Assembly (NCBI GenBank): GCA_035500505.1
Contig: DATJXE010000006.1
Location: forward strand, 30,037 to 94,036
DNA: 64,000 bases
Direction of reading: 5' to 3'
Source: Minisyncoccota bacterium
GTDB taxonomy: Bacteria > Patescibacteriota > Minisyncoccia > Phycocordibacterales > UBA2100
Shown here: piece after piece, positions 1 to 64,000 of the stretch
How the letters are laid out: every line of letters begins with the position of its first letter
How positions within the stretch are numbered: the first letter of the stretch is position 1
The notes under the pieces: model-generated
Database searches by the model: none
Told to the model about the DNA's origin: nothing
Seen by the model: the letters and a program-made list of their open reading frames with translations, nothing else
Position numbers and translations under genes: made by a program

Positions 1-323
1 AGTGGGCCAAAGCCCCAGGCGAGGCCGGCCAACACGGACACGATAATGAATCCAACGAAACTCCACACGTAGATGACGCGGTTGCCGTGGAGGTCGCCGA
101 GCTTGCCGAAGACCGGTACGAACACCGCGTTGGTGATGATGTAGGAGGTCGCGATCCATGCAGCGGCCGTGACCGTGATGCCGAAATCGTTGATGACCTT
201 GGGCACGGCGAGGTTGACGACGGTACGATCGAGCCCGATCAGGAGCGTGCCGACCATGACCGTGGCGAGCACGAGCCAGGGATGCCCGACGAGGGAATTA
301 TTGGAACCGTTGCGCACCGCCAT
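1..323 (-). CDS. MFS transporter (DHA-type drug efflux), N-terminal part; gene runs off the window edge
   Basis: Reverse-strand translation from the ATG at 323-321 gives MAVRNGSNNSLVGHPWLVLATVMVGTLLIGLDRTVVNLAVPKVI...GKLGDLHGNRV, a typical MFS N-terminal signature. It lies directly downstream of two membrane-fusion-protein genes. Confidence 0.7.
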   Translation of the reverse strand, partial: MAVRNGSNNSLVGHPWLVLATVMVGTLLIGLDRTVVNLAVPKVINDFGITVTAAAWIATSYIITNAVFVPVFGKLGDLHGNRVIYVWSFVGFIIVSVLAGLAWGFGP

Positions 324-327
324 ACGG

Positions 328-954
328 TTATTGGGTGGAGATCCACATGCGAGCCGACATTCCGTTCTTGATCTGCGGATACTCACTCGTGTTAAAACGC
401 GCTTTTATGTCGAACTGCTGGGTGGCGCGCTGGTCTGAAATGTTGAACACGATGCCGGATTGGTTGGACGTGGGCGCGATCTCGTCGACCACTCCGGAGA
501 ATTTCTGGCCTCCGAACGCGTCGACCGTGAAGGTCACCGGATCGCCGACCTTGACCTGGCTCAATCCTTTATTCTCGTCGAGCTCGCCGACGACGCGCAG
601 TTGCGTCGGATCTATCATCGTGACGACCGGAGAACCGGCGTTCACTTGCGCGCCGACCGTGTCGGGCACGGAAATGACAATGCCCGCCACTTTCGTCTGG
701 ATGAGCTGGTCGCCCACGCGCGCAACGGTGTAGTTGGCCGGCACTTGGTCGCCTTCATTGACGTAGACGTCCTCAAGAATGCCGGGCGTCGAGGGCGAAA
801 GGTCTATTTCGGGCGCCTGGATGGAAGAGATGTCGACGTAGACCTCGTGCGCCGTCGAATACAAATAGATGAATCCGCCGGCGGCGCCCGCGATGAGGAG
901 CGCGACGAGGCCGGTCAGGATCCATGTGCGACGTGAAGAAGACTGTTGCGGCAT
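328..954 (-). CDS. HlyD-family secretion/efflux periplasmic adaptor (short form, N-terminal TM anchor)
   Basis: The 208-aa ORF has an N-terminal TM helix followed by lipoyl/beta-barrel-like HlyD motifs (VYVNEGDQV..., ...QLRVVGELDENKGLSQVKVGDPVTFTVDAFGG...). Confidence 0.7.
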   Translation of the reverse strand: MPQQSSSRRTWILTGLVALLIAGAAGGFIYLYSTAHEVYVDISSIQAPEIDLSPSTPGILEDVYVNEGDQVPANYTVARVGDQLIQTKVAGIVISVPDTVGAQVNAGSPVVTMIDPTQLRVVGELDENKGLSQVKVGDPVTFTVDAFGGQKFSGVVDEIAPTSNQSGIVFNISDQRATQQFDIKARFNTSEYPQIKNGMSARMWISTQ

Positions 955-955
955 A

Positions 956-2530
956 TTACTGTTGGGTACCGAAGCTTCTAATCTCGTCCGTAGCCGAGAG
1001 CCCGGAGGTTATCTGGGTGTAGCCGCCCGCGCTCGAAATGCCGACCTGAACGGGTACTTGCTGATCGCCGGAGGGTGTCTTCTCTATCACGAAGTGGTCG
1101 GTGTTGTTGGTGATGATAGCGCTCGTGGGAACGCTCAAGACGTTCTGCAGTGATTGCGTCGTTATCTTTGTGCTTCCGGTGCCCCCGGACTGGATGCGGG
1201 GATCGTTCTGGTCGAACTGCAGGGTGACCTTGTACGAGGAAATGCCATTCTGTACCGTCGCGGCCGGATCGACCGCGGTCACGTGCGCGGAGAACGGCGC
1301 ATCCCCTTGATAGGCGTCGAGCTGGACGTTTGCGGGATCGCCGACCTTGATCTTCGCGATGTCGGTTTGAGAGACGTACGTTTCGAACTGGAACTGCGAG
1401 TCGGATATCATCGATATCTCCGGCGTGCCGGCTGCCGCGATCTCGCCCGGCTCCATGTTGTTGACCGTGACCGTGCCGGAGATGGGAGCGGAGATGACGG
1501 ATTTGCCAAGCTGCGCTTTTGCCGCGTCGAGCGACGCTTGCGCGGCGGCTACTTGTGCCTCCTGCGCGTCGAGAGAATTCTGGGTTGCCGGAGCTTGTGT
1601 GAGTGCGAGTTGCGACTGTGCGGAGGCAAGAGCGGATTGCGCGGTGGTGACCGCCGTTGCGGCAGAGTTGATAGAACTCAGATCGGTTGAAATGTTCGCC
1701 CGAGCGGTCGCGACATTGGATTCATAGCCCTGGATGGTCGCCGTTGTATAACTTCCCGAAGGAACAGCCTCGGTGAGCCCGGTCGCTGCAAGACCGAGGT
1801 ATGCGCTGACTTGGTTGATATTGTCCCGCGTCTGCGAAGCGAGCGCAGCGGTGTCTATCTGGCTTTGGTCGCTCGGGAGCGCGGAGAGGTATTGCTGCCA
1901 AACCCCTAAAAGTTGCTCGATCTGGACTCGCTGGTTCACGATCGCCTGCTGGTCCTGCGAATTGCTGAGCGTGAAGGCAAGACTCGGGGTCGCCGTACGC
2001 GCGTTGTTAATGAACTGGTCTACCTTGTTGTGGACGGCGTCGTCGGATTTCGCATAGGCGTCTTGCGCGGCTGCAATGACGCTCTGTTTGGCCTGCGCAA
2101 GGGATGCTTGCGCGTTCGCGACAGCGGTCTGCGAGACGGCGAGGCTCTGAGGCGTCGCGCCCGCTTGCAGGGATGCGAGGTTCGCCTGTTGCACTTCAAG
2201 CGCGGCCTGCGCCGCATCGACGGCGGCCTGCAGATCGGCGCTCGAAAGCGCGCCGAGGGTTTGTCCGGCGCCCACGCGCGTTCCGACCGCGGGACCCGGG
2301 TTGGCTATTTTCCCGCCAATTTGGAAACCGAGATCTATTTCATCGGCGGCTTTCACGCTGCCGGTCGTATCGACTTCCTCGACCAAGGGCCCCATCGTGG
2401 GGTTCACATAAGCTGCGGAAGGCTTCCGGCTGCCCAGAAGCAGCGTAGTGCCGACCGAAACGACGGATATAACGGCGACAGCGCCGATGATCATCGGCGG
2501 CGTCAGATATGCCTTAAAAGTTGACCACAT
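956..2530 (-). CDS. Efflux-pump periplasmic adaptor (membrane fusion protein, HlyD/MacA-like with long coiled coil)
   Basis: The 524-aa ORF has an N-terminal TM helix, a long Ala/Gln-rich coiled-coil region, and a C-terminal beta-barrel/MPD region typical of membrane fusion proteins. It is 2 nt from the downstream HlyD gene. Confidence 0.75.
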   Translation of the reverse strand: MWSTFKAYLTPPMIIGAVAVISVVSVGTTLLLGSRKPSAAYVNPTMGPLVEEVDTTGSVKAADEIDLGFQIGGKIANPGPAVGTRVGAGQTLGALSSADLQAAVDAAQAALEVQQANLASLQAGATPQSLAVSQTAVANAQASLAQAKQSVIAAAQDAYAKSDDAVHNKVDQFINNARTATPSLAFTLSNSQDQQAIVNQRVQIEQLLGVWQQYLSALPSDQSQIDTAALASQTRDNINQVSAYLGLAATGLTEAVPSGSYTTATIQGYESNVATARANISTDLSSINSAATAVTTAQSALASAQSQLALTQAPATQNSLDAQEAQVAAAQASLDAAKAQLGKSVISAPISGTVTVNNMEPGEIAAAGTPEISMISDSQFQFETYVSQTDIAKIKVGDPANVQLDAYQGDAPFSAHVTAVDPAATVQNGISSYKVTLQFDQNDPRIQSGGTGSTKITTQSLQNVLSVPTSAIITNNTDHFVIEKTPSGDQQVPVQVGISSAGGYTQITSGLSATDEIRSFGTQQ

Positions 2531-2557
2531 AGATAGTTAGACGTTCTAAGTATTCTC

Positions 2558-2586
2558 ATCATACACGAACGCTCATGAAAATGCAA
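2558..2586 (-). promoter_or_regulatory. Sigma70-like promoter for the MFP-HlyD-MFS efflux operon (TTGCAT-N17-TATGAT on the minus strand)
   Basis: The reverse complement reads TTGCAT tttcatgagcgttcgtg TATGAT about 25 nt upstream of the ATG at 2530. A 13-bp palindrome TTAGACGTTCTAA sits between the -10 and the start codon. Confidence 0.5.
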
Positions 2587-2609
2587 GGAACCTGTGGAAA
2601 ACCCAAGGG

Positions 2610-3185
2610 TCAGAGGAGATACTGGGCGAACGCCTGCGCGATGAACGTCGCGACCATGGTCCCTGCCCATACGACACTTACCATGAAGGACAGTCTCCCT
2701 TCCCTATCTTCGACTTCGAACATGTTCCGACCGGACGCCACGTACTGGCCCGTCCGGGGCACCCAGACGACGACGATCGCCTGCCGTACTCCCGCTCCAG
2801 CCTGCCACGTGACGCGGTCTTCGTACGGCTCCGCCGTATCCTTCCCCTGGCTCGCTTTGGCCGCGGCGAATACCCCCTGCGGCACTGCCGGCATGTCCCC
2901 GTTCAGCTCCCCGGAAGAAACCAGCGGGGTGCCGGTAGCCGAATATATCGCGACCCAGGGCGCGAGCGAATTGGCGAGGTCGATCTCCGCGGGCGCGGAG
3001 ACGATCTGTTCCGGCGCAGAGCCGCCTGCCAGTTGCGCAGCGGTGTCCTCCGCCATCTGTATCTGCGGATCGTTCAGAGATTGGCGATAATTCTGCTGTA
3101 CCGTCCCGTACACGAGCGCGCACAAAAGCGTCACCGCGATACCGAGCGGGAGCCAGGAGACGAACGTTCGGGCGAGGAAGTTCAT
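2610..3185 (-). CDS. Hypothetical membrane protein (N- and C-terminal TM helices), last gene of the ABC-2 cluster
   Basis: A 191-aa ORF with clean codon structure, co-directional with and 30 nt downstream of the ABC-2 permease. Confidence 0.5.
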   Translation of the reverse strand: MNFLARTFVSWLPLGIAVTLLCALVYGTVQQNYRQSLNDPQIQMAEDTAAQLAGGSAPEQIVSAPAEIDLANSLAPWVAIYSATGTPLVSSGELNGDMPAVPQGVFAAAKASQGKDTAEPYEDRVTWQAGAGVRQAIVVVWVPRTGQYVASGRNMFEVEDREGRLSFMVSVVWAGTMVATFIAQAFAQYLL

Positions 3186-3215
3186 CTTTTGAATATACGC
3201 GACTCTCGCGCCTCG

Positions 3216-3962
3216 TCAAATCTGTATCCTGCTGAAGAAGTAGCTTCCCAATCCGAGAAATACCGCCGCCACGGCCGCGAGAACTGCGATATCGAGGGGA
3301 AGGCCGTATGCGGTCTGTCCGATGAGAATGAGGCGCATCGCGTCGATGCCGTAGGAGAGCGGATCGAAGTGCGCGATAAGCTGGAGGAGCGCCGGCGCTT
3401 GCGCGAGCGGAAAGATGGCACCCGAGAGGAAAAAGAGCGGCATGACCAGAAAGTTCATGATGAGTTGGAACCCTTGCATATCGCGCAGAAGCGAAGCGAC
3501 CATCATGCCGAGCGCGGAAAAAAGCGTCGCGATCAAGAGCATGATGAGTATCGCGAACGGCACGAGCGCCCAGTTGTCGGGATGGAATCCGACGAAGAGC
3601 GTAAGGAACAGCACAAGGCATCCCTGCAGTGTCGCGACCGTGGCGCCGCCCAAGGTGCGGCCGAACATGATGGAAAGCCTTGAAACCGGCGCGACGAGCG
3701 TTTCTTTGAGAAAACCGAACTGTCGGTCCCAAATGACCTGCATTCCGTTGAAGATGGAAGTGAAGATGATGGTCATCCCGATAATGCCCGGCGCGAGGAA
3801 CTCGATGTAGTTCCCCTGCCCCGCCGCCTGGAATACGCTCCCGAGCCCGTAGCCGAGTGCGAGCAAAAAGAGAAGCGGCTGGCCCAAGGAGCCCACGATG
3901 CGGGATTTCGAGCGGATGAACCGCTTCAACTCCCGAAGCCACATGACATAGACAGCCATCAT
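3216..3962 (-). CDS. ABC-2 family transporter permease
   Basis: The 248-aa polytopic membrane protein (MMAVYVMWLRELKRFIRSKSRIVGSLGQPLLFLLALGYGLG...) has an ABC-2 type signature. Its start is 1 nt from the stop of the ATPase gene. Confidence 0.8.
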   Translation of the reverse strand: MMAVYVMWLRELKRFIRSKSRIVGSLGQPLLFLLALGYGLGSVFQAAGQGNYIEFLAPGIIGMTIIFTSIFNGMQVIWDRQFGFLKETLVAPVSRLSIMFGRTLGGATVATLQGCLVLFLTLFVGFHPDNWALVPFAILIMLLIATLFSALGMMVASLLRDMQGFQLIMNFLVMPLFFLSGAIFPLAQAPALLQLIAHFDPLSYGIDAMRLILIGQTAYGLPLDIAVLAAVAAVFLGLGSYFFSRIQI

Positions 3963-3963
3963 A

Positions 3964-4764
3964 TTATCGTCTTCCGCTCCACGCGCCGCGGTGTTGGCGC
4001 ATCCTGTCCAGCGAGGAGCCGGCTTCTTCCCGTATTTCCTTGCCGGTCAATGCGAGGAACGCCGCCTCGAGCGAATTCGTATTGGTCTGCTTTTTAAGTT
4101 CCGTGCCAGAACCGACGGCGATGATGGTGCCGTGGTCGATGATGGCAATGCGCTCGGCGTTGCCATCGGCCTCCTCCATGTAGTGCGTCGTGAAAAAGAC
4201 CGTGACGCTTTCTTCTTTGTTGAGTTTGTGGAGGTACTCCCAAATGTGGTTGCGCGTCTGCGGATCCAAGCCCAATGTCGGCTCGTCGAGGAATATTATT
4301 TTCGGATGGTGCAGAAGCCCGCGCGCGACCTCCAGTCGCCGCTTCATCCCGCCGGAAAAATCACGAACATAGCTCTGCGCGCGATCATCGAGTTCGACGA
4401 ATTTCAACAATTCCGTGACGCGCGAGCGACGGATCGCGGCCGGGACGCCGTAGAGGATGCCGTGGAAATCCATATTTTCGTAAGCGGTAAGGTCGTCATC
4501 GAGCGACGGGTCCTGGAACACGATGCCGAAAGAACGACGCACCTCGTCGGGCTCTTGCACCGGGTCGTGCCCGTCGACCATGATCGAACCCGAGGTCGGC
4601 GACAGGAGCGTGGTCAGCATCTTGATGGTCGTCGACTTTCCGGCGCCGTTGGGGCCGAGGAACGCGAAACGCTCGCCTTTGGCGACGTTGAAAGAAATGC
4701 CTTTTACCGCCTCGAAATCACCAAAGGATTTCTTGAGGTTCTGTACGTCGATGATGTTAGCCAT
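3964..4764 (-). CDS. ABC transporter ATP-binding protein
   Basis: Walker A GPNGAGKST, ABC signature FSGGMKRRL, and Walker B IIFLDEPTLGLD are present. The likely start is MANIIDVQNLKK at 4764; the track ORF extends upstream to 4806. Confidence 0.9.
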   Translation of the reverse strand: MANIIDVQNLKKSFGDFEAVKGISFNVAKGERFAFLGPNGAGKSTTIKMLTTLLSPTSGSIMVDGHDPVQEPDEVRRSFGIVFQDPSLDDDLTAYENMDFHGILYGVPAAIRRSRVTELLKFVELDDRAQSYVRDFSGGMKRRLEVARGLLHHPKIIFLDEPTLGLDPQTRNHIWEYLHKLNKEESVTVFFTTHYMEEADGNAERIAIIDHGTIIAVGSGTELKKQTNTNSLEAAFLALTGKEIREEAGSSLDRMRQHRGAWSGRR

Positions 4765-4823
4765 TGTGTTGGGGCACAGTATACACTTCCGCGAAAATTT
4801 CGCCAAGATTCATGTGCCTCAGA

Positions 4824-4973
4824 TCAGATCGGATTTCGGCCTTGAATAATGCGTATAAGGACGAGGATGATAGCGATCACGAGGAGCACGTGAATAAAGC
4901 CGCCTATCGTGTACGCGGTGATGATCCCGAGAAGCCACAAAATGACGAGGATAGCAGCGATCGTGAGTAACAT
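4824..4973 (-). CDS. Small membrane protein (lmo0937-like family, 49 aa)
   Basis: Reverse-strand translation gives MLLTIAAILVILWLLGIITAYTIGGFIHVLLVIAIILVLIRIIQGRNPI*. It falls below the ORF-track size cut-off and sits in an otherwise empty 230-bp intergenic gap. Confidence 0.45.
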   Translation of the reverse strand: MLLTIAAILVILWLLGIITAYTIGGFIHVLLVIAIILVLIRIIQGRNPI

Positions 4974-5039
4974 ACGAGAAAAACGTAATGAATTACTAAG
5001 CTCATATTTTCAGATGAACTCTATGAAAACGGAGTGAAC

Positions 5040-5681
5040 TTAGCCGAGATGCGCGTGGTCGTTCCAGACCAGAAGCCACCAGCTCCGATGCGGATCGCTG
5101 GGGTCGTATTTGAGGACCGAGATACCGGTGTTCCGCGTTCTCCATCCCCACTCGAATGGCGCAAAGTCGTTAGCCGTCATGTTTTCGCCATACAACATGC
5201 GCGCAATGAGCATTTTCGTAAAAAATCCGTGCCCGACGACCAGAATGTCCTCTTCCGAACGCTGCTCGAGGAATCGCAACGCTTGTCCCGCGCGCTCTTT
5301 CATTTCTTCGAACGTCTCCGTGCCTTCTACTTTCTCGCTCCCGGGCTCGCACGAGGACCGTACTGCCGTGTCGTAGAGCTTTTTCGCGTCCGGATCGGAC
5401 CTCGACTTTCCCACCAAAGACGTGGGCATCGTGCGTTCAGTGAAAAGTTCACTGTATTCGATCGGGTGTCCGGTTTCTTTCACTATCATCTCGGCCGTCT
5501 GTTTCGTCCGTTCGAACGGGCTCGCGATAATGACATCGAACGTCAGCTTCTTCGCGCGTTTTGCCAGGTAGCGCGACTGTTCTTTGCCCAACTCGGTCAG
5601 GGGCGGCGGCGCGTCGTACATGAACGCGCCGCTCACGTTTATCTCACTTTCGCCGTGCCGCACGAGGTAGATGGTTTTCAT
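5040..5681 (-). CDS. Histidine phosphatase family protein (phosphoglycerate-mutase-like)
   Basis: It begins MKTIYLVRHGESEIN, which is the RHG catalytic motif, and is 213 aa long. Confidence 0.75.
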   Translation of the reverse strand: MKTIYLVRHGESEINVSGAFMYDAPPPLTELGKEQSRYLAKRAKKLTFDVIIASPFERTKQTAEMIVKETGHPIEYSELFTERTMPTSLVGKSRSDPDAKKLYDTAVRSSCEPGSEKVEGTETFEEMKERAGQALRFLEQRSEEDILVVGHGFFTKMLIARMLYGENMTANDFAPFEWGWRTRNTGISVLKYDPSDPHRSWWLLVWNDHAHLG

Positions 5682-5690
5682 TCTCCCATC

Positions 5691-6929
5691 TTACAGCACG
5701 AACCTGCCGTCCTTGTAGATGATTTTCGTTCTGCCGTTCTTTAGATGCGCGGTCACGGTGCGCTTGGTCGTCGAAATGATGTCGGTGTGGACCGAAGAGT
5801 CGTTGAAGCCGAGCCGCTCGGCTTCTTTGGTCGTGAGTTTCGAAACGTCGCCCGCGTAGGTGTCGCGATAGCTCATGCCGAGCGCCATGTGCGTATTGCC
5901 GTACGTGCCGCCCATATTCTCGTCGAAGAGCGTTTCTGCCATGAACTTCGTGATGCGCGAGTGGCGGCTGTCGGTGAGCGAGTATTCTCCCACTTTGTCC
6001 GCATTCTTCGTCGCTATCATTTGTTTGAGAAGTTTTTCATTGGTCTTCGCGGAGCTTTTTACGACGCGACCATTTTTGAACCATAACTGAATGCCGGTGA
6101 TCTTGTTCGAATAACGGTAGAGCGGCTGGTTGAAACGTATCCAGCCGTTCGTACCGCGCCAATCGGGTGAGGTGAATATCTCGAAACTCGGGATGTTGCG
6201 CCCGGAACCCGCATGCCATGCGCGCTTCTCGCCGAGCGTGAACCAAATGTCCATATCGGGACCGACCGCGTGGAGCTTGTCTATCTTCGGCGAGAGCTTG
6301 TTCAAACGGCTTCGGTATTTCTCGATATCGCGGTACACCTGTTTCCATTTTTTTATTGGATCTTTTTCATCGAGAAAACAGGCTTTGATTATCTGGTCCC
6401 AGTATGCCTTTTCGGAAAGTCCCGCTTCGCGCGCCATCGCAGGGGTGCCGTACATGGCGATGGTCCAGGTGAATTTGCCTTTCCATTCCTTCTGATTCAG
6501 CCAGTCTTTGAAGGGCTTGAGGGTCACTCCGCGCTGCATGATCTTCTTCGGGTCGATACCTTTGAGCGCATGCGGGTCGGCATCGGCAAGGATATAGATC
6601 GAGTGGTCGATCTGCGCGGCGAGACCTTTCAGGTATGCTTCCGGGAAGAACGTTATCTGATGGTCCTGCGCGTGTTCGTAGAAAAAACGAGTGAAGCTCT
6701 CCGCGCGACGCTTGTCGCCTTGCTCGTCATCCGGTGCGTAATTCGATATCACGTGGCCGCCCGCGAGCACGATGGCGTTGCAGACCGCATTAAAGAGCGG
6801 TTTCGCAGACTCCGAGGAAGAAACGCGCACAACGTCGCCTTTTCGTATCCCGTTGCCGCCACCGAGCGCGAAGTTGACCAACACGTCCGCGTACTTTTTT
6901 AAGATTTTTTCATCAGGTGTGTATGACAT
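5691..6929 (-). CDS. Aminopeptidase, M29 (AmpS/PepS thermophilic metalloprotease) family
   Basis: About 410 aa. KYADVLVNFALGGGNGIRKGDVVRVSS...PLFNAVCNAIVLAGG matches the M29 N-terminus. The probable start is MSYTPDEK; the track ORF begins at 6977. Confidence 0.65.
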   Translation of the reverse strand: MSYTPDEKILKKYADVLVNFALGGGNGIRKGDVVRVSSSESAKPLFNAVCNAIVLAGGHVISNYAPDDEQGDKRRAESFTRFFYEHAQDHQITFFPEAYLKGLAAQIDHSIYILADADPHALKGIDPKKIMQRGVTLKPFKDWLNQKEWKGKFTWTIAMYGTPAMAREAGLSEKAYWDQIIKACFLDEKDPIKKWKQVYRDIEKYRSRLNKLSPKIDKLHAVGPDMDIWFTLGEKRAWHAGSGRNIPSFEIFTSPDWRGTNGWIRFNQPLYRYSNKITGIQLWFKNGRVVKSSAKTNEKLLKQMIATKNADKVGEYSLTDSRHSRITKFMAETLFDENMGGTYGNTHMALGMSYRDTYAGDVSKLTTKEAERLGFNDSSVHTDIISTTKRTVTAHLKNGRTKIIYKDGRFVL

Positions 6930-7026
6930 GCGGTGTAGAGTACTCGGCGGCGGCTCTTTTGTCGAGACAACGTACAAAACGCCCCGAGGGGGCGTTTTGT
7001 GCTGCGTCCAGTCGAAAAAATGTTCT

Positions 7027-7713
7027 CTATTGAGCGGAGTACGCGTTCGCTTCCGTCTGTAAAGCGGCGCCTAGTGTTGAAGCATCGACGGACGCGCCTG
7101 CGGCCGCGACCGTCGCCACCAATTCGGACGTGAACGCGCTTCCGCCGCCGTCGGCTATCACGAGAAACTCGGTCGTCGAGAGCGGGACGATGGTCGTGTC
7201 GAAGCGGGCGCCCGTGTGCAGCATGGGCAATCCCCCTACGGTCGTTTGGGATACGTCAGCCGTCGTGGTCGCGCCATTGCCTGCCGGAGAACCTTCCGGA
7301 TACGCGCGCATCCACGTGCCGCTCGAAGCATCGTAGAAATACTTCGTCTGCGCGATGGGGCTCGCGTGGCCATTCGGCTCGTCAGTGATGGTGCTTTGCG
7401 GCGAGGTCACGACGGCGACGTACGTGCCGCCCGGAGTTCCGACCTGCAAACGCTCGACTTCGGTACCGCCGGGGAAGGCCGTGCTGTCGTTCGTCGTCGA
7501 AGCGGTGACCGTCAGCGCGCTCGGGTACCAGAACGAGAAGCCATACGTGGGATCGGTATATTCCGTCATGCCGTACGTATCGGCCGGAGTCGAAGTCGCT
7601 GTCGTACCCGGCATCGTTTGCGTAGGCGCACTCATGTTCGTCCATAGGTACCAGCCGCCGGCAATAATGATAACGATCGCGATGAGCCAAAGAAGTGTTT
7701 TCATGGAGTTCAT
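7027..7713 (-). CDS. Hypothetical membrane-anchored secreted protein
   Basis: MNSMKTLLWLIAIVIIIAGGWYLW is a signal/anchor, followed by a Thr/Gly-rich extracellular region. Confidence 0.5.
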   Translation of the reverse strand: MNSMKTLLWLIAIVIIIAGGWYLWTNMSAPTQTMPGTTATSTPADTYGMTEYTDPTYGFSFWYPSALTVTASTTNDSTAFPGGTEVERLQVGTPGGTYVAVVTSPQSTITDEPNGHASPIAQTKYFYDASSGTWMRAYPEGSPAGNGATTTADVSQTTVGGLPMLHTGARFDTTIVPLSTTEFLVIADGGGSAFTSELVATVAAAGASVDASTLGAALQTEANAYSAQ

Positions 7714-8537
7714 TGCACGTTCGTCGTGCTGGATGCAGAAGCGTTGACGTTCCAGGACGCTATCGCTTTCACGATGGAGCCTGCGTCCTGCCGCGCCGTC
7801 TTCAGGTCGGCGAGCGACGCTTTGATGTCGGCTGCCGCGTTCTTGAGTGCGGTTTTATTGGATGCGGCGACGGTCGCGTCCCCTTGGTCAGGCTGGAGAT
7901 TTGCGACGAGCGAAACGGCCGCTTGCGCCTGCGTGTTGGCGTCGGCGATCTTCGCGTTCATGTCGGAGAGCGATTCGTTCACCTGCGTCGTGTCGGTGCC
8001 CGCGGGCGCCTGCGAGATGCGCGTCTGGAGCTTTCCACTGAGCGTCGTGTAGTTCGTTGCGACGGTTTGTATCTTATCGGCTGCAACCTCGATGCGTCCC
8101 TGCGGAATGACGAGGAGGAAGATGCGGTAATCCTTCGTGATGGACTGGATGTCTGCCTTGAGCGTCGCGAGATCGGTGTCGGCGTCGATCTTCGCCTGGA
8201 GCGTCGTGAGGTTCGAGGTCTCGCTCTGCACTTCGGCTGCGATGGCGGATTTCTCGCTCGCCGAAACCCGCGCCATGGCCTGCACTTTCGTGTTGAGGTC
8301 GGTGAGAATGGTGGTGCGGCGTGTTATTTCTTGGTCCGCACGACTTTTGCCCAACGTGATGCGCGCCTGCACGTTCGTGGAAACGCTGGTCGAACCAACG
8401 TTCGCATTAACGGTAGCGCCAACGTTCGCGGCAAGCGCCGCAGCGGAGGAAGCGACAAGGAGCGTCGCGAGGGCGGAAGTTACCGCAAGTGTCGTTTTGA
8501 TGTTCATATTATTCGGTCTGTTGTACGGGCTGGTCAT
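7710..8537 (-). CDS. Hypothetical secreted Ala/Thr-rich protein (signal peptide)
   Basis: An internal start MNIKTTLAVTSALATLLVASSAAALA near 8507 gives a classic signal peptide. The rest is low-complexity coiled-coil-like. Confidence 0.5.
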   Translation of the reverse strand: MTSPYNRPNNMNIKTTLAVTSALATLLVASSAAALAANVGATVNANVGSTSVSTNVQARITLGKSRADQEITRRTTILTDLNTKVQAMARVSASEKSAIAAEVQSETSNLTTLQAKIDADTDLATLKADIQSITKDYRIFLLVIPQGRIEVAADKIQTVATNYTTLSGKLQTRISQAPAGTDTTQVNESLSDMNAKIADANTQAQAAVSLVANLQPDQGDATVAASNKTALKNAAADIKASLADLKTARQDAGSIVKAIASWNVNASASSTTNVQ

Positions 8538-8802
8538 TGAAACTTTGGTCGACCGATGCGGAATCCTGGCTCGCCGCGTTCGTCTGCGAATCGAGTGTGT
8601 TCAGGTCCGCGTTGAGGTCGGCATTGGACTCCCCGCTCGAAAGCGCTTGCTGCGAAGCGGGTGCCTGGCTCGGCGCTTGGGAAACGCCGGAAGTCTGTTC
8701 GGGCGCCGGCTGCGGAGAGACGGATTGCTCGCTCCAGACATACCACACCCCGAGGATGATAAGAAGGATAACGATGATCCACACGATCGCTTTGGTGGAC
8801 AT
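8509..8802 (-). CDS. Small membrane-anchored protein (hypothetical)
   Basis: MSTKAIVWIIVILLIILGVWYVW is a TM anchor, followed by a Gln/Ser/Pro-rich tail. It directly abuts the downstream gene. Confidence 0.45.
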   Translation of the reverse strand: MSTKAIVWIIVILLIILGVWYVWSEQSVSPQPAPEQTSGVSQAPSQAPASQQALSSGESNADLNADLNTLDSQTNAASQDSASVDQSFNDQPVQQTE

Positions 8803-8843
8803 ACTGCTTATTTTATTGATGAACGGATAATGTTGTGTAAATC

Positions 8844-10289
8844 CTACTGCGCTCCCACTTTTGGTGCAAGCTTCTTCCCTAGACGTACGACGGGGGCGGA
8901 TATTTCACGTACCTCACGGGCCCGTTCCTTGATGTCGATAGGGTACCGCCCGGTAAAACACGAGGTGCACAGGCGCTCTTCCGGAACGCCGACCGCGCGG
9001 ACGAGCCCTTCGTAGGAGAGGTAATTGAGCGTCGTCGCGCCCAAAAAATCCCGGATGTCGGGCACGGACTTGGTCGCCGCGATGAGGTTCGCCTGCGCGG
9101 GAGTGTCGATGCCGTAAAAATCCGGATACAGGACGGGCGGCGAGGAAACGAGAAAATGCACCTCCTTCGCGCCCGCTTCGTAGAGCATGGCGACGATCTC
9201 GCGCGAGGTCGTGCCGCGGACGATGGAGTCGTCAAGGACGGCGACCCGCTTGCCGGCGAGAACTTCGGGGATGGGCGTCAGCTTCGCCTTCACACCTTGC
9301 TGTCGCATGTGCTGTTCCGGTTGGATGAACGTGCGGTGGATGTAGCGGTTCTTCGCGAGTCCCATTTCGAACGGGAGGCCCAAGCTCCCCGAATAGCCGA
9401 TGGCTGCGGGAATGCCGGTTTCGGGCACGGGAATGACGACGTCGACCTCAAGCGGAGATTCCTTGGCGAGCTCCATGCCGGAGCGGCGACGCACTTCATA
9501 GACCGATTGCCCCAAAAGGACACTGTCGGGCCGCGCAAAATAGACGAACTCGAACACGTCGAATTTCGGATCGGGCTCGGCAAGACACATCCCGCGCATG
9601 CCACGGGAATCGACGACGACCATTTCGCCCGGCTCGACCTCGCGCGCAAGCGTCGCGCCCAGAGGCGCGAGCGCGCAGGTTTCCGATGCGAAGACCCAGC
9701 CGCCGTTGAGGCGCGCCATCGAGAGTGGGCGCACGCCGCACCGATCGCGAAGCGCGATGAGCTTGTCGCGGGACATGATGAGGAGCGAGAACGCGCCGGT
9801 CATGAGCGGGTAGACTTCTTTGACCGCCGCGTCGACGCTCTTCCCCTCCTTCACGAGCGCGCCGACCGCCTCCGCTATCATGCGCGAGTCGGAAAAACTC
9901 GTTCCGTCGATCCCCTTTTCCTGCAAAAATCCCTCGAGCGCGGCCGTCGAGGGAAGGTTGCCGTTGTGCGCGAGCGTTATGGTGTCTTCGCCGCATTCGA
10001 CGATGACCGGCTGCGCGTGCTCGAGCTTCGAGCCGCCCGCGGTCGAATAACGATTGTGTCCCATCGCGATATGGCCCGTGAGTTTCTTGATGTCGTCTTC
10101 GGTATAGACCGAGGACACGAGCCCCATCGCCTTGTGGCACCGCACTTGCGTACCGTCAGAGACCGCGATGCCGGAACTTTCTTGTCCTCGATGCTGGAGC
10201 GCGTAGAGGCCGAAGTAGGTTAGCCGCGCGACGTCGAGGCCTTTTCCGTAGACCCCGAAGACCGCGCATTTCTCCCCGAGTTCTGCCAT
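8844..10289 (-). CDS. purF: Amidophosphoribosyltransferase
   Basis: MAELGEKCAVFGVYG gives an N-terminal Cys nucleophile (class II GATase). A PRTase domain is present, including VVVDSRGM-like and DDSIVRGTTS motifs. Confidence 0.9.
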   Translation of the reverse strand: MAELGEKCAVFGVYGKGLDVARLTYFGLYALQHRGQESSGIAVSDGTQVRCHKAMGLVSSVYTEDDIKKLTGHIAMGHNRYSTAGGSKLEHAQPVIVECGEDTITLAHNGNLPSTAALEGFLQEKGIDGTSFSDSRMIAEAVGALVKEGKSVDAAVKEVYPLMTGAFSLLIMSRDKLIALRDRCGVRPLSMARLNGGWVFASETCALAPLGATLAREVEPGEMVVVDSRGMRGMCLAEPDPKFDVFEFVYFARPDSVLLGQSVYEVRRRSGMELAKESPLEVDVVIPVPETGIPAAIGYSGSLGLPFEMGLAKNRYIHRTFIQPEQHMRQQGVKAKLTPIPEVLAGKRVAVLDDSIVRGTTSREIVAMLYEAGAKEVHFLVSSPPVLYPDFYGIDTPAQANLIAATKSVPDIRDFLGATTLNYLSYEGLVRAVGVPEERLCTSCFTGRYPIDIKERAREVREISAPVVRLGKKLAPKVGAQ

Positions 10290-10306
10290 GGTTCGATTAT
10301 AGCATC

Positions 10307-10413
10307 AGAGCCCGCCCCACCGGCATTTTTGACGACTGAGAATCTGATTGCGACGGCCGCCCTCAGGCGGCCTAGAGTCGGAAGTCGTCAAAAATGCCGG
10401 TGGGGCGGGCTCT
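10307..10413. repeat. Perfect 31-bp inverted repeat (AGAGCCCGCCCCACCGGCATTTTTGACGACT and its reverse complement) enclosing a 45-nt spacer that itself contains a GGCCGCC/GGCGGCC mini-hairpin
   Basis: Read directly: arms at 10307-10337 and 10383-10413. It lies 10 nt downstream of the DUF1003 gene stop and immediately upstream of a TATAAT box 6 nt before the purF ATG. Confidence 0.8.
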
Positions 10414-10422
10414 CGTTCAGGA

Positions 10423-10827
10423 CTACCGACCTTCAAGTATCCTGAGTATCTTCTCCAACTTATCGTCCTCGATGCGCGCAAGCCGCTTTTGCAGGTCTTC
10501 TATTTCGAGTTTGGCGCGGACGTTGGTCTCATAGTCAGCCTCGGCTTGGCGCCTGTCGCGATCGGCCTGCCTGTTCTGCGATTGCATGATGATGGGCGCG
10601 GCGTAGGCCGCCTGCGTCGAGAAGAGAAGATTCAACAGGATGAAGGGATAGACGTCCCAGTGGTAGAACCAGCCGGCGAGATTGAGCGCGACCCACAGAA
10701 CGACGAACGTGGACTGCGAGATGATGAAGCCCCAGGAACCCATGCGTTTCGCGACCGTGTCGGCGAGACGGTCGCCGAACGAGAGGCTCTCGACATGTTT
10801 TTGGTGCCAGTTCTTTTCCGTACCCAT
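10423..10827 (-). CDS. DUF1003-family membrane protein
   Basis: GSWGFIISQSTFVVLWVALN...YPFILLNLLFSTQAAYAAPIIMQSQNRQ matches the DUF1003 signature, with a C-terminal coiled coil. Confidence 0.6.
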   Translation of the reverse strand: MGTEKNWHQKHVESLSFGDRLADTVAKRMGSWGFIISQSTFVVLWVALNLAGWFYHWDVYPFILLNLLFSTQAAYAAPIIMQSQNRQADRDRRQAEADYETNVRAKLEIEDLQKRLARIEDDKLEKILRILEGR

Positions 10828-10859
10828 GATGGCTCAAGTATAGCCCACTGCGGGGCCCA

Positions 10860-12014
10860 TCACTGATATTGGATGAATATCGGCGCAGGCGTGAGCGAGA
10901 GGACCTCTGCGGGCGTCATGAGGCGATACGCGGGCGCCTGGAGGTCTGCTTTGTAGAACAATTTGAAGCCCGTGAATTGCACCGGCTCCGGCGCGATGAC
11001 CTGCTGATAGGTGTTGACCTTCTTGGCCGGGAATCCCCAACCGTCCATGTCCATCACGACCTGCACTTCGGGGAGCGGCGTTATCTTTTTGTAGTTCGTC
11101 ACCATGTCTTCGGTGAAGCGGTGCACGATGAGTATCTTCGGCGGCAGATCGTTCGCGTCTACGATGCTTGCCATGTAATTCGCGACCCAGTTGATGTCGC
11201 TCGCATCATACGTGCCTATTTCCCTTCCCGGCGGCGTACCGTCTTTCATCGAAAATTCCGGATCGATGGCAAGTTCCACGTTCGGCAGTTCCAAATATTG
11301 TTTGAAAAGCGGTATCTCGGTCTGGACGTTGGAAAGCCCGACCTGTATGTCGAATATAACGAGGCCGTGTATCTGGTTTGCCATGTCTATCGCTTTCTGT
11401 ATCTGACTATCAGGCATGCGCGCGCGATACATGCCGTCGCTTCCGGCGGAACCTTGCGCCGTCACAGCAATGTAATCGATGGCGGGGATGACCGGCGTCG
11501 AAGGATCGGCCGCTTCCCATTGCCTGGTGGTCGAGGCGAGCATCGAGAGCACCTGGTCTTGCGGATATTCTCCGAGCACTCCCATTGCGGTCGAATAGAA
11601 GTTGCCATAGTAGGCGACGATGCGGTTGAACGGCAGGATTGCTCCCGCGTTGGGATATGTCCGGTGCACCGGCCAGAGGGGCTTCGGGGCCGAGGTCGTC
11701 GCAACATTGCCCTGCGCGTCGATGGGGGTCGTGGTGCCGGCTAGGAAGGCGTTGTACCAGGGGCTCGATGTGGCGACGTGCGCGAGCGCAAGCAGCTTTT
11801 CGTTGTAGAGTCCCTTATTGAGCGGCGGGGGTGGCGGATCGGAAGGCGTCGAGGTCGCGTCGCCGCGATCGTATGCAAGCGGCGCGCCCAAGAGCGAGAC
11901 CGAGTACACGTTGCCGATGGAGAGGAAGAGAATGGCCAGCGCACAAGCGAACACGCCGCCTAAAATCGCGAGCCACCAGCGCATGTTGCCCCTGCCATCC
12001 GATCTCCGAGCCAT
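10860..12014 (-). CDS. Hypothetical membrane-anchored protein (possible TIM-barrel glycosidase-like fold, uncertain)
   Basis: 384 aa with an N-terminal TM anchor. No confidently recognised motif. Confidence 0.45.
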   Translation of the reverse strand: MARRSDGRGNMRWWLAILGGVFACALAILFLSIGNVYSVSLLGAPLAYDRGDATSTPSDPPPPPLNKGLYNEKLLALAHVATSSPWYNAFLAGTTTPIDAQGNVATTSAPKPLWPVHRTYPNAGAILPFNRIVAYYGNFYSTAMGVLGEYPQDQVLSMLASTTRQWEAADPSTPVIPAIDYIAVTAQGSAGSDGMYRARMPDSQIQKAIDMANQIHGLVIFDIQVGLSNVQTEIPLFKQYLELPNVELAIDPEFSMKDGTPPGREIGTYDASDINWVANYMASIVDANDLPPKILIVHRFTEDMVTNYKKITPLPEVQVVMDMDGWGFPAKKVNTYQQVIAPEPVQFTGFKLFYKADLQAPAYRLMTPAEVLSLTPAPIFIQYQ

Positions 12015-12041
12015 ATGGATACCGCAAGTTTATCACGATGC

Positions 12042-12602
12042 TCACAGAACGAAGGGTATGAGCATGTTCGTCCGCTTCATGTACCCCGGGTATTGATCCG
12101 GAAATTCTTTGAGCATGATCTTCTCCTCGGTTTTTGCGCTGTAGATGAAATATATCGAGAATAAAACGAGCGGGACGAACCACCACACGCTCACGAGCGC
12201 GGAGCCGAGCGCAGCGAGCATGAAGCCCGAGTAGATGGGATGTCGGACATAGGCATACGGGCCGGTCGTCACGAGCTCCGCCTCTTGCTTGAGCGACATG
12301 GGCATTCCCCAATTGCGCCCGAGATACACGCGCGCCCAGATCGCGAGGGCCATGCCGAGCACGCACAGAACGACGCCGAGCCACTGCACGGGGGGCGTCG
12401 CGATGCTCTGTTGCGCGCCGACAAATATGGCCTGCACCGTTTTCGAACTGAAGAAGACGGACACGATGACGACGATGACCAGTCGCATGAACAAGGAGTT
12501 CATGTTGCGGCGCGCGTAGCGCTTCGTGTTGATGGCCGAGACGAGCCAGACGACAAGAAAAACGACCCAGCAGAGCAGGATGAGATAGGCCTGCGTGTTC
12601 AT
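12042..12602 (-). CDS. Isoprenylcysteine carboxyl methyltransferase / phospholipid methyltransferase (ICMT/PEMT) family membrane protein
   Basis: It is polytopic and carries TTGPYAYVRHPIYSGFMLAALG, which fits the RHPxY-hyd-G motif of ICMT/PEMT enzymes. Confidence 0.65.
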   Translation of the reverse strand: MNTQAYLILLCWVVFLVVWLVSAINTKRYARRNMNSLFMRLVIVVIVSVFFSSKTVQAIFVGAQQSIATPPVQWLGVVLCVLGMALAIWARVYLGRNWGMPMSLKQEAELVTTGPYAYVRHPIYSGFMLAALGSALVSVWWFVPLVLFSIYFIYSAKTEEKIMLKEFPDQYPGYMKRTNMLIPFVL

Positions 12603-12606
12603 GCGA

Positions 12607-14046
12607 TCAATACGCGGTCGTTGCGACCGTGCTCACCGAAAATGTCGCCGACGCGCTCGAAAGCTGCGTCAAGGTGATGCTGTAGTTGCCGGAGGTGTAG
12701 CTCTGACCCACCGAGAGCGTCTGCGGCGGGGTCGGGAACACCGCTATCATGCAGCGGACCTGCGGCGGCGGGTCCGAAGGGAACGAGTTCCAGCAGCCGA
12801 CCGGCGTCGGCTGGATGGTCGCCGAAGACGAAGAAATGCTTTGCAGGGTGAAGTAGAAACTCAAGTTGCGCACCTCCGCGATGCCGCCCTGCGTGAGCGT
12901 CACGCTGCCGGGCGCGTTGAGCTGCTGGATGTTCGAAGTGGTAGTGCCGCCGCCGGCAGTTACGGTGACGGTCGCGGTGCCGAGAATGGGAATGTTCGGA
13001 CAATTGCAAATGCCGCCCGCGGGGCACGCACACGGCGCTCCGGTGAGCGTTGCCGTGTAGGTACCGGCGGAGACATACACGTGTGTTACGGTGCCAAGCT
13101 CGTTGCAGCTCGAACACACGGGAGCGACGAGAAGGTTGGCGCTCGTGCCGTCGCCAAAGCTTACCGTTGATCCGATGTTGGAGCCTTGAGGCGCCGTCGA
13201 GGTGAATTGCACCGAGAGCGGCGCACTACCCGATGTCGGCGATGCGGAGAAGCTCACGCTCGACACGGAAGACGATCCGACCGTGATGACGGCCGAAGCG
13301 ACCGGCAGCGGACCGACGAAGCACTCGGCTCCGGGCGGACACGTGTTCTTCATCAGGCGCGCGGTGTATGTGCCGTTCGTGGTGTATGTGTGCGAAACGG
13401 TGTAGGAGCAGCGGATGCCTCCCTGTCCGCCCACAATGGCGGTGATGCCGACGCAGCTACCCTTGGCCATGTCGCCCGTTTGCCCGTCGCCGAAATCAAC
13501 GGAATAGGTCGTTGAGCTCGCGGTGATGGAATCGCCCGTGGTGAACGTGACCGAAAGCGGCGCGGGACCCGACTGCGGGTCGGCGGAGAACGATTGCCCC
13601 TGGGTAGCGCCGCCGCACCATCGTATGAGGAAGGAGCGCGACAGAGGCCCGAAGATGCCGAAGCCCGCGTTGCCGGACGCGGCGACGCCGTTTTGCGCTT
13701 GCCACTTCCCTACCGCAGCAGCCGTAAGCGGCCCGTAATATCCGGTCGCCGAAACGTTCAGGTATCCCTGAGAGGAGAGAAATTGCTGAAGCGAGGTGAC
13801 GTCGCTCCCCGTCGCGCCTACCGAAAGCGAACGCGCGAAGGAGGGACAGATGCGGGGCGCGCCCACAGTTACCGAAGAGCCGACGCTGCCGGAGACCGAT
13901 GTCGATGCGCCGCCCTGCAGCGCTTGTATCTGGGAGAGGAGTGCCGATATCTGCGCCTGCAGATCGCTTATGGTTAGAGCCGAAGAAACGAGCGGCATCG
14001 CGAAGAGCGCCATGCCAACCCCCGCAAACAATGCTTTTCTGAACAT
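12607..14046 (-). CDS. Secreted protein with a peptidoglycan-binding (PG_binding_1-like) domain and PKD/Ig-like repeats
   Basis: Signal peptide MFRKALFAGVGMALFAMPLVSSA, the motif GATGSDVTSLQQFLSSQGYL...YYGPLTAAAVGKWQAQNG, and repeated PLSVxFT beta-rich modules. Confidence 0.55.
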   Translation of the reverse strand: MFRKALFAGVGMALFAMPLVSSALTISDLQAQISALLSQIQALQGGASTSVSGSVGSSVTVGAPRICPSFARSLSVGATGSDVTSLQQFLSSQGYLNVSATGYYGPLTAAAVGKWQAQNGVAASGNAGFGIFGPLSRSFLIRWCGGATQGQSFSADPQSGPAPLSVTFTTGDSITASSTTYSVDFGDGQTGDMAKGSCVGITAIVGGQGGIRCSYTVSHTYTTNGTYTARLMKNTCPPGAECFVGPLPVASAVITVGSSSVSSVSFSASPTSGSAPLSVQFTSTAPQGSNIGSTVSFGDGTSANLLVAPVCSSCNELGTVTHVYVSAGTYTATLTGAPCACPAGGICNCPNIPILGTATVTVTAGGGTTTSNIQQLNAPGSVTLTQGGIAEVRNLSFYFTLQSISSSSATIQPTPVGCWNSFPSDPPPQVRCMIAVFPTPPQTLSVGQSYTSGNYSITLTQLSSASATFSVSTVATTAY

Positions 14047-14134
14047 ACTTCGATATGGTGAGCTTTTATAAGATAATAGACATAGTATCGCACGAAATAT
14101 TACACGCGAGCGGGCGAACGGGGTTCGGATCGCC

Positions 14135-14719
14135 CTATCTCTGCCGGCGTCTGGTAACGAGCAACCCTATCGCAACATACAGGCCGACAAAATACGCGGG
14201 GTATGCGACGTTCCCGAAATCGAACGACGTGTTCGCGGCGATGCCGAGCGCCGCCGCGAGCGCCAGCGCGAAGAAGGTCAACGCGTTTTCCGACGCCGGA
14301 CGGGCATAGGATTTCCCAATGGTCGGAACCGCGGCCAAAAAGTCGGCTGCAATGACGAGCACGAGCGCGACAAGCGGGTCGTCGGTGAGGGCCCACGAAA
14401 GGATGGCGGCGATGGCGAGCATCATGCACAGAGTGTCGAGCGTCGAATACTTTTTGATGCCGAAACGCAGGGAAAGGAGGGTTATGAGTGCGGTTGCTAC
14501 CGCGTTCGCGACTACGACCGCAAGCGACCATGACGCGCCCGCTGCGTATTGGGCAAGCGCACCGATGCCGCTGGTCAACGACCAGAGGAACCAGGTCACG
14601 AAATCCGGGCGCGCCTTACCCCGTAGTGCCATGAGCGCGTACGGGAACACTGCCGCCAGTGTTATCAGGACCGAAAGCGCGGCAAGTGCCGCGTGCCAAT
14701 TTGCGATGAACTGGTCCAT
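14135..14719 (-). CDS. Hypothetical polytopic membrane protein
   Basis: 194 aa, mostly hydrophobic helices. Confidence 0.45.
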   Translation of the reverse strand: MDQFIANWHAALAALSVLITLAAVFPYALMALRGKARPDFVTWFLWSLTSGIGALAQYAAGASWSLAVVVANAVATALITLLSLRFGIKKYSTLDTLCMMLAIAAILSWALTDDPLVALVLVIAADFLAAVPTIGKSYARPASENALTFFALALAAALGIAANTSFDFGNVAYPAYFVGLYVAIGLLVTRRRQR

Positions 14720-14728
14720 GGCGGCGCG

Positions 14729-14932
14729 TTACAAAAATCCCGCTTGCAGGGCGAGCCAGCCGATGAAGAGTACGAGCAAAAGGTAGTAGAGCGCCCACCC
14801 TTTCGCGGGCGGAAAGACACGCGACACGAGCCGGAAATGCTTCAGGTACCACTTCTGCCCGAACATTGCGACGAGGTTCGCGGCAATGCTATCGATGCAC
14901 AGAAGATAAAAAATGACGGCTACGATGGTCAT
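14729..14932 (-). CDS. Small membrane protein (hypothetical)
   Basis: 67 aa with two hydrophobic helices, tightly packed between neighbouring genes. Confidence 0.35.
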   Translation of the reverse strand: MTIVAVIFYLLCIDSIAANLVAMFGQKWYLKHFRLVSRVFPPAKGWALYYLLLVLFIGWLALQAGFL

Positions 14933-14935
14933 ACA

Positions 14936-15445
14936 TCAGTCGGAAAACGCGGATGGCACGTGAGCGACGATCGTGTCTCCGAGCAAGCTCAAAAATTCTT
15001 CGCGGCGCGCCTCCATGTCCGTCTCCATGATGTGGGAGATGGGGTAGCACTCCGGCGTGTATTCGTAGTGGGCCCGGACTTCTCTGTCTTCGAAGACGCG
15101 CACGTGATACTGGTACGCGAAACCGTCCGTGTAGCGCAGGCTCACTACTTCCCCGTCGTCCTTCCACGCGACGAAGTGGTTGCCATACCCCTTTCCGAGA
15201 AGGTGCGAAATGAATTCCGGAATGGAGAGGTGCGGCGCGATCGTTCCTATCAAAAAATCCTGTCTGCCCTCGTGGCGGACGACGCGCAGCCGAAGCGCCG
15301 TGTCCCGCACGAGGGGGTGGTATGGCGTGTAGAACGTCCAAAAGAGATACTTCACGCGGTCCCAGAGTTGCTCTGGATACACCATCGCTGAAGCGGGCAG
15401 GCTGTCGTACCAATCCCGGGCTTGAAGTTCGGTTCCTGCCTGCAT
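14936..15445 (-). CDS. Hypothetical protein
   Basis: A 169-aa ORF with coding-like composition and no recognised motif. Confidence 0.4.
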   Translation of the reverse strand: MQAGTELQARDWYDSLPASAMVYPEQLWDRVKYLFWTFYTPYHPLVRDTALRLRVVRHEGRQDFLIGTIAPHLSIPEFISHLLGKGYGNHFVAWKDDGEVVSLRYTDGFAYQYHVRVFEDREVRAHYEYTPECYPISHIMETDMEARREEFLSLLGDTIVAHVPSAFSD

Positions 15446-15555
15446 AGAAAACCTCTCTATTGTACCCGTTTCAGGAGATGAAAAAGGGAGATGTCCACAA
15501 CCGGTCGTTTTACCGCCACTCCTTCACGATAGCGAGCTTCGCCCCACGACAGCGC

Positions 15556-16068
15556 CTATTGCACGACGAGGGCGCCGTTCTCGACCTTGAGGTACTTTGA
15601 TACGCCGACGCTCGGCTGCGCGGTCATCGGCTCACCAGGCTTGCGGTCCGCGTAATTTACAATGACTTCCCCGCCCTTGATCTCGGTCGTCTGTGGCGCG
15701 ATGCGATCCCCGAGAAGCACGGCGTTCGTCCCGGTATACGTTCCGGCGGAACTCCGAAGAGCGGCGACGACGTAATAGAACGTTCCGCTTCCCCCGCTGT
15801 TTTGCGTGAGGATGAACGCGACGTCGGGCAGGCCGTCGCCGTTCAGATCCCCCGTCGCGTCATTGCCGAAATAATCCGTCAGCACCTTTGAAGCCGAGCC
15901 GGGAGCGGCGGGTACTTCGGAATGCCCGTTCACGAGCGTCACCGGTTGCCCCTCAATGACGTACGTCGCGTTTTTGTAGTCCGCAGGAGTCACATGTCCG
16001 CGCATCAAAAACCACGCCCCGCCGACAACAACAACGAGAAGCGCCAGAACAATGACGACTGTTTTCAC
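15556..16068 (-). CDS. Hypothetical membrane-anchored protein
   Basis: MKTVVIVLALLVVVVGGAWFLM anchor followed by a Gly/Thr-rich domain. Confidence 0.45.
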   Translation of the reverse strand: MKTVVIVLALLVVVVGGAWFLMRGHVTPADYKNATYVIEGQPVTLVNGHSEVPAAPGSASKVLTDYFGNDATGDLNGDGLPDVAFILTQNSGGSGTFYYVVAALRSSAGTYTGTNAVLLGDRIAPQTTEIKGGEVIVNYADRKPGEPMTAQPSVGVSKYLKVENGALVVQ

Positions 16069-16122
16069 ATGCGGAGTATACCACCGAACGAACAGCCACG
16101 CGCCGAGTGGAGGCTGCGCGCG

Positions 16123-16575
16123 CTAGCTCTTTTTGGCCCTGGGGGTAACGGTTTTATTGCCATCAGAGGTCACTACGATCTTCCCTTCGGGTGCGGTCCA
16201 ATCGGTAAAGCGCCACCACGTAGGCGTGAACATGAACATGACCGCGTTCGGGTCGTGGAGCTTACCTTGTTTTTTCGGAAACTTTGCCAAATAAACCATT
16301 TTCAGCTTCTCGTCCGCAAGAAGCTGCGCGGTACCGTCAAGCTGGAGAGTCTTCATCTCGCTTTCGTTCGACCCAACGACCATGGAGGCGCGGGAAATTT
16401 CTCTACCAACGAGCGCCTCGGTTTTTCGATACCCCTTTTCCGTTTCAAATATGAACACGAGTTCGTCCGTGTTCGCAAAATGTACGGTCGCGGCGTGGGG
16501 AGAACCGTCCAGCATTTCTATGGCAAAGACGCCCACTCGTTGTCCTTTCAGATATTCAAGAATCTCTGGGGTCAT
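16123..16575 (-). CDS. Pyridoxamine 5'-phosphate oxidase-like FMN-binding family protein
   Basis: 150 aa. The pattern GQRVGVFAIEMLDGSPHAATVHFA...ELVFIF is typical of the PNPOx-like split barrel. Confidence 0.5.
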   Translation of the reverse strand: MTPEILEYLKGQRVGVFAIEMLDGSPHAATVHFANTDELVFIFETEKGYRKTEALVGREISRASMVVGSNESEMKTLQLDGTAQLLADEKLKMVYLAKFPKKQGKLHDPNAVMFMFTPTWWRFTDWTAPEGKIVVTSDGNKTVTPRAKKS

Positions 16576-16650
16576 GCCGTAATACTACCCTACTGACGGA
16601 GCTTGGTACGACATTGGAATCTTTTTGTAATGAGGGAATGAGCTGATCAG

Positions 16651-16962
16651 TCAGACTTTTCGGCGAGATTTGGATCGTTTCTTGAGAACCCAGCGCACCG
16701 AGCGACTTATCGATTTGTCGGTGCGGTGGATGCAACCGATCCAACAACAGGGCCGGCGCATTCCTTCGATGAGCTCTGATACCACTCTCCTCACATGATC
16801 CTTTCGCGTCTCTGCCGTTTTGACCGAAATGGTCCAGCAGATCCATTCGTTGCGCGCAAGAGGAGTGATGTCCTCCCACGCCGCACGCGCTTTTGGCGAG
16901 GCGACGAGCGCCTTCTTCAAGTCTGCAGGCAAGGTATGCGCGGTTCCCGAAGATAGTTTCAT
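16651..16962 (-). CDS. YdeI/OmpD-associated family protein
   Basis: ARNEWICWTISVKTAETRKDHVRRVVSELIEGMRRPCCW matches the family signature. Confidence 0.55.
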   Translation of the reverse strand: MKLSSGTAHTLPADLKKALVASPKARAAWEDITPLARNEWICWTISVKTAETRKDHVRRVVSELIEGMRRPCCWIGCIHRTDKSISRSVRWVLKKRSKSRRKV

Positions 16963-17023
16963 CTACTCTATTGTAACAAATCCTCCTTTTTTAACTGGGG
17001 TCTGGGACGACGTTGGAACCTTT

Positions 17024-17368
17024 TTAGACAAGAAAGTGGCTGTAGAGAGTAATTGCTAAGGCGCAGACTACAAAAGCTGTCGAGCCGATTGCCCAGAAAG
17101 AATTCGGCAAGTTCCGCAAAGGACTTGGCGCATAGTAACCTAACCACGTCGCATCGTAATTTATTTCAGGATGTATTTGCTTTCGTAAAGTGAATTCCCA
17201 CGTGCTCAAAATGCAGCACCTAAAGACTGCGTATGATGCCGCGGTAACAACCAAAACTGCAAAATAAATTTGCCACCAACTTGGTATGAGCCACCCAAAC
17301 AAAATAAAAAGCAGTATTGCTACGTGAAAAAATAATATTACTTCAGCGAGAATTCTTTTGCTGGTCAT
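17024..17368 (-). CDS. Small polytopic membrane protein (DUF2784-like?), low-GC gene
   Basis: The ORF is trimmed to the ATG at 17368 (MTSKRILAEV...) because the longer ORF overlaps the tRNA. Local GC is about 42% against about 60% in the surroundings. Confidence 0.45.
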   Translation of the reverse strand: MTSKRILAEVILFFHVAILLFILFGWLIPSWWQIYFAVLVVTAASYAVFRCCILSTWEFTLRKQIHPEINYDATWLGYYAPSPLRNLPNSFWAIGSTAFVVCALAITLYSHFLV

Positions 17369-17380
17369 GAATTTCGTTAA

Positions 17381-17451
17381 CTGGGGGACATGGACTCGAA
17401 CCATGATTCACAGCTCCAAAGGCTGCTGTCCTACCATTAGACGATCCCCCA
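17381..17451 (-). tRNA. tRNA-Gln (anticodon TTG)
   Basis: The reverse complement reads TGGGGGATCGTCTAATGGTAGGACAGCAGCCTTTGGAGCTGTGAATCATGGTTCGAGTCCATGTCCCCCAG. It has a 7-bp acceptor stem with a U1-A72 pair, the GGTTCGAGTCC T-arm, and a CTTTGGA anticodon loop. CCA is not encoded. Confidence 0.85.
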
Positions 17452-17529
17452 AACACGACTGATAGTAACAAAAAAACGGCTCGTTGGAACGCGCTGGCCA
17501 CTGAATCTTGTTTCGGGTAAAATCGACCG

Positions 17530-19740
17530 ATGCGGCAGATAGCAATGCTTACGGCCGCGGCTATCGGAGCCGTTTGCATCATCGCGGGGCTCTTCACGCT
17601 CAACCAGGTCGACCAGGAAGAACTCGACCTGACCGCGCGGTTGCAATCCCACTCGCAGATTGTCGCCGACAGCCTCGTCGACGAAGTCAGCCCTGCCTTC
17701 CGCTCCTACGCGACCAGCACGGTCCAAACGACCGTGGAAAAGTTCGCCAACGAGGAACGCGTCGTCGGCATCGGCGTGTACGACGCGAACGGCAATCCGG
17801 TCGCGCTCTCGGATGGACTTCCCCAGAACGTCAGCGGAGAGAACGTCATCCCGACCTCGATGGACAGCGACGCGGGCACCGGCGCTTACATCGGCAGCAG
17901 CCAGGGCGCGCTCTATGTCTTCTCCGACCCTATTACCGTTGACAACCACGTCATCGGCGCACTCGTCGTCGTGCAAAGCTCCCAATACATCAACGACGCG
18001 GTGACGGGCATCTGGAAGGACGCGCTCGTGCACCTCTTCCTCGAGATCATCCTCTTTGCGGGAGCCATCATTTTCATCGTGCGTTTCGTGTTCCGCCGAG
18101 CCATAACCGATGTCGCGGAATCGGTGCGCTCGATACGCGCGGGCGGCTCCGGCGACGAGCGGGGCGGCTCCGGCATGAGCATATTCCGGCCGCTCACGAG
18201 CGAGATAGCGAAAATGTCGACGAGTTTGCGCGATGCGCGCAGGGCCGCGAGCGAAGAAGCGCGCATGCGCCTGGAGAAACTCGACTCCCCTTGGACCGCC
18301 GAGCGCCTCAAGGAATTCATCAAAGCCTACCTCAAGGACCGGCCGATATATGTCGTCTCCAACGCCGAACCGTACGTGCACAACAAAGTAAAAAATAAGA
18401 TCGAATGGTCGGTGCCCGCCGGCGGTGTCATCACCGCGATAGAGCCGGTGATGGAGGCATGCGGCGGCACCTGGATCGCGCAAGGGAGCGGCGACGCCGA
18501 CAAGGCGGCAGCCAACAAAGAGGGCAAGCTGCGTGTGCCGCCTGAGGAGCCGAAATACACGCTCAAGCGCGTCTTCCTTTCGCCGAAAGAACGCAAAGGC
18601 TACTACGACGGCTTTTCCAACGAAGCGCTCTGGCCGTTGTGCCATCTGGCACACGTGCGCCCGCAATTCCGCAAAGAGGATTGGGCCGAATATCGCAAGG
18701 TCAACGGCATGTTCGCAAAAACGCTGCTTGAAGAGATCCGGCACGTCGAACGCCCGATAGTGCTCGTGCAGGACTACCACCTCGCGCTCGTCCCCGCGCT
18801 CGTCAAAAAAAGCCGGCCCGACGCGCAGGTCGCCATGTTCTGGCACATCCCGTGGCCCTCGGCCGCGCAATTTTCCATTTGCCCCTGGCGCAAAGAGTTG
18901 CTCGAGGGCATGCTCGGCGCCGACCTGGTCGGCTTCCACACGCAGCAGTACTGCAACAACTTCATGGATACCGTCGCCGCCGAGATCGAAGCGCGCATCG
19001 ACTTGGAGCGCTTCGCGGTCGTGCGCGGCGGGCACGAAACGCGCGTCGAACCCTTCCCCATTTCCATCGCCTTCCCGGGGAACGCCGAGATAGAAACCCC
19101 GCCCGACAGATCGATGCTCGACCAGCTCGGCATCAAAACGCCGCTTTTGGCGCTCGGCGTCGACCGGCTCGATTACATCAAAGGCATTCCGGAGCGCTTC
19201 CGCGGCGTCGAATTCTTGCTCAAAATGAACCCCGAATACCGCGAAAAATTCACACTGCTGCAGATAGCATCCCCGACGCGGCACGGCGTCGAGAAGTTCG
19301 AAGAATACGCGCAACAGGTGTTCACGGAAGCCGAGCGCATCAACGAGGCCTACGGCACCGAAACCTGGAAGCCCATCGTCATCGAGCACAAAAGCTACTC
19401 GCACTCGGATTTGCGCAAGCTCTATCAGCTCGCCGACGTGTGTCTCGTCACATCGCTCCACGACGGCATGAACCTCGTCGCCAAAGAATACGTCGCTGCG
19501 CGCTCGCAGGAGAACGGCGTCCTCATCTTGAGCCACTTCGCCGGCGCCTCGCGCGATCTCCCCACCGCGCTCAGCGTCAACCCGTACAGCGCGGAAGAAA
19601 CCGCCGAGGCGCTCAGGCTCGCCTTCACGATGCCCGAAAGCGAACAGCACCGCCGGATGAAGCAGATGCGCGCGGCGGTGCGTGATTACAACGTGTACCG
19701 CTGGTCGGCGGAGATCATCAAGGCGCTCGCGAAGCTGTGA
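17530..19740 (+). CDS. otsA: Alpha,alpha-trehalose-phosphate synthase (GT20) fused to an N-terminal two-TM sensor and HAMP-like module
   Basis: The C-terminal approximately 480 aa are a clear OtsA (YDGFSNEALWPLCH..., VQDYHLALVPALV..., FWHIPWP...). The N-terminal approximately 250 aa contain TM1 (LTAAAIGAVCIIAGLF), a roughly 140-aa extracytoplasmic domain, TM2 (LFLEIILFAGAIIFIVRFVF), and an amphipathic HAMP-like linker. Confidence 0.85.
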   Translation: MRQIAMLTAAAIGAVCIIAGLFTLNQVDQEELDLTARLQSHSQIVADSLVDEVSPAFRSYATSTVQTTVEKFANEERVVGIGVYDANGNPVALSDGLPQNVSGENVIPTSMDSDAGTGAYIGSSQGALYVFSDPITVDNHVIGALVVVQSSQYINDAVTGIWKDALVHLFLEIILFAGAIIFIVRFVFRRAITDVAESVRSIRAGGSGDERGGSGMSIFRPLTSEIAKMSTSLRDARRAASEEARMRLEKLDSPWTAERLKEFIKAYLKDRPIYVVSNAEPYVHNKVKNKIEWSVPAGGVITAIEPVMEACGGTWIAQGSGDADKAAANKEGKLRVPPEEPKYTLKRVFLSPKERKGYYDGFSNEALWPLCHLAHVRPQFRKEDWAEYRKVNGMFAKTLLEEIRHVERPIVLVQDYHLALVPALVKKSRPDAQVAMFWHIPWPSAAQFSICPWRKELLEGMLGADLVGFHTQQYCNNFMDTVAAEIEARIDLERFAVVRGGHETRVEPFPISIAFPGNAEIETPPDRSMLDQLGIKTPLLALGVDRLDYIKGIPERFRGVEFLLKMNPEYREKFTLLQIASPTRHGVEKFEEYAQQVFTEAERINEAYGTETWKPIVIEHKSYSHSDLRKLYQLADVCLVTSLHDGMNLVAKEYVAARSQENGVLILSHFAGASRDLPTALSVNPYSAEETAEALRLAFTMPESEQHRRMKQMRAAVRDYNVYRWSAEIIKALAKL

Positions 19741-19741
19741 T

Positions 19742-20518
19742 ATGGAGCACGCGCGTCGCGCTCTCGAACATATCGGGCGCCGCATGTCTCGCGGGCAGCA
19801 GCTCGTGCTCTTCCTCGATTTCGACGGCACGCTCGCGCCCATCGTACGAGACCCCTCGAAAGCGCGCATGGCGAAGCGCACGCACACGCTCGTCGAGCGA
19901 CTGGCACGGCGCGTGCCGCTTTACATTGTGACAGGACGTTCGTTGCGTGACATACGAAAACGCGCTCGCATACGCGGAGCGCGGTATGCCGGCAACCATG
20001 GCATGGAATGGAGCCGCGGTGCCGCGACCGAGAGTGTCCGCGTTTCGAGCGCCGCGCAAAAGGATGTTCGCGACGCGCTGCGGGCACTGCGCCCCCTCCG
20101 ACGGTACCGAGGCGTTTTTATTGAAGACAAGAAAATATCGGTCGCGTTCCATTACCGCGGTGTTTCGCGGCGTGAGATGCCGGAAGTCATCCAAACAGCG
20201 CACCGCGTGCTTGCTCCAATCCTCAAACGCGGCCGCATCGAGGCACTGCAGCAAAAGAAGCTGCTCGACGTGCGCCCGAAGGGCTGGCACAAGGGCGGCT
20301 TTGTCCGTTTGGTCATGCGGCACATGCCGAAGAACAGCGTCGCGGTCTATATCGGCGATGATGCGACGGACGAGGACGCGTTCGGCGCGCTCCGCGCGAG
20401 CGAGATCGGCATTCGCGTCGGTAAACGTTCTTCAAGTCGCGCGGGGTACTACCTTTCTTCGCAGCGCGCCATGGACGGCTTTCTATTGCGGCTCGCCGCA
20501 CAGATCGACGACCGCTAG
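19742..20518 (+). CDS. otsB: Trehalose-6-phosphate phosphatase (HAD family)
   Basis: LFLDFDGTLAPIV is HAD motif I, and GDDATDEDAF is motif III. The ATG is 2 nt after the otsA stop. Confidence 0.85.
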   Translation: MEHARRALEHIGRRMSRGQQLVLFLDFDGTLAPIVRDPSKARMAKRTHTLVERLARRVPLYIVTGRSLRDIRKRARIRGARYAGNHGMEWSRGAATESVRVSSAAQKDVRDALRALRPLRRYRGVFIEDKKISVAFHYRGVSRREMPEVIQTAHRVLAPILKRGRIEALQQKKLLDVRPKGWHKGGFVRLVMRHMPKNSVAVYIGDDATDEDAFGALRASEIGIRVGKRSSSRAGYYLSSQRAMDGFLLRLAAQIDDR

Positions 20519-21526
20519 CTCGAGCGGCAGGTGCGGCACGGCCGCATAGCCGATGGCCGCGTACGCGTCGAGAAGTGCACGCAGTGTTTCAGAGTTCACG
20601 CCCCGCTCTTTCGAAACTTCTTTGGCGAGCGCGGCGTCCTCGGCGGAAATTCCTTCCGAAAATTCTTTCGCAAGTTCCGGCGCGTAGCGCATGAGGAGCA
20701 CGACGCGCATGAGGTGGATGAGGAGCTTCGCCAGCATCCGCGCGTCCATGTTGGCGGCGACCGCTTCTTCTATCGCACCGAGCGCGGCTTTCGCGTCCTT
20801 TTTCGCGATCCCTGCGAGAAGCCGTCGGACTAATTCCCCACGCGGCGCGCCGGAAACGGTCTCGACCTCCGCAATGTCTATCTTTTTGTCGCGCGAAACG
20901 GCGAGAACTTTCTGCAAAATGGAAAGTGCGTCGCGGAACGAGCCTTCCGCAAGGAGCGCTATCAATTCCGCCGCGGAACGCTCGAGCGAGTATCCCTCTT
21001 TCTTCGCAACGTCGAAGACCGCTTGCGAAAGCACCTCACGCGTCGGTTGTTTGAATACGTAGATCTCGCAGCGCGACTGTATCGTCTCCGGCACTTTGTC
21101 GCGCTCGGTCGTCGCAAGCACGAAAATGGCGTGCGAGGGCGGCTCTTCAAGCGTCTTCAAAAGCGCATTCCACGCCTGCTTCGAGAGCATGTGCGCTTCG
21201 TCGATGATGTAGAACTTGTACGGGGAATCAAAAGGTGTGGTTTGCACGCCTTCGCGCAGCTCGCGAATGTTGTCGACGCCGGTGTTGGACGCCGCGTCTA
21301 TTTCGTAGAGATCTTTGTCGGACGTGCCGAGCGCCTTGGCGAGAATGCGAGCGACGGAAGTCTTCCCCGTGCCGCGGCTCCCCGCGAAGAGGTATGCGTG
21401 CGCCACCTTCCCGTTCTTGATAGATTCCTCAAGCGTATCCGTCACCTGCGGCTGCCCGCGCACCTCGGCGAACGATTGCGGGCGGTATTCCCGATATAGC
21501 GTCGCGTGCCGGGCTTCCTTTGCCAT
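20483..21526 (-). CDS. dnaX: DNA polymerase III subunit gamma/tau (short form)
   Basis: MAKEARHATLYREYRPQSFAEVRGQ...AHAYLFAGSRGTGKTS (Walker A) and ...IIDEAHML. Its 3' end is convergent with and overlaps otsB by about 36 nt. Confidence 0.9.
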   Translation of the reverse strand: MAKEARHATLYREYRPQSFAEVRGQPQVTDTLEESIKNGKVAHAYLFAGSRGTGKTSVARILAKALGTSDKDLYEIDAASNTGVDNIRELREGVQTTPFDSPYKFYIIDEAHMLSKQAWNALLKTLEEPPSHAIFVLATTERDKVPETIQSRCEIYVFKQPTREVLSQAVFDVAKKEGYSLERSAAELIALLAEGSFRDALSILQKVLAVSRDKKIDIAEVETVSGAPRGELVRRLLAGIAKKDAKAALGAIEEAVAANMDARMLAKLLIHLMRVVLLMRYAPELAKEFSEGISAEDAALAKEVSKERGVNSETLRALLDAYAAIGYAAVPHLPLELAVVDLCGEPQ

Positions 21527-21544
21527 GATAGGCAGTATACAAAA

Positions 21545-21580
21545 AGAGACGGCGGCGCACGAGGCGTCGCCGTTTTTTCT
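21545..21580. terminator. Bidirectional intrinsic terminator (9-bp GC stem ACGGCGGCG/CGTCGCCGT flanked by T-runs on both strands)
   Basis: Read directly. It lies downstream of the minus-strand ORF 21594..22787. Confidence 0.5.
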
Positions 21581-21593
21581 CACTGCCGAACAT

Positions 21594-22787
21594 TCACGAC
21601 ATGGGGTCGCCGTTATCATCCAAGCCTTTTGGCCATTCCTTTATACCGACGATTCGCAGAGCCGTGCGGAGCTGGGCAGAACCATTCCGCTGTAGAGACA
21701 AAGCGGAGAACATCTTCCTGAGGTCCGTTTGCCTCTGGCACCACGCCTCGGCCAACATGGGTCGGAGGGCTTCCGGGAACTGCATGACGACTGCGACAAC
21801 ATCGATGCTCAACACGAACCGCTTGGTGATCTCCCGCATCTCCGAAGAAAGGGGCGGCATGCGGATCACTTTGCCGATCAAAGCAGGAGGCTTTTGGATT
21901 GCCGCTGCGACGTGTTTGGCGAGGGTGTACTCTTTTCGCTTCTCCGCAACGCTGTCCAGAAGATCCAGCAAGCCCTGCCCGCAATATGGCCCCGGCCTCC
22001 TCCCGTGAAAAAGCGTCGTGTTCTCCTCGTCGTTTTCCTGTTGCGTTCTTTCGCCATATCGCTCGACGTGCCGCTTCCAGACTGCGACAACAGTTGCTCG
22101 CTTCAGGTATTTGTTTTGTATAACGTTCAAAGCGAGTTGTGCCAACGCCTGGGTCGTTACGACTTGCGCAGAAGCTTCGGAGTATCCCATGTTCGAGGCG
22201 ATTTGCCGATAGGAGTGATTGGTCGCAAAAAGCTGGAACGCACGGTACTTTCGCGGGGGAAGAGATGGCACCTTCCCCACTGTCGCCTCCACCAGTTCTT
22301 CGTCGACTACCCAGGAGGACTTGGTCGCCGCGACAGGCTCCACGGCTGTTTTCCCTTTCCCGGCTCGTTTGTTCGCCGGCGGCTTCGCGGTGTGAGCTTT
22401 CGTTCCCCTGCTCAATTTCACTTCCAGCCCGCCGACGCCGACGTGCCTGATCTGCGGGTTGAGCCGGAGCGGTACTTGCGCGGGAGGAACGTTATGTTCC
22501 GGCGTGAGAACTTTCTTCTTCGACGCAGTCGCGAGCTCCTCGCATGCTACGCAGAGACCTTGCCCGGTCCCCTTCCCCGCGTTGGTCAATTTCACGAGAT
22601 GGCGTACGCCGTGCTTGATGCACGTTTTGCAAAGACGGAATGGGGATGTACATCCTTCGCATTTCGCGTTGTGTCTGTTCCTGGCAGAACGGATCTTGCA
22701 CAAGTCTTCCGTAACTTCCCGCTGGTCCTGCTCGAATGCGCACGGACCGAACGTCTTTTCAGCGATCCTGACCCGTGGAATGAGCAT
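21594..22787 (-). CDS. Hypothetical protein with N-terminal CxxC zinc-ribbon pairs and a sigma-70 region-4/LuxR-like HTH
   Basis: C43xxC46, C54xxC57 and C79xxC82 are present. The segment LPPRKYRAFQLFATNHSYRQIASNMGYSEASAQVVTTQALAQLA fits the sigma70_r4/GerE HTH consensus. The middle of the protein is Lys/Ala/Pro-rich. Confidence 0.6.
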   Translation of the reverse strand: MLIPRVRIAEKTFGPCAFEQDQREVTEDLCKIRSARNRHNAKCEGCTSPFRLCKTCIKHGVRHLVKLTNAGKGTGQGLCVACEELATASKKKVLTPEHNVPPAQVPLRLNPQIRHVGVGGLEVKLSRGTKAHTAKPPANKRAGKGKTAVEPVAATKSSWVVDEELVEATVGKVPSLPPRKYRAFQLFATNHSYRQIASNMGYSEASAQVVTTQALAQLALNVIQNKYLKRATVVAVWKRHVERYGERTQQENDEENTTLFHGRRPGPYCGQGLLDLLDSVAEKRKEYTLAKHVAAAIQKPPALIGKVIRMPPLSSEMREITKRFVLSIDVVAVVMQFPEALRPMLAEAWCQRQTDLRKMFSALSLQRNGSAQLRTALRIVGIKEWPKGLDDNGDPMS

Positions 22788-22828
22788 TGGTCGGTCCTTT
22801 CATGGTTGTTCGGCTGTCAGAGAGCAGC

Positions 22829-23782
22829 CTATTTTGCAGAATAGAATATCTCTTGTGCTTGGGCAACACTCGTCGTTTCCATGAGCCGGACGCGCAGTTC
22901 CTTCGCGCCGTCCCAGCCGGATATGTAGGATTTGAAATGCTTCTTCATGGTCGCGAAATTGGAGACGCCGCCGAGGAGTTCCTCGAAGAGCGCAAGATGC
23001 CGCATGAGTGCCTCAAGCCGTTCGCGTGGCGAAGGTGCGTCCTTGCGTCCAGAAAAAAGCCACGGGTTCCCGAAGATGGCGCGCCCGAGCATGACGCCGT
23101 CGCACTTCGTTTCGGCGACCTTCGCTTTTGCATCGTCCAGATCTCTTGCATCGCCGTTGCCGATGATGAGCGCGTTGGCCTTCACCCCATTGCGAATATC
23201 AACGGCTCGCGCTATCGCGTCCCAGTGCGCCGGTACGTCCGACATTTCCTTGCGCGTTCGCGCATGGAGCGTAACGGCGGCAAGGTCTTCCGCAAGCAGC
23301 TCCGGCAGCCACGTCTCGAGTTCGTCTTTGTTGTAGCCGATGCGTGTTTTCACCGAGACCGGTCCGTCGAATCCTTTTTTCGCGGCTCGTATGAGTTCAC
23401 GCGCGAGCTTCGGTGTTTTGATGAGCGCCGCACCGCAACCGCTTTTCTCGACAGCACGATCGGGGCATCCCATATTGATATCGAGCCCGTCGAATCCGAG
23501 TTCCGCAACAATGCGTGCCGCTTGTTCCATCCGCTCCGGCGATGCGGTGAATAGTTGCGCAACGATGGGCCGCTCGATATCGGAATACTCAAGCTTCGCG
23601 CGCAATTGCTTCTGCCCGTGCTCATCCGCAAGCAATAATCCGTCGGCTGAGGTGAACTCGGTGAACATGACGGCCGGTTTCCCATATTCAGCTATCAGCC
23701 GCCTGAACGCGGCATCCGTCACGTTTTCAAGGGGTGCGAGGGCAAAAATAGGTTTCGGCAAATCGCTCCAAAGATTCTTCAT
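22829..23782 (-). CDS. dus: tRNA-dihydrouridine synthase
   Basis: MKNLWSDLPKPIFALAPLENVTDAAFRR...GFDGLDINMGCP...KTRIG are Dus FMN/TIM-barrel motifs. The start is set at MKNLW (23782); the track ORF has a non-coding-looking N-terminal extension. Confidence 0.85.
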   Translation of the reverse strand: MKNLWSDLPKPIFALAPLENVTDAAFRRLIAEYGKPAVMFTEFTSADGLLLADEHGQKQLRAKLEYSDIERPIVAQLFTASPERMEQAARIVAELGFDGLDINMGCPDRAVEKSGCGAALIKTPKLARELIRAAKKGFDGPVSVKTRIGYNKDELETWLPELLAEDLAAVTLHARTRKEMSDVPAHWDAIARAVDIRNGVKANALIIGNGDARDLDDAKAKVAETKCDGVMLGRAIFGNPWLFSGRKDAPSPRERLEALMRHLALFEELLGGVSNFATMKKHFKSYISGWDGAKELRVRLMETTSVAQAQEIFYSAK

Positions 23783-23801
23783 CGGGGCAGGATAGCACGA
23801 T

Positions 23802-24155
23802 TTGACACAGCACGCTCCGGAAGGTATTATATGTTCGGGAGGAAAAGATTCTGACGGCTGTATACGTGCGTACCTCCCACGTCCAACACAAGAATGGAAC
23901 TGTGGCAGCATGAAAGAATCAAGGAAACGCCGACGAAGGTCGGGAATTTTCAAGAGGCCCACACTGGAACTACTTGTAACGTCTTTGGAGGTCGAGAAGA
24001 AAATGCCGGCTGATACGCGCCACAGCGTTGCCGCGATGCTATTCTCCGACTTCCACAAGATGGGCAAGAAACTCCAGGATCGCTTTGCCGCGATCATGAA
24101 CAGGGGGACACCCGACGAGAGACGCCGTATCGGGAGTCTCATTGAAAGAAAGTAA
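23802..24155 (+). CDS. Hypothetical small basic protein
   Basis: The ORF is followed immediately by a plus-oriented intrinsic terminator. The real start may be the internal MKESRKRRRR. No homolog recognised. Confidence 0.35.
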   Translation: MTQHAPEGIICSGGKDSDGCIRAYLPRPTQEWNCGSMKESRKRRRRSGIFKRPTLELLVTSLEVEKKMPADTRHSVAAMLFSDFHKMGKKLQDRFAAIMNRGTPDERRRIGSLIERK

Positions 24156-24178
24156 CAACAAGCGCTTCTTCACTACTG

Positions 24179-24210
24179 GGCGGCCCAACGGGCCGCCCTT
24201 TCCTTTTTAT
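24179..24210 (+). terminator. Intrinsic terminator GGGCGGCCC-AAC-GGGCCGCCC followed by TTTCCTTTTTATT
   Basis: Read directly: a 9-bp perfect GC stem with a T-run on the plus strand. Confidence 0.7.
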
Positions 24211-25118
24211 TACGAAGCCGACTGCTGGCTCTGCCCTTTCAATTTATAGTACACCTTGTCGCCGAAGCGCAGGTCGACGTATTCCAGGTCCTGTTCTTGC
24301 CCTTGCAGTGCCTGCGAAGAAAGCACGAGCTGCAGATTGCTGACAAGCGTTCCCGGATCCTGGCCGAACGACGCATACACCGAGAACCCCTCTCCGAGCG
24401 GCACGGTAAAATCCTCGTCGCTCTGCACACTCGCGCCTTTGGGTGTGAGGCCGCCCTGCCCGAGGAGTTGTAGAAAGACGACGAGTCCTTGCGCGTGACC
24501 GGGCGCGAAGGTTTGCCCGATGGGAGCGGCCTGTGACGAAGTCGCGACGCCGCCCGAAAACACGTACTCGTTCGAGGAGCTCGCGGCCGCCGAAGCGGTG
24601 GAGAAAATGAAACCGGTCTTGTCCATGTCGAAACATCCCTCGCCACCGCACCAGAGCGCGAAGGGCAGCCGCTCGGTTATTGCCACCGTAACAGCATCGG
24701 CGAGAAGCGACGGGCTCGAAACCACGGCCGACTGCACGCGCGGAAATTGCAGCGGAATGTCTTTTTCGATGAGCGCTTTGGGATACAAGAAAATGTTCGC
24801 GCGAGAGAGCAGGTGGTGTGAGCCGTCGTAGATTATCGACTCCGCATAATTTTTTACCGCGTTCGCGGAAACATTCTGCGCGCCTTCGACACTCACCGAC
24901 AGGACGGAATATTGCGGGAGATAGGAGAGGTAACTCGCCACGAACGAGAGCGCGACGATAAGCGAGAGCACGAGAGAAAGCGCGATGATGCGGGCTCTCC
25001 TGCGCCGCGCACGCACCGGCGATATCCTTCTTTGTGGCCGCAGCGGAAGCGGCGGCTGGTCGAGCAAGTGCGCGCCAGGGCTTCGCTTGCGCAGGTCAAC
25101 TATTCTTCTTGATGACAT
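24210..25118 (-). CDS. ftsQ: Cell division protein FtsQ/DivIB-type (POTRA domain)
   Basis: An Arg-rich cytoplasmic N-terminus, a single TM helix, then a POTRA-like pattern VSVEGAQNVSANAVKNY...LPFALW. Confidence 0.6.
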   Translation of the reverse strand: MSSRRIVDLRKRSPGAHLLDQPPLPLRPQRRISPVRARRRRARIIALSLVLSLIVALSFVASYLSYLPQYSVLSVSVEGAQNVSANAVKNYAESIIYDGSHHLLSRANIFLYPKALIEKDIPLQFPRVQSAVVSSPSLLADAVTVAITERLPFALWCGGEGCFDMDKTGFIFSTASAAASSSNEYVFSGGVATSSQAAPIGQTFAPGHAQGLVVFLQLLGQGGLTPKGASVQSDEDFTVPLGEGFSVYASFGQDPGTLVSNLQLVLSSQALQGQEQDLEYVDLRFGDKVYYKLKGQSQQSAS

Positions 25119-26367
25119 CGTCGCCCATGTAGCCCCGCAAGACGTCGGGGATCGTTATCGAACCGTCCTTCTCTTGGTAGTTCTCGACTATCTGACAGAG
25201 TATCCGCGGCAGCGCAAGCGCGGTGTTGTTGAGCGAGTGCGCGTAGCGCACCGTTCCCTCTTCGTCGCGATAGCGGATGTTGAGCCGTCGCGTTTGGAAA
25301 TCGTGGAAATAGGAAGATGAGTGCGTCTCGCGATATTTCTTTTCGCTCGGCATCCACGCTTCGATGTCATACTTTTTCACCTGCCCAAGCCCCAGATCGC
25401 CGCCGCAGTTGACGACAACGCGGTACGGCAATTTCAACTCCTGCAACAGCTTCTCCGAATTCGCCGTCAGTTCTTCGTGCCACTTCACCGATTCTTCGTG
25501 GTTCGCCTCGCAAAGCACCACCTGCTCATATTTCACGAATTCGTGGATACGGAAAATGCCCTTGGTGTCCTTGCCGTGACTTCCAGCCTCGCGCCGAAAG
25601 CACGGAGAAAAGGAAAAGAATTTCACCGGCAGATCACTCTTCTCGAGTATTTCATCCATATAAAAACCCATTGATGCGACTTCGGACGTGCCCGCGAGAT
25701 ACTCCCCGTCCTGCGTTTTGTAGAGGTCTTCTTCGCTTTGCGGCAAGTAGCCAGTGCCGACGAACGGTTCGCGGCGCACGAGCGACGGCACGATCATCGG
25801 GATGAAATCTTTCTGAGAAAATCTTGACTGCACGAACTGTTCGAGCGCCCAGACGAGTCGCGCGCCCGCGCCCCGCAGAAAGTATCCGCGAAAGCCTGCG
25901 ACCTTGGCGCCGCGTTCGAAATCCGCCATGTCGTTCTGAAGCATCAATTCGACGTGACTCTTGGGCTCGAAGCCGAATTTGGGCTTGTCGCCCCACGTGC
26001 GCACTTCCTCGTTGTTGGCGTCGGAATCCCCTTCCGGCACCGACATGTCCGGCACGTTGGGGACCTGCACCATGAGCGCACGCCACTCCTTTAATACGTC
26101 CTGCATGGATTCCTCTTCGAGTTTCAGGGTTTCCTTGACGCCGGTCATCCGCGCGATGATCTCTTTTTTTTCTCCGTCACTCTTAGCGGAAGCGATGGCG
26201 TTCGACGCGGCGTTCTGCTCCGCGCGCTTCTCGTCTATGGAAAGCTGGAGTTCCCGACGCTTGTCGTCGAGCGAGAGGAGTTTCTCGATATCCACCTCGA
26301 TGTGCTTCTTTTTGGCGCCCGCGATAACGATATCCTTATTTTCGCGGATAAATTTGATATCGAGCAT
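25096..26367 (-). CDS. serS: Seryl-tRNA synthetase
   Basis: MLDIKFIRENKD..., an N-terminal coiled coil, class II motifs (FRREAGSHGKDTKGIFRIHEF, ...GLGQ...RY), and a C-terminal ...ALPRILCQIVENY. Confidence 0.9.
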   Translation of the reverse strand: MLDIKFIRENKDIVIAGAKKKHIEVDIEKLLSLDDKRRELQLSIDEKRAEQNAASNAIASAKSDGEKKEIIARMTGVKETLKLEEESMQDVLKEWRALMVQVPNVPDMSVPEGDSDANNEEVRTWGDKPKFGFEPKSHVELMLQNDMADFERGAKVAGFRGYFLRGAGARLVWALEQFVQSRFSQKDFIPMIVPSLVRREPFVGTGYLPQSEEDLYKTQDGEYLAGTSEVASMGFYMDEILEKSDLPVKFFSFSPCFRREAGSHGKDTKGIFRIHEFVKYEQVVLCEANHEESVKWHEELTANSEKLLQELKLPYRVVVNCGGDLGLGQVKKYDIEAWMPSEKKYRETHSSSYFHDFQTRRLNIRYRDEEGTVRYAHSLNNTALALPRILCQIVENYQEKDGSITIPDVLRGYMGDDVIKKNS

Positions 26368-26385
26368 GTATAGTAGAATACCACT

Positions 26386-27243
26386 ATGGAATGGGGTCTC
26401 AAACTCCTTGCGCCGGAGAGTTTTCCGCCGTTGCTCGGGGAAATCCCGGATGCACCAAAGCAATTACAGATGCGCGGAGAATTGCCAAGCTTCGATAAGA
26501 AGTGGTTGGCGGTCGTCGGCTCGCGTGCGATGACGCCCTACGGCAAACAGGCGTGCGATTATCTTGTATCGGGCCTTGCGGGATACCCGATCGTCATCGT
26601 GTCGGGCCTTGCCTACGGCATCGACGCGCAGGCGCACCGAAGCGCGCTTGATGCCGGACTTCCGACCGTCGCCGTTCCGGGCTCGGGACTCGATTGGAAG
26701 ACGTTGTATCCGAGGGCCAACGTTCCGCTCGCAAAAGAGATACTCGAAAAGGGCGGCGCGCTCGTATCGGAAGAGAAGCCCGACACGAAGGCCGCCGATT
26801 GGACGTTCCCGCGTCGCAATCGCATCATGGCCGGCATGTGCCACGCCACCCTCGTCGTCGAAGCCAAGGAAAGATCCGGCTCGCTCATCACCGCGAAGCT
26901 CGCGACCGATTACAACCGCGAACTTCTCATCGTCCCCGGTTCGATATTCTCCGAAGAGTCGCGCGGCGCGCACCAGTTCCTGCGTCTCGGCGCGGTAGCC
27001 GTTACATCCTCCGCCGACATTTTGCAGGCACTTGGCATCGTGCCGGAAACCAAAAGCGCCGCAGCGCGCAACGATCTCTCATCAGACGAGTTGCGCGTCG
27101 TCGAGCTCATCGCCTCTCCCATTTCGCGTGACGAACTCATCCGCACGCTCGAGATGTCGACCTCGGAAGCGAACATCCTGCTTTCGACGATGGAGCTCAA
27201 GGGCGTCATTGTGGAAGAACTAGGAGTTGTACGGGTTCGATAA
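26386..27243 (+). CDS. dprA: DNA-processing protein DprA (Smf)
   Basis: AVVGSRAMTPYGKQACDYLVSGLAGYPIVIVSGLAYGIDAQAHRSAL...RRNRIMAGMCHATLVVEA is the Rossmann-like DprA core. Confidence 0.85.
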   Translation: MEWGLKLLAPESFPPLLGEIPDAPKQLQMRGELPSFDKKWLAVVGSRAMTPYGKQACDYLVSGLAGYPIVIVSGLAYGIDAQAHRSALDAGLPTVAVPGSGLDWKTLYPRANVPLAKEILEKGGALVSEEKPDTKAADWTFPRRNRIMAGMCHATLVVEAKERSGSLITAKLATDYNRELLIVPGSIFSEESRGAHQFLRLGAVAVTSSADILQALGIVPETKSAAARNDLSSDELRVVELIASPISRDELIRTLEMSTSEANILLSTMELKGVIVEELGVVRVR

Positions 27244-27308
27244 CGCAGACTTGTCGTGTCCCATCAGGACGTGTAGCATAAAGTCGGATCCACAAGGAAA
27301 CTACCACC

Positions 27309-27773
27309 ATGACGAATCGACAAGCAAGGATGGGTGTCCGTCAGCGTGCCGAGTGGCTGTGCAAGGCTATCATCGCAAAAACGCCGTTGAAAGCGCTGTG
27401 CGATATGTTCGATGCGAAAGAGGATGATCTCCGCATGTTCGTCAAGCTCAATGTTCCGGACATGCTGGATCAGTTCGAAGACATCGTGCGGATGTCGAAG
27501 CCCGCGGTTACGCACCGTCCTCCGAGCGTTCCCACACATCGTCGGCGCAGAAGAACAGCTTTTCACCAGGCAGCATCCCCACAGAACGAGACGCGGCTCA
27601 CGGTGCAGGAGCAGCAGCTTGCAGATCTCCTCTCCGGCGACTTGCGCTTTTCGGAAGAGGATCGCCCCTTCAACCAGTTGCCCGAAGAAGTCCGGGACCA
27701 GCTCCGCGAGAAAGTCGATGATTTCATGATTTGGAGGGAGCGCGAGATGCTCCATCCTCGATCGAGGCTCTGA
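27309..27773 (+). CDS. Hypothetical protein
   Basis: A 154-aa ORF followed 8 nt later by a strong intrinsic terminator. Confidence 0.45.
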   Translation: MTNRQARMGVRQRAEWLCKAIIAKTPLKALCDMFDAKEDDLRMFVKLNVPDMLDQFEDIVRMSKPAVTHRPPSVPTHRRRRRTAFHQAASPQNETRLTVQEQQLADLLSGDLRFSEEDRPFNQLPEEVRDQLREKVDDFMIWREREMLHPRSRL

Positions 27774-27781
27774 ATCCCAGT

Positions 27782-27822
27782 GCCGGGTCTGCGTGAGTGC
27801 AGACCCGGCATCTTGTTTGTAT
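27782..27822 (+). terminator. Intrinsic terminator (11-bp stem GCCGGGTCTGC/GCAGACCCGGC, loop GTGAGT, then ATCTTGTTTGT)
   Basis: Read directly. Confidence 0.65.
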
Positions 27823-27908
27823 CCGACACTTTCTTGTTATATAACCTTCGCAGCGTATGTGTTGCGTGTTGCGTCGCGTATCTGGCAACAGATACAAAGG
27901 AACGCGAC

Positions 27909-28325
27909 ATGGCTAGGAAACCGAGATTCTGGAAAAGTCTTCCGCCCGAAGACAAAAAAGGGATCGTCAAAAGCCTGCTCGGGGCAGGCTACACCCGGGA
28001 AGCAGTCGGTACTGCGTTGGGCACTACCAAGGACGCAGTCGTGGGCTACCAGCATCGGAAACTTCCCGAACTGACCGGCCAATCGGAGGGAACGCTCGAT
28101 TTCGTGCCGGAAGACGTGTTGCGTGATCTCCTGACGAAGGTCTGGCCGGTTGAAAGCGGTACGTCTTCGGCTGCAACCGAACAAGATTTAACTTCGGATG
28201 AACCTGGTCGAGTTGTGACCCACAAACTCGCGAACGCCTGGAATCAATGCAAGTATTCTGGCGGGTGCGGATACGAACGTCTCCCTGGGATGAACAATTG
28301 CGGACGTCCCGGACACGACAAATGA
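27909..28325 (+). CDS. GcrA-like HTH domain protein (hypothetical)
   Basis: From MARKPRFWKSL, the segment LPPEDKKGIVKSLLGAGYTREAVGTALGTTKDAVVGYQHRKL resembles the N-terminal HTH of GcrA cell-cycle regulators. The C-terminus is Cys-containing. A terminator follows. Confidence 0.4.
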   Translation: MARKPRFWKSLPPEDKKGIVKSLLGAGYTREAVGTALGTTKDAVVGYQHRKLPELTGQSEGTLDFVPEDVLRDLLTKVWPVESGTSSAATEQDLTSDEPGRVVTHKLANAWNQCKYSGGCGYERLPGMNNCGRPGHDK

Positions 28326-28343
28326 GTTCTGTTGCGTTGAGTT

Positions 28344-28370
28344 GCCCGGCACTTGTCGGGCATCTTTTTT
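28344..28370 (+). terminator. Intrinsic terminator (GCCCGG...CCGGGC stem then ATCTTTTTTA)
   Basis: Read directly. Confidence 0.55.
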
Positions 28371-28380
28371 ATGGAAACAA

Positions 28381-28409
28381 CTTGACACGTGCTAGTGTTG
28401 TGAAGTATC
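28381..28409 (+). promoter_or_regulatory. Putative sigma70-type promoter TTGACA-N18-TATCAA immediately upstream of the topA ATG (leaderless-like)
   Basis: Read directly. The -10 ends 1-2 nt before the first ATG at 28411; an alternative start MKLVIVESP lies at 28423. Confidence 0.35.
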
Positions 28410-28410
28410 A

Positions 28411-30585
28411 ATGCCAACTCGCATGAAACTCGTAATAGTAGAATCGCCCGCAAAAGCGAAGACGATCGAGAAATATCTCGGGAAGGATTTTACGGTGCGC
28501 GCCTCGGTGGGCCACATCCGCGATCTTCCCAAGAGCAACAAGGACGCCGTCGACGTGGAGGGCGGCTTTGTGCCGCGCTACCAGATCGTCGCGGAAAAAC
28601 AGAAGGTCATTGATGAGCTGGAGCGCGAGGCTCGGAAGGCGGACGAAGTCATTCTCGCGACCGACCCCGACCGCGAGGGCGAAGCGATAGCGTGGCACTT
28701 GGCCCAGACCATTGGGCTCAAAAAACCTAAGCGCATCGTCTTCCACGAAATAACCGAAACGGCAGTGCAGGATGCCTTGAAGCATCCGCGCGCGATAGAT
28801 GACGAGCTGGTACGCGCGCAGGAGGCGCGCCGTGTTCTCGATAGGCTCTTTGGATACGACCTCTCCGGACTCATCTGGAAAAAGGTACGGTATGGCCTTT
28901 CCGCAGGCCGCGTCCAGTCCCCCGCCCTGCGTATATTGATGGAACGTGAACGGGAGATACGAGCCTTCGTGCCTGAGAAATTCTGGGTACTCGAGGCTGA
29001 TCTCAAAACAAAGAAAAACGAAAAATTCACGGTCATTTGCTCGGAAGAGCCGAAGACGGAGAAAGAGGCCGACAAAATATTGAAGGCCGCGCAGGAAGGT
29101 TCGTGGAGCGTAAAGAGCTTGGAGGAAACGGAGGCCGCCCGCCAGCCGCGCGCACCCTTCACGACCTCGACCCTGCAACAGGTCGCATCGACCCGCTTCG
29201 GCTTCTCCCCCTCGCGCACGATGCGTATCGCGCAAAAATTGTACGAGGCCGGACACATCACGTATATGCGCACCGACTCGACGAACCTTGCGAAAGAGGC
29301 ACAAGGTGCCTTGATCGCGCTCGTGCGCGACGAGTACGGCGAGAAGTACGTGTCTCCGCGCGTCTACAAAACCAAGAGCAAGTCCGCGCAAGAGGCGCAC
29401 GAAGCGATCCGTCCCTCGAATCCGCGTAAGGTCTCTGCGGGAGGCAACGACGAGCAGAAAAAACTCTATCAACTAATACGCGCTCGCGCGCTCGCCTCGC
29501 AAATGGCGGCGGCGTCCATCATGCGGACGAAACTGACGGCGACGGTCGCGGATGCGCCCGATTTTGCCGCCAATGGTTCGCGCATCATCTTTGACGGCTG
29601 GCTCAAGGCCGACCCGGCCGCGCGCGGCGAGGACGTTGAGTTACCGAAGGTCGCTGCGGGCGATCCGTTGACCCTCATCGAGGCCCGTTCCGACGGGCGC
29701 GAAACGCAGCCGCCTGCGCGCTACTCCGAGGCAGGTCTTGTGAAGGAATTGGAAAAAAGAGGCATCGGACGGCCGAGCACGTACGCTTCTATTATTAAGA
29801 CGCTCGAAGACCGTGGCTACGTGGAGAAACAAGGCCGCACGCTCCTGCCAACGGCGACCGGCGATGTTGTGTCGAGTTTTATCGAAACGAATTTCGGCGA
29901 CTATATTTCCGATACCTTCACGGCTGAAATGGAGAACGAGCTTGACGAGATAGCGGAGGGAAAAAGAAAGTATGAAAAGACGCTCAAAGATTTCTACTCT
30001 CCCTTTAACAAAGCGGTGAAATCAAAAGCGAAGATCCCGAAGATAACTTCGATGGGCGACGCGCCAGAAGAATTCCCCTGCCCCATTTGCGGCGGACCGA
30101 TGGAATACAAACTCTCGAAGAACGGACGGTTCATGTCGTGCAAGCGTTTTCCGGAGTGCCTTGGCGCGCGCAAGGAAGATGGTTCCGAAATAGCGCCGCC
30201 GAAAGAGTTGAACGAACCGTGCCCGCTCGATGGCGGCAAGCTCATCGAGCGCGAAGGCCGTTATGGGCGTTTCATCGCCTGCGCGAACTACCCGAAATGC
30301 AAATTCGTGAAGAAAGACCCGGTCGAAGAAGCGAAATCGAAGACCGGTGTGCAATGCCCCGTGTGCCACAAAGGAGAAATGGTCGAACGGCGCGGACGCT
30401 TCGGCCTCTTCTATGCGTGCTCGAACTACCCCGACTGCAAGAACACCATCAAAGCGCGGCCGACCGGTCGCATCTGCGAAGTCTGCGGTTCCCTGATGAT
30501 GGAAGGAACGAAGACCATCCCCGAGCGCTGTTCGAACAAAGGGTGCCCCAACCACAACCCGCATAAGCTCGCCGGAAAGAAGTGA
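28411..30585 (+). CDS. topA: DNA topoisomerase I with C-terminal C4 zinc-ribbon repeats
   Basis: KLVIVESPAKAKTIEKYLG..., TOPRIM, DLSGLIWKKV, and an active-site Tyr region. Four CxxC...CxxC zinc ribbons are at the C-terminus. Confidence 0.95.
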   Translation: MPTRMKLVIVESPAKAKTIEKYLGKDFTVRASVGHIRDLPKSNKDAVDVEGGFVPRYQIVAEKQKVIDELEREARKADEVILATDPDREGEAIAWHLAQTIGLKKPKRIVFHEITETAVQDALKHPRAIDDELVRAQEARRVLDRLFGYDLSGLIWKKVRYGLSAGRVQSPALRILMEREREIRAFVPEKFWVLEADLKTKKNEKFTVICSEEPKTEKEADKILKAAQEGSWSVKSLEETEAARQPRAPFTTSTLQQVASTRFGFSPSRTMRIAQKLYEAGHITYMRTDSTNLAKEAQGALIALVRDEYGEKYVSPRVYKTKSKSAQEAHEAIRPSNPRKVSAGGNDEQKKLYQLIRARALASQMAAASIMRTKLTATVADAPDFAANGSRIIFDGWLKADPAARGEDVELPKVAAGDPLTLIEARSDGRETQPPARYSEAGLVKELEKRGIGRPSTYASIIKTLEDRGYVEKQGRTLLPTATGDVVSSFIETNFGDYISDTFTAEMENELDEIAEGKRKYEKTLKDFYSPFNKAVKSKAKIPKITSMGDAPEEFPCPICGGPMEYKLSKNGRFMSCKRFPECLGARKEDGSEIAPPKELNEPCPLDGGKLIEREGRYGRFIACANYPKCKFVKKDPVEEAKSKTGVQCPVCHKGEMVERRGRFGLFYACSNYPDCKNTIKARPTGRICEVCGSLMMEGTKTIPERCSNKGCPNHNPHKLAGKK

Positions 30586-30626
30586 TACTTCATTGCCAAG
30601 TTCACTGTCAGCAGTATTATCAGTGA

Positions 30627-32156
30627 ATGACAGCCGCAACGCCCAGGCCACTGAAGGAAATTCTCGACGCAATGTCGTCCAAGGACACCTCGGACATCGA
30701 CCTCGTCTCGAAAGCATACGAATTCGCCGAGACCGCGCACAAGGACCAGAAGCGTTACTCGGGCGATCCCTATTTCATCCACCCGGCAGAGGTCGGTTTT
30801 TCTCTCGCGCAGGCGGGAATGGATGCACACGCGATCGCGGCTGGCCTTTTGCACGACACCATTGAAGACGCCGGCGTGAAGCCCGCAACGATCGAGGAGC
30901 AATTCGGCAAGGAGGTCTTGACGCTCGTCGAAGGCGTCACGAAACTCGGCGCTCTACGCTATCGCGGCCTTGAGCGACACACCGAATCGCTCCGCAAACT
31001 CTTCGCGGCGACCGCAAAGGACATCCGCGTGCTCATCATCAAACTGATGGACCGCCTGCACAATGCGCGCACGCTCGAATTCGTGCCGAAGGAAGAAAAG
31101 CGCACGCGCATCGCGCTCGAGACGCTCGAGATATACGCTCCGATAGCGGACCGCCTCGGCATGAGCCTTCTCAAGCAAGAGCTCGAGGACGCGGCGTTCC
31201 CTTTCGCGCAGCCGAAAGAGTACGAGAAAACGCGCGAGATATTCAAGGAGCGCAAGCATGAGAACGAGAAGCGGCTCGAGAAGACCGAGCACGACCTCAA
31301 GCGCGAACTCGGAGAGGCGGGGCTCTTGAATTTCCGTACCGAAGCGCGCGTCAAAGGCGCGTACAGCCTCTTCCGCAAACTCGAGCGCAAGAGTTGGGAT
31401 TTTTCGAAGGTGTACGACATGCGCGCGCTGCGCGTCATCTTCCCGACGGTCGCCGATTGCTACTCGGCGCTCGGCGTCATCCACGCGCACTGGCGTCCGG
31501 TGCCCGGCAAGATAAAGGATTACATCGCCTTCCCGAAACCCAACGGCTACCAATCCATCCATACGACCGTGTACACGGGCGACGGCGGCGCCATCGAGAT
31601 ACAGCTGCGCACCGAAGCGCAGCACCGCGAAGCGCTTTTCGGCATCGCGTCCCACCTGACCTACAAAGAATCGCTCGAGGGCGGCAAGCGGCGCAGCAGT
31701 CTCGACTGGCTCCGTCAATTCTTCCCCGGTCGCGGAAAGAACGCGGACAAGCTTGCGCCGAACGAACGGGGCGGCGTGCCGGAGTGGGTCACGGAACTCG
31801 CTCACGCGCACGGCGATCAGGAGTCCGAGGAATATCTCGACACCCTGAAGACCGATTTTTTCAGCCACCGCGTATTCGTCTTCACGCCAAAAGGCGACGT
31901 CATCGACCTGCCCATCGAAGCCACGCCGATCGATTTCGCGTATGCGGTGCACTCCGATCTCGGCAACCACATGTCCGGCGCCCGCGTCAACGGCAAAATG
32001 GTGTCGCTCGAAACCCCGCTCCGGAACGGCGACATGGTGGAAATAATCACGAAGCCTGCAGGAAAACCGTCACGCAAGTGGCACGACATCGCGAAGACGA
32101 GCATGGCGAAGAAGCACATACGCGCGGCGCTCTCGGCGGCGGATAGGAAAAGGTAG
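30627..32156 (+). CDS. rel: Bifunctional (p)ppGpp synthetase/hydrolase, RelA/SpoT family (short form, HD + synthetase + TGS)
   Basis: The HD domain has HDTIEDAG. The synthetase domain has RVKGAYSLFRKL...YIAFPKPNGYQSIHT. A TGS-like C-terminus follows. The protein is 509 aa. Confidence 0.9.
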   Translation: MTAATPRPLKEILDAMSSKDTSDIDLVSKAYEFAETAHKDQKRYSGDPYFIHPAEVGFSLAQAGMDAHAIAAGLLHDTIEDAGVKPATIEEQFGKEVLTLVEGVTKLGALRYRGLERHTESLRKLFAATAKDIRVLIIKLMDRLHNARTLEFVPKEEKRTRIALETLEIYAPIADRLGMSLLKQELEDAAFPFAQPKEYEKTREIFKERKHENEKRLEKTEHDLKRELGEAGLLNFRTEARVKGAYSLFRKLERKSWDFSKVYDMRALRVIFPTVADCYSALGVIHAHWRPVPGKIKDYIAFPKPNGYQSIHTTVYTGDGGAIEIQLRTEAQHREALFGIASHLTYKESLEGGKRRSSLDWLRQFFPGRGKNADKLAPNERGGVPEWVTELAHAHGDQESEEYLDTLKTDFFSHRVFVFTPKGDVIDLPIEATPIDFAYAVHSDLGNHMSGARVNGKMVSLETPLRNGDMVEIITKPAGKPSRKWHDIAKTSMAKKHIRAALSAADRKR

Positions 32157-32160
32157 GGAG

Positions 32161-32287
32161 CAGCCCGCTTACACATCCTCTTTACTTTCCACTTTCGATA
32201 AAGCAACCTTTCGCCCTCAGGGTCCGGCACAGATATGGACGCCGAGGTGAAATTGAACACGAGTAAAGAGGATGTGTAAGCGGGCTG
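32161..32287. repeat. Hairpin element 1: perfect 26-bp inverted repeat (CAGCCCGCTTACACATCCTCTTTACT and its reverse complement) around a 75-nt loop
   Basis: Read directly: arms at 32161-32186 and 32262-32287. Confidence 0.85.
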
Positions 32288-32297
32288 CCATTGGTCG

Positions 32298-32429
32298 AGG
32301 TGGCGCGGAGTGGGTCGTTTTTGCTATCTTCTTCGAACAAAAAGACTTTTATATATGTGCCGGACCCTAACGTGAAGTTACAACATGCTCGAACGCGAGA
32401 GGGCAAAAACGACCCACTCCGCGCCACCT
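32298..32429. repeat. Hairpin element 2: perfect 27-bp inverted repeat (AGGTGGCGCGGAGTGGGTCGTTTTTGC and its reverse complement) around a 78-nt loop; loop segment 32357-32368 is complementary to loop segment 32219-32230 of element 1
   Basis: Read directly: arms at 32298-32324 and 32403-32429. The right arm abuts the parB stop codon. Confidence 0.85.
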
Positions 32430-33372
32430 ACACCGAAAAATTCGAGATAGAGTACAGGTCGTCGGACCCGTCACTTGCGGACCCTTGAGGAGCAGATGGT
32501 TCCTCCCCGACTTGCTCGGATGGCGCGGAAGCGGGCGGTTGCGTGGCGCCCGCGCGAGAGACCATGTCGCGGATGTGCGCGAGATCGTCGACGGAAAAGA
32601 ATTCTATCAACACCTTCCCGCCCTGATCCTTTTTCTCGATGCGCACGCGCGTGCCGAATTTTTCGGTAAGTTCGCGCTCGAGGAGAAGGAGTTCCGGCGT
32701 GAGGTCACCCTTGCGCGCGCGCTCCGTCGCGATCCGCCGCGCCATTTGTTCGGTATCGCGCACAGTGAGACGCTTGGCGATAACTTCTTTGAAAAGCGTC
32801 ACCTGTTCGGCCGCTCTGTCCATGAGCATCAGAAGAGGCCGCGTGTGACCTTCGCTTATTTCCCCGCTCGAAAGCGCGTCTTGCATTTCTTTGGGCAACC
32901 CCAAGATGCGCAGCGTGTTGGAGACGTACTCGCGACTCTTACCGACTCGTTTTCCTATCTCGGCATGCTTCAGGCCGAACTCGTTCGCGAGGCGCTGGAA
33001 AGCCAAGGCCCGATCGATCGGGTTCAGATCTTCGCGTTGTAAGTTCTCGATGATGGCGATCTCGAGTTTCACCCGGTCGGAATCTTCGGCCGTGCGGATG
33101 ACGACCGGCACTTCGCGCACGCCGGCCATCTTCGCCGCGCGAAGCCTTCGCTCGCCGGCTATCAGTTCGTACTCGACGGAAATACCTTCCCCAGGCCGTT
33201 CTATCTCTTTGCGCGTAACAGTAAGGGGTTGGAGAACGCCATAGCTGCGTATCGACTCCGCGAGGGACGCGAGCGCAGCCTCGTCGAAAGTCTTTCGCGG
33301 CTGGAACGGATTGGGTTTTATCCTTTCAACCTCGACCCAAAAAATGGAATCATAGCGTCCATTACCTGGCAT
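32428..33372 (-). CDS. parB: ParB/Spo0J chromosome partitioning protein
   Basis: ParB N-terminal box (GERRLRAAKMAGV...), HTH, and C-terminal dimerisation region. No parA is adjacent on either side. Confidence 0.85.
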   Translation of the reverse strand: MPGNGRYDSIFWVEVERIKPNPFQPRKTFDEAALASLAESIRSYGVLQPLTVTRKEIERPGEGISVEYELIAGERRLRAAKMAGVREVPVVIRTAEDSDRVKLEIAIIENLQREDLNPIDRALAFQRLANEFGLKHAEIGKRVGKSREYVSNTLRILGLPKEMQDALSSGEISEGHTRPLLMLMDRAAEQVTLFKEVIAKRLTVRDTEQMARRIATERARKGDLTPELLLLERELTEKFGTRVRIEKKDQGGKVLIEFFSVDDLAHIRDMVSRAGATQPPASAPSEQVGEEPSAPQGSASDGSDDLYSISNFSV

Positions 33373-33403
33373 AGCGCAAGTATATCACGCTCATTTTTAA
33401 CTC

Positions 33404-34198
33404 GTGTTGAAGTTTTTTACAGCTTTTATCGATATGACACATGCTATACTTTTTCGCATGCAAACCTACTCGATCAGGTCCGCCGACATGGTGCTCGACG
33501 CGCCGCATGCGCGCGGGCGCACCTACATATTGAAACTGCGCGACCTGCCTCCTGCGGAAAAGCCGCGGGAAAAACTTCTCGCGCTCGGCGCCTCCGCGCT
33601 TTCGGTCGCGGAACTCATCTCCCTCGTGCTCGGGAACGGGACCACGAAGGAGGACGTCCGCACGATGAGCGAGAGGATCGTGCGCGAGTACGGCGAACGC
33701 AGCCTTGCAGGCGACACCGATCCGGAGAAGCTCAGCAAGGACCTCGGCATTCCGCTCGTGAAAGCGATGCAGATCGCGGCATGCGCGGAGCTCGGCAGGC
33801 GCTTTTTCAGCAAGAACGAGCGGGGGCTTGTCGTCGTGCGCACGGCGAGCGACGTTTTCGACTACCTCAAAGATATGCGCGACCTTTCCAAGGAGCACCT
33901 GCGCGGGCTCTACCTCGACAATCAGCACAAGGTCATCCACGATGAAGTCATTTCGATAGGCACCATCGATGCCAATCTCGTGCACCCGCGTGAAGTGTTC
34001 AAGCCGGCGCTCGAATATTCCGCCGTCGCGGTCATTCTCGCGCACAACCACCCGTCCGGCTCCACGGAGCCGAGTGAAGCCGACATCGGGATAACGAAAC
34101 AGCTCGTGCAAAGCGGAAAGATAATGGGCATCCAACTTCTCGACCACGTCATCATCACGAGGACCGCGTTTGCGAGCATCCCCGTCTCGTATGACTAG
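33404..34198 (+). CDS. radC: RadC-like JAB-domain protein
   Basis: HNHPSGSTEPSEADIGITKQL is the JAMM motif, and there is an N-terminal HhH-like region. Confidence 0.8.
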   Translation: MLKFFTAFIDMTHAILFRMQTYSIRSADMVLDAPHARGRTYILKLRDLPPAEKPREKLLALGASALSVAELISLVLGNGTTKEDVRTMSERIVREYGERSLAGDTDPEKLSKDLGIPLVKAMQIAACAELGRRFFSKNERGLVVVRTASDVFDYLKDMRDLSKEHLRGLYLDNQHKVIHDEVISIGTIDANLVHPREVFKPALEYSAVAVILAHNHPSGSTEPSEADIGITKQLVQSGKIMGIQLLDHVIITRTAFASIPVSYD

Positions 34199-34472
34199 CG
34201 CCTACGCCGTGCGCTCGCCGGTCTTTTTTACCGGCGCACCGTTCGGATTTTCTTTCGTGCGCGATATGCCGCGGGAGGACGCGTTCCGCCGCGTCGAATT
34301 CCACGTCGCGAGCGGCGATTATTTCGGAACGCTCGCAACGCTGATGCAGTTGATGGCCGACGCGATAGCTTCGGGAGACGCTGCCGCGAAGCAGCGATGT
34401 ATCACAACATTGAAAGAATTGTCGGAAGATCTCGTGTACCTCCAGGAGCGATACGCGATACGGAAAAAATAA
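34191..34472 (+). CDS. Hypothetical small helical protein
   Basis: The ATG overlaps the radC stop (ATGACTAG). The 93-aa ORF is followed by a terminator. Confidence 0.4.
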   Translation: MTSAYAVRSPVFFTGAPFGFSFVRDMPREDAFRRVEFHVASGDYFGTLATLMQLMADAIASGDAAAKQRCITTLKELSEDLVYLQERYAIRKK

Positions 34473-34478
34473 AATCAA

Positions 34479-34525
34479 AAGGGTCCGTTCGCATTCCGGC
34501 GTCGGACCCTTGGAGTTTTCTTATT
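34479..34525. terminator. Intrinsic terminator (9-bp stem AAGGGTCCG/CGGACCCTT, 15-nt loop, then GGAGTTTTCTTATT)
   Basis: Read directly. It lies between convergent genes. Confidence 0.5.
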
Positions 34526-34539
34526 CATGCCACGTCTCC

Positions 34540-34845
34540 TTATTCCGCAGCCATCTGCTGCTGTTGCCTGAGAACGGTCTTAACGACGACATCGCATCTC
34601 TCGCCGATAGTTCGTACTGCATCGCCGTGTGCAAGGTCGTAGGTCGTGCGCAGCGGCCAGGAAAATTCATGCTTAGTTCCATCATCGAGTCGATAGCTGA
34701 GTGACGTTTGCCACCCACCTATTTTCTCGCGGATGTATATCTTGGGGTACCGAGCATTCCGAGGAATGTCCATTACCTCCTCCAATCGGCAGACGCAGAA
34801 CATGCTGCCGGAAAACATCCAAGCACATTTCCATTCGAGAATCAA
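34540..34845 (-). CDS. Hypothetical protein (start uncertain; the track start is a TTG)
   Basis: Conserved-looking core ...PKIYIREKIGGWQTSLSYRLDDGTKHEF.... It is 3' adjacent to pth. Confidence 0.3.
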   Translation of the reverse strand: MILEWKCAWMFSGSMFCVCRLEEVMDIPRNARYPKIYIREKIGGWQTSLSYRLDDGTKHEFSWPLRTTYDLAHGDAVRTIGERCDVVVKTVLRQQQQMAAE

Positions 34846-35432
34846 TTGAACTTGTTCATCGCGATCTCGCGTCCGTCGGTGACGATCATTTCGACGGCGT
34901 CGGCGACGCGTTTGAAGATCCGTTTCAATTCTTCGAGTTCGTTCGGCTTAAAGCGAGTGAGGATGAAATTGACGACGACTTTTTCGCCGACGGGTTTTCG
35001 GATAGCGCCGCTCGCGGTCGACGGCGAGACGCCGACGCGGATGCGGACGAACTTTCTCGTCTTCAACGCGCGCTCGATGGATTCAATTCCCTTGTGGCCG
35101 CCCGATCCTCTGTCGAACGAGAGCTTCATGGTGCCGAGCGGAAGGTCGAGATCGTCGTACACGACTATCAAACGTTCCGCTGCCTTCTGACTTTTCACGA
35201 ATTTCGCGAGCGCGGCGCCGGATTTGTTCATAAACGTGTCGGGTGCGACCAAAACCGCGAGTGTTTTGCCTATCATGCCGCGGCTGACGCGCGCTTTCGC
35301 CTTTTTGTCCTCCTTCCACTCGCCGAATGTGCTCGCCTTCGCAAAAAACTCCACCGCCATGCGTCCGGTGTTGTGCCGCGTCGACACATATTCCTCTCCG
35401 GGATTGCCGAGACCCGCGATGATCCACGTCAT
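34842..35432 (-). CDS. pth: Peptidyl-tRNA hydrolase
   Basis: From MTWIIAGLGNPGEEYVSTRHNTGRM...; the upstream extension in the track ORF looks non-coding. Confidence 0.9.
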   Translation of the reverse strand: MTWIIAGLGNPGEEYVSTRHNTGRMAVEFFAKASTFGEWKEDKKAKARVSRGMIGKTLAVLVAPDTFMNKSGAALAKFVKSQKAAERLIVVYDDLDLPLGTMKLSFDRGSGGHKGIESIERALKTRKFVRIRVGVSPSTASGAIRKPVGEKVVVNFILTRFKPNELEELKRIFKRVADAVEMIVTDGREIAMNKFN

Positions 35433-45199: not shown

Positions 45200-46318
45200 T
45201 TAGAAAGTAGTGGTCAATGGAGACCCGAGCCCGGTCACATAATCGTAGTGTTTGCGCGCGGTGCAAAGGTAGCCGCAGAGTCCATTGGTGCCGCTCGTAA
45301 TGTCGCGGAAATAGTTCGCATTGTTCTGCGCGGCCTTGTCGGCGTAGAGCTCTCGCAAACTGATACCGCTCCCGAGCGCCGCGATAGCGGCCCACTGCGG
45401 GGCGCCTGCGGAGGTGCCGCCGACCTTTTGCCATTTCCCTGCGTGGTAGATGGGAAAACCAGAGGCGGGATCGGCGTCGTAGGAAACGTCGGGGATCGCG
45501 CGCATACCGCCCGCTTTGGGAATGTTGTAGGCGGATTGGAACGAGGGCTCCTTTTCGTATGCGGAAACTCCGCCGCCCGAGCCGCTCCATGCCGTCTCGC
45601 CCAAAAAAGCCCCGTTCGAAGAGAGCGACACATGCGTTCCTCCCACGCCGATGACATTGGGCGATGACGCCGGCCACGAGGCACCGGTGCCATTGTCGCC
45701 TGAAGAAGCAAAAAAGAGCGCGCCGGAGATGCTTTTGAAGTGGGGGTCGAGCGAGACTTCTTCGGGAAATTCCGCACCGCCCCAGCTCATCGATATTGCC
45801 GCGACTCCGTTGCGTGCCGCAGCGTAATCGACCGCGTTCAATAAATTCGTGCCGCTTGGGGTCGTAGCCTCGACGAGGAGAATCTTTGCATTCGGCGCGA
45901 TCGCATGCGCCCACTCCACATCGAGCGACGTTTCCAGCGCCCAGCCGCTGTTCGTGCTTTCTTTCGCGCTCATCAGATGCTGCTCAAGGCAACCGTTCCC
46001 TTTCGTGCATGCCGGCAAGCCGAACTGCTTGTCGAACACGGCCAAGTCGGATTCTATCGTCGTGTCATCATAGGCCCCGATAATGACGATGGTACCTTTG
46101 CCGCCATTTTCAGGAAGATGATATATCTTTTTTATCTCATCCGGCGTCATCCCGACGGGAGATTTCGTGGTGGTGCCGAGTACGTGAATGGGCGGTTTGC
46201 CTTTGTAATTCGAGAAATGATATGACGCCTCTGCGCCTCCCGGCGTGGCAAATAGCATTAGGATAAGCCACACCGAACACGCCGCGCGCGTCATGAGCGC
46301 GAATGACCCCTTTTTCAT
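45200..46318 (-). CDS. Secreted S8/S53 (sedolisin/subtilisin-like) serine peptidase
   Basis: Signal peptide, catalytic Ser motif GGTSAGAPQWAA, and a Ca-binding-like C-terminus. Confidence 0.65.
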   Translation of the reverse strand: MKKGSFALMTRAACSVWLILMLFATPGGAEASYHFSNYKGKPPIHVLGTTTKSPVGMTPDEIKKIYHLPENGGKGTIVIIGAYDDTTIESDLAVFDKQFGLPACTKGNGCLEQHLMSAKESTNSGWALETSLDVEWAHAIAPNAKILLVEATTPSGTNLLNAVDYAAARNGVAAISMSWGGAEFPEEVSLDPHFKSISGALFFASSGDNGTGASWPASSPNVIGVGGTHVSLSSNGAFLGETAWSGSGGGVSAYEKEPSFQSAYNIPKAGGMRAIPDVSYDADPASGFPIYHAGKWQKVGGTSAGAPQWAAIAALGSGISLRELYADKAAQNNANYFRDITSGTNGLCGYLCTARKHYDYVTGLGSPLTTTF

Positions 46319-46398
46319 GAACGCGAGTATACAAGGAGCGAAAAAGGAATTTCATCTCACCCTGTGGATTGCGAACGAATTGTGCTACCCTAGTTTCC

Positions 46399-46788
46399 AT
46401 GCTTATCCGCACCTGCATGGCAAAAATCCACCGCGCCACCGTGACTGAGGCCGACCTGAACTACGTTGGCTCTATCACTATCGACGAAGACCTCCTCGAC
46501 GCAAGCGGCATGAGGCCGTTCCAGTACGTCAACATCACGAACGTCGCGAACGGCGTTTTCTGGCAAACCTATATTATGGCCGGCAAGCGCGGCGCTGGCG
46601 GCATATGCCTCAACGGTCCGCCTGCGCACCACTTCCATCCGGGCGATAAGGTCATTATTCTCGCGGAAGCTTGGCTCCCTCCCGAAGAGCTGAAGGACCT
46701 GAATCCAGTCGTCGTGTTCGTCGACGACAAAAACAAAGTGACGGAAGTTAAAAAACACAAACTTATCGCGCCAGGCACGAAACGCTGA
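46399..46788 (+). CDS. panD: Aspartate 1-decarboxylase (pyruvoyl-dependent)
   Basis: MLIRTCMAKIHRATVTEADLNYVGSITIDEDLL; GS is the self-cleavage site. Confidence 0.85.
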   Translation: MLIRTCMAKIHRATVTEADLNYVGSITIDEDLLDASGMRPFQYVNITNVANGVFWQTYIMAGKRGAGGICLNGPPAHHFHPGDKVIILAEAWLPPEELKDLNPVVVFVDDKNKVTEVKKHKLIAPGTKR

Positions 46789-46789
46789 A

Positions 46790-47197
46790 CTACATCCCCT
46801 TGGGCTGCAACATGCTCATGCGGTTGCCCTCACTGTCGATGATGGCGCAGTAGAGGCCGATGCCGGGAATTTCGTCCGGCTGACCGTCGTCTTTGCTTCC
46901 GCCAAGTACTTTGCCGCCAGCCGCCGCGACTTTCTTCATCGCTTCCTGAATATCGTCGACAGCGACGACGACCGACGGAGCCTGCGAATCCTTACTGCGC
47001 TTGTACAAACCACCGTTGATGCGCCCCGGCTCTTTTATCATGTGCGTTGCGGGATCGGTCTCGCTCGTTGAAACGACGACATAGTTGCCCATCTCGGGCC
47101 CGAGCTTTTGCGGCTCCCAGCCGAACGCATCCTGATAAAATTTCGCCGCGCGATCTCTGTCTTCATACGGCAGTTCAAAATGTACGACGGGGTTCAT
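46790..47197 (-). CDS. VOC (glyoxalase/bleomycin-resistance) family protein
   Basis: 135 aa with a betaalphabetabetabeta module pattern (HFELPYEDRDRAAKFYQDAFGW...). Confidence 0.6.
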   Translation of the reverse strand: MNPVVHFELPYEDRDRAAKFYQDAFGWEPQKLGPEMGNYVVVSTSETDPATHMIKEPGRINGGLYKRSKDSQAPSVVVAVDDIQEAMKKVAAAGGKVLGGSKDDGQPDEIPGIGLYCAIIDSEGNRMSMLQPKGM

Positions 47198-47252
47198 ATA
47201 TTTTTGTCGTTAGAACGAATAGGCCCCCAGTATACCAAATCCGCTATGCTCC

Positions 47253-49613
47253 TTAAGCGTCCCAGCGCCAATCGCGGATCTCCGGCATGTCGACGCCGTT
47301 CTCGTCGATGTAACGTTTGTGTTCGACGAGCTTGTCCGCCAATTCCTGTTTCAAATACGCGCCCTCGCTTCCGGTCTGCGGGAGCCTGTCGATAACGTCC
47401 ATCGCAAGGTGGTAACGGTCCATGTCGTTGAGGACGGCCATGTCGAAAGGTGTCGTGATGGTCCCCTCTTCCTTGTACCCGCGCACATGGATGTTGCGGT
47501 TGGCGCGGCGGTACGTGAGCCTGTGGATGAGCCAGGGATAGCCGTGGAACGCGAATATGATGTGCTTGTCTTTGGTGAAAAGCGAATCGTAATCCGCGTC
47601 GGAAAGACCGTGCGAGTGTTCGCTCTGAGGTTCGAGCCGCATGAGGTCGAGAACATTGATGACTCGGATCTTCAGCTTCGGAAGACGTTTCCGTAGGATA
47701 GAAACGGCCGCGAGCGTCTCCAGGGTCGGGATGTCGCCTGCACAGGCCATGACGACATCCGGCTCGCCGTCCTGATCGTTGCTCGCCCACTGCCAGATGC
47801 CGATGCCTTCGGTGCAGTGTTTGACAGCGGCGTCCATGTCGAGCCACTGTACGCTGTCATGCTTGCCGCACACGACGACGTTGATGTAGTTCTGCGAACG
47901 GAAACAGTGATCCATAACGGAAAGCAAGCAGTTCGCATCCGGCGGCAAGTACACACGCACCATCACCGATTTCTTGTTGACGACGTGGTCGATGAATCCC
48001 GGATCCTGGTGCGTGAAGCCGTTGTGGTCCTGCCGCCACACGTGCGAGGTCAGGAGGTAATTGAGTGACGAGATCTTTTCACGCCACGGCAACTCAAGCG
48101 ACATCTTCATCCACTTTGCGTGCTGGGTCAGCATCGAATCGACGATTCGGATGAACGCTTCGTAGCTGTGGAAGAGTCCGTGCCGTCCGGTCAAAAGATA
48201 TCCTTCGAGCCATCCTTCGCAGAGGTGCTCGCTCAACACTTCGACGACGCGACCTTCGGGTGCGAGGAATTCGTCGCCGGACTTGAGCTCCGCTTCCCAC
48301 TGACGATTCGTCACCTCAAAAACTGCCTCGAGGCGGTTCGATATGGTTTCGTCGGGACCGAAGACGCGGAAATTTTTCTGCGCCGCGTTCGCCTTGATGA
48401 TGTCGCGCAAAAAAGGCCCGAGCACGTGGACGTTGCCGGCGATGGCTTTGGTCGGCGCGGGCACCGCGACGGCGTAGGAACGGAAATCCGGCATGATGAG
48501 ATCTCGGCGCAATTTGCCGCCGTTCGTGTGCGGGTTCATGCCCATCCTTCTCTCGCCTTCCGGCGCGAGCTTGGCGAGTTGAGGGAGGAGCCGTCCCTCT
48601 TCGTCGAACAATTCTTCGGGCCGGTAACTTTTCAGCCAGTCCTCAAGCATCTTCAGATGTTCAGGCGGCTCGGTCGCCGAGACGAGAAGCGGCACTTGGT
48701 GCGAACGGAACGTCCCCTCGACGGGAAGGCCGTCGACGGTCTTCGGCCCAGTCCAGCCTTTCGGCGAATTGAACACCAGCATCGGCCAACGCGGGCGCGA
48801 AGGGTCGTTGTTCGTGCGCGCGTTTTCTTGTATCCGTCGTATTTCTTCGATGGCTTTGTCGAGGGTCGCCGCCATCGCCTGGTGCATCAGGCGCGGATCG
48901 TCCCCTTCGACGAAGTACGGCGTCCAGCCGTACCCGCGGAAGAGCTGTTCCAACTCTTCGCGCGTGATGCGGGCGAGAACGGTCGGGTTGGATATCTTGT
49001 AACCGTTCAGGTTGAGGATGGGCAGTACGGCGCCGTCGGAAACGGGATTCAGGAACTTGTTGGAGTGCCATGCGGTCGCCAGGGGGCCGGTTTCCGCCTC
49101 TCCGTCGCCGACGACGCAGGCTGCAATGAGGCCGGGATTGTCGAAAACGGCCCCAAATGAGTGGCTTAGGGAGTATCCCAGTTCCCCGCCCTCGTGGATG
49201 GAACCGGGGGTCTGCGGCGAGACGTGGCTCGATATCCCTCCGGGGAACGAGAACTGTCCGAAAAGCCGCTTGAGGCCTGCGATGTCTTGGCTTACGTTCG
49301 GATATATTTCGCTGTACGTGCCCTCAAGATACACGTGACCGACGACCGCCGGCCCGCCGTGCCCGGGACCGGATACGTATATCATGTCGAGGTCGTATTT
49401 TTTGATGACGCGGTTGAGGTGTGTATAGATGAAATTTTGCGCGGGCGTCGTTCCCCAGTGTCCCAATAAAAGCTGCTTCACGTGTTCGAGCTTCAAAGGC
49501 TCGCGCAAAAGCGGATTGTCGCGCAGGTAAATTTGCCCGACCGAAAGATAATTCGACGCGCGCCAATACGCGTCCATGTCCGAGAGCACTTCCGGTGTCA
49601 GCCGTTCATCCAT
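47253..49613 (-). CDS. xfp: Xylulose-5-phosphate/fructose-6-phosphate phosphoketolase
   Basis: [21 protein letters not shown]...[11 protein letters not shown]...GPGHGGPA and a C-terminal TPP/XFP domain. The start is trimmed to [10 protein letters not shown]. Confidence 0.9.
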
Positions 49614-50718
49614 GATGTTGTAGGAAGCGGCTCGCTTCCTCGGCGATGACCGATTCTTCATCGGTGTACATTGCGAGGACCGCGACCTTGCTCCCGAGGG
49701 TGGAGATCACGGGTTCGTTGGCGTCGTTCTTGTGCTCATCGAGTTCGATGCCGAGGAACCCCAACCCTTCGCAGACCCGCGCGCGGATCTTCGGGGCTTT
49801 TTCCCCGATCCCGCCCGCAAAGACGAGCGTATCCAGACCACCGAGCGACGCCGAGAACGCTCCGATGCATTTTTTGACCTGATAACAAAAAAGCGCGATG
49901 GCTTGCGCCGCGCGGGCGTCGGTCGCCTCTTGTTCGAGAAGCGCGTGCATGTCGGCGCTTATCTCGGACACGCCGAGGAGCCCGGAGCGGCCGTTGACCA
50001 TTTCGTTGAACTGCTTCGCGTCCATCCCCTCCGTGCGCGCGAAGTACCAGGGTAACCCTGGATCAAGGTCGCCGGAGCGAGTGCTCATCATGACGCCGGA
50101 AGCGGGCGTGAAGCCCATGCTGGTGTCCACCGGTTTCCCTTCGCGCACAGCCGCAAGACTTGCGCCGCTTCCCAAGTGCGCAAGCACCACACGGCCTCGC
50201 GCCGCGTCTTCTCCCTGCACGCGGGCGAGCTCTTTCATCAGATATGAATACGAAAGCCCGTGAAATCCGTACCGTCGAACCCCTTTCGCTTCGTAGCGGC
50301 GAGGGATCGACAACATACGAGCGACCTCCGGAAGGTCATGAAAAAAACCGGTGTCGAAACATGCGATATGGGGCACATCCTTGAATTGCGCCTGGAATTC
50401 TTTGATGAGCCGGAGTTCTTCAGGGAGATGGTCCGGATCGAATTGCTCGTAGGCGTGCAGTGTTCCCAGCATCTTTTCGTCGATGAGCGTCGGAGCGTAA
50501 TAGGACGGACCGCCGTTCACCACGCGATGCCCCACCGCGCGGATGGTCGCGTCCAAAGAATGCTCTCGCAACTTTCCCGCGATCTCTTGCGCGGCATTCG
50601 CCACCTCGACGCTGCCGGACAGAAGTTTCTTCGTCCGGTCCGTCGCGTCACACACGGCAAATTTCACACTCGAGGAGCCTGCATTTACGGCCAAAATGTT
50701 GGAAGGACCCGTTTCCAT
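49606..50718 (-). CDS. ackA: Acetate kinase
   Basis: [24 protein letters not shown], and RYGFHGLSY motifs. Confidence 0.9.
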
Positions 50719-50790
50719 GCGTATGCATCGATTCTAGCACGCAACCAGAACCGACCTGTGCGGCACACCCAGCGCTCGTGGCGTAGGGTT

Positions 50791-51072
50791 TCAGGAAGGA
50801 AGCCGTCGCAAAAGCGCCTCGACGCCCTTGCGCATCGCTTCCGTGACGTCAGCGTCCTTGAGGATGTCCCGCATGGTTTCGGACAACTGCTCGTGTACTT
50901 TCACTTCGTTGTCGAAGAGGTACGACGGAAATTCTCCGAACCGCTCGAAATATTCGATGAACACCTTTTTTCGGACGGACGGGTCCTTGTGCGTCGCGGC
51001 CTGCTTCATTTGCTCAAAGTCGAACTTCTGGCGCTTCACGCTCTCATCGCCCGTCCCGGAGCGCCTAACCAT
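50791..51072 (-). CDS. Hypothetical small protein
   Basis: A 93-aa ORF with coding-like composition. Confidence 0.35.
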   Translation of the reverse strand: MVRRSGTGDESVKRQKFDFEQMKQAATHKDPSVRKKVFIEYFERFGEFPSYLFDNEVKVHEQLSETMRDILKDADVTEAMRKGVEALLRRLPS

Positions 51073-51214
51073 GGCGCCGTTTGATGAAACACGGCAAGCA
51101 GTGCGACTGCTCGCGTCTTGTTTTTATGTATTTGTTGCCGCACTCGCAGACGAGCACTGCCGGTTGCGCCGGGTTGTCTATCCACTTGCCGTTTTTCATG
51201 AATGTTTTTGCCAT
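51065..51214 (-). CDS. Small zinc-ribbon protein (49 aa, CxC...CxxC)
   Basis: MAKTFMKNGKWIDNPAQPAVLVCECGNKYIKTRREQSHCLPCFIKRRHG. The ATG is 1 nt after the DEAD-box helicase stop (TAA-T-ATG). Confidence 0.4.
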   Translation of the reverse strand: MAKTFMKNGKWIDNPAQPAVLVCECGNKYIKTRREQSHCLPCFIKRRHG

Positions 51215-51215
51215 A

Positions 51216-52418
<1,203 letters not shown>

Positions 52419-52607
52419 ATGAGCCCGATATACGGGCTTTTCCGCTCCGCCCTCCACCGCGAGGGCGGAGGGGGAATGCGGACTAAAATAAGTTGTCGAA
52501 CGATCTCGGGACGGATTCGCCTGAAGCTTCGAGGCGGCCTTGGAAATCCCAAGACAAAAACCGAGGAGAAATGTTTGACGGGAGTAAGTATAGCAGAAAG
52601 AGAACGC

Positions 52608-52638
52608 TTGTCAACCGCGGTCGGCACCGATGTATACT
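52608..52638 (+). promoter_or_regulatory. Putative promoter TTGTCA-N19-TATACT just upstream of the cupin gene start (leaderless-like)
   Basis: Read directly. The ATG at 52645 lies 7 nt after the -10. Confidence 0.3.
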
Positions 52639-52644
52639 GAACAC

Positions 52645-53025
52645 ATGAAAGGGTACGTTGCCAATATCGAAGAGTTGTCGCTTTCCAACGATTACTTCAG
52701 GAAGGTTTTGTACACCGATCCTCGCATCCAGCTCGTGATCATGAGCCTCTTGCCGAACGAGGACATCGGCGAAGAGGTGCACGAACTCGACCAGTTCATC
52801 CGAGTCGAAAAGGGCGAGGGCAAGGCGGTACTGGATGGCGAGGAGCATGCGATCGGCGACGGGTCTGTCGTCATCATCCCCAAAGGCACGCGGCACAACA
52901 TCGTCAATTCCTCCGGCACGGAACCCATGAAGCTCTACACGCTGTACGCGCCGCCGAACCACGCGGAAGGCACTACGCACAAGACCAAGGCGGAGGCGGA
53001 AGCCGACGAGGAACATTACGAATAA
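52645..53025 (+). CDS. Cupin domain protein
   Basis: ...GEEVHELDQFIRVEKGEGKAVLDGEEHAIGDGSVVIIPKGTRHN is the cupin 2 conserved barrel. Confidence 0.65.
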   Translation: MKGYVANIEELSLSNDYFRKVLYTDPRIQLVIMSLLPNEDIGEEVHELDQFIRVEKGEGKAVLDGEEHAIGDGSVVIIPKGTRHNIVNSSGTEPMKLYTLYAPPNHAEGTTHKTKAEAEADEEHYE

Positions 53026-53163
53026 CAACAAGTGCGGAGGGTGAGGGATAGGAACTACTGGGAAACCCTCGGTTTTCCCAATCCTTCCTCCACGGGAAAA
53101 CAGCATGTTTTCCCGACCCCATTCTGGTTCGAATCCCCCACTCCACCGTATTCGCTTTGCTCT

Positions 53164-53248
53164 CGGAGGGTGAGGGATTCGAACCCTCGGTGCCTTGCGA
53201 CACACACGCTTTCCAAGCGTGCGCACTAGACCACTATGCGAACCCTCC
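53164..53248 (-). tRNA. tRNA-Ser (anticodon GGA), type II with long variable arm
   Basis: The reverse complement reads GGAGGGTTCGCATAGTGGTCTAGTGCGCACGCTTGGAAAGCGTGTGTGTCGCAAGGCACCGAGGGTTCGAATCCCTCACCCTCCG, with acceptor, D, anticodon (CACGC/GCGTG around TTGGAAA), variable, and T arms resolved. Confidence 0.85.
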
Positions 53249-53327
53249 AATCATGAGGAGTATACGCGAGAGTTTGTTTCTACAAAAGGAGGCGGCCACA
53301 CCAAGGAAGGGCGTGGCCGAATCTTAT

Positions 53328-53756
53328 TCACTTCTTGTTGGTAGCCATGCGCAGAGCGGCGAAGAAGGTGCGGAGCGAATGGATGGCAGAACGTTGCATT
53401 GGCGTCGCTCGGCTCGAATAATTGGTCTGCACACTGAATACCTCGAGCCCACTTTCGATGTCCGCTAGGTCCAGCTCGGCCTTCGGTAAACCTTCCGATA
53501 CGAGCGTTTGAAGGTTTGGCAAACTGCTTTCCGACGGCCTGAAATGGAAAACATCCGGCAGCATTTGTGGCACTTGTGGCGCCGGCGGCGGGTACTTCGG
53601 CTTCTGCGAAACAGATATGTGGGTCGGATCGACCAGGCTTGATTCCTGGACCGGCCGCGGCCCGAACATATCTATGACCTCCGCCGATTTGCTTGTGTCG
53701 ATGTACTTTCCGCCACGCACCCCTCCTCGTTCCGGGAACTCCTCGATGTCGGCCAT
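53328..53756 (-). CDS. Hypothetical acidic protein
   Basis: A 142-aa ORF. It is preferred over the overlapping Arg/Gly-rich alternative frame 53251..53784. Confidence 0.4.
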   Translation of the reverse strand: MADIEEFPERGGVRGGKYIDTSKSAEVIDMFGPRPVQESSLVDPTHISVSQKPKYPPPAPQVPQMLPDVFHFRPSESSLPNLQTLVSEGLPKAELDLADIESGLEVFSVQTNYSSRATPMQRSAIHSLRTFFAALRMATNKK

Positions 53757-53783
53757 GACGGGATCTCCTTTCTCCCTCCCCCA

Positions 53784-54689
53784 CTATATATCCATCCCCT
53801 CAAGCGCCGCAATGCGCTCTTCGATGGGTGGGTGCGTGGAGAAAAGATTTTGGACCCACTTCCCTGCCGGGTGCGCGCCGAAGGGGTTGGTGATGTAGAG
53901 GTGTGCGGTCGCCGTCGACGCGGTCTGAAGCGGAGCTTGGTAGCTGCCGAGCTTTCGCAATGCCGATTCGAGGCCTTCGGGATAACGCGTGAGAAGCGCG
54001 CCGGACGCGTCGGCGAGGTATTCCCTTCTGCGGGATATCGCGAGCTGTATCAACGTTGCCGCGATGGGAGCCAGGATGATGGCGAGGACTCCCGCGATAA
54101 GGATGATGACGTTGGCGTTGTTCCTGTCGCGCCCGCCTCCACCGAATCCGCCCCAAAAACTCACGCGCAAAAAGATGTTGGCAAGCACCGATATGACGCC
54201 GACCAATACGACGGCGGCTGTCATGACGAGAATGTCTCTATTGCCGATGTGCGAGAGTTCGTGCGCGATGACGCCTTCAAGCTCGTTGCGGTCCATCATC
54301 TGCAAGAGTCCCGTCGTAACGGCGATAGCCGCGTGGTTCTTGTCCCGACCGGTCGAAAAAGCGTTGGGCGCGGGGTCCTCGATGATGTAGATGCGCGGTT
54401 TCGGCAGCCCCGCCGTGATGGCGAGGTTCTCGACGATGCGATGCAATTCGACGTATTGCGTGGGGTCGGCCGGTTGTGCGTGCGCTTGTGCGATGGCAAC
54501 CTTGTCCGAGAACCAGTATGCCCAGATATTCATCACCAACGCTATCGCGATGGCAACGTAGAGGATGGCCGTGGAATCGTAATAGTATGAAACGAACCAG
54601 CCGATCAAAACAACGAGCACCAAAAAGACGCCCATCATGAGCCACGTACGGAATACGTTCCTCGATTGCTGCGTATAAAGACTCGCCAT
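53784..54689 (-). CDS. htpX: Zinc metalloprotease HtpX (M48 family)
   Basis: Four TM segments, HELSHIGNRD (HExxH), and downstream Glu. Confidence 0.9.
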   Translation of the reverse strand: MASLYTQQSRNVFRTWLMMGVFLVLVVLIGWFVSYYYDSTAILYVAIAIALVMNIWAYWFSDKVAIAQAHAQPADPTQYVELHRIVENLAITAGLPKPRIYIIEDPAPNAFSTGRDKNHAAIAVTTGLLQMMDRNELEGVIAHELSHIGNRDILVMTAAVVLVGVISVLANIFLRVSFWGGFGGGGRDRNNANVIILIAGVLAIILAPIAATLIQLAISRRREYLADASGALLTRYPEGLESALRKLGSYQAPLQTASTATAHLYITNPFGAHPAGKWVQNLFSTHPPIEERIAALEGMDI

Positions 54690-54723
54690 AGTGACTCCAA
54701 ATTACAAGGTTGAACCTTGTAGT

Positions 54724-55293
54724 TTAAAAACTGACTTTAACTGGCTGCTGTGCGGCAGCCTGTTCATCGGCACCAAGCTGGAAGTAATCCGCTGGTTTGA
54801 ATCCGAACATATTGCCGATGAAGTTGCCCGGGAATCGCTGCAAGCGCGTATCAAGGTCCTGAACGACGGAATTGTAGAAGCGACGCGCGGCCTGCAATTT
54901 ATTTTCAGTGTCTGTGAGTTGTGCTTGCAGGTCGAGGAAGTTTTGGTTGGCCTTGAGCTCGGGGTAGTTCTCGGAAACGGCAAAGAGCGACTTGAGTGCG
55001 CCGGAAAGCATGTTCTCTGCTCCAGACTTCTGCGCGGGAGCGCTTGCACTCATCGCGGCCGTGCGCGCTTTGGTAACGTCCTCAAAAACAGTCTTCTCGT
55101 GCGAGGCATATCCCTTGACCGACTCGACAAGATTCGGAATGAGGTCGTAGCGGCGTTTGAGCTGGACGTCGATGTCCGACCAGGCTTCTTTGACGCGCTG
55201 TGTAAGGGTTACGAAGCCATTGTACGAAAGGACGGCCCAAATAATGAGGATAACGACTACGGCGAGCAGTATCCAGGTGATCATGATGACCAT
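54724..55293 (-). CDS. lemA: LemA family protein
   Basis: An N-terminal TM anchor, then NGFVTLTQRVKEAWSDIDVQLKRRYDLIPNLVE...ENYPELKANQNF, which is the LemA signature. It is co-directional with htpX. Confidence 0.85.
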   Translation of the reverse strand: MVIMITWILLAVVVILIIWAVLSYNGFVTLTQRVKEAWSDIDVQLKRRYDLIPNLVESVKGYASHEKTVFEDVTKARTAAMSASAPAQKSGAENMLSGALKSLFAVSENYPELKANQNFLDLQAQLTDTENKLQAARRFYNSVVQDLDTRLQRFPGNFIGNMFGFKPADYFQLGADEQAAAQQPVKVSF

Positions 55294-55343
55294 TATACAA
55301 CACCGCCGTATAAAATCACGCAAAAGGGTGCTAGCATTGCGGC

Positions 55344-55616
55344 ATGGAACAAATGCCGAACCGGAGGGACATTTTGAAAGGTATCGCCGGAATAGGTGCC
55401 GCAGCTTTCGCTGCACAACGGTTGGATGCCGTTGCCGGAAAGGAAGACCTGGCGCAGGAACTGCGGGACGAACTCAAGAAAGTTGAAACGTTACGGGATC
55501 AGTATCTCGAAGCGCAGAAAAACGGGGATCGCGCGGCACAAGAACGGCTCGATCATGAGATAGGCGAAGCGATCAAAAAAACGCTGGATCTGAACAAGCG
55601 GATGGAGCCGAAGTGA
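55344..55616 (+). CDS. Small protein with twin-arginine (Tat)-like signal peptide
   Basis: MEQMPNRRDILKGIAGIGAAAFAA followed by a coiled-coil tail. Confidence 0.4.
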   Translation: MEQMPNRRDILKGIAGIGAAAFAAQRLDAVAGKEDLAQELRDELKKVETLRDQYLEAQKNGDRAAQERLDHEIGEAIKKTLDLNKRMEPK

Positions 55617-55617
55617 A

Positions 55618-58600
55618 TCACTTTCCGTACTTGCTGTTCACCGTATTCAGGATGCTGTTGCCGAGCGAGAGGGCTTTTCCTTGCAGGGTGATCAATGTGC
55701 CTACCGCTCCCCAATTACCCGCGTTATATGAAGCGTACGCATTCGCCATTTGATTTTGGACCCCGAGGAACTTGTTGATCTGCGTGACCAGTTGCGTATC
55801 GCCAAGCACTGCGGCTTCCGCATGCATTTTTTGTACTGCCGACGCGCCTGCGGCAATAGAAGCGGTGTCCGCACCTCCTGCGCCGGCGCTCGCGAGCGCG
55901 TTCAACCCCTTGCTTGCCACCGCGGCGTTATTCACGAGAGCGTTTTCGGCAGCCTGTTGATTCGCTTTTGCCTGAGCCGCCTGGAGTTCCGCACACGGGC
56001 CGCTGCAATCATAGGGGTTGTCATTGGAAAGTTCGGTTTCCTGGGTCGCGTTGGCTTGGGTGTTCGAGGAGTTGTTTGTGTCCGTTGGCTGTTCTGCGGA
56101 AGCAGGTGCTGTCGCTCCGTAGGCGAGGGCCTCATTTTCGGACGGAGCTGCCCAGTCGTATTGATAGCCGGGTGGCGAGAAGGCGAGTCCTTCATCTTGG
56201 GAAAGCGTTACCGAAGCTGCGGGAGCGGGCTCTTGCGGCACTGGAACTGGCGCTTCGGTATTCACGACCGAGGTTTGTTGGCTCGCAACGTAGTCGGAAA
56301 ACGGTCCTCCCTGGCCGACCGGCGTGCTCCCAGGAAGCGGCTGTGAGGGCGGCGTCGGCGTCACGAGAGCGACATCGCTGCCGGTACCATTGAGTTCTTT
56401 TTCGAGCGCGCCGGAGACGACGTAGTTGCTGCTGCCGCTTTGCGTGTAGTCGGTCACCGGAACGTTCTGGACCGTCTTATCACCGACTTGAACGCTTACG
56501 GTGTCACCTATCCGCAGGCCGTAAGGATTGTCCTTGGGGACGGCAACGGCGTCCGTGGACCCGTTCAACGGAGTACCGCCGGCCGCGGCGGTAGAGCTGT
56601 CTTGCCCGCAGAATCCTCCTCCGCCCGTGCAAGTGAGCGTAACCAGTGCCGGCGAGTTCTCGCTCGGATTCGTTCCGAACGCGTCGTTGAATTCGAGCTG
56701 CGACCAATTGGGTTGTGAGGCGGTCGGTGACGGTGGCACGTTCTGTTCGGCCACGGCAAGGGGATTTTCTCCATTATCTTGGATTTGTGGTGGAACATTT
56801 TGTTCTGCGATGGCGAGAGGATTCTCGCCATTATCAGAAATCGTCGGCGGTGTATTCTGTTCGGCGACCGCGAGCGGATTTTCCCCGTTATCTTGAATGG
56901 TCGGGGGAACGTTCTGTTCCGCAAGTGCAAGCGGATTTTCGCCGGTGTCGGGATACGTGAAGTAGTTGGCCTCGGCAGGCACGATGGGCGCTGGAGCGGG
57001 GTTTCCCCCCTGATACGCGAGCGCCTCGTTCTCCGACGGACTCGCCCAGTTGTATTGATATCCCGGCGGCGAGAAAGCGAGCGCTTCGTTTTGTGCAGCT
57101 TGATATGCGTTTGATTGCTCGTTCGAAAGCGGGAGTGGTTCGCTTGCCACCTGCTCAGTGGGTGTGGGCTGTTCAAGCGCAGGTCCGCTCTCAACCGACG
57201 TTACAGGGGTAGGCTGCGAAAGTTCCGAGCCTGTCTCAACCGCCGTTGTCGGGTACGGTTCTGTGTTCGGTTCCGCGGCAGGTGTCGGCGACGTTAGGTC
57301 GTTCCACCACTGCGAGAATTGTTCTCCGAGCGTCGGTTGCGACGTAGGAGCGGGCGCTTCGTTGATACGTTGCTGTGCAAGTTGATCTTGTATCAGTTGA
57401 AGTTCTGCCGGCGTTTTTGTCTCCAAGTCGGGTCCCGGCTGAGACCAAGTTTCAGGAGTAGAGAGCGAAGCGAAATCGGGTTGCGAAAATGACGGCGTGT
57501 TCACGACTGGCGGCGCGCTCCAAGGATCGAGTGCGTTCGGGTTGCTGTTCAACGCGAGCGCCATCTGCGAGCCCGAGCCGTAGCTCGACGTGTTGGCAAT
57601 GACGCCGACCTGCATCGTCCCCGCTCCTTGCTCGTTGCTCAGGCCGATAGCGTTCGCGGCTGCGGGCGTGAGATCGATGCCTTTTCCGCAACTCGGACAA
57701 ACATCGCCGACGACCGCATTCACTGACTGACCGGAATCGGGATTGCTTATGCTTAATACTTGTCCGAATTTGTATCCGGAATCGGGTCCCGCCGCGACGG
57801 TCGGAACATTTGGGTCGAGGTAATTTCCTTTGGAACCGTACAAGCCCCCCTCCTGCGAAACGCTGCATCCCGAGGGTCCGCCAACGCAACCGGGATAGTA
57901 GATCGTCGCCGTAACGTCAGTCGCATTTTGCGCTGCGTTCTGTTGATTATTCAGTGTGTCTTGCGCATACGAGCTCGTATTTTGCGCCTGCTCGTTGGTG
58001 AGTCCTGGCAACGACCCCATCGGTTGGGACGAAAACGTACTTTGGGAACTCGGCTGGTAGTCGACGTTCGGCGTGCTGCCGCTCGAGGGCGCGCCGGAAG
58101 GTTCGCTCGTCAACGATTGCGCTTGGCCGCTCGGGAGCGTCGGTTCGGGATTGAAAACGATGTTTTGCGCATTCTCGTTAGGGACGAGATTTCCCGAAGA
58201 TGGAACTGCGTTTTCTTGCCCCGTCAGCCACTTGAACGCGTTGTCGAGCACGGACGTTCCGGGGGTTATCGTGTCTTGGGTCTGCAAAGCCGTCTGCGTT
58301 TGGATTCCCGTCGGAGTCGAAGGTGGTTCGAGCGTAATGCCGGTGGCCGGGGTCACTTGCGGCGTGGAACCGGTGGTGACACCCGCTCCGCTTTGTCCAG
58401 CGGTCGTCAGCGGCTTCGAGCCCGAGACCCACTGCCCGTCCGCATTCACATACGACGTTTCCTGCGCCTTATTTTCCGTGACACATATCCCTTTCACTTC
58501 CGTATTGGCGACCGGAAGTCCGTACCCGCATTGTTTTCCCTGCTTGTCGGTTTGTCCGAACTCGCACGCGTAGTCGTATTGGGACGTACAAAGCGCGTCG

Positions 58601-58701
58601 AGCGCAGTCGAGGACTGAGCGGTCTGGGTTTGCGCGCCCGCAGGCGCCGCAGCAAGTAGGACCCCAACGACAAAAAGCACCGCAATCGAAGGCGATTTCA
58701 C
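55618..58701 (-). CDS. Large secreted repeat protein with RlpA-like double-psi beta-barrel (DPBB) domain
   Basis: The signal peptide from GTG start 58701 is MKSPSIAVLFVVGVLLAAAPAGA. The DPBB signature is ...GGLYGSKGNYLDPNVPTVAAGPDSGYKFGQVLSISNPDSGQSVNAVVGDVCPSCGKGIDLTPAAANAIG. There are four tandem 20-aa repeats DNGENPLAxAEQNVPPxIQ and two copies of LAFSPPGYQYxWAxPSENEALAY. Confidence 0.7.
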   Translation of the reverse strand: MKSPSIAVLFVVGVLLAAAPAGAQTQTAQSSTALDALCTSQYDYACEFGQTDKQGKQCGYGLPVANTEVKGICVTENKAQETSYVNADGQWVSGSKPLTTAGQSGAGVTTGSTPQVTPATGITLEPPSTPTGIQTQTALQTQDTITPGTSVLDNAFKWLTGQENAVPSSGNLVPNENAQNIVFNPEPTLPSGQAQSLTSEPSGAPSSGSTPNVDYQPSSQSTFSSQPMGSLPGLTNEQAQNTSSYAQDTLNNQQNAAQNATDVTATIYYPGCVGGPSGCSVSQEGGLYGSKGNYLDPNVPTVAAGPDSGYKFGQVLSISNPDSGQSVNAVVGDVCPSCGKGIDLTPAAANAIGLSNEQGAGTMQVGVIANTSSYGSGSQMALALNSNPNALDPWSAPPVVNTPSFSQPDFASLSTPETWSQPGPDLETKTPAELQLIQDQLAQQRINEAPAPTSQPTLGEQFSQWWNDLTSPTPAAEPNTEPYPTTAVETGSELSQPTPVTSVESGPALEQPTPTEQVASEPLPLSNEQSNAYQAAQNEALAFSPPGYQYNWASPSENEALAYQGGNPAPAPIVPAEANYFTYPDTGENPLALAEQNVPPTIQDNGENPLAVAEQNTPPTISDNGENPLAIAEQNVPPQIQDNGENPLAVAEQNVPPSPTASQPNWSQLEFNDAFGTNPSENSPALVTLTCTGGGGFCGQDSSTAAAGGTPLNGSTDAVAVPKDNPYGLRIGDTVSVQVGDKTVQNVPVTDYTQSGSSNYVVSGALEKELNGTGSDVALVTPTPPSQPLPGSTPVGQGGPFSDYVASQQTSVVNTEAPVPVPQEPAPAASVTLSQDEGLAFSPPGYQYDWAAPSENEALAYGATAPASAEQPTDTNNSSNTQANATQETELSNDNPYDCSGPCAELQAAQAKANQQAAENALVNNAAVASKGLNALASAGAGGADTASIAAGASAVQKMHAEAAVLGDTQLVTQINKFLGVQNQMANAYASYNAGNWGAVGTLITLQGKALSLGNSILNTVNSKYGK
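56740..56975. repeat. Tandem approximately 60-bp repeats (4 imperfect copies) inside the large surface-protein gene
   Basis: Read directly: the unit ...GTTCTGTTCGGCxACxGCxAGxGGATTTTCxCCxTTATC... recurs four times in a row. Confidence 0.7.
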
Positions 58702-58772
58702 CTCTTCATAGTAGCAAGGCGCGGCCACGTAAGACGTGGTCGCGCCTCCCTTCTGTGGAATCGCCGAAATGA

Positions 58773-60416
58773 CTATTCCATGTCCATGCCACCAGGCATG
58801 GCCGGAGCGTTCTTTTTCTCTTCGGGAACGTCTGCAACGGCCGCCTCGGTCGTGAGGAGTACTGCAGCGGCAGAAGCGGCGTTCTCGACGCCCGAGCGCG
58901 TCACCTTCACGGGATCGATAATGCCCGCCTCTATCATGTCCACGATCTCCATATCCTCGCCCTCGGCTGCCGCGTCGAACCCGACGGCCCCGCCGCGGCG
59001 AACCACTTCCTGCAAGATGACTGCTGCGTCCTCGCGTCCGGCGTTCTCGGCTATCTGCAAGAGCGGAGCAGAAAGCGCGGAAGTGAGGATCTTGTAGCCG
59101 ACCGTGTACTCGTCGTGCGCTTTGCCGTCCACCCGCTTCGCGAGTTTCGCGCCGACTTTGGCGAGCGCCGCTCCGCCGCCCGGCACGATGCCTTCGGCGA
59201 TAGCAGCCTTGGTCGCATTGACCGCATCCTCTATTTTGTCTTTCAGGTATTTCATTTCGGTCTCCGTCGCCGCGCCCACGCGGATGACGGCAACGCCTCC
59301 GGTCAGCTTCGCGATGCGCTCTTCGATCTTTTCTTTGTCGTACTTCGAATCGGTGCTCTCAAGCTGGCCGCGCAACTGCTGTGCGCGCGCCTCGATGTCG
59401 GCCTTCTTGCCTTTGCCGCCGACGATGGTCGTCGAATCTTTCGTCGCGACGACGCGGTTGGCCCGGCCGAGCATGTTCAGTTCCGCGTTCTCAAGTTTGA
59501 TGCCGAGATCTTCCGAAATGACCTGCGCGCCGACGGTGATGGCGATGTCCTGCAATAATTCTTTCTTGCGATCGCCGTAGCCCGGCGCCTTGATGGCAAG
59601 CACGCTGAAGCCGCCCTTCAATTTGTTGATGATGAACGTGGCAAGCGCTTCGCCGTCCACGTCGTCCGCGATGATGACGAGGTCCTTCTTGCCGGACTGC
59701 GCGACCTTCTCGAGGAGCGGCAAGATGTCCTTCACCGAGGATATCTTCTTGTCGGTGATGAGTATCGGCGCATCTTTTGCTTCGGCCTCCATGCGCTCCG
59801 CGTTCGTGATGAGGTAGGCGGAAACGTAGCCTTTGTCGAACTCCATGCCTTCGACGTAATCCATTTCGATGCCGATGGATTGCGATTCCTCGACCGTCAC
59901 GACGCCGTCCTTCCCCACTTTCTCGACGGTCTGGGCGATGGTCTCGCCGAGCTCTTTCGATTCGGCGGAAATGGTCGCGACCTGCCGGATGTCGGACTTC
60001 CCTTTGATCGGTTTTGCCATTTTCTTGAGTTCCTCGACGGCGTCCTTGGCGGCCGCTTCGATACCACGGCGCACCATCATCGCATTCGCCCCGAGCGCGG
60101 TGCGCTTGAGGCCCTCGTGCACGATGGCCTGGGTAAGGACGACCGCCGTCGTCGTGCCGTCGCCGGCCTTGTCGTTGGTCTTGGTCGCGACTTCCTTCAC
60201 GATCGAAGCCCCCATGTTCTCAAATTTGTCCGCGAGCTCGATCTCTTTTGCGATGGAAACGCCGTCGTTGGTGATGGTCGGGCCGCCCCACGATTTGGCG
60301 AGCGCGACGTTGCGGCCCTTGGGGCCGAGCGTTACCTTGACCGCGTTCGCGACGATGTCGACGCCGCGCTTCAAGGCACTTCGCACTTGTTCGTCAAAAA
60401 TAACTTGCTTTGCCAT
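58773..60416 (-). CDS. groEL: Chaperonin GroEL
   Basis: [37 protein letters not shown]... and a C-terminal GGM-like tail (PGGMDME). Confidence 0.97.
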
Positions 60417-60420
60417 ATAC

Positions 60421-60741
60421 CTATTTGATGATCGCTAAAATGTCGGATTCCTTTACGAGGAAATATGCCTCGTCGTCCTCGCCGATGTCGACTTCGTTGT
60501 CCCAGCCGGCGTTGAAGTACACCTTCGAGCCGACCTTGACCCTCGTCGGGACGAGCTTGCCCTCTTCGTTCATGTTGCCCGGGCCGACGGCAATAACGAC
60601 GCCTCGCTTGGACTTTTCCTTCTCCGCCGTGTCGGGGATGATGATGCCCGCGACCGACTTTTTCTCCGGCTTGTCCTCACGCTTTACGAGCACGCGATCG
60701 CCGACCGGTTGGATATTTATTTTCTTCGTTTCTTTTGCCAT
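60421..60741 (-). CDS. groES: Co-chaperonin GroES
   Basis: [23 protein letters not shown]...GIIIPDTA...; trimmed from the longer track ORF. Confidence 0.92.
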
Positions 60742-60810
60742 ACGAATCAGTTTTAGCTCAATAAATAACGACTTGGGACGTGTCCGGCATTGGCCGAACG
60801 TCGCGCACAA

Positions 60811-60838
60811 TATATAGAAAAAAGGAGGGTGAAGTCAA
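60811..60838 (-). promoter_or_regulatory. Sigma70-like promoter of groES-groEL (TTGACT-N16-TATATA on the minus strand); no CIRCE inverted repeat detected
   Basis: Read directly from the reverse complement, about 65 nt upstream of the groES ATG. Confidence 0.45.
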
Positions 60839-60852
60839 GGAAATCAGCAGTT

Positions 60853-60881
60853 GCATTCCTTCTTTTCCCGTGCTACGATCG
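60853..60881 (+). promoter_or_regulatory. Putative promoter TTGCAT-N17-TACGAT ending 5 nt before the secG ATG (leaderless-like)
   Basis: Read directly. Confidence 0.35.
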
Positions 60882-60886
60882 TCCCG

Positions 60887-61120
60887 ATGGTTTTTCTCCA
60901 GGCAACGCTGCCGTACGTGCAGATCATCCTGTCCGTGCTCATCATCGGGAGCGTGCTTCTGCAGCGCACGGGGGCTTCCTTGGGAGGCGCCTTCGGAGCC
61001 GACAACTTCAGCTCCGGCTTCCACACCCGCCGCGGGCTGGAAAAGACCCTCTTTTACACGACCATCGTTCTTGGTATACTGTTCGCGATAAGTGCGTTAG
61101 TCAGTTTGCTTATTAGGTAA
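60887..61120 (+). CDS. secG: Preprotein translocase subunit SecG
   Basis: ILSVLIIGSVLLQRTGASLGGAFGADNFSSGFHTRRGLEKTLFYTTIVLGILFAISALV is the SecG signature with two TM helices. Confidence 0.8.
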   Translation: MVFLQATLPYVQIILSVLIIGSVLLQRTGASLGGAFGADNFSSGFHTRRGLEKTLFYTTIVLGILFAISALVSLLIR

Positions 61121-61164
61121 TTCCGCGAGCCCGCCCGGGTTTCGCGCCGCCCTTTCGGGGCGTT

Positions 61165-62988
61165 ATGGTTGATTCAGATCCCGACATATCCCTATCTTGG
61201 CAGGAAAAACTCCTCGCAACACGCCGCATGCCTTTCCTTCGGCGCTTTGAGGAAATCCTCAACCGATTCTCTCCGGCAGAGCGACTTCTTTTGTATGCCC
61301 TTTCGGCGGTGCTCGCCGTAAGCGCGCTCATACTCGTCGTCGAAGCGTCGCATGGCTTCTCCGTCGTCATTCCGGCACAGGGCGGTTCATTACTGGAAGG
61401 CGAAGTGGGTCCCGCGCGCTTCATCAATCCGGTGCTCGCGCTTTCACAGGCCGACCAAGACCTCACGCAGCTCGTCTATTCCGGGCTTGTGAGGCCGGAA
61501 GCCGACGGCTCTTACGTGCCTGACCTCGCACAGGGGTACACGATATCCGACGACGGGACGGTCTACACCTTCACGTTGCGCCCCAACGCGACGTTCCAGG
61601 ACGGGAGCAAAGTAACCTCCGCCGATGTCGCCTTCACCATACAGCTCGCGCAGAATCCGAGCATCAAAAGCCCGCAACAGGCGGATTGGCAGGGCGTGCA
61701 GGTCTCGACGCCGGATGCGGAAACGGTCGTCTTCACGCTCCCGCACCCCTACGCGCCGTTCCTCCAGAACGCGACGCTCGGCATTCTCCCGAAAAGCCTC
61801 TGGCAGAACGTCTCCGCCGAGGAATTCCCCTTCTCGCCCCTGAACACGCACCCCATCGGAAGCGGCCCGTACGAGGTGAAAAGCTTCCAGACCGACTCGA
61901 CCGGCTCGCCCACCCGCTACGATCTCGTACCGTTCCCGCAGTTCGCGCTCGGCAAACCCTTCATCAGCCACGTCACCTTCCTCTTTTACCCTGACACCTC
62001 CTCGCTCATCCAGGCGTACAACGCCGGACGCATCAATGCGATCGCAAGCGTGAACCCGATGGATCTGCCGCACCTCAAAGGCTCCGACGGAGAACTCCTG
62101 CAGGTCCCGCTCCCGCGTGTTTACGGTATCTTTTTCAACCAGAGCCACAACCCGGTGCTCGCCGATGCGGCAGTGCGTTCGGCTCTCGACGCCGCCGTGG
62201 ACAAGCAAGTGCTCGTGAACGACATCCTGGGCGGTTTCGGCGTCACGCTCGACGGCCCCATCCCGCCGGGCATATTGGGAGAGGCTCCGCAGACGAGCAT
62301 CCTCAAGTCGCCATTCTCGGTCGCGGCCTCGACCTCGCCCGTCGTCGCGGCGAACATCTCAAGCGCGCAATCCATCCTGCAAAAAGGCGGTTGGAATTTC
62401 AGTTCGACGACCAGCGCGTGGACGAAGGGAACCGGCAAAAAGGAGCAAACGCTTTCCCTGACGCTCGCGACCGCCGACCAGCCGGAGCTCGTCGCAACAG
62501 CGAACGCCGTCGCGACCGCCTGGAAGTCCGCGGGCATACAGGTAACCGTCCAGGTGTATCCCCTCGCCGATTTCAACAACACCATCCTGCGGCCGCGCTC
62601 GTACGACGCCGTCCTTTTCGGACAAGTCGTCGGGCGCACCGTAGATCTCTTCGCCTTCTGGAATTCAACGCAACGCAACGACCCGGGTCTCAACCTCGCG
62701 ATGTATGCGAACAGCCAGGCCGATTCGCTCCTTTCGCAAGCGCGCGGAGAAAGCGACCAGAACGCGCGGGACACACTCTACCAGGAATTCGCGCAACAAC
62801 TCCAGAAAGATGAGCCGGCCGTGTTCTTGTACGCCCCGGACTTTCTCTACGTCGTCCCGCAGGGTATGCAAGGTCTACAGCTCGGCGCCCTGACGACGCC
62901 CGCGGAGCGATACCTCAATGTGTATCAATGGTACGACGAGACCACGCGCGTTTGGGACGTATTCGCTCCGCCTTCCGCATCAATGTAA
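61165..62988 (+). CDS. ABC transporter substrate-binding protein, family 5 (peptide/nickel-type), membrane-anchored
   Basis: An N-terminal TM anchor and an SBP_bac_5-like core (YTFTLRPNATFQDGSKVTSADVAFT...). It is 607 aa. Confidence 0.75.
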   Translation: MVDSDPDISLSWQEKLLATRRMPFLRRFEEILNRFSPAERLLLYALSAVLAVSALILVVEASHGFSVVIPAQGGSLLEGEVGPARFINPVLALSQADQDLTQLVYSGLVRPEADGSYVPDLAQGYTISDDGTVYTFTLRPNATFQDGSKVTSADVAFTIQLAQNPSIKSPQQADWQGVQVSTPDAETVVFTLPHPYAPFLQNATLGILPKSLWQNVSAEEFPFSPLNTHPIGSGPYEVKSFQTDSTGSPTRYDLVPFPQFALGKPFISHVTFLFYPDTSSLIQAYNAGRINAIASVNPMDLPHLKGSDGELLQVPLPRVYGIFFNQSHNPVLADAAVRSALDAAVDKQVLVNDILGGFGVTLDGPIPPGILGEAPQTSILKSPFSVAASTSPVVAANISSAQSILQKGGWNFSSTTSAWTKGTGKKEQTLSLTLATADQPELVATANAVATAWKSAGIQVTVQVYPLADFNNTILRPRSYDAVLFGQVVGRTVDLFAFWNSTQRNDPGLNLAMYANSQADSLLSQARGESDQNARDTLYQEFAQQLQKDEPAVFLYAPDFLYVVPQGMQGLQLGALTTPAERYLNVYQWYDETTRVWDVFAPPSASM

Positions 62989-63009
62989 TAACAAAATAAC
63001 AATAGTAAT

Positions 63010-64000
63010 ATGGAACCTTCAGCACAATCCAACAGAGGCCCCGCGCCGCGAAAGATCGCGCCGCGAGGTCCTCGACCGCAGTTCGGCAACAGACCGCGCC
63101 GCTTCCGCCCGCTTTCAACGCGTCCTGCACATCCGCGCCGCGGTAAGCAGCGCATCGAGCACGCGCCCGAAACGGGCAAACGTTCGCAAAAAGTGCCGCC
63201 TCCGGCCGAAAACGTGGTCCGCATTATTCCCTTGGGCGGCGTCGAAGAGATCGGCCGCAACATGACCGCCGTAGAAACAGCCGATGATATCTTCATCCTC
63301 GACTGCGGCTTCCAATTCCGCGAGGACGACACTCCCGGCATCGACTACATTCTGCCCAACACCGGTTACCTCGAAGAGCGGCGCGACAAGATACGCGGGC
63401 TCCTCATCTCGCACGGCCACCTCGACCACATCGGCGGTATCCCCTACATCATCGACCGCATCGGCAATCCGACCATCTACACACGCAAATTGACCGGCAA
63501 GATGATACAGAAACGCCAGGAAGAATTCTCGCACCTGCCGCAGACGAACATTCGCGAGGTCGAGAAGGACGAAGTCATCAAACTCGGGCAAACGACCGTG
63601 CGCTTTTTCGGCGTCACGCACACCGTACCGGATTCGATGGGCATCATCATCGAGACGAAGTGGGGTGACGTCGTCTTCACCGGCGACATCAAGCTCAATC
63701 ACCGAGACGGCGAGCCCTCCGACGAGGAGAAACGCGAATTCAGCATCTTCAAAGACCGCAAGGTGCTCGCGCTTCTCATGGACAGCACAAATGTGTGGCA
63801 GCCGGGCTTTTCCATTCCGGAATACAACGTCTATCAGACGCTCGAAAAGATAGTCAAAGATTCCAAGGGTCGCCTCATCATCGCGATGTTCGCTTCGCAC
63901 CTTGAGCGCCTCATCCGCGTCATCCGCTTCGCCGAAGAAGCCAACAAGAAAGTCGTCATCGACGGCCGGAGCATGCGCACCAACGTCGAGATCGCGCGCG
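63010..64000 (+). CDS. rnj: Ribonuclease J (metallo-beta-lactamase/beta-CASP), 5' part; gene continues beyond the window
   Basis: VRIIPLGGVEEIGRNMTAVE..., HGHLDHIGG, and a basic N-terminal extension. No stop within the window. Confidence 0.8.
   Translation, partial: MEPSAQSNRGPAPRKIAPRGPRPQFGNRPRRFRPLSTRPAHPRRGKQRIEHAPETGKRSQKVPPPAENVVRIIPLGGVEEIGRNMTAVETADDIFILDCGFQFREDDTPGIDYILPNTGYLEERRDKIRGLLISHGHLDHIGGIPYIIDRIGNPTIYTRKLTGKMIQKRQEEFSHLPQTNIREVEKDEVIKLGQTTVRFFGVTHTVPDSMGIIIETKWGDVVFTGDIKLNHRDGEPSDEEKREFSIFKDRKVLALLMDSTNVWQPGFSIPEYNVYQTLEKIVKDSKGRLIIAMFASHLERLIRVIRFAEEANKKVVIDGRSMRTNVEIAR

Follow-up and report, generated by a model that had tools for sequence, protein, structure and literature searches.

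The long inverted repeat between the DUF1003 gene and purF, referred to here as E1, belongs to a family of palindromic hairpin elements, 107–139 bp long, that is specific to one small clade of Kaiserbacteria-like CPR bacteria within Candidatus Paceibacterota. The family is undescribed and of a known kind, that of the intergenic palindromic hairpin elements. We favor, with slightly less than even confidence, the explanation that E1 is a lineage-specific palindromic 3'-end element, whose RNA hairpin would protect, process or insulate the end of a transcript and which is occasionally duplicated. The window is the whole stretch of DNA that was analyzed (64 kb). Positions are counted along its plus strand, and the gene strand at E1 is the minus strand. 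The features at E1 are:

8844–10289, minus strand: purF, downstream of E1, ATG at 10287–10289
10296–10304, minus strand: inferred purF promoter, an extended -10 (TGC-TATAAT) 6 nt before the purF ATG, with no -35 match
10307–10337, minus strand: 3' arm of E1 in minus-strand reading, 100% complementary to 10383–10413
10338–10382, minus strand: apical module of E1, 45 nt, type A, reading TCCGACTCTAGG-CCGCCTGAGGGCGG-CCGTCGCAATCAGATTCTC on the minus strand
10383–10413, minus strand: 5' arm of E1 in minus-strand reading, beginning 9 nt past the DUF1003 stop codon (10423–10425)
10423–10827, minus strand: DUF1003 gene, upstream of E1 (Pfam E = 1.8e-35)

The initial annotation had described a perfect 31-bp inverted repeat with a 45-nt spacer, and a repeat search confirmed arms of 31 nt each that lie 45 nt apart and are 100% complementary. 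The mini-hairpin read in the spacer is likewise present, with 7 bp formed by GGCCGCC (10355–10361) and GGCGGCC (10366–10372) on either side of CTCA. On the plus strand the 3' arm consists of a copy-specific GC-rich outer stem (10307–10325) and TTTTTG (10326–10331), followed by ACGACT. Along the minus strand the DUF1003 stop codon is followed by 9 nt, the E1 hairpin, GA, TGC-TATAAT, 6 nt and the purF ATG. When searching the window with the arm sequence and allowing up to three mismatches we found only two sites, which are E1 itself, while none was expected from 100 shuffles. The calculated RNA folding energy of E1 is -83.6 kcal/mol for the minus strand and -88.6 kcal/mol for the plus strand, with z-scores of -11.2 and -13.0, respectively, and none of 200 shuffles was equally stable. 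E1 also represents the most stable 150-nt stretch of the window (-96.9 kcal/mol vs a mean of -48.1, sd 9.0), and among all gaps in the window the lowest folding energies per nucleotide were determined for the gap bearing E1 and for that bearing the elements E2 and E3 described below. A coding potential of the E1 module was rejected, as two frames contain stop codons and the third has no start and a TGA just upstream.

It had been suggested that E1 could be a third member of a genome-wide hairpin family and that it shares its layout with two elements at 32161–32429. Within the 64 kb of this genome that were covered, membership of a family is supported, and it could be extended to other species: E2 and E3 each have 27-nt perfect arms and a long apical module, all three elements of the window follow one architecture, and a homologue of the E1 module is present in another species at a different locus (L105). 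E2 and E3 together fill the 271-nt gap between the convergent genes relA/spoT and parB in the window. Both elements are listed here together with the corresponding gaps of the relatives:

32160–32288, plus strand: E2, 27-bp perfect stem (32160–32186/32262–32288) with a 75-nt type B module, 3 nt past the relA/spoT stop codon
32293–32434, minus strand: E3, 27-bp perfect stem (32298–32324/32403–32429) with a 78-nt type B module and imperfect extensions
L107/L108, ParB identity 83%: parB-relA gap of 12 nt, no hairpin
L105/L106, ParB identity 85%: gap of 116 nt, one hairpin with 29-bp perfect arms and a 53-nt loop
L109/L110, ParB identity 83%: gap of 154 nt, one hairpin with a 23-bp perfect stem (31 nt at 90%) and a 93-nt loop
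L105:10957–11067: the L105 element, module at 10986–11038, between convergent parB and relA
L109:1126–1264: the L109 element, in the parB-relA gap

Beyond the perfect 27 nt the arms of E3 extend to 37 nt at 89%, and the base of E3 touches the parB stop codon (32428–32430). The modules of E2 and E3 have the motif AGGGTCCGGCACAKATAT in common (17/18), in inverted orientation. The type B module contains GGUCCGG, whose resemblance to SRP RNA was rejected for lack of support in Rfam. The purF, ParB and DUF1003 proteins of the window are 100% identical to those of a Candidatus Paceibacterota MAG; the next relatives show identities of 79–85%, and those that are named are Kaiserbacteria. Among the roughly 120 close ParB homologues, one on the P0127 contig is accompanied by a gap of 114 nt. 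The hairpins are not assembly artefacts, since L105 and L106 as well as L109 and L110 agree base for base in independent assemblies.

The five elements (E1, E2, E3, L105 and L109) derive from three species and show perfect stems of 23–31 bp and loops of 45–93 nt. When aligned at the T-run, the helix measures 25–26 bp from its base to the G following the T-run in 5/5 elements. It is built from about 20 copy-specific GC-rich bp and then an inner turn, in which T4-5G of the 5' arm is paired to CA4-5 of the 3' arm; E2 shows TCTTTA where the others have TTTTTG. Each element starts 0–9 nt past a stop codon (5/5). The combination of a Watson-Crick helix of this length, the T4-5G/CA4-5 turn, a module of 45–93 nt and this spacing to the stop codon is thus found in all five, with the TCTTTA variant in E2. 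A search of the window and of related CPR loci, which amount to about 150 kb, revealed neither further copies nor stem-less relics of the modules.

Homology between the copies is concentrated in the module. The E1 module as read on the minus strand and the L105 module are identical at 38/45 positions (84%, p < 0.0005, no shuffle as good), and BLAST aligned the E1 core to L105 with 85.7% identity over 56 nt (E = 5e-8). The mini-hairpin is kept between the two through one compensatory swap from C-G to G-C, and its single-stranded flanks are conserved. The inner stem TTTTGACG is common to both, whereas the outer approximately 20 bp (19 bp of each E1 arm) are essentially unrelated. An extra pairing on the opposite strand of the type A module was discarded because its register is not kept between E1 and L105. 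Judged from the sequence of this homologous module at parB-relA, E1 is not tied to purF. No similarity was seen among the modules of type A, type B and L109.

Such a distribution of conservation raises the question of a small-RNA precursor, whose stem would serve as the stalk at which a double-strand-specific RNase cuts during processing, as in rRNA precursors, and whose module would be the product or a protein-binding site. The far better conservation of the E1-L105 module than of the outer stem, the compensatory change in the mini-hairpin next to conserved single-stranded flanks and a constant 25–26-bp helix, long enough for double-strand RNases, are all consistent with such a precursor. We nevertheless consider it improbable, as the three kinds of module do not resemble each other, no promoter or terminator consensus belonging to the element itself was detected, and Rfam offers no match for such an RNA even at E < 10. 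In the window only two tRNAs reach the Rfam gathering score; the best local matches at the elements (E = 0.85–9) score far below it, and none is cis-regulatory.

In the five-element alignment 123 of 125 pair cells are Watson-Crick pairs, and the two G-U pairs are both located at the inner end of L109. Two to four pair types, and hence at least two, occur in 23/25 pair columns. If a G-U frequency of 5–8% is assumed, the probability of zero G-U among 122 pairs amounts to approximately 4e-5 to 2e-3. This near absence of G-U makes the constraint look symmetric between the strands and points to the DNA level rather than to selection on RNA only. Two causes come into question: folding may be required of both transcripts, a plausible demand where genes converge, or the two arms may correct each other at the DNA level. 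The same pairing would be expected of a DNA-level site, at which a cruciform or single-strand hairpin would serve recombination, loop inversion or replication and the arms would be recombination substrates. An AT-rich inner stem would favor extrusion, and the modules of E2 and E3 are oppositely oriented. A loop of 45–93 bp is however very short for enzyme-mediated inversion, no recombinase was found nearby among the window ORFs, and the orientation of the module is identical in both independent assemblies of each relative, so that we regard a site of this type as quite improbable.

Stems and modules do not tell the same history. The left arms of positional orthologues show a weak but significant similarity (L105-L109, p = 0.0035; L109-E3, p = 0.0185), and AGCCCGC is common to E1 and E2 in the same register. 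By their stems, E1 falls together with E2, and L105 with both L109 and E3; by their modules, the pairs are E1 and L105 on the one hand and E2 and E3 on the other. On thin statistics this disagreement suggests exchange between copies or a mobile core. It also counts against a simple model of an old functional RNA, which does not predict it. The motif strand of the module runs in the direction of the abutting gene, for type A in E1 with DUF1003 and in L105 with parB, for type B in E3 with parB and in E2 with relA; in this small sample the match is no more than suggestive.

The putative purF promoter is distinct from E1 and lies 2 nt downstream of its base. We compared the region to three relatives, L084, L085 and L086, with purF identities of 80%, 79% and 85%. 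All three carry TG(C/T)TAnAAT 9–10 nt ahead of the purF ATG, the equivalent in the window being TGCTATAAT (window 10287–10304; L084:9981–10003; L085:9983–10003; L086:4984–5003). A consensus scan of the E1/purF region revealed no -35/-10 pair, and the idea of a promoter inside E1 was rejected on this ground. The conservation of TG(C/T)TAnAAT suggests that transcription of purF starts from an extended -10 promoter, shared with the relatives and lacking a -35, and that the start is almost leaderless. An extended -10 only 6–10 nt before the ATG and the lack of a visible Shine-Dalgarno sequence suggest that purF mRNA is leaderless or nearly leaderless in this clade. The promoter-proximal arm of E1 contains an A-run at 10389–10393 on the minus strand, -41 to -37 from the purF ATG. 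This roughly corresponds to the position of a proximal UP-element subsite, and it is a speculative idea that E1 might influence the strength of the purF promoter.

Ahead of purF the three relatives show a GC hairpin that is short and has a T-run, and the extended -10 comes next as in the window. No long palindrome is found ahead of purF in any of them, and none was found anywhere in L081. A terminator scan of this slot called a gene-strand terminator in L084 and L085, and in L086 one on the opposite strand only; the gene-strand T-run of L086 was read by eye and not called by the scan. E1 thus occupies the slot of the upstream gene's terminator and lies neither inside a leader nor within the conserved promoter. 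At 10150–10560 of the window the scan detected 0 terminator sites. The sequence following the E1 stem is GAUGCUAUAAU, which contains no T-run, and none of the copies has a U-tract after the stem; the T-run is located within the 5' arm instead, which makes classical intrinsic termination unlikely. Genuine terminators with T-runs are present elsewhere in the window, for example at 24178–24198 and 28343–28362. Perfect spacer-less palindromes of the terminator type, 30–42 bp in length, were observed at L084:13556–13597, L084:16563–16597 and L105:9223–9252. They consist of an A-run, a GC stem and a T-run with extra outer pairing, and hint at a clade-wide tendency towards perfect palindromes.

The initial annotation had also considered a terminator or attenuator and a large operator palindrome controlling purF. 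What stands of the former is the position between a stop codon and the purF promoter, in the slot that holds a terminator in the relatives. Like bidirectional intrinsic terminators, the elements lie directly after stop codons and between convergent genes, and their pairing is symmetric on both strands. Their dimensions are far beyond those of such terminators, with a stem of 25–31 bp vs about 7–14 bp and a loop of 45–93 nt vs 3–8 nt, and their T-run lies inside the 5' arm rather than after the 3' arm. E1 is not an attenuator, because it is located upstream of the purF promoter and not in the leader. The operator was not upheld: the L105 homologue at parB-relA is nowhere near purF, purF of the three relatives has the same promoter without a palindrome, and the outer 19 bp of the arms are unconserved. 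An ordinary intrinsic terminator, attenuator or purF operator is therefore very improbable.

The gene upstream of purF varies by genome and encodes Nramp, a tRNA_edit-domain (PF04073) protein, a 417–419-aa protein or, in the window, DUF1003. Since it is different in every relative, E1 is located at a gene-content breakpoint. When window positions 10423–12014 are compared to L081, L084, L085 and L086, the content between a conserved 376–387-aa gene and purF differs everywhere, with GDH-Nramp, additionally TrpR/LDcluster4/tRNA_edit, or the 417–419-aa gene in the relatives and DUF1003 only in the window. The nearest homologues of the DUF1003 protein are 76% identical, and many at about 70% come from Bacteroidota; judging by these similarities, DUF1003 may have replaced the former content by horizontal transfer. 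We rejected the possibility that E1 travels with the DUF1003 gene, given that its nearest homologues reach only 76% identity and that in L111–L113 the gene is part of a tight operon lacking a hairpin.

Copies have been gained, as indicated by their spread to non-orthologous sites and by the empty site of L107, which makes an origin of the selfish MITE/REPIN type likely. A stronger version, according to which E1 is a purely selfish, non-autonomous palindromic element tolerated at gene ends and without a host function, appears somewhat unlikely to us. It would explain a homologous module at non-orthologous loci in two species, the resemblance of L107/L108 to an empty parB-relA site and of E2 to a clean extra insertion relative to L109, as well as the position of E1 at a breakpoint where DUF1003 stands in place of GDH-Nramp between the 384-aa gene and purF. 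Size and long terminal inverted repeats also recall Correia elements and REPINs (PMC2649163, PMC3116915). Such an element should, however, acquire mismatches by decay, yet all five stems are perfect. Moreover, the arms are unconserved between copies, near-identical copies were not found, none of the five elements is flanked by a visible target-site duplication, no mobility domain was detected in the window ORFs, and phage and plasmid collections and viral contigs gave no match (see below).

Correia elements are Neisseria MITEs of about 100–155 bp, in which long terminal inverted repeats enclose a core that is conserved. They lie beside genes and are co-transcribed, their hairpins can be bound or cleaved by RNase III, and they are able to adjoin promoters or to create them (PMC2649163). 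The E1 family resembles them in size, terminal inverted repeats, core and gene-adjacent placement. The Correia repeats are sequence-conserved across hundreds of copies, whereas here the outer arms differ per copy, only the core and the inner turn are shared (TTTTGACG alone between the arms of E1 and L105), and three unlike copies lie within 64 kb. REPINs have two inverted arms that flank a short spacer and together yield a hairpin of about 100 nt; they lie outside genes and persist for a long time in a lineage (PMC3116915, PMC3337134). Layout and extragenic placement of E1 are similar. The arms of REPINs are however short imperfect palindromes, present in many near-identical copies and accompanied by a single-copy RAYT gene, while the E1 arm recurs nowhere else in the window (self-pairing of the arm was judged by eye), the arms of E1, E2 and E3 differ from each other, and no Y1-transposase domain was found among the window ORFs. 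Pfam detected no transposase, RAYT, reverse transcriptase, integrase or recombinase domain in the approximately 60 ORFs of the 64 kb, which represent ordinary housekeeping content. E1 hence has the layout and placement of Correia elements and REPINs and lacks their defining features, namely conserved arms, a high number of copies, duplication of the target and, as far as the window is concerned, a RAYT gene. A retron msr/msd was rejected as well, the loop being too short and no reverse transcriptase having been found in the window.

The attC site of integrons is an imperfect to perfect palindrome of 57–141 bp directly after an ORF and is recognized by structure more than by sequence. E1 is also a palindrome directly after an ORF. 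It differs from attC in having no RYYYAAC/GTTRRRY core sites or extrahelical bases and in its perfectly paired arms, which begin with AGAGCCC; neither an integrase nor a cassette array was found in the window.

We also searched sequence collections for further members. A scan of genome contigs based on purF returned only genomes outside the CPR and AT-rich CPR genomes that are distantly related (59% identity) and have no hairpins of this type. A metagenome scan for the blocks shared by E1 and E2, AGCCCGC...GCCCTCAGG...GCGGGCT, yielded 17 matches, all of which lie in GC-rich DNA, lack a long stem and are due to chance. This pattern represented the E1/E2 blocks and not the type A core, and was in hindsight the wrong one. 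In viral contigs no match was obtained for the type B 18-mer, the three-block pattern, mid-arm 20-mers of E1, E2 and E3 or the type A core, so that a reading of the arms as phage-matching, spacer-like sequences is not supported. Comparison to phage and plasmid collections by blastn gave nothing meaningful. In the literature on CPR/Patescibacteria we found nothing relevant to such elements.

Under the favored explanation of a 3'-end element, E1 would form the 3' end of the transcript of the gene ahead of it, in this case DUF1003. The very stable RNA hairpin would define or protect this end, acting as an exonuclease block, as substrate of a double-strand-specific RNase or as a roadblock, and it would insulate the next unit by shielding the purF promoter from read-through. 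New copies would arise rarely, when the whole palindrome is duplicated or transposed, and complementarity of the arms would be kept either by arm-to-arm correction at the DNA level or by the need for both strands to fold. The architecture, the cross-locus homology of the module in another species and the placement directly after stop codons support this explanation. The lack of a U-tract, the low number of G-U pairs, the finding of only five elements, with no further copy in about 150 kb and chance matches only in the metagenome scan, and the disagreement between stem and module relationships count against it.

A more far-reaching reading, which we think unlikely, is that the family constitutes a new class of modular element in this CPR clade. 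Here a sequence-conserved apical module would sit on a sequence-free stem of fixed length (25–26 bp), kept Watson-Crick by arm-to-arm correction at the DNA level, and modules and stems would be reshuffled between copies. The class could be either a new mobile unit or a protein-recognized 3'-end signal used in place of intrinsic terminators. The genomes of CPR bacteria are very small. To our knowledge non-coding repeats are rare in them and their transcript-end signals are essentially unstudied. The family therefore offers a concrete, testable handle on how these bacteria end or process transcripts, and bears on how long perfect palindromes persist in a bacterial chromosome. Such palindromes are also predicted to be likely break points in metagenome assembly.

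Further observations concern other parts of the window and the relatives. At L105:6782–9197 miaA and parB are separated by an insertion with genes for a CD-NTase/SMODS-like protein, an HTH protein and several small proteins of unknown type. This insertion, which has no counterpart at the equivalent place of the window, may represent a defence islet of the CBASS type. On the plus strand of the window an ftsZ-like ORF (MAKSVKPDVESFARIRVVGVGGSGGNAV...) starts at about 39551, after ftsA, so that the long minus-strand ORF at 39636–41615 is probably spurious. Inside this minus-strand ORF, positions 39826–40000 are very rich in GC and fold strongly. Regions in which no gene could be called with confidence are unusually long (530, 840 and 748 nt) within 15392–17436 and 60417–61164, one of them adjoining tRNA-Gln (17380–17452). 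The GC content falls to 0.53 at 16–18 kb, and the cumulative GC skew shows a peak at about 14–16 kb.

Follow-up and report, generated by a model that had tools for sequence, protein, structure and literature searches.

A tRNA-Gln-linked array of single genes and a conserved spacer motif in Candidatus Kaiserbacteria: a candidate tandem array of integrase-less cassettes

Gene content of the tRNA-Gln locus

The stretch of DNA that we analyzed, a window of 64 kb, carries an intact tRNA-Gln(UUG) gene without an encoded CCA on its minus strand at 17381..17451 (Rfam RF00005, 61.4 bits), for which ARAGORN gives the bounds 17380..17452 on the same strand. The 3' end of this tRNA reads CCCCCAG, ends at 17381, and anchors, on what would be the attB side, a short array that runs outward over ~1.26 kb in the order tRNA, DUF2784, motif A, YdeI, motif B, PNPOx. 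Foreign DNA starts 1 to 4 nt past the last base of the intact tRNA. The first-pass annotation of this DNA had described a lone 376-bp island with one gene; that gene is the tRNA-proximal unit of a DUF2784-YdeI-PNPOx array.

The first unit holds a gene for a membrane protein of 114 amino acids at 17024..17368 on the minus strand, which matches Pfam DUF2784 (PF10861) over its full length (34.4 bits against a cut-off of 29.7, with residues 5-108 aligned to positions 1-105 of the 109 in the model). A 126-aa version of the same open reading frame (17024..17404) extends into the tRNA, and its start is probably not the real one; the single low-GC membrane-protein gene that had been claimed for these 376 bp is present at the composition stated, ~42% GC, and its length of 126 aa probably has to be corrected. 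The GC content is 41.7% in the gene, 42.3% in 17001-17376, and 58.3% in the whole window, and the lowest-GC 376-nt stretch of the window, ~4 standard deviations under the mean, is the one considered here. At third codon positions (GC3) the gene stands at ~0.43-0.45, compared with 0.62-0.82 in the ordinary genes of the window. The DUF2784 gene is compositionally foreign. An HMMER search recovered 79 relatives of its product, the best of which (P0001) is 55% identical, and the gene is absent from behind tRNA-Gln in every relative compared, so that the same gene at the same place in relatives, which would have spoken against integration, is not what we see. An exact look-up of the DUF2784 and YdeI proteins of the window found no contig on record for either. 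The DUF2784 ATG lies 12 nt past the 3' end of the tRNA with no promoter-like site in between, and the gene is therefore probably co-transcribed with tRNA-Gln.

The 376-nt stretch is bracketed by the 10-mer TTAACTGGGG, a direct repeat whose two copies, at 16991-17000 and 17377-17386, had been noticed at first pass and are indeed its only occurrences in the window, against 0.02 expected from shuffles. The proximal copy, which reads CCCCAG/TTAA on the minus strand, spans the final 6 nt of the tRNA, discriminator included, and 4 nt of trailer, and the overlap with the tRNA-Gln 3' end is as had been described. Bare 10-mer direct repeats no more than 400 nt apart are in themselves common (the window contains 103 such pairs, shuffles ~33); this one is significant because it is located on the 3' end of a tRNA and is part of a longer conserved motif. 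The distal copy cannot be read as a displaced tRNA end. It has only 6-7 nt in common with the tRNA, the rest being a non-tRNA motif, and the distal boundary lacks a repeat of the tRNA 3' segment of the length usual for islands (at least 15 nt), sharing only CCCCAG (6-7 nt) and 4 trailer nt.

Partial-tRNA repeats of a genuine kind occur at the tRNA-Gln genes of two related genomes, L157 and L016. Elsewhere in the same 64-kb window, a tRNA-Ser carries a true 15-nt tRNA repeat. Because of these repeats at tRNA-Gln and tRNA-Ser, we regard tRNA 3' ends as recombination sites in these organisms.

Motif A, between the first two genes, is matched by our profile at 16987..17065 on the minus strand (core 16995-17025; nhmmer E = 8e-12), reads ...CTAAAAAGGTTCCAACGTCGTCCCAGACCCCAG/TTAA on that strand, and overlaps the stop codon of the DUF2784 gene; the distal 10-mer forms its 3' edge and consists of the last 6 nt of the motif and 4 nt beyond. 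A YdeI/OmdA-family gene assigned by Pfam follows at 16651..16962 on the minus strand (103 aa, GC 0.55), with the extended -10-like element TGTTACAAT ahead of it. Motif B (16597..16659 on the minus strand, core 16593-16627; E = 2e-11), which reads ...CATTACAAAAAGATTCCAATGTCGTACCAAGCTCCGTCAG on that strand, begins at the YdeI stop codon and stops 17 nt short of the ATG of the third gene, which encodes a PNPOx-like protein by Pfam (16123..16575, minus strand, 150 aa, GC 0.52, GC3 0.62). There is no recognizable motif after this gene in the window; its homologue in L159 has a motif copy on either side. Moving outward from the tRNA, GC is 0.42, 0.55, and 0.52 in the three units and 0.60 further out, and more variable DNA probably lies beyond the PNPOx unit.

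A conserved motif between single genes

The spacers of the window belong to a conserved non-tRNA motif of 35-60 nt that separates single genes. Its short consensus is cgTTsCAAAAAG-GTTCCAACnTCGTAC-nnnACnCCCAG, and in the orientation of the tRNA it can be written more completely as cgTT(g/c)CAAAAAG GTTCCAAC.TCGTAC (CAA/ACG)AC.CCCAG tcc, with a conserved block of ~34 nt and a 25-nt extension. A 17-nt string at 17003-17019 of the window, beside the distal 10-mer, has a second copy at 16604-16620 and two more in L007, all of them intergenic and downstream of the tRNA. When we scanned 554 kb of non-viral CPR sequence, including 16 further contigs gathered in a metagenome scan for the tRNA core, with an nhmmer profile of the repeat, we obtained 23 matches at E <= 0.01, which correspond to 20 non-redundant copies in eight genomes (L007 and L154 are identical): two in the window, three in L007, five in L143, four in L150, one each in L149, L155, and L016, and three in L159. 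Across these genomes the E-values range from 1e-11 to 1e-17.

The linkage of the motif to tRNA-Gln is exclusive. Each of the 20 copies is found on the strand of a tRNA-Gln and 0.3-3.3 kb downstream of it, and the 554 kb scanned contain none away from tRNA-Gln; the motif is missing from about half of the tRNA-Gln loci for which enough sequence on the downstream side is available. In most arrays the motif ends in CCCCCAG, identical to the end of the tRNA, and the agreement continues over the next 4-9 bases, the trailer after the tRNA and that after a motif copy matching genome by genome (CCCCAGTTAA in the window, CAGCAAAT(T/A)AAG in L159, and CCCAGTCCG in L007 and L150). The motifs of L159 and L016 have the CCCAG end even though the local tRNA finishes with GGGCAG or CGGCAG.

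Within the motif, GTTCCAA and GTACCAA stand 11 bp apart, and the L016 copy is exactly GTTC-N7-GTTC. A match to GTTCCAA within one mismatch occurs in only 6 of 18 copies at the first repeat and in only 8 of 18 at the third, and TTGAC is found exactly 17 nt upstream of CAAAAAG in six copies. In the literature we found no description of the motif or of such arrays in Patescibacteria.

Array anatomy and gene turnover in related genomes

Arrays of single genes stacked directly behind tRNA-Gln are present in at least eight related Candidatus Kaiserbacteria (CPR) genomes. The otsA gene beside the tRNA places the DNA of the window in this group. Each interval between motifs (~0.4-0.9 kb) contains one open reading frame; most of these frames share the strand of the tRNA and three are reversed, and three motif copies precede such reverse-oriented genes. 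The motif starts ~0-60 nt from the stop codon of its same-strand gene, which it sometimes overlaps, and lies 5 to 86 nt from the next start codon; many cassettes have a -10-like element of their own at a distance of 15 to 27 nt from the motif. The GC content of the cassettes is 0.42-0.52, compared with 0.54-0.58 in their genomes. Their functions are varied and mostly unknown, the products including DUF2784, YdeI, PNPOx, SET-domain-like, low-molecular-weight-phosphatase-like, DUF5946, GtrA-like, and GIY-YIG proteins and a helicase with INT_rpt repeats.

The genes on the upstream side of the tRNA (SerRS, a 302-aa protein, Dus, a 397-aa protein, and dnaX) stand in the same order in relatives, with amino acid identities of 72-86% and with otsBA between dnaX and tRNA-Gln in some genomes and dnaX abutting the tRNA in others. 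This conserved order breaks off precisely where the tRNA-Gln gene has its 3' end, and the downstream content differs in every genome: L007, for instance, has the same tRNA-Gln and then a gene for a SET-domain-like protein. Even the bases that follow ...CCCCCAG differ in nearly all of 16 metagenome contigs with this tRNA. Occupancy of the locus in related genomes is variable, as an integration site would lead one to expect, and since upstream synteny reaches no further than the 3' end of the tRNA and relatives have no DUF2784 gene there, the tRNA-Gln 3' end is, judged by gene order, an insertion hot spot.

Only YdeI and PNPOx genes recur downstream of tRNA-Gln, at differing positions, and the YdeI family is found there in L007, L149, L153, L159, and L161 as well. 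Between the window and L159 the YdeI proteins are 86% identical and the dnaX products only 53%, and YdeI has thousands of close homologues across Patescibacteria (the top 120 at 73-89% identity); given this disparity and these many close homologues, the distribution of YdeI fits a horizontally moving gene. The homology between the YdeI unit of the window and that of L161 begins just after CCCCAGTTAA. At the YdeI homologues of L160 and L162-L165 we found no motif, nor did we find one at L161, despite the presence of tRNA-Gln.

Searches for a fold and for the machinery

The motif does not fold. RNAalifold returned 0 consensus pairs, and the z-scores of single-stranded DNA folding, -0.93 to +1.97, are not below those of shuffles. 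A CGTTG/CAACG stem that we had named by hand is paired in 64% of cells, which is not above controls (of 500 shuffles, 23 reach its percentage paired and 16 its covariation score). We likewise rejected the motif as a copy of the tRNA T-arm and acceptor, of which only GGTTC and CCCCAG align, with a 5-6-nt indel, and Rfam contains no family for it, tRNA being all that was matched in the window, L143, L150, and L159. Promoter readings fared no better: as a sigma-70 promoter, TTGAC-N17-CAAAAA has a poor -10, and taking TTCCAA or GTACCA as the -35 gives spacers of 15-27 nt, while the spacing is wrong, by inspection, for sigma-54 and ECF promoters.

A 19-nt core of the motif gave >120 matches in IMG/VR, nearly all of them in one high-GC phage gene family encoding ..VWDDVGTFDGRPWRG.., which is a coding coincidence; two more specific patterns of the motif gave 0 matches there. 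No match was found by blastn with the motif in phage and plasmid collections. We also found no autonomous element with an integrase on the same att site in 18 tRNA-Gln loci, IMG/VR, or the phage and plasmid collections, nor, in these collections, a contig that bears an attP with the motif; CPR elements may be missing from all of the collections. The search for tyrosine recombinases, by regular expression and Pfam on about 47 open reading frames or gene-table entries, revealed no integrase or recombinase gene by the 18 tRNA-Gln loci, among the window reading frames tested, or in the gene table of L159, in keeping with the earlier observation that no integrase is left near the locus (Pfam on flanking and cassette reading frames, and the regular-expression scan).

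Interpretation of the array and its alternatives

We consider it an even call whether the locus is a tandem array of integrase-less cassettes that are bounded by att-type sites and came together through site-specific insertion at the end of tRNA-Gln. This reading draws on the linkage of the motif to tRNA-Gln only, its single orientation, the common CCCCCAG end and the matching trailers, the start of YdeI-unit homology just after the trailer, the break in gene order, the one-gene units with their low GC, the horizontal spread of YdeI, and the true partial-tRNA repeats at tRNA-Gln in L157 and L016 and at the tRNA-Ser of the window. Against it stand the recombinase and parent element that our searches failed to find, an excised circle and an empty site, neither of which was directly seen, a tRNA identity of 6-7 nt, the tRNA-Gln loci that lack the motif, the CCCAG motif end where tRNA ends differ (L159 and L016), the reversed genes, and the -10-like elements that units possess of their own.

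From the anatomy of the arrays we infer a mechanism of recombination, a crossover point, and a recombinase acting in trans. The tRNA-Gln 3' end would serve as an attB-type insertion hot spot in this Candidatus Kaiserbacteria group, and a cassette would be made up of one accessory gene with a short leader ahead of it and, behind it, a conserved site of 35-60 nt that ends in ...ACnCCCAG. Units would enter by site-specific recombination between the conserved site and the tRNA end, with the crossover falling within CCCCAG and about 4 following bases; each entry would push older units outward and leave every unit's own site at its distal edge, so that the DUF2784 islet, as the unit nearest the tRNA, would probably be the newest. 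The conserved, unstructured, and asymmetric part of the motif (GTTCCAAC.TCGTAC, GTTCCAA/GTACCAA) would be where a recombinase encoded elsewhere binds on the element side, and this part, with GTTCCAA and GTACCAA one helical turn apart, looks like a candidate protein-binding arm of a double-stranded att site. Were this so, the empty site of the window would have tRNA...CCCCAG joined to AAAAGGAGG...YdeI, minus 16995-17380, and the junction of a circular cassette would have ...GTCGTCCCAGACCCCAG joined to TTAACGAAATTCATG. A stronger version, which we regard as doubtful, is that Kaiserbacteria, and perhaps other Patescibacteria, possess a dedicated integron-like capture platform, in which the tRNA-Gln end is the primary site, the cassette sites are unstructured and 35-60 nt long, and the recombinase is encoded elsewhere in the genome.

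The best-surviving alternative, in our judgment an unlikely one, is a flexible island with a turnover driven by homologous recombination, in which the motif is a regulatory or functional element, such as an operator, that travels with accessory genes and the 10-mer match is incidental. An operator would account for the architecture GTTC-N7-GT(A/T)C, which is that of the alphaproteobacterial LexA box, for the 7+4-bp repeats, which resemble OmpR/PhoB boxes, for GTTCCAA and GTACCAA standing 11 bp apart with an L016 copy of exactly GTTC-N7-GTTC, for the TTGAC 17 nt upstream of CAAAAAG in six copies and the -10-like elements after many copies, and for a recombinase that was not found. LexA with direct-repeat motifs is documented, and is reported for Patescibacteria, in passages of two papers (PMC8565304, PMC7739468) that cite Sanchez-Osuna 2017. 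An operator, however, should be dispersed over a regulon, whereas 20 of 20 copies lie behind tRNA-Gln and none elsewhere in 554 kb. The ~34-nt block and its 25-nt extension, moreover, exceed the length of an operator; the position is not fixed relative to the next start codon (5-86 nt) or the -10-like elements (15-27 nt); three copies stand ahead of reverse-oriented genes; the motif is tied to the preceding stop codon rather than to the next promoter; and the GTTCCAA match, at one mismatch, holds in only 6 of 18 copies for the first repeat and 8 of 18 for the third.

According to the first-pass annotation, the islet was probably the decayed remnant of one integrative element inserted at a tRNA attB. 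We judge it quite improbable that a single larger element decayed to the present 376 bp, with the tRNA end as attL and a displaced copy of that end as attR, and such a decay is only one possible history of the locus. The 10-bp repeat at the tRNA end, the low GC, the missing integrase, and the genuine partial-tRNA repeats in L157, L016, and at the tRNA-Ser of the window are all compatible with it, and parts of the original claim hold, among them that the tRNA 3' end is a point of insertion and turnover and that the gene is foreign. What does not hold is the distal repeat as a tRNA copy: it lies inside a conserved non-tRNA motif that returns 400 bp further on behind YdeI and in seven other genomes, and only 6-7 nt of it are tRNA derived. 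Random decay would not repeatedly yield units of one gene and one motif, and because all eight of the eight arrays are composed of just such compact units we prefer cassette-like units over random decay. The distribution of the motif largely refutes the single remnant.

Still less probable, and to our minds a slim prospect, is that the motif is a coding fossil, the last ~20 codons (antisense LGVWYDVGTFLERxEExVN*) of an attP-spanning gene such as a split SSV-type integrase. Several variable positions do fall at every third base, the spacing is free of indels, and the antisense frame is open in many copies, with conservative substitutions, while others have stop or frameshift defects. The 3-base periodicity, however, is not significant (permutation p = 0.12-0.34), and a sense frame has the same third positions, which leaves the signal ambiguous. 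A profile run against 5.8 billion proteins recovered nothing but the spurious reading frame of the window itself, a conserved N-terminal extension is absent, and no integrase-like reading frame abuts any junction. A chance repeat beside a native gene, its low GC owed to the amino acid make-up of a membrane protein, is hardly credible: 10-mer repeat pairs within 400 nt are frequent enough in the window (103), but this one is placed precisely on the 3' end of a tRNA, within a motif whose nhmmer E-values run from 1e-11 to 1e-17 across genomes, the GC3 of 0.43 against about 0.72 goes beyond amino acid effects, and the gene is missing from the site in all relatives.

Significance for the flexible gene pool of CPR bacteria

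CPR bacteria, or Patescibacteria, have tiny genomes, are mostly uncultured, and are without most classical mobile elements, and to our knowledge the means by which they gain accessory genes are poorly understood. A motif behind one tRNA gene provides a concrete and searchable handle on their flexible gene pool. Together with the tRNA it could anchor the harvest of cassettes from metagenomes, much as attC-based cassette PCR does for integrons, and the tRNA-Gln end and the motif constitute a substrate pair for identifying the putative recombinase. Units that proved mobile in trans would amount to a second solution to the integron problem, arrived at independently; should they be no more than decayed elements, tycheposon-like island building would extend to CPR. 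The locus is more interesting than a lone decayed islet, its mechanism being what we infer from the arrays.

Comparison with known systems

The tycheposon islands of Prochlorococcus consist of stacked elements separated by partial tRNAs, among which cargo-only remnants persist (10.1101/2020.12.28.424599). Like them, the arrays described here are seeded at the 3' side of a tRNA and are made of stacked units, of which newer ones would displace older ones outward; they have short repeats at old junctions and integrase-less cargo, and they reside in a small, streamlined host genome with few classical mobile elements. The junction repeats of tycheposons, however, are partial tRNAs of ~40 nt, and some genomes have integrase-bearing elements, whereas here we find 6-7 tRNA-like nt, a non-tRNA motif, single-gene units of 0.4-0.9 kb, and no integrase-bearing element in 18 loci.

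Integron arrays offer a second likeness, in that one open reading frame is followed by a recombination-site-like repeat, which may overlap the stop codon, the units are stacked by a fixed primary site, their functions are diverse and mostly unknown, and their content differs between relatives. The attC sites of integrons are structure-conserved hairpins with RYYYAAC/GTTRRRY cores; the present motif, by contrast, is conserved in sequence and has no fold (z = -0.9 to +2.0; 0 consensus pairs). There is no intI or attI, the head of the array being tRNA-Gln with otsA, otsB, and dnaX upstream, and, unlike integron cassettes, many units here come with a -10-like element of their own and some point the opposite way.

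CIMEs, known from the accretion-mobilization of ICESt1/CIME in Streptococcus thermophilus, descend from identifiable ICEs with which they share the att site. The arrays are like CIMEs in being att-flanked, integrase-less tandem segments at an integration locus, CIMEs being mobilized only by the recombinase of a related element, and differ in the far smaller size of the units and in the parent element, which was not found. SSV-type integration and "gene capture" at archaeal tRNA genes, as She et al. reportedly set out in 2001, are said to leave direct repeats and gene fragments that bracket the captured genes; such capture needs an integrase gene that spans attP, and no such protein or fragment is demonstrable here. 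The pdif modules of Acinetobacter plasmids have 28-bp XerC/XerD sites in inverted pairs. They, too, are small recombinase-less gene units between short conserved sites, and pdif uses housekeeping recombinases; the sites here, however, are direct, asymmetric, chromosomal, and tRNA linked. With no tRNA repeat of at least 15 nt, no integrase, no intI or attI, and no hairpin attC, the locus falls outside what defines tycheposon islands and integrons alike, and it fits a tRNA-anchored integration hot spot.

Genes of the tRNA-Gln array

Retrieval with the YdeI/OmdA gene of the window (16651-16962, 103 aa) returned about 8000 homologues, and the top 120, in Patescibacteria and beyond, are 73 to 89% identical. 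Six genomes have the gene downstream of a tRNA-Gln, and the homologue-bearing contig L160 has it near tRNA-His. Small and with no assigned role, this gene is unusually conserved and apparently highly mobile.

The array of L159, a related genome with single-gene cassettes stacked behind the tRNA-Gln 3' end, includes two GIY-YIG nuclease-domain genes, of 88 aa (6748-7014) and 79 aa (10443-10682), and a copy of the conserved motif that separates cassettes abuts the stop codon of the first; these genes may be linked to cassette movement. The first unit after tRNA-Gln in L155 measures 2 kb and is filled by a gene for a 630-aa ResIII/DEAD helicase (12559-14451), whose C-terminus carries "integrase repeat unit" (PF14882) repeats; a motif copy comes next.

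The 5' side of tRNA-Gln

In the window, as in L143, L007, and L153, dnaX is separated from tRNA-Gln by the trehalose genes otsA and otsB (17530-20518 in the window). Five other relatives (L147, L150, L151, L155, and L156) lack the two genes at that place, and there dnaX adjoins tRNA-Gln. Because these genes are present in some genomes and absent in others, the 5' side of tRNA-Gln is also a variable junction. The 9-mer that is invariant in the motif core, GTTCCAACG, has a further occurrence ~30 nt before the start of tRNA-Gln, on its 5' side (17482-17490, minus strand), where it occupies the -35 position of an extended -10 promoter, TGTTACTAT; it shows no conservation at that place in relatives.

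A chance match, low-GC stretches, and partial-tRNA repeats

Our first IMG/VR scan for viral copies of the motif was dominated by one high-GC phage gene family (L023-L142) that has 19 nt in common with the motif core. The match arises because the family encodes ..VWDDVGTFDGRPWRG..; we therefore rejected it as a motif relative, the likeness being a coincidence unrelated to the array.

Another foreign insertion in the window may be represented by a second low-GC open reading frame (41688-42221, minus strand; 177 aa, GC 0.47, GC3 0.44), which has no Pfam match and immediately follows a purH-like gene (42229-43197). A third stretch with a GC content below 0.47, in 376-nt windows, spans about 4650-5090.

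Two relatives, L157 (repeat pair 819-840 / 964-985) and L016 (repeat pair about 802-818 / 992-1010), have genuine partial repeats of the 3' end of tRNA-Gln, situated 145 to 190 nt downstream of it and distinct from the conserved motif. At tRNA-Ser(GGA) of the window (53163-53249, minus strand), the 3' terminal 15 nt, ATCCCTCACCCTCCG (53164-53178), recur on the same strand 129 nt downstream (53035-53049), and the ~114 nt of filler between the copies contain an antisense T-arm-like fragment, GGTGGAGTGGGGGATTCGAACC. This 15-nt repeat is a classic partial-tRNA att-type repeat.

Follow-up and report, generated by a model that had tools for sequence, protein, structure and literature searches.

The 64,000-nucleotide stretch of Minisyncoccota DNA analysed here (the window) encodes a fusion protein that we interpret as a receptor-type trehalose-6-phosphate synthase that spans the membrane and would be placed under allosteric control by an extracytoplasmic signal, a reading to which we assign a probability of roughly 0.6. 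This interpretation builds on what the analysis shows, namely, the domain architecture, membrane topology, conservation pattern, otsB linkage and wide distribution of the protein. The gene (17530..19740, plus strand) specifies 736 amino acids (aa) plus a stop codon in one uninterrupted open reading frame (ORF). Homologues keep the MRQ N-terminus, which supports the start at 17530; a database entry, P0040, represents the identical protein but is called from Met6. Given that the match to the GT20 family (PF00982) covers aa 274–734, some 270 residues are left ahead of the enzyme, in agreement with the original prediction of a single protein carrying a long extension, then put at about 250 aa, before the GT20 domain. 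A frameshift, assembly or two-ORF artefact is ruled out, with the frame being continuous and the single-ORF layout recurring in more than 190 independent homologues.

Kyte-Doolittle hydropathy, averaged over 19 residues, rises above 1.6 at only two places in the whole protein, aa 4–22 (peak of 2.44) and aa 166–184 (2.68), which correspond to transmembrane (TM) helices TM1 (17539..17601, plus strand; aa 4–24) and TM2 (18019..18093, plus strand; aa 164–188). The 139-aa loop between the two helices is acidic and the basic motif RFVFRR directly follows TM2 on the cytoplasmic side, a pattern that fits a topology with the N-terminus inside, the loop outside and the C-terminus inside. Thus, the two TM helices flanking an extracytoplasmic domain of about 140 aa that had been proposed initially are borne out, and the strings quoted for TM2 and for the amphipathic segment that follows it are found at aa 161–188 and aa 189–240, respectively. 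In the AF2 model, TM1 and the first part of the sensor domain form a single long helix (residues 2–58, pLDDT 82–92), whereas TM2 is part of a continuous helix spanning residues 152–203. A role of TM1 as a cleavable signal peptide is not favoured, since the model helix is unbroken to residue 58, as in Cache sensors, and the sequence offers no obvious AxA-type site for cleavage.

The extracytoplasmic domain (17602..18018, plus strand; aa 25–163) has a single Cache, or PAS-like, sensor fold of the WalK type. In the AF2 prediction (pLDDT 77–92 over aa 1–170), the domain opens with a long helix that prolongs TM1, after which comes an alpha/beta PAS-like core; the two TM helices flank the whole. Searches of the window protein against Pfam and NCBIfam returned no above-threshold Cache or HAMP match, only sub-threshold ones to SMP_2, AtoS, CreC and YfiN; with the window sequence alone, SMP_2 was the sole Pfam match, itself below threshold, to the sensor region. 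Direct detection of the HAMP and Cache domains having thus failed, profiles and structure were needed instead. Comparison of the family profile with the PDB yielded the extracellular domain of WalK (5is1, E 4.8e-5; 4ywz, 2.2e-4; 7dud, 2.6e-4), and Foldseek matched the same domain, 7dud and 4ywz, at E about 3e-8 (best 2.7e-8; TMt 0.76), followed by the sensor domains of KinD, Tlp3, DctB and CitA; TMt values to the WalK and CitA sensor domains were 0.70–0.76. The best structural match of all was a full-length WalK model, aligned over 255 columns that encompass TM1-Cache-TM2-HAMP (E 1.5e-12). Relatives weakly match the Pfam families Cache_WalK, sCache_3_2, dCache_1, CHASE8 and SMP_2, and some of them reach E values between about 6e-5 and 8e-5 for the first three of these. 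Sequence profile (E 5e-5) and fold (Foldseek TM 0.76) hence converge on WalK and support the earlier expectation of a Cache/PAS-like sensor in the N-terminal region.

The amphipathic segment after TM2 (18094..18246, plus strand; aa 189–239) is probably a divergent HAMP domain, composed of AS1 (aa 189–205), a connector (206–221) and AS2 (222–239). Its HAMP-like character, noticed in the initial inspection, is recovered by profile comparison, although the Pfam HAMP model is silent: hhalign aligned the family segment with eight HAMP sequences, each above the Pfam threshold, with 93.3% probability (E 2.8e-7, 59 columns), whereas Pfam HAMP (PF00672) has no match in the window protein at E ≤ 1 and matches 2 of 12 relatives, with a best E of 0.024. 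AF2 predicts a helix-loop-helix (helix 152–203, loop 204–216, helix 217–251); hydrophobic positions 192/195/199 and 222/226/229/233 are conserved with a spacing of 3–4 residues, E225 is invariant, and G205, at the end of AS1, nearly so. Canonical HAMP domains and many relatives carry a proline at the start of AS1; the residue is Ala191 in the window protein, and Pro in the five aligned Acidobacteriota as well as in some patescibacterial relatives. We count this alanine and the sub-threshold Pfam score against our preferred reading. In the full-length AF2 monomer, pLDDT drops to about 46 across aa 200–255, which also counts against this reading, and the model does not give the geometry of the HAMP-linker-enzyme coupling.

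Between the putative HAMP domain and the enzyme lies a family-specific linker (18247..18345, plus strand; aa 240–272) that consists of ASEEARMRLEKLD, a DSPW hinge and a helix, TAERLKEFIKAYLKDRP, running into strand beta-1 of the GT20 domain. Its mean pairwise identity, 86.1%, is the highest in the protein, with GT20 reaching 71.4% and the sensor 49.1%. In a set of 49 sequences, P254, W255, T256, R259, L260, E262 and F263 are invariant, and the LWTAERL motif is retained in Acidobacteriota, too. A linker that is more conserved than the catalytic domain is to be expected of a coupling element rather than of a passive tether.

Neither Pfam nor NCBIfam detects a HisKA, a HATPase or a further output domain in the fusion protein, and the weak AtoS, CreC and YfiN matches are confined to the N-terminal sensor region. 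Given that there is no phosphotransfer domain, the one-component receptor-enzyme, in line with the one-component membrane sensor of the original prediction, is the correct architectural class. WalK (YycG), a sensor histidine kinase of Firmicutes, shares TM1, the single Cache/PAS-like domain, TM2 and HAMP and is the best match in both sequence profile and structure, but the identity is about 15–18%. Furthermore, WalK continues into a PAS-DHp-CA kinase, with phosphotransfer to WalR, whereas the fusion protein continues into its unique linker and GT20, with neither kinase nor receiver. HAMP-coupled receptor enzymes, such as the mycobacterial class III adenylate cyclase Rv3645 and HAMP-GGDEF proteins, offer another parallel, in that membrane receptor, HAMP and catalytic output are united in one chain, with no phosphorelay. 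However, the outputs of these proteins are second messengers, made in active sites that lie across a HAMP-controlled dimer interface, whereas the fusion protein would deliver a compatible-solute precursor, made by a GT-B enzyme of primary metabolism whose active site lies within the monomer.

Thus arranged, with the WalK-like input module joined via the near-invariant helix-hinge-helix linker to strand beta-1 of GT20, the fusion protein would dimerise via a HAMP four-helix bundle. On sensing a ligand or a disturbance of the envelope, the Cache domain would displace TM2, the HAMP domain would change its conformation, and the linker would then either move the enzyme's N-terminal GT-B lobe, with beta-1 and the glycine loop that close over the substrates, or alter the packing of the two catalytic domains. 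As a result, synthesis of trehalose-6-phosphate would go up or down without a transcriptional step, and OtsB, encoded by the adjoining gene, would convert the product to trehalose. The parts of this scheme that we infer are the dimerisation, the gating by allostery, the signalling direction and the kind of signal, be it osmotic or envelope-derived. In cyclases and kinases, the active site is built by dimer geometry under HAMP control; unlike in these enzymes, the GT-B active site is inside one monomer, which makes the mechanism of HAMP coupling less obvious.

The fusion is real and is kept in hundreds of species in which it is labelled only ‘trehalose-6-phosphate synthase’ in databases; being conserved so broadly, it is not rare. 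The same layout is found in more than 119 full-length homologues from Kaiserbacteria/Paceibacterota (about 735 aa, 60–77% identity), and a search of GTDB genomes with an Acidobacteriota-type alignment of the module identified relatives in at least 155 species genomes, mostly Acidobacteriota among the 80 that are listed. These 80 loci are all from MAGs, and 78 of them align full length. With the N-terminal profile, 1611 representative proteins are matched at E ≤ 1e-3; of the long matches scanned, the majority carry GT20. Such a distribution suggests that the fusion is either ancient or has spread successfully. In other Patescibacteria, a homologous TM-Cache-TM-HAMP module (34% identity to that of the window protein, E 6e-31) is fused to a GCS2 carboxylate-amine ligase, as seen in 5 protein clusters (P0173 and P0308–P0311) from at least 10 independent contigs. 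These proteins resemble the fusion protein in that the module is N-terminal to a cytoplasmic biosynthetic enzyme and in being uncharacterised, but their output is an enzyme of glutamate-cysteine-ligase family 2 and the EEARMRLEKLDSPWTAERL linker is absent. The presence of the module on the unrelated GCS2 ligase implies that it is portable and is placed ahead of cytoplasmic biosynthetic enzymes. The chances seem to us about even that the fusion protein is the founding example of a class of transmembrane ‘receptor-metabolic enzymes’ not described before, in which a portable WalK-like Cache-HAMP module gates GT20 in the case described here and GCS2 in sister lineages.

That the whole module, with its HAMP domain, was transferred to a second enzyme with no relation to OtsA argues against the alternative in which it is a passive membrane anchor that merely tethers or dimerises OtsA and passes no signal, for example, so that trehalose is made where lipids need protection or is supplied to an exporter or a glycolipid pathway. 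Indeed, one TM helix would suffice for such a purpose, yet the full Cache and HAMP domains are kept in at least 2 distant phyla, and conservation of the HAMP-enzyme linker exceeds that of the enzyme itself. We therefore regard an anchor as unlikely, even if the two TM helices it calls for are certain, for many WalK-type Cache domains no small-molecule ligand is known, and no ligand-binding motif is conserved across the two clades, with the MDSD motif of Kaiserbacteria being absent from Acidobacteriota.

The catalytic domain (18346..19737, plus strand; aa 273–736) is an OtsA-type GT20 glycosyltransferase, with PF00982 matching at E 4.6e-118 (395 bits, cut-off 32.5; profile positions 4–472 of 473) and PDB matches to Tps1/OtsA at E 6e-79. 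The equivalog-level scores are below their cut-offs, at 432.6 against 564.85 for TIGR02400 (the OtsA equivalog), 476 against 634 for PRK14501 and 269 against 759 for PRK10117, so that they establish membership in the GT20 family without equivalog-level proof of function and count against our reading. Functional positions were mapped from the E. coli enzyme, in which we take Gly22, His154, Arg262, Lys267, Asp361 and Glu369 to be the donor-binding and catalytic residues and in which Arg9, Tyr76 and Arg300 presumably bind the phosphate of the acceptor, glucose-6-phosphate (G6P). In the 49 sequences, G299, D415, R546, K551, R584, D645 and E653 are invariant, H417 and Y359 are each retained in 47, and the motifs RLDYxKG and DGMNLVAKEY are aligned with those of the PDB relatives. 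In our reading, the GT20 domain is, most likely, a catalytically intact trehalose-6-phosphate synthase. Also on the debit side is the SNR-motif arginine (Arg9 in E. coli), which Gibson and colleagues reportedly described in 2002 as a ligand of the acceptor phosphate: it aligns with Ala279 in the window protein, and the same position is R in 71 relatives, G in 45 and A in 18. Soluble OtsA enzymes (E. coli, Mycobacterium, Candida Tps1; 1gz5, 5jij, 5hut) have the same GT20 fold and catalytic residues, match the fusion protein with about 270 bits across the whole catalytic domain and, like it, are encoded in an otsA-otsB pair. By contrast, they are devoid of TM segments, sensor, HAMP and the WTAERL linker, and have the SNR Arg where the window enzyme has Ala279.

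The downstream partner of the fusion gene, in a two-gene operon, is otsB (19742..20518, plus strand), the product of which matches Trehalose_PPase (PF02358) at E 5.6e-39 and, with 133 bits, passes the TIGR00685 cut-off of 68 for trehalose-6-phosphate phosphatase. The original prediction was right in placing otsB downstream, but the spacing of 2 nt given there has to be corrected to 1 nt, because the TGA of the fusion gene occupies 19738–19740 and the ATG of otsB begins at 19742. Upstream of the fusion gene, a sigma-70-like promoter match, TGGCCA-17-TAAAAT (17495..17523, plus strand), ends 7 nt before the ATG and would imply a very short leader or none; it is weak evidence and not significant alone, with 1 such site found against 1.0 expected from shuffled sequences. 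Promoter and terminator scans were at background level, and an Rfam scan upstream of it yielded tRNAs only, with no riboswitch or leader RNA.

The GT20 family also includes glucosylglycerol-phosphate synthase and related enzymes, and the sensor could, in principle, control the synthesis of another sugar-phosphate or glycoconjugate. The low OtsA equivalog scores, the 302 bits that TIGR02398 (GgpS) gives to the fusion protein and the loss of the acceptor-phosphate Arg at a position that is variable in the family would be in line with a different product, as would the DUF5752 and TreT-like genes that are found downstream in place of otsB at some Acidobacteriota loci; TreT, however, is itself a trehalose enzyme. 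Moreover, trehalose-phosphate synthases account for all of the best full-length matches among families and PDB entries, the acceptor- and donor-site residues are, as detailed above, conserved (nearly so for Y359), the adjoining gene exceeds the trehalose-phosphatase equivalog cut-off, and an otsB-like gene lies within 400 nt downstream in 46 of 75 distant, mostly Acidobacteriota, loci, so that a product other than trehalose-6-phosphate is improbable. It is far-fetched, finally, that the signal travels outward as in LapD, the GT20 domain reporting the sugar-nucleotide, G6P or trehalose-6-phosphate state through HAMP, which can transmit either way, to an extracytoplasmic domain that changes conformation and acts on an external partner: the resemblance of the sensor to the periplasmic output domain of LapD/CdgS9 (4u64; sequence E 0.12, Foldseek E 1.2e-4) and the weak Pfam LapD_MoxY_N matches in 3 of 13 relatives are surpassed by those to the input domains of WalK, CitA, DctB and Tlp3, no candidate gene for an external partner is conserved beside the fusion gene in the neighbourhoods examined, and the fully conserved GT20 catalytic residues together with the linked otsB speak for a functional enzyme, not for a pseudo-enzyme that acts as a sensor.

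We thus favour a receptor-type trehalose-6-phosphate synthase that responds to an extracytoplasmic signal. The initial remark that no characterised OtsA carries such a fusion agrees with our literature search, which did not turn up any account of an OtsA fused to TM, Cache or HAMP segments, an absence that is not proof, with most subscription journals beyond the reach of the search. Soluble OtsA enzymes are known to be controlled transcriptionally (by RpoS in E. coli) or by soluble effectors and regulatory subunits, and, to our knowledge, control of bacterial trehalose synthesis in general is transcriptional or exerted by soluble effectors. A parallel to the proposed mode of action is offered by ProP, BetP and OpuA, membrane proteins that set the accumulation of compatible solutes post-translationally, with no involvement of transcription. 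These are transporters in which cytoplasmic domains sense ionic strength or membrane state, but they are not homologous to the fusion protein and take up solutes instead of synthesising them.

How perception of stress leads to immediate synthesis of compatible solutes is still poorly defined. If our reading is correct, sensor and enzyme reside in one polypeptide, and the coupling of stimulus to response would be measurable in vitro by a simple sugar-phosphate assay. We know of no HAMP domain previously shown to drive a GT-B glycosyltransferase; this would be the first, testing the generality of HAMP signalling and extending the range of HAMP outputs past signalling domains. The parallel GCS2 fusion suggests a re-usable module that could be of interest for the engineering of ligand-gated metabolic enzymes. 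Acidobacteriota, which abound in soil, withstand desiccation and freeze-thaw, whereas Patescibacteria of the Kaiserbacteria group have very few regulators; given that the family is common in both, its physiological reach could be large. Patescibacteria, with their reduced genomes, and soil Acidobacteriota alike would gain a transcription-independent switch leading from an envelope or environmental cue to a protective solute.

The fusion gene (17530..19740, plus strand) is a single uninterrupted ORF for 736 aa, in which the Pfam GT20 match covers aa 274-734 (E 4.6e-118) and is preceded by ~270 residues. All of the sequence strings quoted in the original prediction are found in the product, and so are the two transmembrane segments placed ahead of the enzyme: the whole protein has exactly two Kyte-Doolittle hydrophobic peaks, at aa 4-22 (2.44) and aa 166-184 (2.68), separated by an acidic 139-residue stretch, with a basic RFVFRR cluster after the second. 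This pattern indicates an N-in/loop-out/C-in topology, which would place GT20 in the cytoplasm, on the same side as its substrates. Given that the frame is continuous over all 736 aa and that many relatives carry the same fusion, the N-terminal region is not a separate upstream ORF. The trehalose-phosphatase gene otsB directly follows, as proposed, starting at 19742, with a gap past the fusion gene's TGA of 1 nt rather than 2; its product matches PF02358 (E 5.6e-39) and TIGR00685 (133 bits against a cut-off of 68). A promoter-like match at 17495-17523 is of a kind that occurs at background frequency.

Scanned as a single sequence against Pfam and NCBIfam, the N-terminal region had matches below threshold only, to SMP_2/YtjB and to the sensor portions of AtoS, CreC and YfiN. 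A profile of 30 relatives, however, matches crystal structures of the extracellular Cache domain of WalK (5is1, E 4.8e-5; 4ywz, 2.2e-4; 7dud, 2.6e-4). The AlphaFold2 model of aa 1-267 (pLDDT 80) consists of a long helix that includes TM1 (aa 2-58), a PAS-like alpha/beta core (aa 62-150), a continuous helix running through TM2 into the next segment (aa 152-203), a loop (aa 204-216) and a further helix (aa 217-251). Its top Foldseek match in the PDB is the integrative model of full-length WalK, 9a5d_A (E 1.5e-12, TMq 0.67, 255 columns), aligned over TM1-Cache-TM2-HAMP; the next ranks are WalK extracellular domains (TMt 0.72-0.76), followed by the sensor domains of KinD, Tlp3, DctB and CitA. Thus, the predicted Cache/PAS-like sensor fold is borne out. 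A distant relative of 913 aa (P0170) carries two tandem copies of the Cache-like domain before TM2-HAMP-GT20.

The HAMP-like segment predicted after TM2 also holds up, although the Pfam HAMP model PF00672 does not match the window protein, and its best E among relatives is 0.024, with 2 of 12 matching. In an hhalign comparison, aa 186-252 of the family aligned with eight classical HAMP sequences, each above the Pfam threshold, at 93.3% probability (E 2.8e-7, 59 columns). Conserved hydrophobic positions (192/195/199; 218/219; 222/226/229/233) follow the 3-4 spacing expected of HAMP and include the hydrophobic connector motif, E225 is invariant and G205 nearly so, and the canonical AS1 proline, replaced by Ala in the window protein, is present in all 5 aligned Acidobacteriota sequences and some patescibacterial relatives. 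These features fit a divergent HAMP. The fusion protein lacks any signalling output such as a kinase or receiver domain.

The N-terminal module could, in principle, passively anchor the enzyme to the membrane, which we consider improbable, given that other Patescibacteria carry a homolog of the TM-Cache-TM-HAMP module (34% identity, E 6e-31) in fusion with a carboxylate-amine ligase of the GCS2 family (glutamate-cysteine ligase family 2), which is unrelated to GT20. These fusions form five clusters (P0173, P0308-P0311), spread over at least 10 contigs with lengths up to 0.2-1 Mb, including loci L081 (3373-5445), L082 (5001-7049) and L083 (2119-4167); stand-alone homologs of the ligase (~457 aa) are common in Patescibacteria/CPR bacteria and DPANN archaea. 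That the complete module, with its HAMP, has been reused on another biosynthetic enzyme speaks for regulation and against a purely anchoring role.

The linker between HAMP and the enzyme (aa 240-272; ASEEARMRLEKLD-SPW-TAERLKEFIKAYLKDRP, with seven invariant residues) has a mean pairwise identity of 86% within the Kaiserbacteria-type set, compared with 49% for the sensor, 45% for HAMP and 71% for GT20 itself, and its LWTAERL core is kept in Acidobacteriota. Conservation beyond that of the catalytic domain is expected of a coupling element. In the full-length AlphaFold2 model, the linker is helical to aa 250, bends at a DSPW hinge, forms a second helix (aa 257-268) and enters directly GT20 strand beta-1, which bears the SN(R/A) acceptor motif ahead of the PAGG glycine loop, so that it could plausibly act as a lever on the way substrates bind or the lobes close.

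Over its entire length, the GT20 domain can be aligned with Tps1/OtsA enzymes of known structure (E 6e-79). Among 49 relatives, G299, D415, R546, K551, R584, D645 and E653 do not vary, and H417 hardly does; we assign these residues to the donor-binding and most of the acceptor-binding positions of E. coli OtsA, the numbering of which was reportedly given by Gibson et al. in 2002. Ala279 (codon 18364-18366) occupies the position of the VSNR arginine near the N-terminus of OtsA enzymes, which in E. coli is Arg9, a ligand of the acceptor phosphate; relatives have R (71), G (45) or A (18) here, in contrast to the other substrate-binding residues, which are invariant or nearly so. The alanine may mean that the acceptor is bound differently or that another residue compensates. 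OtsA equivalog models score the fusion protein below their cut-offs. A different product, which would be compatible with the sensor idea, appears still less probable than anchoring; the otsB partner argues for trehalose-6-phosphate. Of the 75 loci with a long enough downstream stretch (mostly of the Acidobacteriota clade), 46 have an otsB-like gene within the next 400 nt. Some Acidobacteriota, as at L002 (6288-8386), instead of otsB have genes for a DUF5752 protein and a TreT-type (GT4) trehalose synthase after the fused synthase gene, suggesting that DUF5752 may belong to trehalose metabolism.

Other genes of the window include a tRNA-Gln (anticodon TTG; 17380-17452, minus strand), 78 nt ahead of the fusion gene and in the opposite orientation. 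A mechanically listed ORF for a DUF2784 membrane protein (17024..17404) has its first codons within this tRNA gene, and its true start must therefore lie further downstream. The window also encodes a full-length phosphoketolase with XFP_N, XFP and XFP_C domains (47253-49661, minus strand), a RelA/SpoT-type (p)ppGpp enzyme (30627-32156, plus strand) and, for this small-genome organism, a probably secreted protein with PKD and peptidoglycan-binding domains (12607-14046, minus strand). Two minus-strand ORFs, of 1035 aa (55618-58728) and 658 aa (39636-41615), match no Pfam family at E <= 1e-5; the latter, which overlaps two long plus-strand ORFs (39550..40737 and 40752..41687), is possibly not a real gene.

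A full-length search returned at least 119 full-length clusters (~735 aa, 60-77% identity), the named members of which belong to Candidatus Kaiserbacteria, Paceibacterota or Patescibacteria and are labeled 'trehalose-6-phosphate synthase' or 'hypothetical'. Against 1.84 billion representative proteins, the profile of the N-terminal module gave 1611 matches at E <= 1e-3 and 606 at E <= 1e-10. Among 20 longer matches scanned for output domains, out of the 150 listed, 14 contain GT20, 1 contains GCS2 and 5 have no output-domain match; P0184, P0196, P0227 and P0255 still show the first residues of GT20 (VVSNREPY) ahead of the point where the frame degenerates, whereas P0234, frameshifted earlier, retains only the short GT20-like motif PPDHPQYTLRRVWL. 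A scan of GTDB species identified a divergent clade, encoded in at least 155 genomes; those listed are mostly Acidobacteriota (Terriglobia, Acidobacteriaceae, Bryobacteraceae, Sulfotelmatobacter), joined by one MAG each of Limnocylindrales, Saccharimonadales and Baltobacteraceae. At 78 of the 80 loci listed, the alignment to the window protein runs from N-terminus to C-terminus. This distribution indicates that the sensor-OtsA fusion is real and under selection, and that it either is old or has been transferred widely. Full-text searches, in literature with few of the subscription journals, turned up no OtsA described as fused to TM, Cache or HAMP segments, in agreement with the original prediction, which knew of no characterized OtsA of this kind. 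With so many relatives in public databases, the gene belongs to an existing, apparently uncharacterized family.

The input half of the fusion protein resembles WalK, for which a cell-wall-derived signal has been proposed, and the protein shares the logic of HAMP-coupled enzyme control with HAMP-coupled cyclases and diguanylate cyclases. Unlike in these, the output is a primary-metabolism GT-B enzyme with an active site that is not built across the dimer interface. The external domain weakly resembles LapD periplasmic domains, but LapD-like inside-out signaling seems very unlikely. The one-component architecture put forward originally stands, with TM segments, Cache, HAMP and GT20 in one chain, and gating stays a proposal: we assign a probability of roughly 60% to a receptor-enzyme in which an external cue modulates trehalose-6-phosphate synthesis. 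The Cache domain would sense the cue, possibly osmotic, desiccation or envelope stress, a WalK-like cell-wall-derived signal or a specific small molecule; the signal would pass through TM2 and a dimeric HAMP, and the invariant linker would relay it to the synthase, with OtsB completing the trehalose pathway.

What the first reader, a model, noticed from the sequence alone, without database searches (positions are those of the whole stretch)
21594..22787. Orphan 397-aa protein combining zinc ribbons with a sigma70-region-4-like HTH, wedged between dnaX and dus
The N-terminal 85 aa hold three CxxC pairs (C43/C46, C54/C57, C79/C82), predicted as a zinc ribbon or treble clef. Residues about 190-240 (LPPRKYRAFQLFATNHSYRQIASNMGYSEASAQVVTTQALAQLA) match the sigma-70 region 4 / GerE HTH consensus, but no sigma region 2 is present. 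The middle is Lys/Ala/Pro-rich and the C-terminal 150 aa are uncharacterised. The usual dnaX-ybaB-recR arrangement is replaced by this gene, which has its own bidirectional terminator at 21545-21580. It is a candidate novel transcription regulator or anti-sigma-like factor.
Basis: partly seen in the sequence, partly recalled or inferred. Interest (0 to 1): 0.5.

Follow-up and report, generated by a model that had tools for sequence, protein, structure and literature searches.

The report
Zinc-plus-double-HTH DNA-binding protein in variable slot
This gene from an uncultured Paceibacterota bacterium encodes a probable DNA-binding protein made of a new two-zinc module, a LuxR-type helix-turn-helix and a ParB-type DNA-binding domain; it is one version of a very fast-changing gene that always sits between dus and dnaX in related genomes, and its function is untested.

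Summary
The 397-aa ORF at 21594-22787 (-) is a real gene. It is an orphan only at BLAST level. An exhaustive phmmer search found 13 distant relatives, and all 11 with readable context lie in the same place, after dus and immediately before dnaX.

The protein has four parts:
- A domain with eight invariant cysteines (two predicted zinc sites) that matches no known family.
- A disordered basic linker.
It lacks ParB's CTP-binding and dimerisation domains.

Two other occupants of this slot are full ParB paralogues. One of them carries the zinc domain.

The dus-dnaX interval is hypervariable across 73 species. It is empty in 19, and elsewhere it holds shuffled combinations of these modules. Zinc-domain similarity does not follow host relatedness.

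An anti-sigma or sigma role is not supported. The gene does not replace ybaB-recR, because it lies upstream of dnaX.

Most likely it is a clade-specific, dispensable DNA-binding regulator or nucleoid protein derived from ParB. This is a new variant of a known kind, of moderate interest.

The parts
21594..22787 (-). Complete ORF, 397 aa plus stop (NCBI hypothetical protein VMH91_04180, Candidatus Paceibacterota MAG)
   Evidence: The reading frame is confirmed by family profile matches to both ends (N-domain E 1.5e-33, C-domain E 1.2e-47).
22509..22760 (-). N-terminal Cys8 domain (residues 10-93). Ligand candidates are C16, C30, C43, C46 (site 1) and C53, C56, C79, C82 (site 2).
   Evidence: The eight Cys are invariant in alignment A2. 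C82 is replaced by His in the variant subfamily. Half-domain members keep only the first four Cys. AF2 pLDDT is 82-92. No known family matches.
22263..22508 (-). Disordered basic linker rich in Val/Pro/Ala/Lys (residues 94-175)
   Evidence: pLDDT is below 50 for residues 94-186. Composition and net charge +5 are. Its length and sequence are not conserved in the family.
22047..22262 (-). LuxR/GerE-type four-helix HTH (residues 176-247)
   Evidence: Pfam Sigma70_r4_2 scores E 0.021 and NCBIfam sigma-70 E 9e-4, both below their cut-offs. Profile A5 hits GerE-type effector domains at 1e-7 to 1e-4. A leave-target-out HMM scores 27.7 bits on residues 164-247. pLDDT is 63-80.
21597..21998 (-). ParB-type HTH DNA-binding domain (residues 264-397), ending in the conserved tail WPxxLDDxGxP (residues 385-395)
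22795..22800 (-). Shine-Dalgarno-like AAAGGA, 7 nt upstream of the ATG. Only 41 nt separate this gene from the dus stop codon, so co-transcription with dus is likely.
   Evidence: Read from the sequence.
21541..21578 (-). Intrinsic-terminator-like hairpin (stem 21549-21558 / 21564-21573) with a T-run on either strand. It ends the serS-ftsQ-like-dus-slot-gene transcription unit.
   Evidence: The fold is -27.2 kcal/mol, z = -3.1. Comparable hairpin plus T-run elements precede dnaX in many related loci.
21534..21539 (-). Conserved -10-like TATACT, 7 nt upstream of the dnaX ATG (21526). It marks the downstream boundary of the variable slot.
   Evidence: It is conserved in nearly all 80 related loci whatever the slot contains. 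DNA homology to the closest relatives resumes at 21547.
21583..21592 (+). CTGCCGAACA, one of two inverted copies of CWGCCGAACA that bracket the ORF
   Evidence: The motif occurs 3 times in 64 kb against 0.26 expected, and two copies flank the ORF. This is inverted repeat I8. It is not a general feature of other loci, and its significance is uncertain.
22807..22816 (-). CAGCCGAACA, the second inverted copy, 20 nt upstream of the ATG

Best explanation
The gene encodes a clade-specific, multi-module DNA-binding protein that descends from, or has recombined with, ParB paralogues.

Shown:
- A well-predicted C-terminal ParB-type HTH DNA-binding domain.
- A LuxR/GerE-type HTH.
- An N-terminal domain with eight invariant cysteines.
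- A disordered basic linker.
- Every module carries net positive charge.
- There is no ParB CTP-binding domain, no ParB dimerisation domain, no sigma region 2 and no enzymatic domain.

Inferred:
- It binds specific DNA sites through the two HTH modules, as KorB, Noc and LuxR-type effectors do. Without the CTP switch it would not form a sliding clamp.
- It therefore acts as a transcription regulator or local nucleoid-associated protein.
- The two-zinc module supplies dimerisation or an extra nucleic-acid or protein contact.

The gene is the last one in the serS-ftsQ-like-dus unit, upstream of a terminator and of dnaX's own promoter. This interval is a hypervariable slot in Kaiserbacteria/Adlerbacteria-like Paceibacterota. 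It is empty in about a quarter of species. Elsewhere it holds shuffled combinations of the same three modules, in versions whose similarity does not follow host phylogeny. The gene is therefore accessory, turns over rapidly, and is probably dispensable.
For: Domain assignments:
- ParB-type HTH.
- LuxR-type HTH.
- Cys8 conservation with a Cys-to-His swap.
- AF2 confidence per module.
- Positive charge of all modules.

Link to ParB:
- Slot proteins L056 (zinc domain plus ParB_N with GERRWRA plus HTH) and L075 are 30% and 27% identical to the window's canonical ParB, at E 4e-14 and 2e-13.

Fixed position:
- All 11 family members with readable context lie just upstream of dnaX. Eight of these also show dus on the other side.
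- 16 of 73 species-representative loci carry at least one of the modules in this interval.

Variability:
- The dus-dnaX gap is under 150 bp in 19 loci, 150-600 bp in 17 and 600 bp or more in 37.
- The closest relative (DnaX 85%) has only a 99-aa unrelated ORF. The next (DnaX 83%) has a 549-aa member whose zinc domain is 18% identical to the target's.
- DNA homology to both breaks at 22873 and resumes at 21547.

Dispensability:
- An IS3-family element splits the gene in L085, L086 and L088.

No paralogue exists in the 64-kb window.
Against: - No DNA-binding, zinc-binding or regulatory activity has been tested.
- The target's own LuxR segment is below Pfam thresholds and reaches significance only through family profiles.
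- The AF2 alignment was shallow (13 sequences), and model coordinates could not be inspected for zinc-site geometry.
- No target operator was identified. The flanking 10-mer is a post hoc observation that does not generalise.
- Rapid turnover could also reflect relaxed constraint rather than function.
Confidence: 0.6

Rival explanations
1. It is a ParB paralogue with a chromosome-organisation role, analogous to Noc (a ParB duplicate that binds specific sites). It would bind chromosomal sites near the parB/topA/dnaX region and influence segregation, division or replication rather than transcription.
For: The C-domain is ParB-type. Full ParB paralogues occupy the same slot in L056 and L075. The canonical parB lies about 10 kb away at 32428-33372. 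An ftsQ-like gene is in the same operon and ftsA/ftsZ are in the window.
Against: The target lacks the CTP-binding N-domain and the dimerisation domain that ParB and Noc need for spreading or clamping. The gene is absent from many close relatives and is interrupted by an IS in one population, which is unexpected for a core chromosome-organisation factor. No parS-like site is present in the window.
Confidence: 0.15
2. It is cargo or a remnant of a small mobile or selfish cassette that targets the dus-dnaX junction, for example the regulator or partition gene of a degraded integrative element. In that case it has little function for the host.
For: The distribution is patchy and incongruent with phylogeny. 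Homology breakpoints against the closest relatives are sharp. An inverted 10-mer brackets the ORF. Unrelated genes (PyrE-like, TPR) occupy the slot in some genomes. ParB- and LuxR-type HTH proteins are common on mobile elements (own knowledge).
Against: No integrase, transposase, replication or phage gene accompanies it in any of the loci, except for the IS that disrupts it. No hits were found in phage or plasmid collections or in BFVD. Composition and codon-position GC match the host. Flanking inverted repeats are not found in 15 of 16 other loci tested. The cassette is always co-oriented and shares the host operon's terminator/promoter layout.
Confidence: 0.15
3. One reading: it is an anti-sigma-like or sigma-mimicking factor that uses a zinc-binding domain and a region-4-like HTH to act on RNA polymerase or a dedicated sigma factor.
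For: There are weak Sigma70_r4_2 and sigma-70 family hits (E 0.021 and 9e-4). The target contains H39-x3-C43-x2-C46, which is formally the ZAS motif. The zinc-domain profile resembles TraR/DksA-type C4 fingers very weakly (E 0.38).
Against: H39 is not conserved in any relative, whereas the eight Cys are. No zf-HC2 hit, no sigma region 2 and no adjacent sigma gene were found. The HTH profile prefers LuxR/GerE effectors over sigma factors by 3-5 orders of magnitude in E-value. The remainder of the protein is a ParB-type DNA-binding domain.
Confidence: 0.05
4. It is a decaying or non-functional ORF in a junk interval.
For: The sequence turns over extremely fast, the slot is empty in many relatives, and an IS disrupts the gene in one lineage.
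Against: The 397-codon frame is intact, with host-like codon-position GC, an RBS and a terminator. Eight Cys and the C-terminal tail motif are conserved across otherwise 20-35% identical relatives. Two modules have high AF2 confidence.
Confidence: 0.05

Closest known systems
ParB/Spo0J superfamily DNA-binding domain (ParB, Noc, KorB; Pfam HTH_ParB PF17762)
   Same: The C-terminal 130 aa align in register with the ParB HTH and its following helices. The family profile hits M. xanthus ParB at E 4.6e-5. The best fold matches are ParB, Noc and KorB DNA-binding domains. Some proteins in the same genomic slot are full ParB paralogues.
   Different: The target has no ParB/Srx CTP-binding N-domain (no GxxRxxA), no ParB_C dimerisation domain, no adjacent parA and no parS consensus. 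It carries extra zinc and LuxR modules and a family-specific WPxxLDDxGxP tail. It falls below the Pfam threshold as a single sequence.
LuxR/GerE (NarL/FixJ-type) HTH effector domain (Pfam GerE PF00196), related to sigma-70 region 4
   Same: The middle module (residues 176-247) follows the four-helix pattern. Slot-protein profiles hit VraR, DesR, DevR, GerE and NarL.
   Different: There is no receiver or ligand-binding domain. The module is embedded between a zinc module and a ParB-type domain. The target alone scores only sub-threshold sigma-r4 hits.
Small Cys4 zinc ribbons (adenylate kinase lid, TraR/DksA C4 finger, Top1 zinc ribbon)
   Same: CxxC...CxxC spacing in the second half (C53/C56 ... 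C79/C82). ADK_lid and TraR hits are weak (E 0.004 to 0.4).
   Different: No match is significant. The first site uses dispersed ligands (C16, C30, C43, C46). The eight-ligand arrangement with a Cys/His swap defines a family that is not in Pfam, NCBIfam, PHROGs or PADLOC.

Membership tests
ParB/Spo0J/Noc/KorB | HTH-containing central DNA-binding domain | tested here: met
ParB/Spo0J/Noc/KorB | N-terminal ParB/Srx CTP-binding domain with a GxxRxxA box | tested here: not met
   There is no ParB_N hit and no GxxRxxA motif. The corresponding region is a disordered linker. Slot proteins L056 and L075 do have this domain.
ParB/Spo0J/Noc/KorB | C-terminal dimerisation domain (ParB_C) | tested here: not met
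   The target has no PF23552 hit, whereas the window's canonical ParB has one. The protein ends with the family-specific WPxxLDDxGxP tail.
ParB/Spo0J/Noc/KorB | Partner ParA and cognate parS-like sites | tested here: inconclusive
   The neighbouring genes are dus and dnaX. The canonical parS consensus is absent from the window at up to 3 mismatches. A private binding site cannot be excluded.
LuxR/GerE HTH | Four-helix GerE-type HTH | tested here: met
   Profile A5 hits VraR, ChrA, DesR, DevR, GerE and NarL at 1e-7 to 1e-4. A leave-target-out HMM finds residues 164-247 at 27.7 bits. The target alone gives only Sigma70_r4_2 at E 0.021.
LuxR/GerE HTH | Regulatory receiver or autoinducer-binding domain | tested here: not met
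   No such Pfam or NCBIfam hit was found.
Sigma-70 factors | Region 2 (core and -10 binding) | tested here: not met
   No Sigma70_r2 hit appears even at E up to 10. NCBIfam matches cover only the region-4 end of the models.
Zinc-binding anti-sigma (ZAS) | Conserved H-x3-C-x2-C in an anti-sigma domain, with an adjacent ECF sigma gene | tested here: not met
   The motif is present in the target (H39, C43, C46), but H39 is R, V, Y or L in relatives. No zf-HC2 hit was found. The neighbouring genes are dus and dnaX.
Zinc ribbon / treble-clef class | Four-ligand Cys/His metal sites conserved across homologues | tested here: met
   Eight Cys are invariant. The last ligand is His in the variant subfamily. 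Truncated members keep exactly the first four. pLDDT is 82-92.
Zinc ribbon / treble-clef class | Actual metal binding and fold class | not testable with these tools
No significant match to any solved zinc domain was found.
   Only HTH_28 at E 0.19. PHROGs, PADLOC, phage and plasmid searches were negative or non-significant.

The most novel reading that the evidence does not exclude
The dus-dnaX interval of Kaiserbacteria/Adlerbacteria-like Paceibacterota may be an idiomorph-like diversification locus. Deeply divergent, modularly shuffled ParB-derived DNA-binding proteins, including a previously undescribed two-zinc domain, would be exchanged or maintained independently of genome phylogeny because they take part in a conflict or recognition process. 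Examples are silencing or excluding phage or foreign DNA, or strain-specific control of host-interaction genes in these episymbionts.
Probability: 0.15. Interest if true: 0.65.

Novelty: new variant of a known kind. Interest (0 to 1): 0.4.

Why it matters
Regulators are scarce and poorly understood in the reduced genomes of CPR/Patescibacteria.

This work does three things:
- It turns a "hypothetical orphan" into a defined architecture of a two-zinc module, a LuxR-type HTH and a ParB-type HTH, whose DNA binding can be tested directly.
- It shows that ParB paralogues have been repeatedly truncated and recombined into CTPase-less DNA binders in this clade.
- It identifies a single, precisely bounded hypervariable slot in an otherwise highly syntenic region. 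Such slots are useful markers of strain-level diversification, and assemblies often break there.

If the variability reflects conflict or recognition, the slot would be an accessible entry point into CPR-phage or CPR-host interactions. If not, the finding is a routine annotation improvement.

Tried and rejected
- The word-index homology search found only the protein itself. With family alignments it recovered only 2 proteins each time.
- The single-sequence AF2 model was unusable (pLDDT 35).
- The search for related loci rejected alignments A1, A2 and A6 for lack of a conserved 7-10-column stretch. The family was therefore reached indirectly through dnaX.
- The afdb50 fold library was unavailable.
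- The BFVD viral fold search gave nothing meaningful. PHROGs gave only non-significant hits and PADLOC gave none. Phage and plasmid tblastn found no match.
- The zinc-domain profile against PDB gave only non-significant hits to ZNF473, TraR and the adenylate kinase lid.
- The parS consensus is absent from the window, and no over-represented palindrome lies near the gene.
- Flanking inverted repeats as a general cassette signature were rejected: 15 of 16 other loci are at chance level.
- L001 and L002 were checked as a possible transfer of an identical allele between genomes. They are the same genome at 98% DNA identity.
- Rfam finds no RNA gene in the slot, neither here nor in 10 related loci, so there is no SRP RNA upstream of dnaX as in Bacillus.
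- ybaB and recR were not among the small ORFs tested in the window.
- Literature searches found no description of this family.

Full report
**1. Observation**

The ORF at 21594-22787 on the minus strand encodes 397 aa. It is identical to an NCBI "hypothetical protein" from a Candidatus Paceibacterota MAG.
- Codon-position GC (0.59/0.45/0.68) resembles that of its neighbours.
- An AAAGGA ribosome-binding site precedes the ATG by 7 nt, and only 41 nt separate the ATG from the dus stop codon.
- A 371-aa antisense ORF overlaps the gene. Homology of both ends of the minus-strand product to relatives fixes the coding strand.
- Cysteines are at 16, 30, 43, 46, 53, 56, 79 and 82, plus 269 and 350.
- The quoted HTH peptide lies at residues 176-219, not 190-240.
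- The neighbours are dnaX (Pfam DNA_pol3_delta2/AAA/gamma3) and dus (Pfam Dus).
- The gene is 5' of dnaX. It therefore cannot be replacing ybaB-recR, which follow dnaX in other bacteria. A convergent otsB/otsA pair lies downstream of dnaX here.

**2. It is not a true orphan**

Pfam, NCBIfam, PHROGs, PADLOC and PDB sequence searches with the single protein gave only sub-threshold sigma-70 region 4 hits. The word-index search found only the protein itself.

An exhaustive phmmer search of 1.84 billion representatives found 13 relatives. They match either residues 1-110/178 or residues 261-397, never the middle (alignment).

Context look-ups place these relatives in one location.
- P0003 lies in dprA-serS-ftsQ-like-dus-[P0003]-dnaX.
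- P0002, P0011 and P0013 lie on short contigs that begin in dus and end in dnaX.
- P0005, P0007 and P0010 are followed by the same hairpin, with the -10 box and dnaX start also readable for P0005 and P0007.
- P0009 and P0014 are two halves of one gene, split by an IS3-family element in the same position.

**3. The slot**

Using DnaX as a handle, I fetched 80 species-representative loci from Kaiserbacteria/Adlerbacteria-like Paceibacterota. The order serS-ftsQ-like-dus-...-dnaX is almost universal, but the dus-dnaX spacing varies widely.

| Gap between dus and dnaX | Loci (of 73) |
|---|---|
| under 150 bp | 19 |
| 150-600 bp | 17 |
| 600 bp or more (up to 2953 bp) | 37 |

- Co-directional ORFs in the gap form one BLAST-linked cluster of 29 sequences that includes the target.
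- Further occupants carry GerE or ParB_N domains. A few are unrelated, for example PyrE-like, TPR and YtxH-like small proteins.
- The closest relative (L005, DnaX 85%) has only a 99-aa unrelated ORF.
- The next closest (L006, DnaX 83%) has a 549-aa member with the same module order but only 18% identity in the zinc domain.
- DNA homology to both relatives stops at window 22873, inside the dus 3' end, and resumes at 21547.
- Zinc-domain identity does not track DnaX identity. For example, L006-L074 are 52% identical in DnaX but 39% in the zinc domain, while window-L006 are 83% and 18%.
- On a DnaX tree, occupied and empty slots are interleaved.
- Most metagenomic members sit on contigs of 0.8-2.2 kb, and four alleles occur in one sample. 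This fits assembly breaks at a strain-variable locus. The same phenomenon is described for another CPR gene in PMC6851277.

**4. Modules**

*(a) N-terminal zinc domain.*
- Eight Cys are invariant in alignment A2.
- A second subfamily (L006, L029, L048, L056, L074, and also L058) keeps all ligand columns but has His in place of the last Cys.
- Several members keep only the first four Cys. This suggests two sequential four-ligand sites.
- AF2 with the family alignment gives pLDDT 82-92.
- No significant match to a known zinc domain was found.

*(b) Linker.* Residues 94-186 are predicted disordered. The region is basic and rich in Val/Pro/Ala/Lys.

*(c) Middle HTH.*
- A profile of this segment from 11 slot proteins hits GerE-type effector domains at 1e-7 to 1e-4, and sigma factors more weakly.
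- A profile built without the target still finds target residues 164-247 at 27.7 bits.
- It is best described as LuxR/GerE-type.

*(d) C-terminal domain.*
- pLDDT is 94-97.
- The family profile hits M. xanthus ParB at E 4.6e-5 over its DNA-binding domain, then Spo0J, H. pylori ParB and C. crescentus ParB more weakly.
- Foldseek's top 20 are almost all ParB, Spo0J, Noc or KorB.
- hhalign against the window ParB, against L056, and against a three-ParB alignment aligns the same register, with E 0.0043, 0.027 and 0.0011.
- L056 (zinc domain plus ParB_N with GERRWRA plus HTH) and L075 are genuine ParB paralogues in the same slot.
- The target itself lacks ParB_N, the GxxRxxA box and ParB_C.

**5. 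Mechanism**

Shown: the architecture, the positive charge of all modules, the absence of enzymatic or CTPase parts, and the accessory status.

Inferred:
- The protein binds DNA sequence-specifically through the two HTH modules, without CTP-dependent clamping.
- It acts as a regulator or local nucleoid protein.
- The zinc module supports dimerisation or partner contact.

I give this reading about 0.6. The rivals are a Noc-like chromosome role, mobile-cassette cargo, an anti-sigma factor, and a decaying ORF. They are weighed in their own entries.

**6. Comparison with known families, and novelty**

The protein works like a KorB/Noc/LuxR-type DNA binder. It is not a member of the ParB family sensu stricto, because two defining domains were tested and are absent. 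It is not a sigma factor or a ZAS anti-sigma factor. The Cys8 domain and the three-module architecture are undescribed in the libraries searched, and no paper describing them was found. I rate it a new variant of a known kind.

**7. Verdict**

The gene is real. The orphan, anti-sigma and ybaB-recR points are not. The main added value is the ParB link and the hypervariable, phylogeny-incongruent slot. Interest is 0.4.

Noticed in passing
window 21524-21539 (-); loci L001-L091 upstream of dnaX: A TATACT -10-like box (often GnTATACTGCC) lies about 5-9 nt upstream of the dnaX ATG in nearly all related genomes. Where dus abuts dnaX, it lies inside the dus 3' end. This suggests that dnaX is transcribed from its own promoter as a leaderless or near-leaderless mRNA in this clade.
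   Followed up: partly
L085:6001-7930 (also L086, L088): The family gene is split by an IS3-family insertion (HTH_Tnp_1 plus rve ORFs). The 5' piece is P0009 (82 aa). The 3' piece (199 aa, P0014-like) carries the last two Cys and the ParB-type domain. 12 contigs carry the 5' fragment P0009, and the IS is visible in the three loci that extend far enough, so the gene appears dispensable.
   Followed up: yes
window 21583-21592 (+) and 22807-22816 (-); third copy at 41481-41490: The 10-mer CWGCCGAACA occurs three times in 64 kb (0.26 expected). Two copies, in inverted orientation, bracket the ORF just outside the stop and start codons. They could be an operator pair or an insertion scar. The pattern is not seen around most other slot genes.
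   Followed up: partly
window 17530-20518 (+), tRNA-Gln at 17380-17452 (-): otsA (GT20) and otsB (trehalose phosphatase), with GC 0.60-0.65 and otsA GC3 0.82, lie between dnaX and tRNA-Gln. In relatives a tRNA lies about 0.4-3.6 kb after dnaX. This looks like a second, tRNA-adjacent insertion and possibly a horizontally acquired trehalose pathway.
   Followed up: no
L056:3009-4547 and L075:3003-4211: Full ParB paralogues (ParB_N with GERRWRA or GGHRRREA, plus HTH) occupy the dus-dnaX slot. L056 has the Cys/His zinc domain fused to its N-terminus, an architecture that Pfam does not describe.
   Followed up: partly
loci L015, L062, L064, L067, L070, L071, L073, L074, L076, L077, L080, L083 (serS position): In these genomes the syntenic serS is only 34-38% identical to the window's SerS, against 62-90% in the others. 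In L015 this is despite DnaX being 74% identical. This suggests in-place displacement by a divergent seryl-tRNA synthetase type.
   Followed up: no
window 21597-21632 (-), residues 385-395: A C-terminal tail WPxxLDDxGxP is conserved in most members that carry the ParB-type domain, and it is predicted with very high confidence. It may be a docking motif. No match to clamp-binding or other known motifs was found.
   Followed up: no
window 21729-22844 (+): A 371-aa ORF runs antisense to the target gene. It is an artefact of high GC content and has no family support. It could mislead automated gene callers.
   Followed up: yes
L016, L017, L018, L026, L035, L042, L059, L010, L023 (slot ORFs): Slot proteins that do not join the BLAST cluster still look like tandem HTH repeats when read by eye (L016-18 have a LuxR-like module, doubled in L016). 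The slot appears to encode mostly DNA-binding proteins even where sequence similarity is lost.
   Followed up: partly

Follow-up and report, generated by a model that had tools for sequence, protein, structure and literature searches.

The Correia/NEMIS MITEs of Neisseria are non-coding intergenic elements of about 100-160 bp with inverted ends of about 26 bp, and the whole element folds as a long RNA hairpin able to influence transcript ends and processing by RNase III. In REPINs, two inverted units make up a doublet whose hairpin has about 25 bp and a spacer of ~70 nt, and inverted repeats flanking short segments are a hallmark of invertible switches. Palindromic extragenic elements of the REP/BIME type are concentrated between converging genes (PMC3733652, PMC1525189), and such elements have been proposed as transcript-end regulators (bioRxiv 10.64898/2026.03.23.713779). 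With respect to the origin of such structures, template switching during replication can create, homogenise and enlarge inverted repeats (PMC8794818, PMC13100816). The genomes of CPR bacteria (Patescibacteria) are small and tightly packed. Their TIGR-Tas units have variable palindromic stems, with conservation only beside the loop and sometimes an extra hairpin within the loop; the stems diverge even within one array, and an occasional linkage to ParB homologues, with TasA-ParB operons, has been described (PMC12045711, bioRxiv 10.64898/2026.09.09.750476). In the literature no description was found of non-coding DNA in CPR genomes of the kind that is reported here.

We compare with these systems two adjacent hairpin elements, hp1 and hp2, that lie between the converging genes rel and parB in a stretch of 64,000 nucleotides, the whole of which was analysed and is referred to as the window. 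At a probability of roughly 55%, hp1 and hp2 are palindromic inserts of a MITE/REPIN/foldback-like kind at gene 3' ends, which are kept perfect by copying of one arm from the other and probably act as two-way transcript-end or insulator hairpins.

Two hairpins between rel and parB

The elements, their flanking genes, the complementary blocks within their loops and a third long hairpin (hp3) at another position of the window are as follows:

10307..10413, no strand assigned: hp3, two perfect arms of 31 nt with a loop of 45 nt, flanked by the stop of a DUF1003 gene and the purF start
30627..32156, + strand: rel, RelA/SpoT family, 509 aa, the left converging gene, with the stop codon TAG at 32154-32156
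32160..32288, no strand assigned: hairpin element hp1, 129 bp, perfect 27-nt arms (32160-32186 and 32262-32288) and a 75-nt loop
32219..32236, + strand: block B in the loop of hp1, AGGGTCCGGCACAGATAT, the reverse complement of B' at 17 of 18 positions
32298..32429, no strand assigned: hairpin element hp2, 132 bp, perfect 27-nt arms (32298-32324 and 32403-32429) and a 78-nt loop
32351..32368, + strand: block B' in the loop of hp2, ATATATGTGCCGGACCCT
32428..33372, - strand: parB, 314 aa, the right converging gene, with the stop codon TAG at 32428-32430

The source organism belongs to Candidatus Paceibacterota (Kaiserbacteria-like CPR bacteria). The best matches of its Rel protein are found in Candidatus Paceibacterota and Kaiserbacteria, and the remaining window holds housekeeping genes (topA, serS, ftsZ, ftsA, groEL, purF, purH and others). 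Genes for transposases, integrases, reverse transcriptases, RAYT/HUH proteins, recombinases or Nop-domain (Tas) proteins are not encoded in the 64-kb window. The first-pass annotation had called parB an orphan, and indeed an adjacent parA is absent from the window as well as from the relatives with called genes (L001-L004); the next gene past parB is radC (33404-34198) on the opposite strand, at a place where relatives have miaA (IPT).

The first element begins 4 nt past the stop codon of rel, and the last two bases of hp2 belong to the stop codon of parB, such that both together occupy the 271-nt gap from the rel stop to the parB stop. An inverted-repeat scan found the arms of hp1 to be 100% complementary over 27 nt, one pair more than the 26 bp from 32161 that had been described before, whereas the perfect 27-bp stem described for hp2 was recovered as such, with a pairing that extends imperfectly to 37 nt at 89% (arms 32293-32329/32398-32434). 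The measured loops of 75 and 78 nt agree with the earlier estimate of ~75-78 nt, but the spacer between the units is 9 nt long (32289-32297) and not 10 nt. When the region was folded on both strands, as had been proposed with the annotation, it formed two strong and independent hairpins with z about -12 (-12.3 and -12.9 for RNA, -12.4 for DNA), and 0 shuffles folded as well. Perfect inverted repeats of more than 13 nt within 220 nt occur three times in the 64-kb window, namely as hp1, hp2 and hp3. Hence, hp1 and hp2 are real and not a chance structure. An assembly artefact is excluded by the presence of the same architecture in independent assemblies from JGI, ENA and NCBI.

The small open reading frames in the loops of hp1 and hp2, as read from the sequence, span only 6-20 aa and are without ribosome-binding sites. 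A frame of 81 aa running across both elements shares words with no protein among 5.8 billion, and only repetitive low-complexity matches were obtained for it among 1.84 billion representatives. That copies of hp1 and hp2 are hidden as spurious open reading frames was rejected, since the 81-aa frame is without a real homologue. Elsewhere in the window, long antisense open frames that are arginine-rich and low in third-position GC (17437-19887, 39636-41615, 51081-52640 and others) overlap real genes, i.e. those for a GT20 glycosyltransferase, ftsZ and a DEAD-box helicase; a third-position GC of ~0.71-0.82 separates real genes from spurious frames in the source genome.

A complementarity of 12 nt between the two loops had been pointed out in the first-pass annotation, and it is present and even longer: blocks B and B' match at 17 of 18 nt, with 13 matches in a row, and are placed at about equal offsets within their own loops. 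This match score was reached by 0 of 1000 shuffles, and the duplex of loop 1 with loop 2 of the window is calculated at -47 kcal/mol, compared with -25.5 +/- 4.3 kcal/mol for shuffles.

Neither stem is followed by a U-tract, the following bases being CATTGGTCG on the + strand and CGACCAATGG on the - strand, and a terminator scan finds nothing at the hairpins, so that any termination at hp1 and hp2 would have to proceed by a block through the hairpin or by cleavage of the 27-bp duplex and not by the classical route. An ordinary bidirectional terminator is located at 6957-7017 of the window between two - strand genes (ACAAAACGCCCC GGG GGGGCGTTTTGT), and the source genome thus also uses classical A-tract/stem/T-tract terminators.

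Junction hairpins and related elements in other genomes

A metagenome scan yielded 80 Rel loci with a total of 954 kb, and homologues of the hairpins were searched for in 1.1 Mb of related DNA. The converging arrangement of rel and parB is conserved in the 73 loci of relatives that hold both genes, and the stop codons usually overlap by 4 nt, otherwise by 11 nt, or are spaced by 0 nt. Converging genes with overlapping or abutting stops are the ancestral state. The gap is enlarged to 33-268 nt in about 20 of the 73 loci; with few exceptions these gaps form long hairpins when folded, the largest of which span from stop to stop, and their sequences are unrelated to hp1 and hp2 and mostly unrelated to each other. 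By the comparison of these loci, many relatives evidently carry hairpins of the same build, but of different sequence, at the rel/parB junction. In the lineage of the window, about 260 nt of hairpin DNA lie exactly between the stops of the two genes.

In the two genomes whose Rel proteins are the most similar (86-87% identity), the stops are separated by 12 and 5 nt; these closest relatives by Rel do without a hairpin at the junction, so that a function for which the hairpin is needed is at most hypothetical. By its flanking DNA, the window groups with L023, L022 and L021, and all four carry large hairpins, in gaps of 271 nt (window), 268 nt (L023), 157 nt (L022) and 116 nt (L021); the flanking DNA of the nearest relatives is ~78% identical to that of the window. 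The hairpin is single at L021 and L022, and L020 has none. In several relatives the gaps are layered, with perfect inner stems and decayed outer stems, and L049 and L091 have a common outer layer that encloses different inner hairpins. Two further loci, L046 and L076, hold ordinary A-tract/stem/T-tract terminators in the rel/parB gap.

The locus L023 (11529-11799) resembles the window in that its 268 nt between rel and parB consist of two adjacent hairpins, with stems of 28 and 24 bp and loops of 84 and 83 nt. Here the loops are mutual reverse complements over most of their length (nhmmer E = 4e-5) and contain identical blocks of 13 and 11 nt, and their duplex reaches -91 kcal/mol compared with -47 +/- 5 kcal/mol for shuffles. 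The inner stems and the outer GGCGC ends are alike too, so the second hairpin of L023 is an inverted, since diverged copy of the first. The earlier description of the two stems as unrelated is correct for the window, but it does not extend to L023, where one of the adjacent hairpins is, for the greater part of its length, an inverted copy of its neighbour. For this reason the complementarity of B and B' is likewise read as a leftover of a duplication: hp1 and hp2 would represent a later stage of decay of an L023-type duplication, in which only the 18-nt block is left, and a relic of inverted duplication is most simply what the complementary loops may be taken for.

Related hairpins are not confined to one position. 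The loop of hp3 contains its own 7-bp hairpin, which is closed by CTCA, and the element has a homologue in the rel/parB hairpin of L021 (blastn E = 3e-13, 83% over a 69-nt core); the outer stem has diverged and the core is conserved, with both copies being perfect. Furthermore, L076:3179-3300 matches L034:2555-2661, and L046:4-94 matches the gap of L025, in both cases at different positions. At least one hairpin family, as judged from these alignments, evidently occurs at different loci in different genomes. L103 and L104 carry an ordinary terminator ahead of the conserved purF promoter, exactly at the position of hp3 in the window. As the gene order upstream of purF is not conserved in relatives, it was not possible to define an empty site for hp3. 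The purF gene itself has an apparent extended -10 promoter, TGCTATAAT (window 10286-10306, - strand), that ends 7 nt before the ATG, and the arrangement is conserved in L103 (4975-5003) and L104 (TGCTACAAT). A promoter 7 nt from the ATG and without a ribosome-binding site suggests that the purF mRNA may be leaderless.

In all of the elements with long stems and large loops, the outer half of the stem is rich in GC and the 5' arm carries a T-run at its inner end, and hp1, hp3 and the L021 hairpin have a similar outer end, AG(C/T)CCG. An assignment of hp1 and hp2 to the hp3/L021 family was nevertheless rejected: the features in common (AGCCCGC at positions 3-9 of the arms, CGCCCTCAGG within the loops and the inner T-run) are suggestive but were not significant in shuffle tests, and a covariance model recovered neither hp1 nor hp2. 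A second copy of hp1 or hp2 was found neither in the 64-kb window nor in the 1.1 Mb of related DNA or in phage, plasmid and viral collections. The loop motif AGGGTCCGGCACANATAT was also considered as a conserved element and discarded, with 15 scattered single matches to unrelated taxa in 185,579 species genomes, which is the chance level. Similarly, the stems are not captured foreign DNA in the manner of spacers, as three stem probes of 19-27 nt gave 0, 0 and 0 matches against IMG/VR; a 19-mer probe of the hp3 stem gave one single-arm match, probably by chance.

Concerted arms and the candidate explanations

In an alignment-based fold, hp3 and the L021 hairpin differ at eight pairs that have changed on both sides, one of these being in the small in-loop hairpin, and at one pair with a one-sided change (A-U to G-U), and 0 pairs are broken when alignment gaps are excluded. 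Loop-less perfect palindromes of 36-44 nt, which run from stop codon to stop codon, are present at other converging junctions in relatives and allow two further comparisons, between orthologous palindromes of 38-42 nt: L097 4082-4123 and L093 11026-11065 have 5 compensated and 0 one-sided differences, and L073 11530-11569 and L077 5040-5077 have 2 compensated and 0 one-sided differences. Summed over the three comparisons, 15 pairs have changed on both arms and 1 on a single arm. Several stems of the clade are perfect over 24-31 bp. In the hairpins and palindromes compared, the arms evidently change together, and the stems stay Watson-Crick paired while their sequence drifts. The mirrored changes of the arms and the perfect stems of 24-31 bp point to a copying of one arm onto the other at the level of DNA. 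G-U pairs would also be disfavoured if a hairpin were selected to work in both transcripts, but such selection is the less likely cause. Perfect arms had been taken in the first-pass annotation to imply either recent origin or selection; a third cause, the copying of DNA from arm to arm, has the better support, in that changes are almost always two-sided.

Other palindromes of the clade deserve mention in this context. Those of L073, L077 and L027 are centred on CCATGG. At L105 (13556-13597) and L094 (7399-7432) terminators with an A-run, a GC stem and a T-run are found whose palindromy continues 7-10 nt past the A/T runs; as RNA would not need this extended symmetry, it hints at an outward growth of the palindrome at the level of DNA. 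Nested perfect palindromes, the arms of which are themselves palindromic (e.g. ACCAAGGTCCGACCTTGGT), occur at L026 14317-14357, L033 8434-8474, L053 15267-15309 and L035 13292-13333, i.e. at an orthologous place inside a putatively coding open frame of 312-330 codons.

For hp1 and hp2, the reading as palindromic inserts implies the following course of events. One arm would serve as the DNA template of the other, and the two would thereby stay identical, which may occur by intramolecular template switching or gene conversion during replication, RNA-level selection being less likely. The second element, hp2, would go back to an inverted copying of hp1, or of a parent of both, such as may still be visible in L023, and the 18-nt complementarity between the loops would be the remnant of this inverted duplication. 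Each element could then provide either of the converging transcripts with a 27-bp hairpin just past its stop codon, and these hairpins may act as two-way transcript-end, insulator or RNase III-type processing hairpins. A role at transcript ends is probable by analogy of position, since relatives have ordinary terminators there; the elements may equally be neutral passengers at a site where insertions are harmless. Some movement or copying between loci is needed to account for the homologous cores at different loci and for the otherwise unexplained new sequence, and on the pattern in the relatives we infer that hp1 and hp2 themselves may have been mobile. A palindromic hairpin element of the MITE/REP type had been among the options listed at the outset, and it is the one favoured here, given that many relatives have their rel/parB gap filled by hairpins built alike, and that one family is present at two loci.

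Two alternatives concern the origin of the elements. They could be classical MITEs, whose 27-bp arms are terminal inverted repeats bound by a transposase that is encoded elsewhere in the genome. The small non-coding elements (129 and 132 bp) with perfect 27-bp terminal repeats in intergenic position fit this description, and in these respects they presumably match MITEs such as the Correia elements; moreover, one family is found at different loci, and the outer ends of hp1, hp3 and L021 are similar. The explanation is nonetheless doubtful, because none of about 12 elements (hp1, hp2, hp3 and 9 related hairpins) shows a flanking direct repeat that could be a target-site duplication, and because divergence is greatest in the terminal parts of the arms, with a conserved interior, whereas ends bound by a transposase would show the reverse. 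In addition, no transposase is encoded in the window, and a second identical copy of hp1 or hp2 was not found in the 64-kb window or the 1.1 Mb of related DNA; the hp3 family is present at two loci in two genomes. Conversely, the hairpins could have arisen purely locally, through repeated template switches at the stop-stop junction and without any mobile element, a scenario for which the layered "onion" palindromes of relatives (perfect inside, decayed outside), the loop-less perfect palindromes from stop codon to stop codon and the concerted change of the arms can be cited, and the template-switching literature supports such events. Yet template switching copies nearby sequence, and the arms and loops of hp1 and hp2 match nothing else in 64 kb, nor would homologous cores be expected at different loci in different genomes, which renders a solely local origin quite improbable.

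The remaining alternatives assign the hairpins a function of their own. The first-pass annotation had suggested a structured non-coding RNA or RNA switch, including a 12-bp kissing loop, and in this form the two hairpins would be a conserved RNA or single-stranded DNA whose loops pair, as a kissing complex or in an alternative fold, and thereby regulate the ends of the rel and parB transcripts. The complementarity on which the proposal was built stands, and its significance in the window (0/1000 shuffles; duplex energy well separated from that of shuffles) speaks for such pairing, as does its recurrence in L023, where it is found in a wholly different sequence with the same two-hairpin layout and near-equal total length, and thus resembles the covariation of an interaction. 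A selected contact, however, would be expected to be shorter than the complementarity of L023, which spans almost the whole loops and reaches into the stems, as after inverted duplication. Other observations point the same way: L021 and L022 have single hairpins and L020 none, neither loop is conserved in sequence between genomes or has a homologue in the 1.1 Mb of related DNA, block B is partly buried in the local structure of hp1, and 18 continuous pairs between two closed loops would be topologically strained. Furthermore, the search of Rfam that had been proposed found no family: with permissive thresholds, the best match of the two hairpin regions was a Phe leader at 19.6 bits against a threshold of 55 (E = 2.8), such that nothing at the hairpins exceeded the gathering threshold, and two tRNAs were the only matches in the whole window. 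The switch or kissing-loop explanation is therefore possible, but distinctly unlikely and not favoured, and survives as a minority view through the recurrence in L023. Counter to the preferred reading as inserts, a double hairpin of ancient origin and conserved function might be common to the window and L023. This would make the double hairpin at the rel/parB junction a bipartite device of RNA or DNA that consists of structure only, having kept its stems and loop complementarity while all bases turned over. It would link or insulate the ends of rel, a gene of the stringent response, and of parB, a gene of partition; in a wider sense, these CPR genomes could contain undescribed self-homogenising palindromes that home to stop-stop junctions with neither a transposase nor a target duplication. 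We regard this bold proposal as unlikely. Very improbable is a derivation from orphan stem-loop guide RNAs of a TIGR-Tas system, which the literature on diverging stems and ParB-linked Tas brings to mind. As in TIGR units, a palindromic stem of variable sequence flanks each unit, the outer stems vary with a conserved inner stem, and hp3 has a central hairpin in its loop; but the loops, at 75-78 nt, are about twice as long as expected, the hairpins occur singly or in pairs instead of in arrays of 5-15, and a Nop-domain (Tas) protein is missing from the window. The layout of box C, 9-nt spacer and box D is absent as well: by the TIGRFinder rule (two 14-nt intervals of box C CNA, 9-nt spacer and box D YG, <=15 nt apart and flush with the stem), 0 pairs were obtained on either strand of hp1, hp2, hp3 and 14 related hairpins. 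Equally hard to sustain is a site for proteins on DNA, be it a ParB loading site, the target of a cruciform-binding protein or, with the inverted repeats at its flanks, an invertible promoter switch. The elements do adjoin parB, for which reason a protein-binding locus had been considered in the first-pass annotation, and perfect inverted repeats can extrude as cruciforms, but a parS-like sequence does not occur in the window even with 3 mismatches allowed, the same kind of hairpin is found at junctions unrelated to parB, the loops contain no promoter-like site, and a recombinase gene is not present nearby.

Comparison with known systems

In this clade, long hairpin inserts have repeatedly opened the 4-nt overlap between the stop codons of a conserved pair of converging genes, and the strict concert of the arms (15 two-sided changes versus 1 one-sided change) makes the clade a natural test bed for the origin and maintenance of hairpins by template switching. 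For annotation, long perfect hairpins at 3'-3' junctions in these genomes are to be treated as recurrent inserts and not as novel riboswitch-like RNAs. Should transcripts be ended or processed at the hairpins, this would also show how transcription is terminated where genes of CPR bacteria overlap.

Bidirectional intrinsic terminators are similarly situated between converging genes directly past the stop codons and have GC-rich stems, and ordinary ones are present at the same junction in some relatives. By contrast, the stems of hp1 and hp2 have 27 bp instead of ~5-14 bp and the loops 75-78 nt instead of 3-8 nt, and the T-run is located inside the 5' arm, with none after the stem. With hairpins generated by template switching (PMC8794818, PMC13100816, PMC5453318), the elements have in common the perfect arms, the compensated changes without one-sided intermediates, and the growth and homogenisation of repeats; switching alone, however, leaves unexplained both the source of ~130 nt of new sequence per element and the homologous cores at different loci. 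The stem-loop TIGR arrays of CPR bacteria are alike in their variable palindromic stems, in a conservation that is restricted to the vicinity of the loop and in the host group, but differ in having the box layout, a Tas gene nearby, shorter loops and an array.

Resemblances also exist to palindromic extragenic elements. Correia/NEMIS elements share with hp1 and hp2 the size, the inverted ends, the non-coding intergenic placement and the fold as a long hairpin, whereas elements of the hp1/hp2 type are without TA or any other target duplication, are apparently single or low in copy number, diverge at the ends and are conserved in the interior, and have no partner transposase in the window. REP, BIME and REPIN elements, for their part, are likewise extragenic palindromes at converging genes with a hairpin and a spacer of comparable size. 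In contrast to these, the elements of the window lack the GTAG or CGTC tag (the arms start with GCAG, AGGT and AGAG), no high copy number and no repeat family are seen in the 64-kb window, which also contains no HUH/RAYT gene, and the stems are unique in sequence instead of being family-wide repeats. With these likenesses and differences taken together, hp1 and hp2, which stand out by an exceptionally clean signal of concerted arm evolution and by a hot spot at a stop-stop junction, are best classed with the palindromic extragenic elements that are known from other bacteria, as a variant specific to their lineage.
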